Positions 1-10,214 of a stretch of 10,214 nt of DNA are shown one piece after another. Every line of letters begins with the position of its first letter. Positions within the stretch are counted from its first letter, which is position 1. The notes beneath the pieces were generated by a model that was given only the letters and a program-made list of their open reading frames with translations, did no database searches and was not told where the DNA came from. Position numbers and translations under genes: made by a program. The stretch comes from Abditibacteriaceae bacterium (lineage in GTDB: Bacteria > Armatimonadota > Abditibacteriia > Abditibacteriales > Abditibacteriaceae), in assembly GCA_031372065.1 (NCBI GenBank), contig JANMKN010000266.1, forward strand, positions 1 through 10,214, in the 5' to 3' direction.

Positions 1-1
1 G

Positions 2-232
2 CTCTTGCGCTTGACTCATGGCAAGCGGCAACTGGACGCAAAGTTGAAAGTGGCAACTGAATTACGCGACGAGAAAATGATTGCCAAATTCACGAAAATG
101 ATTGGAGAAAAGAATCTTCAAATCAAGGTTTCGGAAACCACACTCGCCGCCACAGCCGAGGCCTTCAAAGAGGCATTTCCCGATGAGGACTTAAAAGTTC
201 TTGTGCAAAATCAGCAACAGGCGCCGTATTAA
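2..232 (+). CDS. Hypothetical protein, 5'-truncated; charged, likely alpha-helical/coiled-coil
   Basis: The frame is open from position 2 to TAA 230-232 and has a K/E/L/A-rich helical pattern (KRQLDAKLKVATELRDEKMIAKFTKMIGEKNLQIKVSE). It is co-oriented with the operon, and the true start probably lies upstream of the window. Confidence 0.65.
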   Translation, partial: LLRLTHGKRQLDAKLKVATELRDEKMIAKFTKMIGEKNLQIKVSETTLAATAEAFKEAFPDEDLKVLVQNQQQAPY

Positions 233-267
233 GTCGCCGTGAAAACCGCCCTTCGTCTTGCCTTTGC

Positions 268-272
268 GAGGT
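268..272 (+). promoter_or_regulatory. Shine-Dalgarno site for the CDS at 279
   Basis: GAGGT lies 6 nt upstream of ATG 279. Confidence 0.7.
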
Positions 273-278
273 TAAACC

Positions 279-1826
279 ATGCCCGATTTCTACGACATTC
301 CTTACAACATCTCTGAACTTGACGATGCAGACATTTTCGCGCCTGCCGTGGGCGATATGTTGATCTACAGCGCGGAAAATAAATGGCGGAATGTCGAAAC
401 CGGCGATTCCGGTCAGGTTTGGACAGCGCAAGGGCAAGGCGAAGAACCCGGTTGGGCCACGATCAACACAACAGAAATTGCCAACGCGGGCGGGCGTGTT
501 TTGGTAAATGGCAGTGGCGGCATTACGTTGACACCGGCCAGCGGGCAGAGCATTGTTCTTGGCGGCGGTTGGTATATAAATCAATACAACCATCTACGTT
601 CCGACGTTTCGGCGTCGCTACTTACGTCAGGTGGTGCTTATGTTGGTTACGTCCAAGCGGGTATTAACGGCATAGAATCAAACCCTTCGTCCGGTGCCGT
701 CGGTCTAAAAATCAACCTCGCAGCATCTCAAACCGCGAGCGGCATAGAGCAAAAGGATTCTTCTGGTGCTGTGAATTTTGCAGTTAGCAATGTAGGTAGC
801 GTTACAACAACAGCACTTGTCACAGAAAACGTGCTGGCCTTGAATGGTGGACAAGCACTCTATATTCCTTCTGATGGTTCGTATATCCAAGCTGGAACAA
901 GCATCATGCCATTTTTTGCTGCCAAAGGTGGTTTTGGCAGGCTGCCAAGCGCGGAAGTTGTAGCTATCAAAAACTATGTCACAACGTCGGCAAATTTGCG
1001 AATCGAACTCGCTTCCGGGCAGACCGCGAGCGGCATAGAGCAGCGCACGTTTGCTGATGTTGTGAATTTCAGAGTTGATAATACCGGCGCTGCTTATGCC
1101 TCAGCTTACTGTTTTGGCGCGGGCACTTTGGAAACGATTCTCGCTTCTGTAGGTGGGGGACAGATACGGCTCACCAATGCTTCATATTCTGGAATAAACA
1201 CGTTTCTGAATTTTGGCAACAGCGTGGGGATTGGTTACGATTCAAGTGATGGACTAAGAGTTACTGATGGTGGTTCCGGTTACAATGCTATTCGCGCAGC
1301 CCAGTTTGAAACTTATGACCTTCTTGGTTCGCCTACTGCCGTTATTGCCAGAAGCGGCATTTTTTATGGAGTAGGCGCGGCGCTTGCAGGCAACCTATCT
1401 GCTGCTGCTGGCGCGTTCGGCACAGCTTACCCTCTTGAGGTTGGCGGCAATGCAGAAGGCGGTAGTTTTGTCGGTAATGCGACGTTTGGAACTTACATCC
1501 ATTTTGCAACTGGTGGACGAGTCTTGTTCGGAACTACCGCGACGGGCGCAAGTGGTTATGACAATAACATATCGTTAGGCCGCTCTGATTTTCGGCTCAG
1601 TGAGGTTCATTCAAATAATTTTTATGGAACTGCTGGCGCGTTTAGCGGCGGAATCACAACAGGAAACTACTCCTACCTTACCGCGCCTGCTGCTGCGCCG
1701 CTTGATGGAAATTTGGCTTTGGGCCAAATGGCGCATTGGCATGATGAATCGAATCATAAAATTGTCTTTCGCGTGCGCCGCAGCGACGGTGTTTATGAAA
1801 ATGGAGAGGTGCCATTGTCACCATGA
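279..1826 (+). CDS. Putative phage tail fibre / receptor-binding fibre protein (515 aa)
   Basis: The N-terminal ISELDDADIFAPAVGDMLIY...KWRN and GQVWTAQGQGEEPGW segments resemble LxDV-x-P-x-GxxLxY-x-WxN and GQVL-x-G-x-PxW motifs common in phage fibres. The body is G/A/S/T/N-rich with repeats. DNNISLGRSDFRLSEVH resembles the DNxxxLG-x-R(W/F) fibre motif. It has an SD and ends in TGA overlapping the next ATG. Confidence 0.7.
   Translation: MPDFYDIPYNISELDDADIFAPAVGDMLIYSAENKWRNVETGDSGQVWTAQGQGEEPGWATINTTEIANAGGRVLVNGSGGITLTPASGQSIVLGGGWYINQYNHLRSDVSASLLTSGGAYVGYVQAGINGIESNPSSGAVGLKINLAASQTASGIEQKDSSGAVNFAVSNVGSVTTTALVTENVLALNGGQALYIPSDGSYIQAGTSIMPFFAAKGGFGRLPSAEVVAIKNYVTTSANLRIELASGQTASGIEQRTFADVVNFRVDNTGAAYASAYCFGAGTLETILASVGGGQIRLTNASYSGINTFLNFGNSVGIGYDSSDGLRVTDGGSGYNAIRAAQFETYDLLGSPTAVIARSGIFYGVGAALAGNLSAAAGAFGTAYPLEVGGNAEGGSFVGNATFGTYIHFATGGRVLFGTTATGASGYDNNISLGRSDFRLSEVHSNNFYGTAGAFSGGITTGNYSYLTAPAAAPLDGNLALGQMAHWHDESNHKIVFRVRRSDGVYENGEVPLSP
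705..1088 (+). repeat. Intragenic direct repeat in the fibre gene: 705-797 vs 996-1088 (period 291 nt = 97 aa)
   Basis: LKINLAASQTASGIEQKDSSGAVNFAVSNVG aligns with LRIELASGQTASGIEQRTFADVVNFRVDNTG. The exact 20-mer ACCGCGAGCGGCATAGAGCA occurs at 732-751 and 1023-1042, and TGTGAATTT occurs at 770-778 and 1061-1069 at the same offset. Confidence 0.9.
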
Positions 1827-2494
1827 GCTATTTGAAAATTCTTACACTGGCCTTGCGTTATGATGATTTGAATTTGTCTGCGCAACTCAAAAACAGCGTT
1901 GGCGCGAGTATTGGCGCAGCAATAACCGAAATGATTGAAGTTAGCGATGAGCCAGACGGCAGTAGCTATTTCATTCGCAAGGAAGACGGCGATTATCAAC
2001 TGAATCTGACTTTGGATGACAGCTTTCAGGGTTGTGTGAAAGTTGCAAATGTGGACACCGGGCGCAGCTATGGTGAAGTAGCTATCAATCTACCGCTTCT
2101 CACCACAGAGCAAGTCGAAACTTTGAACCTCGCCGCAGAGCGATTAGTTGCAGTTCCCGGCGCACCAGAAACGCCCGTTTTCATCATTCCCGAACCCGAC
2201 ACGCCCGGACTGGTAAATGTGCTGTGCCGTGCGGGTTCGTTTGGTCTGCCCAAAGACGGCACCACTTTTGGCCTTGAGTTCGCCATCCCTACGGAATTCG
2301 TCGGCGATGAATATCAAGTCTTGCAACGCAAAACCGGCACCACCAGCGATGGCGAGTGCTTAATTGCCGTTTATCCGCTGCGTTCGTATCATGTGTGGGC
2401 AGGGCCAAAGAAACTCGGCACCGTGACCGTGCCTGCCAATGGCGGCGTGCTAAAAGAAGTGAGCGGCACTTTGACCATTGAGGAGGCGGTGTAA
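1823..2494 (+). CDS. Hypothetical protein (223 aa), probably virion-associated; two beta-rich halves joined by a Pro-rich linker
   Basis: It has an ATGA overlap with the upstream stop, GAGGTG at 1806-1811, and the linker VPGAPETPVFIIPEPDTPG. I do not recognise a family. Confidence 0.7.
   Translation: MSYLKILTLALRYDDLNLSAQLKNSVGASIGAAITEMIEVSDEPDGSSYFIRKEDGDYQLNLTLDDSFQGCVKVANVDTGRSYGEVAINLPLLTTEQVETLNLAAERLVAVPGAPETPVFIIPEPDTPGLVNVLCRAGSFGLPKDGTTFGLEFAIPTEFVGDEYQVLQRKTGTTSDGECLIAVYPLRSYHVWAGPKKLGTVTVPANGGVLKEVSGTLTIEEAV
2480..2486 (+). promoter_or_regulatory. Strong Shine-Dalgarno GAGGAGG, 8 nt before in-frame ATC 2495
   Basis: The sequence reads ...ATT GAGGAGG CGGTGTAA ATC CCA.... No SD-like motif precedes ATG 2555. 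Confidence 0.65.
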
Positions 2495-5425
2495 ATCCCA
2501 CTTCCTCTTCTTCACTACGAACTCCTCCACCACGCGCCGTCCAACGCCGCGCAAATGTGGATGGAAAGTTTTCGCTTTGCGGGCAAAAACTACGCGGGTG
2601 TGCAAACCAGCGATTTCACAGCAACGGAGCTGTCATGGGACAACGGCGATCCGGCCTATGCGCCCCCTTACAGCGTCGCAGCGCGCGCCATTCCCACGCG
2701 TGGCTATGGCCGCTGGATTGGGCCGGGCACCAATCATTTGCGGCCCGGCGAAATGAACGTCATTGCCTTGGACGAATCAGTTGTCGCATTAGAAAAAGCA
2801 GGTCACGATGAACTGGCACGAGTCACTGAATCTCCTGTCGAAGGCGCGCTTTTGCGCGCATCATGGACGCGCTTTAATCCCGGTTCGTCTGCGTCTTTGG
2901 CTGGCAATCTGCATTTGATTTTGCAGGACGCACTCAGCGGCGCACTTTTGCTCGAAGAAACCGAATTGGATTATCGCGCGCTTTTTTATGATTTGCCTGC
3001 CCTCAGCCAAGACGCTGTTTTGTGGCTGCGCTACGACAACCTTACGCGCGGTTGGGCTTTGCCGCCCGACTATCTGAGCGTGCGTGGTTTTTCCAGCGTG
3101 CCCGACAAGTTCAAATACAGCGAAGACGGCGTGAATTATGTTTGGGATTACGAGGCTGATGTCGGCAGGCGTCCAAGCAACACCGCTCATCCCTTCTACG
3201 CGCTCGAACATGAGGCGTTTTTAGCAGGTCAATTGGTGCATCGCGGCGCGTGGACACAATACATCGTGGACGGCACGACGCAAGGCGGCTCGTGGTCGGC
3301 CTTGCGCCTCAAAATCGGTGCGGGCGGTTTTGTGGTTGGCCCCAACTTTCAACCGGCGCCCGGCGCGGTTTTGTATGAATTGACGGGTGAGAATACGCGC
3401 ATCCCGGTTTTGGTTGACCCCCTGGCCCTCTCGGTTTCGGCTGTGCCGGAGCGCACGCCACTGCGGTTTGGTGACAACGCTGGAAAGTGCCGTTTGGGTG
3501 GCACGATTGCGGCGCGCAGTGGGCCACTCACCGCTTATTGGGATTTTCACCCCGACACGCCAGTAAATAACCTGTGTGCCGCGCTTTTAGGAGTCAGCGA
3601 CTATAATTTCGTGAACGCCTGCGAAGCGAGTTTATATCCCATTGTCAGCGACATTTTGGAACTTGCGCCCGAATTACCAGAAACACGATCCACCGAATTG
3701 GTTTTAACGCACGCTTTTTTGCATGAATACCTGCCCGATGCCAGTGAAGTAACCGAAGCTTTGCCCGGTTTGCCGCGCGCGACGAAAGGGCATCCGGGCG
3801 GGCGCTGCATTCGCAAAGACGGCAATAAAATTCGCTTTTTCACAGAGTATTTCGGCAACATCGGCGCAAGAGGCGGCAATAAGTTCGCCTCGTTTTACAA
3901 TGCGATGCGCGAAATTGATGCCTATCAGCAAGTGCGCGGCGGCACCGGCACAGCCTTTCATGGCGACAATTGCGCGGAGCTGTGCTGGAACTCACTGTAT
4001 GGATGGGCGCAGGATAAACCGTTCGGCTATCCTGCGGCCAAACAATATCTGGCGGTGATGAAAAGCGGCGCTTGGGACGACAGCGGCATGGCGCCTTTTG
4101 ATGCCGACAGCTATTTGTGGCAACGCTTGCGCGCACTGGAAACAGAGGAAGGCATTCGCCTACTGGCAGCAGGCAAGGCTGCCAATAGCGAAAAACCTTT
4201 GTGGGGAGTGAGTGATGGCACGCATTTTCGCGACGCGTGGCTGCCGTTTCGAGCGCGGCGTTTGACGCGCGTCACAGATGAAAACGGCGAGGAGTGGCTT
4301 TACGCCGTCGGACGTTTTGTAACGCAGGCCGAAGACGGTTTGTATGATGTGGCTAACCGCTGGAGCGTCATTCGGATCAGCGGAGATTGGGTGAAATCGT
4401 GCGCCGAATGGGACGCAGGGTTCGGCGAGGAGGGCGCGTTTACCTTAGACCTTGCCGCTGCCGAAAATGCTGGAACAGACGTTGAAAAACTGCCCGCGTA
4501 TTTGTGGTGGATTGTGGATGCCACGCAACCGGCAGGTGGCTACTGGGTTCGCGGTGAGGCAGTGCCCACAGGCGAGCGCGTGTATTTGGTTTTGTCGGTT
4601 GATGAAAGTTTGATCTCTTACGCGCCGCCCTCTGGCATGAAGTTGCCCTATGACCCTCTGGTGTGGTGCGGGTTTTGTTTCACGGTCTATCAAGATGGCG
4701 GCATTGGCAATGATTATTGGCCGCCCTTGCCGTGCTGCGAGGATGCCGGCTGCGTGGTTGAGCCGCCGCCACCACCGCCCCCTTCCGACATTTGCGTGTT
4801 CTGGGACAATGATTTGCGCCGCTTCGCCGTGCCGCTTTCCGAAGCGATGACAGCCGGTTTCGACGAAGAGGATTTTTCGCCCTTTTTGATTTGGGTTGAA
4901 GATGCCTCCTACCAAACCGGCGGCTACTGGGAAAACGCGCTCAGTGCGCCACTGGATGAGACGCCTTATTTGGAACTTGGCCTCGAAGACGATTTGATTA
5001 TCTACGCCGGCGGCGAAGGTGTCGTTTTGCCCTACGAGCCGCTGATGTTCGACAAGGTTTGTTTTGAAATCGGCGGTAGCGTTCTGCCACCACAGCCAAG
5101 CACGATTTACTATCTGGTCGAACAAAAAGAAATCGAAGTCCAAACCGGCGGGCCGTGGGCGACAATTCAGGTCAGCGACACCACGCCGGTGGATGCCTAC
5201 CATGGCCTTCGCCAGTTGCGCATGATCGGGCAATTCATTCCTAATTTGTGGATGCGCATTGATAGCGACGAAGCGCCAGACGATTTATCCACCTACACCA
5301 TCCGCGTGCCGTGGAATGAGCCATTTTTCTTGCCGCGCGAGGCCCGCAGCAAAATTGAAGTCGTGGCGCTGTATGTGGGAAGCATCGGCGCCGAGCCGGT
5401 TTTTGAAACAGTGAGAATCAATTAA
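2495..5425 (+). CDS. Large hypothetical, probably virion structural/tail-associated protein (976 aa from ATC 2495; 956 aa from first ATG 2555) with a duplicated C-terminal domain
   Basis: This is a long uninterrupted ORF, open from 2495 and ending in tandem stops TAA TGA. It is Trp/Gly/Pro/Asp-rich with a P7 linker and two homologous ~95-aa modules, and has no obvious signal peptide. The start position and function are uncertain. Confidence 0.7.
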   Translation: MPLPLLHYELLHHAPSNAAQMWMESFRFAGKNYAGVQTSDFTATELSWDNGDPAYAPPYSVAARAIPTRGYGRWIGPGTNHLRPGEMNVIALDESVVALEKAGHDELARVTESPVEGALLRASWTRFNPGSSASLAGNLHLILQDALSGALLLEETELDYRALFYDLPALSQDAVLWLRYDNLTRGWALPPDYLSVRGFSSVPDKFKYSEDGVNYVWDYEADVGRRPSNTAHPFYALEHEAFLAGQLVHRGAWTQYIVDGTTQGGSWSALRLKIGAGGFVVGPNFQPAPGAVLYELTGENTRIPVLVDPLALSVSAVPERTPLRFGDNAGKCRLGGTIAARSGPLTAYWDFHPDTPVNNLCAALLGVSDYNFVNACEASLYPIVSDILELAPELPETRSTELVLTHAFLHEYLPDASEVTEALPGLPRATKGHPGGRCIRKDGNKIRFFTEYFGNIGARGGNKFASFYNAMREIDAYQQVRGGTGTAFHGDNCAELCWNSLYGWAQDKPFGYPAAKQYLAVMKSGAWDDSGMAPFDADSYLWQRLRALETEEGIRLLAAGKAANSEKPLWGVSDGTHFRDAWLPFRARRLTRVTDENGEEWLYAVGRFVTQAEDGLYDVANRWSVIRISGDWVKSCAEWDAGFGEEGAFTLDLAAAENAGTDVEKLPAYLWWIVDATQPAGGYWVRGEAVPTGERVYLVLSVDESLISYAPPSGMKLPYDPLVWCGFCFTVYQDGGIGNDYWPPLPCCEDAGCVVEPPPPPPPSDICVFWDNDLRRFAVPLSEAMTAGFDEEDFSPFLIWVEDASYQTGGYWENALSAPLDETPYLELGLEDDLIIYAGGEGVVLPYEPLMFDKVCFEIGGSVLPPQPSTIYYLVEQKEIEVQTGGPWATIQVSDTTPVDAYHGLRQLRMIGQFIPNLWMRIDSDEAPDDLSTYTIRVPWNEPFFLPREARSKIEVVALYVGSIGAEPVFETVRIN
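4400..5071 (+). repeat. Tandemly duplicated protein domain: 4400-4687 (96 aa) and 4793-5071 (93 aa), with a Cys/Pro linker containing Pro7 at 4763-4783
   Basis: Both copies share CxxWD...F...L..A..AG.D.E.....L.W..DA....GGYW......P..E..YL.L.....LI.YA...G..LPY.PL.....CF, roughly one third identity by manual alignment. Confidence 0.85.
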
Positions 5426-5441
5426 TGATTTTCAAGGAGTC

Positions 5442-6173
5442 ATGATGCAGGGAGAATCAATGCAGGGAGTGCTTTATCTGGCTGTGGAGTCGCCACACGT
5501 TTATGTGGAATGTTTGTGCAGCCTGTTGTCGCTGCGTTCGCCCCAACATGGCGCCTACAAGGGATCAATCACCGTGATTACCGATAATCAAATGATGGCG
5601 AACAGGGCAGCGTGTTTGTGCAACGCCCAATCCCACATAGTGCCGCCTTGGTGGGACAATGACTTCCCGCCCGAAGCTCTCAAAAGTCGCTCCCTTAAAA
5701 CGAGCTTATGCAATCATCTCAATTTCGCCACCTACACGACTGCGCTGTTTCTGGATAGCGACACGTTGCTGGCGCAGCCCATTCAACCCTTGTTCGACTG
5801 GTTTGAAAATCAAGGCGCCGATTTAGCCGCATTGCCGTATTATCGAATCGCCGGTGACGCTGGATATGGGTGGAATACCGGCGTGTTGTTGTGGCGCCAC
5901 GACGAACGCATAAAAGATTTCTTCGGCGAATGGAACCGGCAATGGCACGCCGATGGTTATGGCCGCGACGAGGCCGCTTTCTGGCGTGCCCAAGATAAAA
6001 CGGACACGCGCATCGCGGACTTGCCCAGCGTTTTCAATTGGCCTGACAACGAGCGGCGTAATGACACTATTGTGCGCCATACATGGCCGGATAAAAGCGG
6101 TGCCCTTTCCGCTCTGTTCGGCCCCTTTTACCACACAATGTGTCAGCGCTTTGGTGTTGAAAGCGAGGTGTAA
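5442..6173 (+). CDS. GT-A fold glycosyltransferase, GT8-like / nucleotide-diphospho-sugar transferase (243 aa)
   Basis: It carries ITVITD, the DxD motif FLDSDT (5754-5762), WNTGVLLW, DEAAF and LPSVFNW...IVRH in the order typical of GT8-like enzymes. AAGGAG at 5434-5439 is the SD, and alternative starts exist at 5445 and 5460. Confidence 0.8.
   Translation: MMQGESMQGVLYLAVESPHVYVECLCSLLSLRSPQHGAYKGSITVITDNQMMANRAACLCNAQSHIVPPWWDNDFPPEALKSRSLKTSLCNHLNFATYTTALFLDSDTLLAQPIQPLFDWFENQGADLAALPYYRIAGDAGYGWNTGVLLWRHDERIKDFFGEWNRQWHADGYGRDEAAFWRAQDKTDTRIADLPSVFNWPDNERRNDTIVRHTWPDKSGALSALFGPFYHTMCQRFGVESEV
6165..6170 (+). promoter_or_regulatory. Shine-Dalgarno GAGGTG for ATG 6176
   Basis: The sequence reads GAGGTG-TAATC-ATG. 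ATG 6176 is in frame with the 6278-8023 ORF, whose own ATG lacks an SD. Confidence 0.65.
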
Positions 6174-6175
6174 TC

Positions 6176-8023
6176 ATGCCCACGATTCGCCAGCGGAAAG
6201 GCTGAGGGAGCAAGCCCTGCCGTGAGCAGGAAGCGAAGCCGCAGGAAGCAAAGCAAGAAGCCACTCCACAATCAAAAATGACAATTGAAGCGAACAACGG
6301 CTTAATTACCAGCACAGTGACGATAGTCACGGCAGCGCGCAATGCCGCGTTGTTTTTAGGCGCCTGCGCGCGCAGTGTTTTTGTGCAAAGTTCGACGCAG
6401 TGGCGCTGGGTTATCGTGAACGATGGTTCCACAGATGGCACGCTCGCCATTGCGCGCCAGATCGCGGCCAGTGATGAACGTGTGCGCGTGGTCAATCAGG
6501 GGCAAAAGGGCGTCTCGGCGGCGCGCAATGCGGCGTTTTTCCAAGTGGATCATCCTGACGGAAATCCCACATCGGAAAGCACGAGCGAATATATTTTGTT
6601 TTTGGACGCCGATGATGAACTCACGCCGAACGCACTGGAAAAATTGGTGGCACTGGCAAAGCGCTACCCCGGCGCGCCCGCTGTTTGTGGCGCCTTTACG
6701 CTGATCGATGAACGCGGCGCCGCACTGGATTGGTCACCAACGGAAACCCAACTAAAAATAAATCAAAGCGGCCTTCTGACCGGGCAGATTCTTCAGCGCG
6801 ACAATCCGCTGTGGAATCCGGCACAAGTTCTCATCCGACGCAGCGCACTGGAAATGGTGATGGAAAAAGGCAAGGTTTTCGACGAAGCATTTGAAATCGG
6901 CGAGGACTGGGATCTGTGGCGGCGCCTGTCAACCTTTGGCCCTTTTATTTGTGAGCCATTCGTGGCGGTGCATTATCGCAAGCACGCCGCTGGTGTCACC
7001 ACGGCGCGGCGCCCAGAGCTAAGGACAGCAATGGCGCGCATCGCGGAGAAACATAAAAATACACTGGTTCAAAAAAACCTCGTTGATCCGTTGCAGCGCA
7101 TTGAAATTCCCCTCTTTCGTCCGGCGCCGGTGGCAGGGCACGCCATTGTCACGATGTGTAGCGCGGGCTTCGAAAGGTTGCTGGATTCGTTTTTAGGCAG
7201 CTTGAATCGCAATGGCGGTTTGTTGCCGGGCGCGCGTGTTTTCGTGCTGAATATAGACGATAACGCAGCGTGCAACCGTGCTATGAGAGCGCACACCAAG
7301 CAGAATTTAAACGTCACGTCGATTCCCTGCTTTGGCCTGTCGCGCCCATTGCCGGCCAGCAAAGCCGCGCTCTATGCCGCCGCTGAAATAATCGAAGCCG
7401 ACTACTACCTGTGCCTTGATGTGGACACGCTGATTTTGCAATCACTGCGTCCCCTTTTTGAGCAAATGCAAAACGTGGCCGCCCACAAAATTTTATGCGC
7501 GCGCGATGCCAATGGGGATTATCATTGGGCCAACATGGACTTTGGTGTCGCGACTATCGGGGAATATCTGGCAGCGGTTTACGATCTCTGGATGCCGACG
7601 TTTGAAAAGCACGCCACGCGTTTAGGCGCTCCGCTATCGCAAATCGAATACGTGGTAAATGATGGCGTCTTTGGTGGCAGCCGCGCTGCGATGCTGCAAC
7701 TCAGTAACACGCTACGCGAGTGGATGCCGCGCGAGCGCGCCTTTTTAGATGCGCACCCGATTCGCAATCAACTTTTGTTTAATCTTGCCCTTGCCAAAAA
7801 TGATGCCTTTGCGCGCCTCAATGATCTTTACAATGTGCAGGTTCACGCGGTGCAGGGCAACTTGGAAAGGCGCGATAATTCAATGGCTTGGCACCATTCA
7901 AACGGCACGATTTACCCCGCGATTTTGCATTTTACGGGTTACACCAAAAACGCGTTTCCTGACCTGCAACAACAGTTTCGCCTGCAAGAAACCCGTCAAA
8001 ATGCCCTTCAAGGAATGAAATAA
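6176..8023 (+). CDS. Bifunctional glycosyltransferase with N-terminal GT2 and C-terminal GT8-like domains; 581 aa from ATG 6278, or 615 aa from ATG 6176 if the in-frame TGA at 6203-6205 is read through
   Basis: GT2 motifs are VTIVTAARN, VIVNDGSTDGT, GVSAARN, YILFLDADD (DAD 6605-6613) and EDWDLWRRL. The second domain has YLCLDVDTLIL (DVD 7418-7426), VNDGVFGG, NQLLFN, YNVQ and ILHFTG. The domain call is strong, but the 5' extension is inferred. Confidence 0.85.
6227..6262 (+). repeat. Short in-frame tandem repeat QEAK-P-QEAK-QEA
   Basis: The units are CAGGAAGCGAAG / CAGGAAGCAAAG / CAAGAAGCC. The differences among the Q-E-A codons are all at synonymous third positions in the frame of ATG 6176. 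Confidence 0.75.
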
Positions 8024-10214
8024 TGCCTTTAGCCACTGCGCCAACTATCGCTGATTACAGAGATTTCGTTGAAAGCTACAATTCGGGCACGGGCCACACC
8101 GTGCGGTGCCTTGCCAGCAATCCGTTGCCCGCTGGCGCCACCTCGATGGTCTTTCGCGTCTATGATGTGAGCGGCGCTCTGTTTTGGCAATCGGCGGATT
8201 TAATCTTTGCGAGCGGTTGGGTTAATGCCCCGGCGATCACCAGCATAGGCTATCGGGGCTATTTGCAATGGTTTTCGAAGAATGGAACCGGCGAAACGGC
8301 GGGGCCAAAGTTTGGCTTTGACCTGAATCCCACGGATTTCCCCGAACTGTTTGGCGAAACGGGGCCTCTGGTCTTCAGCGACGAGGCGCCCGCGTTGGAT
8401 TCGCCACAAGACGGCGATAACATCTTGCACATCGCCAGCATTATGTGTCTGGGCGCATCCATCGCGGATATTGGCTATGATGCCAGTGCGGCCTTTTTAG
8501 GTAACCCTGGCTCAGACTTCGCGCGTTTGCACGTTAAAGAAGCTCCCGACGATACGGTCAATAGTGGCATCGCCGACATTGATGTTGAAACCATTGAGAC
8601 AACCATCGGGATCGGGCTTATCTCTCCGGCGCCGCTGGTGTGGATGCTGGGCAATTCACATGGCCTGACTTGGGGGCCGCAAAGCAGCATTGAGTTTGTT
8701 CCTGTATTGGGCGTTCGCGATTTGGCGTTGATCGGTGCCACTTTTCTGGGCGCGCGGTGGCACACAGAAGATGCCACGCCCGCTTTCGAGTGGCGCACCG
8801 TTTTTGGCCCACAAACCGAGCGGCGCCTGATGATTCGCGTCAATGCCGTGGGCGGCGCCACACTTTACGACAGCGGGTTTATTACTTCGGGCGAACCCAT
8901 CGCCACCTGCGTGGTTGACCTTGACCCCGGAGATTACATCGCCTCGGTTACGGTCAAGAAAGTGGGCGGCGAAACCAGCGCGCCCGCCACCCTAACGTTT
9001 ATCGTAGACGAAGAGGGTGGCGGAGGGGGCGGTGGTGGTGGTGGCGGCGGCGAGGGCTATTGTTGCCCGCCCGGCTGGACCTATAGCGTGGAATTGGCGC
9101 GCTGCGTGCGTTGCGGCTCCACTGTCGAGGATGCGCCGGACGTGCCCAACGTGCCCGCGCTCGCCAAAGTTTGCACTGTGCCAAAAATCGTCGTCACGGC
9201 GCCGTCGTGGGATGATTCCGACGAGCATCCTACGCAAACGATGGAGTTGCAGCGCCGTGTCAACGCGGGCAGTGGGTTTGGCGCATGGGAAACGGTTCAT
9301 ATTTGGGATAGTCCCGCTGGCACTTACAACGATACCGACGTGGTCTGGTTTTCGGCTTATGAATATCGCGTGCGAGGCTGCAACGATACCGGGTGTAGCG
9401 CGTGGAGCGCCACAGCGTCTCTGACGCTGCAAAGTGGTATGACTATCGCGTGGCTCTCGCCAGCGGCTTTGTCCACGCTTTCCGTCCGTCAGGATTTGAC
9501 GCTTCAGCTCACCGATGACAGCGAGCCGGACGAGTGTGACGATCCCCTTGGTTGCTCGGAAGATGACCCTGAAATTACGCTGTTGATTGATGGCATGGCG
9601 GCCACCATTGACCTTGTTCGAGAATCGGGCACGGCCCGCAACGGGATTTACAAAATCAAGCGCTTCGATACACGCGATTATGCCAATGGGACGCGAACAC
9701 TGACTCTCGAAGCCATCGGCGTAGATTGTTGCCGTGCCCACGCGCTGCGTGATTTTGTTTTCAATAATACATTGCGACGCGGCACACTGTATTTTGAGGA
9801 ACAATATCAAAGCGCGCCGCCCGCTGGTCAAGAATATGGCAAAGCCGAAATCCTGATGCAAAACGAAGCGCTGTATGACCATCCAGCGCGGCGTTACTGG
9901 GTTCGTATGGGATTGACCGCCCTGGCCACCGATCTGGTGGATTGGGAATCGTTAGTTCTTGACCCACTTGCCAAAGTCGCAGCCTTCGATAATCTCCAAG
10001 CCCTCACCGCCGAAGCGTATCAGCACGGCACCACGCCGGAGCGCACGCAAGTCGGCGCTTATGTGCCACTGCTGGTGCCCGGCCCCGAACTCTATTTGGT
10101 GCAGCAATGGAATCCGGTTGAGGTTTTAACTACTTATCTCACCGGGATGGCTGTCGGTGCCGTGCGCTCGATTCGCCGCTACAGCAATGGCCTCTATCAT
10201 GTGTTTGCCAGCAA
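8023..10214 (+). CDS. Large FN3/Ig-like domain protein, probable phage tail/host-interaction protein, 3'-truncated (>730 aa); absent from the supplied ORF track
   Basis: Manual translation from ATG 8023 (TAATG overlap; AAGGA at 8010-8014) gives MPLATAPTIADYRDFVESY... with no stop before the window end. It contains an FN3-like TPAFEW...LYDSGFITSG...DYIASVTV segment, a Gly12 linker, a CCPPGWTY...CVRC motif, the FN3 signature YEYRVRGCNDTGCSAWS (9358-9408), and an Ig-like IAWLSP...ITLLIDG...FDTRDYANGTRTLTLEA segment. Confidence 0.85.
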   Translation, partial: MPLATAPTIADYRDFVESYNSGTGHTVRCLASNPLPAGATSMVFRVYDVSGALFWQSADLIFASGWVNAPAITSIGYRGYLQWFSKNGTGETAGPKFGFDLNPTDFPELFGETGPLVFSDEAPALDSPQDGDNILHIASIMCLGASIADIGYDASAAFLGNPGSDFARLHVKEAPDDTVNSGIADIDVETIETTIGIGLISPAPLVWMLGNSHGLTWGPQSSIEFVPVLGVRDLALIGATFLGARWHTEDATPAFEWRTVFGPQTERRLMIRVNAVGGATLYDSGFITSGEPIATCVVDLDPGDYIASVTVKKVGGETSAPATLTFIVDEEGGGGGGGGGGGGEGYCCPPGWTYSVELARCVRCGSTVEDAPDVPNVPALAKVCTVPKIVVTAPSWDDSDEHPTQTMELQRRVNAGSGFGAWETVHIWDSPAGTYNDTDVVWFSAYEYRVRGCNDTGCSAWSATASLTLQSGMTIAWLSPAALSTLSVRQDLTLQLTDDSEPDECDDPLGCSEDDPEITLLIDGMAATIDLVRESGTARNGIYKIKRFDTRDYANGTRTLTLEAIGVDCCRAHALRDFVFNNTLRRGTLYFEEQYQSAPPAGQEYGKAEILMQNEALYDHPARRYWVRMGLTALATDLVDWESLVLDPLAKVAAFDNLQALTAEAYQHGTTPERTQVGAYVPLLVPGPELYLVQQWNPVEVLTTYLTGMAVGAVRSIRRYSNGLYHVFAS
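9016..9051 (+). repeat. Poly-glycine (Gly12) linker
   Basis: GGT GGC GGA GGG GGC GGT GGT GGT GGT GGC GGC GGC is in frame with ATG 8023. The mixed codons suggest the run is maintained at the protein level. Confidence 0.9.

Follow-up and report, generated by a model that had tools for sequence, protein, structure and literature searches.

The UGA at codon 10 of a double glycosyltransferase gene in a prophage is probably read as selenocysteine (Sec), Sec readthrough being the most likely of the explanations considered here. The gene lies in the window, i.e., the whole stretch of 10,214 nucleotides analyzed (contig JANMKN010000266.1 of an Abditibacteriaceae bacterium), which is a prophage tail region; the assignment of the prophage to this genome is by binning and contig-end overlaps, with no single contig joining both. 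The Sec reading, already put forward in a first-pass annotation of the window, is partly supported: it gains real support from host Sec machinery, from a diverged second copy of the gene on contig C260, from the fit of a hairpin to the pattern of Sec insertion (SECIS) elements and from a coding signal beyond the TGA, whereas the lack of a third homologue of the extension and of covariation weighs against it. The relevant features are as follows.

5442–6173, plus strand: upstream late-operon gene from the ORF list, likely a GT-A-type glycosyltransferase
6165–6170, plus strand: Shine-Dalgarno sequence GAGGTG, 5 nt upstream of ATG 6176, −9.7 kcal/mol
6176–6277, plus strand: 34-codon N-terminal extension with UGA at codon 10 and Cys at codon 15
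6203–6205, plus strand: in-frame TGA, likely a Sec codon, kept in the C260 copy
6216–6230, plus strand: SECIS-like hairpin CCTGC-CGTGA-GCAGG, with a 5-bp stem and the loop CGUGA
6227–6262, plus strand: three QEA repeats that differ at synonymous third positions only (direct reading)
6241–6245, plus strand: second GCAGG, which can pair with 6216–6220 and mask the GU loop, absent from the C260 copy
6278–8023, plus strand: GT2 domain and second GT-A-like domain with a DxD motif, from Met35 (PF00535, E 5.8e-28)
8023–10,214, plus strand: Cys-rich protein, putatively of the virion or tail, whose ORF runs off the contig end (weak Ig-like match to Big_13, E 0.005)

The ORF at 6278–8023 encodes 581 aa and belongs to GT2, with a PF00535 score of 98.4 bits against a curated cut-off of 23.3 and with the LFLDADD motif, the DxD test for this family, unchanged in 4/4 of the closest sequences; the second GT-A-like domain has no match to any glycosyltransferase family in Pfam. 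The upstream gene, for which 5442, 5445 and 5460 are candidate starts, matches PF03407 weakly (E 0.04, under the cut-off), and the first 326 aa of the downstream Cys-rich protein are 93% identical in the C260 copy. Its location among tail-operon genes suggests that the glycosyltransferase may glycosylate virion proteins.

The positions given in the first-pass annotation for the Shine-Dalgarno (SD) sequence, ATG 6176, TGA 6203–6205 and the hairpin all hold, and so does its claim that only the first of the two candidate starts is backed by an SD: pairing with the 16S 3′ end yields −9.7 kcal/mol for ATG 6176 (−12.9 kcal/mol in the C260 copy) versus 0 for ATG 6278. Among 339 operon-internal starts in the genome, an SD of −8 or better is present at 7.7%, and 44.5% have one weaker than −3, so that initiation at 6278 is compatible with the missing SD and Met35 may be a second start. 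ATG 6176 follows the TAA of the upstream gene (6171–6173) after 2 nt and is in frame with the ORF at 6278. The extension contains one TGA in this frame, at 6203–6205, and since ATG, GTG and TTG are absent in frame between it and 6278, the segment up to 6278 is readable in frame only via the TGA. Judged from the sequence, an in-frame UGA lies between an SD-backed start and an open coding frame. A strong SD with an ATG directly after the previous gene, followed by an in-frame stop and a long ORF, occurs at 4 of 3571 ORFs, two of which are the copies described here. The encoded extension would have a basic start, then UGA, Cys and a Q/E/A/K/P linker, with the predicted motif U-x4-C. The arm is probably flexible or disordered, as suggested by its composition, which we rely on because AlphaFold gave a mean pLDDT of only 36.7 with a five-row alignment. 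The whole signal comprises about 100 nt.

The second copy is ~88% identical and retains the SD, ATG, TGA and hairpin, while the DNA immediately upstream has been replaced. When the copies are compared, the segment 3′ of the TGA behaves as coding sequence, as the first-pass annotation had surmised from the purely synonymous variation of the QEA repeats, which direct reading bears out. In codons 11–34, four changes are synonymous and one is non-synonymous (P = 0.016, simulation), and for codons 2–34 the Fisher P is 0.006; pN/pS is 0.07 for codons 11–34 and 0.12 for codons 2–34, compared with 0.11 for the GT2 core. In the other two frames, synonymous codon changes number 1/8 and 0/8, and coding in the overlapping frame of the upstream gene was rejected, with 7/8 changed codons non-synonymous there. 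Three of the four synonymous changes sit where the internal QEA repeats differ among themselves, and hence may stem in part from exchange among repeats. Scored with a dicodon model of the host, the extension stays below background, at −0.15 downstream of the TGA and −0.25 upstream, yet it outscores the other frames.

Counted downstream from the UGA, the GU of the hairpin loop occupies +17 and +18. The bacterial SECIS model of PMC13188914 specifies a loop of 3–9 nt, a stem of 4–16 bp, G at loop position 1–2 followed by G or U, a UGA-to-loop distance of 16–37 nt and a minimum free energy of at most −7.5 kcal/mol. The loop of 5 nt with G then U and the stem of 5 bp lie within this model, whereas the UGA-to-loop distance is 15 nt (loop from +16) versus 16–37; the energy of the 33-nt fold is −8.2 and −7.9 kcal/mol in the two copies, that of the hairpin core −6.2 kcal/mol. 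The host's own selenoprotein genes have the loops AGUU, GGC, CGUGU, CGUGUU and GUU, the G lying between +18 and +34, so that G at +17 is 1 nt nearer to the UGA than in the closest lineage example. The hairpin shares the N-G-U loop with these genes and passes a strict rule derived from the host, which was drawn up after the site had been seen and which recovers 3/5 host genes, 6/12 TGA-bearing AhpC/TSA genes of relatives and 8/9 selD genes. Upstream of long ORFs, with G at +15 to +25, this rule is passed after 9/1572 TGA (two being these copies), 8/1549 TAA and 6/587 TAG codons; widening the range of the G to +15 to +36 brings the background to 0.9–3.2%. After ordinary stops the strict pattern occurs at ~0.5–1% and a loose version at 2.7–3.6% (~3%). 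Genome-wide, SD-ATG, stop and hairpin coincide 49 times, and a long ORF follows in these two cases only.

The GU-loop hairpin fits the host pattern, but its stability is no better than that of shuffled sequence (z 0.05 to −1.10 in 4/4 folding windows), so that the uncommon trait is the position of the hairpin and its GU loop rather than its energy. Rfam returned no match at or near any family threshold. The hairpin sequence is the same in both copies and therefore provides no covariation. An alternative AGGG/CCCT stem, proposed in the first-pass annotation, exists in the sequence but is outside the best folds of the window and would sit within the ribosome during decoding, and was rejected as the relevant switch; the real competitor is the stem 6216–6220/6241–6245, which is 4.8 kcal/mol more stable in the window allele (−13.3 vs −8.5 kcal/mol).

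The host machinery that Sec decoding requires is present, with selA, selB, a Sec-containing selD and tRNA-Sec(UCA) all found in the host genome; selA is present in 8/31 genomes of the class. A precedent comes from a chromosomal gene (C199) with TGA in 6/28 genomes, all of them selA-positive, and a Cys pair at the place of the TGA in 11/20 selA-negative genomes. As read from its codons, this gene shows that the lineage uses Sec in short Cys motifs (C-x4-C/U) inside low-complexity linkers. Searches of the host for the Rdx family and for glutaredoxins found no TGA-bearing gene, and the noise of a motif-only scan of the genome for selenoproteins was too high.

The examples of the extension are two copies in one genome, with TGA in 2/2, which falls far short of the at least ten examples of Haft's criterion. 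Neither 30 class relatives nor the protein collections nor viral contigs yielded a homologue of the extension, whether with Cys or with TGA. Its N-terminal 50 aa matched only two spurious repeat proteins among 1.84 billion representatives and no NCBIfam family at E ≤ 1, and searches with the region returned the two copies or no match. Neither single-protein scans of viral contigs nor a search of INPHARED phages produced a match; alignment scans covering genome, metagenome and viral contigs retrieved generic GT2 proteins only (21–42% identity), and an alignment of the second domain matched 0/116 candidate stretches. Degenerate DNA patterns hit 1, 29 and 0 stretches, where the frames read held no related gene, and tblastn on the 29 found no glycosyltransferase. 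The second glycosyltransferase domain occurs in 4/400 other genomes of the phylum at 27–33% identity, and the starts of these genes showed no TGA tag; a search of the 30 class relatives detected no orthologue of the upstream or the downstream gene.

An unlikely explanation, in our estimate, is that the extension is vestigial, i.e., that an ancestral Cys or Trp codon became TGA before the copies split, translation of the enzyme begins at Met35 and the hairpin arose by chance. Met35 agrees with the called starts of the homologues P0005–P0007, which begin at a Met near this position, and starts with a weak SD are frequent in the genome. The C260 copy of the upstream gene differs at its C-terminus and has a premature TGA at Trp138 (TGG-to-TGA); this copy is decaying, one nonsense codon and one frameshift having hit neighboring genes, which means that these prophages do accumulate damaged genes. 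The synonymous bias could also be older, in part, than the stop. However, this account requires both a chance SECIS-like hairpin (0.5–3.6%) in a Sec-using host (8/31) and neutral divergence that happens to yield 4/5 synonymous changes, and it has to accommodate the retention of the strong SD and the ~92% identity between the copies near the TGA, with no sign of recent homogenization.

Leaky readthrough of the UGA by other means (Trp or Cys via a near-cognate tRNA), or a phage code in which TGA is sense, either one keeping the long form scarce, would likewise account for the coding-like pattern past the TGA, and the genome carries a second, atypical tRNA-Trp(CCA) on contig C4. We regard this as improbable: the hairpin looks like host SECIS elements, all 74 Trp codons in six ORFs of the window are TGG, and none of these six has an internal TGA, which implies that the phage uses code 11 and led us to reject a code with TGA as Trp; the late genes on contig C145 are intact under table 11. 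There is little chance, moreover, that a nine-codon leader ORF, or a shift into the frame of the upstream gene, feeds Met35 and damps expression. The strong SD at 6176 with none at 6278 would suit such coupling, as would the frame of the upstream gene, which is open from 6174 to the TGA at 6279–6281 and overlaps ATG 6278 (ATGA, 6278–6281), but 72 nt separate the leader stop from Met35, the overlapping frame shows the non-synonymous excess given above, the UGA has no evident slippery site, and such coupling does not account for the synonymous bias of the ATG frame. A sequencing or assembly error, raised in the first-pass annotation, is very unlikely and essentially removed, for although the public contigs did not cover the window's own allele at the TGA, the same TGA is present in the separately assembled C260 contig and Logan contigs span it with no difference listed in 2/3 runs (the third run's contig stops at 6205), these being contigs rather than reads, of the C260-type allele only, from one study that maybe includes the source sample.

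If the UGA is read as Sec, ribosomes would start at ATG 6176 via the strong SD, and host SelB and tRNA-Sec would decode the UGA using the hairpin at 6216–6230. The product would be a double glycosyltransferase of 615 residues whose N-terminal arm, short and probably flexible, carries a Sec-x4-Cys motif. Decoding would be inefficient, given the short stem, the close spacing and the competing fold, which would tie the long form to selenium supply, and a shorter form may also be made from Met35. The role of the tag, like the readthrough throttle suggested in the first-pass annotation, is conjectural: by analogy with the C-x4-C/U motif of the chromosomal linker, the Sec/Cys pair might be a redox or metal-binding hook. 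A wider proposal, possible but doubtful, is that the phage has grafted on the Sec-x4-Cys arm together with a marginal, switchable SECIS, so that host selenium sets the level of the tagged enzyme and hence virion glycosylation, the arm representing an unrecognized class of Cys/Sec linker motif that also occurs in a conserved chromosomal protein. Should the Sec reading be true, phages use the host Sec system to recode UGA within a late-operon gene, a non-redox enzyme can bear Sec as an appended tag, and gene callers drop such N-termini unnoticed; the novelty here lies in the glycosyltransferase with its tag and in the linker motif.

The prototype of the bacterial selenoprotein gene with a SECIS inside the ORF is E. 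coli fdhF. The prophage gene resembles bacterial SECIS genes (PMC13188914) in its in-frame UGA, the 3′ stem-loop with G-U at loop positions 2–3 and a selABCD host, but differs from them in its 15-nt spacing (versus 16–37), a stem of only 5 bp and its place as a prophage late gene. Table 1 of that paper (2026) comprises 119 prokaryotic selenoprotein families with no glycosyltransferase among them, and phages are unmentioned; we found no report of phage selenoproteins or of a Sec-tagged phage glycosyltransferase among the open-access papers searched. As in HgcA (bioRxiv 10.1101/2022.07.06.499078), Sec would lie in an overlooked N-terminal extension for which callers pick a downstream Met; in HgcA, however, the motif is CU, examples are many and the role is metal handling, compared with U-x4-C, two copies and a GT2 enzyme here. 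The Gly-Sec-Gly context is shared with the selenobacteriocin TIGR04081 (SGUG) and with the GUxG selenoproteins in the table of PMC13188914, whereas, unlike in TIGR04081, there is no HMM match, the window has no evident radical-SAM partner, and here an enzyme carries the tag as a fusion.

Among phages, the mycobacteriophages Che8 and Rita are likewise temperate with several glycosyltransferase genes, and these enzymes glycosylate virions, as cited in PMC11256854; the genes here differ in lying among tail genes, and the passages of PMC11256854 on these phages mention no Sec. The glutathione peroxidases of the poxviruses molluscum contagiosum and fowlpox, unlike the present gene, belong to eukaryotic viruses, are captured host redox enzymes and use a eukaryotic SECIS, but they too are viral selenoproteins made with host machinery (PMC8310308).

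On re-reading, the Shine-Dalgarno (SD) sequence, ATGs, TGA, hairpin and ORF end of the prophage double glycosyltransferase (GT) gene were all found where the first-pass annotation had placed them:

6165-6170, Shine-Dalgarno sequence GAGGTG
6171-6173, upstream stop TAA
6176, ATG of the extended form
6203-6205, single in-frame TGA (codon 10)
6216-6230, hairpin
6278, downstream ATG (Met35), with the ORF ending at 8023

In the reading that we consider probable, ribosomes would initiate at ATG 6176 and SelB bound to the hairpin would deliver selenocysteine (Sec) at codon 10, the product being a 615-aa enzyme whose basic arm, carrying Sec-x4-Cys, sits on a flexible linker; readthrough would probably be inefficient and limited by selenium, and a short form from Met35 may be made alongside.

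The SD energy at 6176 is -9.7 kcal/mol, and -12.9 in the second, diverged prophage copy in the same genome (contig C260) despite replaced upstream DNA; -8 is reached by 7.7% of 339 operon-internal starts. ATG 6278 has no SD, but 44.5% of operon-internal starts are weaker than -3. Between the TGA and 6278 there is no start codon in frame. The earlier hint that the post-TGA segment is translated gains support from the two copies, which differ there by four synonymous changes and one non-synonymous change (P = 0.016), the other two frames having 1/8 and 0/8 synonymous codon changes, and from a pN/pS of 0.07 over codons 11-34 and of 0.12 over codons 2-34 (Fisher P = 0.006), compared with 0.11 in the GT2 core, 0.12 in the downstream gene and 0.20 in the upstream gene; these counts are small, and three synonymous changes fall at sites where the internal QEA repeats differ. 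The segment is negative in the host dicodon model. The layout of a strong SD and ATG, an in-frame stop and then a long ORF is rare: of the 4/3571 long ORFs that show it, two are these copies and the others are short genes with a new ATG directly after. Among 49 SD-ATG/stop/hairpin events, continuation into a long ORF occurs only in these two copies (606 and 629 codons), the next longest being 103.

Beside this coding signal stands the leading alternative, which we regard as unlikely, that the extension became vestigial after a nonsense change. The called starts of all three close full-length homologues (64%, 61% and 38% identity) fall at a Met near Met35, and a Cys-bearing extension is seen in none of them, a pattern that would fit a missing extension as well as truncation of the same kind at a TGA. 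Every other search for homologues of the extension came back blank or spurious, and thus a TGA/Cys alignment across many examples, the standard proof of a selenoprotein family according to the available part of bioRxiv 10.1101/2022.07.06.499078, is lacking.

The host genes that the annotation had named as bearing on Sec decoding, selA, selB, selD (with its own in-frame TGA) and tRNA-Sec(UCA), were all found, selA and selD occurring in 8 and 9 of 31 class genomes, respectively. Family searches identified selD, three AhpC/TSA-type genes and one HMA-domain gene as host selenoprotein genes. The host selenoproteome loci (C351, C355, C65, C193, C129 and C287) comprise the three AhpC/TSA-type genes, the HMA-domain gene (U-x3-C), selD and a CxxU gene, which we take from its motif to be AhpD-like. 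The selD hairpin of this lineage is unusually distant from the UGA (G at +34), and its closing pair is swapped among relatives. One class genome (G030, 72% complete) has TGA-bearing AhpC/TSA genes (L227, L235) and no selA or selD match, probably owing to assembly gaps.

The hairpin proposed as a Sec-insertion (SECIS) element is present at its position; the region is no more stable than its shuffled counterparts (z 0.05 to -1.10). Its loop is CGUGA, with G at +17, and those of host selenoprotein hairpins are GUU (G at +34), AGUU (+18), GGC (+18), CGUGUU (+23) and CGUGU (+20). A strict rule, written after the site had been seen (perfect stem of at least 5 bp, GU at loop position 1-2 or 2-3), recovers 3/5 host selenoprotein genes, 8/9 selD genes and, among the matches listed, 6/12 TGA-bearing AhpC/TSA genes of relatives. 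Once G is confined to +15 to +25, the same rule is satisfied at 9/1572 TGA, 8/1549 TAA and 6/587 TAG first stops that precede long ORFs, as well as at 12/1261 TGA gene ends; the background is 0.9-3.2% when the rule is widened to +36 and 2.7-3.6% under a looser rule. Compared with the published bacterial SECIS model, as given in the available part of PMC13188914, loop size, stem size and G position agree, the UGA-loop spacing is 15 nt versus 16-37, and the energy is borderline (-6.2 for the core; -8.2 and -7.9 for 33 nt). The window allele can also form a longer stem with 6241-6245, which has the better energy (-13.3 versus -8.5) and pairs the GU; this competing stem is absent from the C260 allele, where pair probabilities of the short hairpin are ~0.94. 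Leaky readthrough of the UGA by a route other than Sec seems improbable; six ORFs of the window hold 74 TGG codons and no internal TGA, so the phage uses the ordinary code.

Slightly less probable still is coupling through a leader peptide. The TGA of the upstream gene's frame overlaps ATG 6278 (ATGA, 6278-6281); that frame is open from 6174, and substitutions in it are mostly non-synonymous.

A sequencing or assembly error, to which we give next to no weight, is contradicted by the C260 copy, which also has the TGA, and by Logan contigs from two of three runs, which reach at least 35 bases beyond it in both directions with no difference listed (the third run's contig stops at 6205); these runs come from a single study, carry the C260-type allele and possibly include the source sample.

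The window makes up all of contig C37 in an assembly of 6.1 Mb with 93.9% completeness. C145 and C370 each share an end overlap with the first 48 bases of the window, and C145 encodes a terminase large subunit (E 2e-24), major head, neck and tape-measure proteins; the window is therefore the tail end of a prophage late operon. Linkage to the chromosome is by binning and contig-end overlaps (C145-C185/C186-C203-C329), and in tetranucleotide distance C37 ranks 201 of 226 contigs, atypical yet within range. The second copy (C133 and C260) is 83-94% identical and mosaic relative to the window (48-98% identity per 100 nt); it looks decayed because of a premature TGA replacing Trp138 of the glycosyltransferase-like gene upstream (L008:190-918, on C260) and a frameshift in the 956-aa gene (C133 near 4292). 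C145 and C370 both run into the window start, and C185 and C186 both into C145; the depth of the window allele in run X1 is double that of the C260 allele. Several related prophages are probably present in the genome, and C37 is possibly a collapsed repeat. Two additional tRNA clusters (C4 10339-10703 and C272 5671-6560), which include a second, atypical tRNA-Trp(CCA) with a weak D-arm, are possibly carried by mobile elements.

From Met35, the protein comprises a GT2 domain (PF00535, E 5.8e-28) and a second domain with a DxD motif, for which Pfam gave no GT family match; prophage-like loci with this second domain are found in two genomes of the bacterial family to which the host belongs. Operon position and the precedent of mycobacteriophage virion glycosylation (available part of PMC11256854, citing Freeman 2023) suggest that the enzyme may glycosylate virion proteins, and from its motif the arm could be a redox or metal-binding hook. 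In a family member that lacks selA (L269:3057-4418, minus strand; G022), a related prophage-like glycosyltransferase ends in a Cys-rich stretch with two successive CxxC motifs, a hint that Cys tags may recur on these phage enzymes.

A lineage parallel is provided by a chromosomal gene on contig C199:

L278:2992-5124, C199 selenoprotein candidate, TGA at 13674 of C199; relatives L280-L307

It lies upstream of an ATPase gene, presumably MoxR-like from its sequence, and encodes a 710-aa membrane/coiled-coil protein with C-x5-U in a Gly/Gln-rich linker and no match in Pfam or NCBIfam. The in-frame TGA is found in 6/28 class genomes, all six among the 8 selA-positive and 0/20 among the selA-negative, and a C-x4-C or C-x5-C pair occupies the site in 11/20 selA-negative genomes, these counts coming from kin that are not independent; a GU-containing hairpin loop follows the TGA in 6/6. 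This pattern makes it very probable that the lineage places Sec in short Cys motifs that lie outside redox folds. Four-residue spacing is common to the C199 Cys motif and the phage U-x4-C, a parallel that does not imply homology. As an unannotated chromosomal selenoprotein candidate, the C199 gene is better supported than the phage GT.

The available text of a review of 119 selenoprotein families (PMC13188914) has no occurrence of 'glycosyl', 'phage' or 'virus', and the accessible part of PMC8310308 gives only poxvirus cases of virus-encoded selenoproteins. Literature searches over titles and abstract openings of open-access work returned no phage selenoprotein paper, and the available portions of PMC13745706 and the Actinomarina preprint held nothing relevant to phage selenoproteins. 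The window gene is thus placed as a candidate selenoprotein that, by its workings, would resemble an ordinary bacterial gene with an in-ORF SECIS element, and would share with HgcA a Sec concealed in an N-terminal extension.
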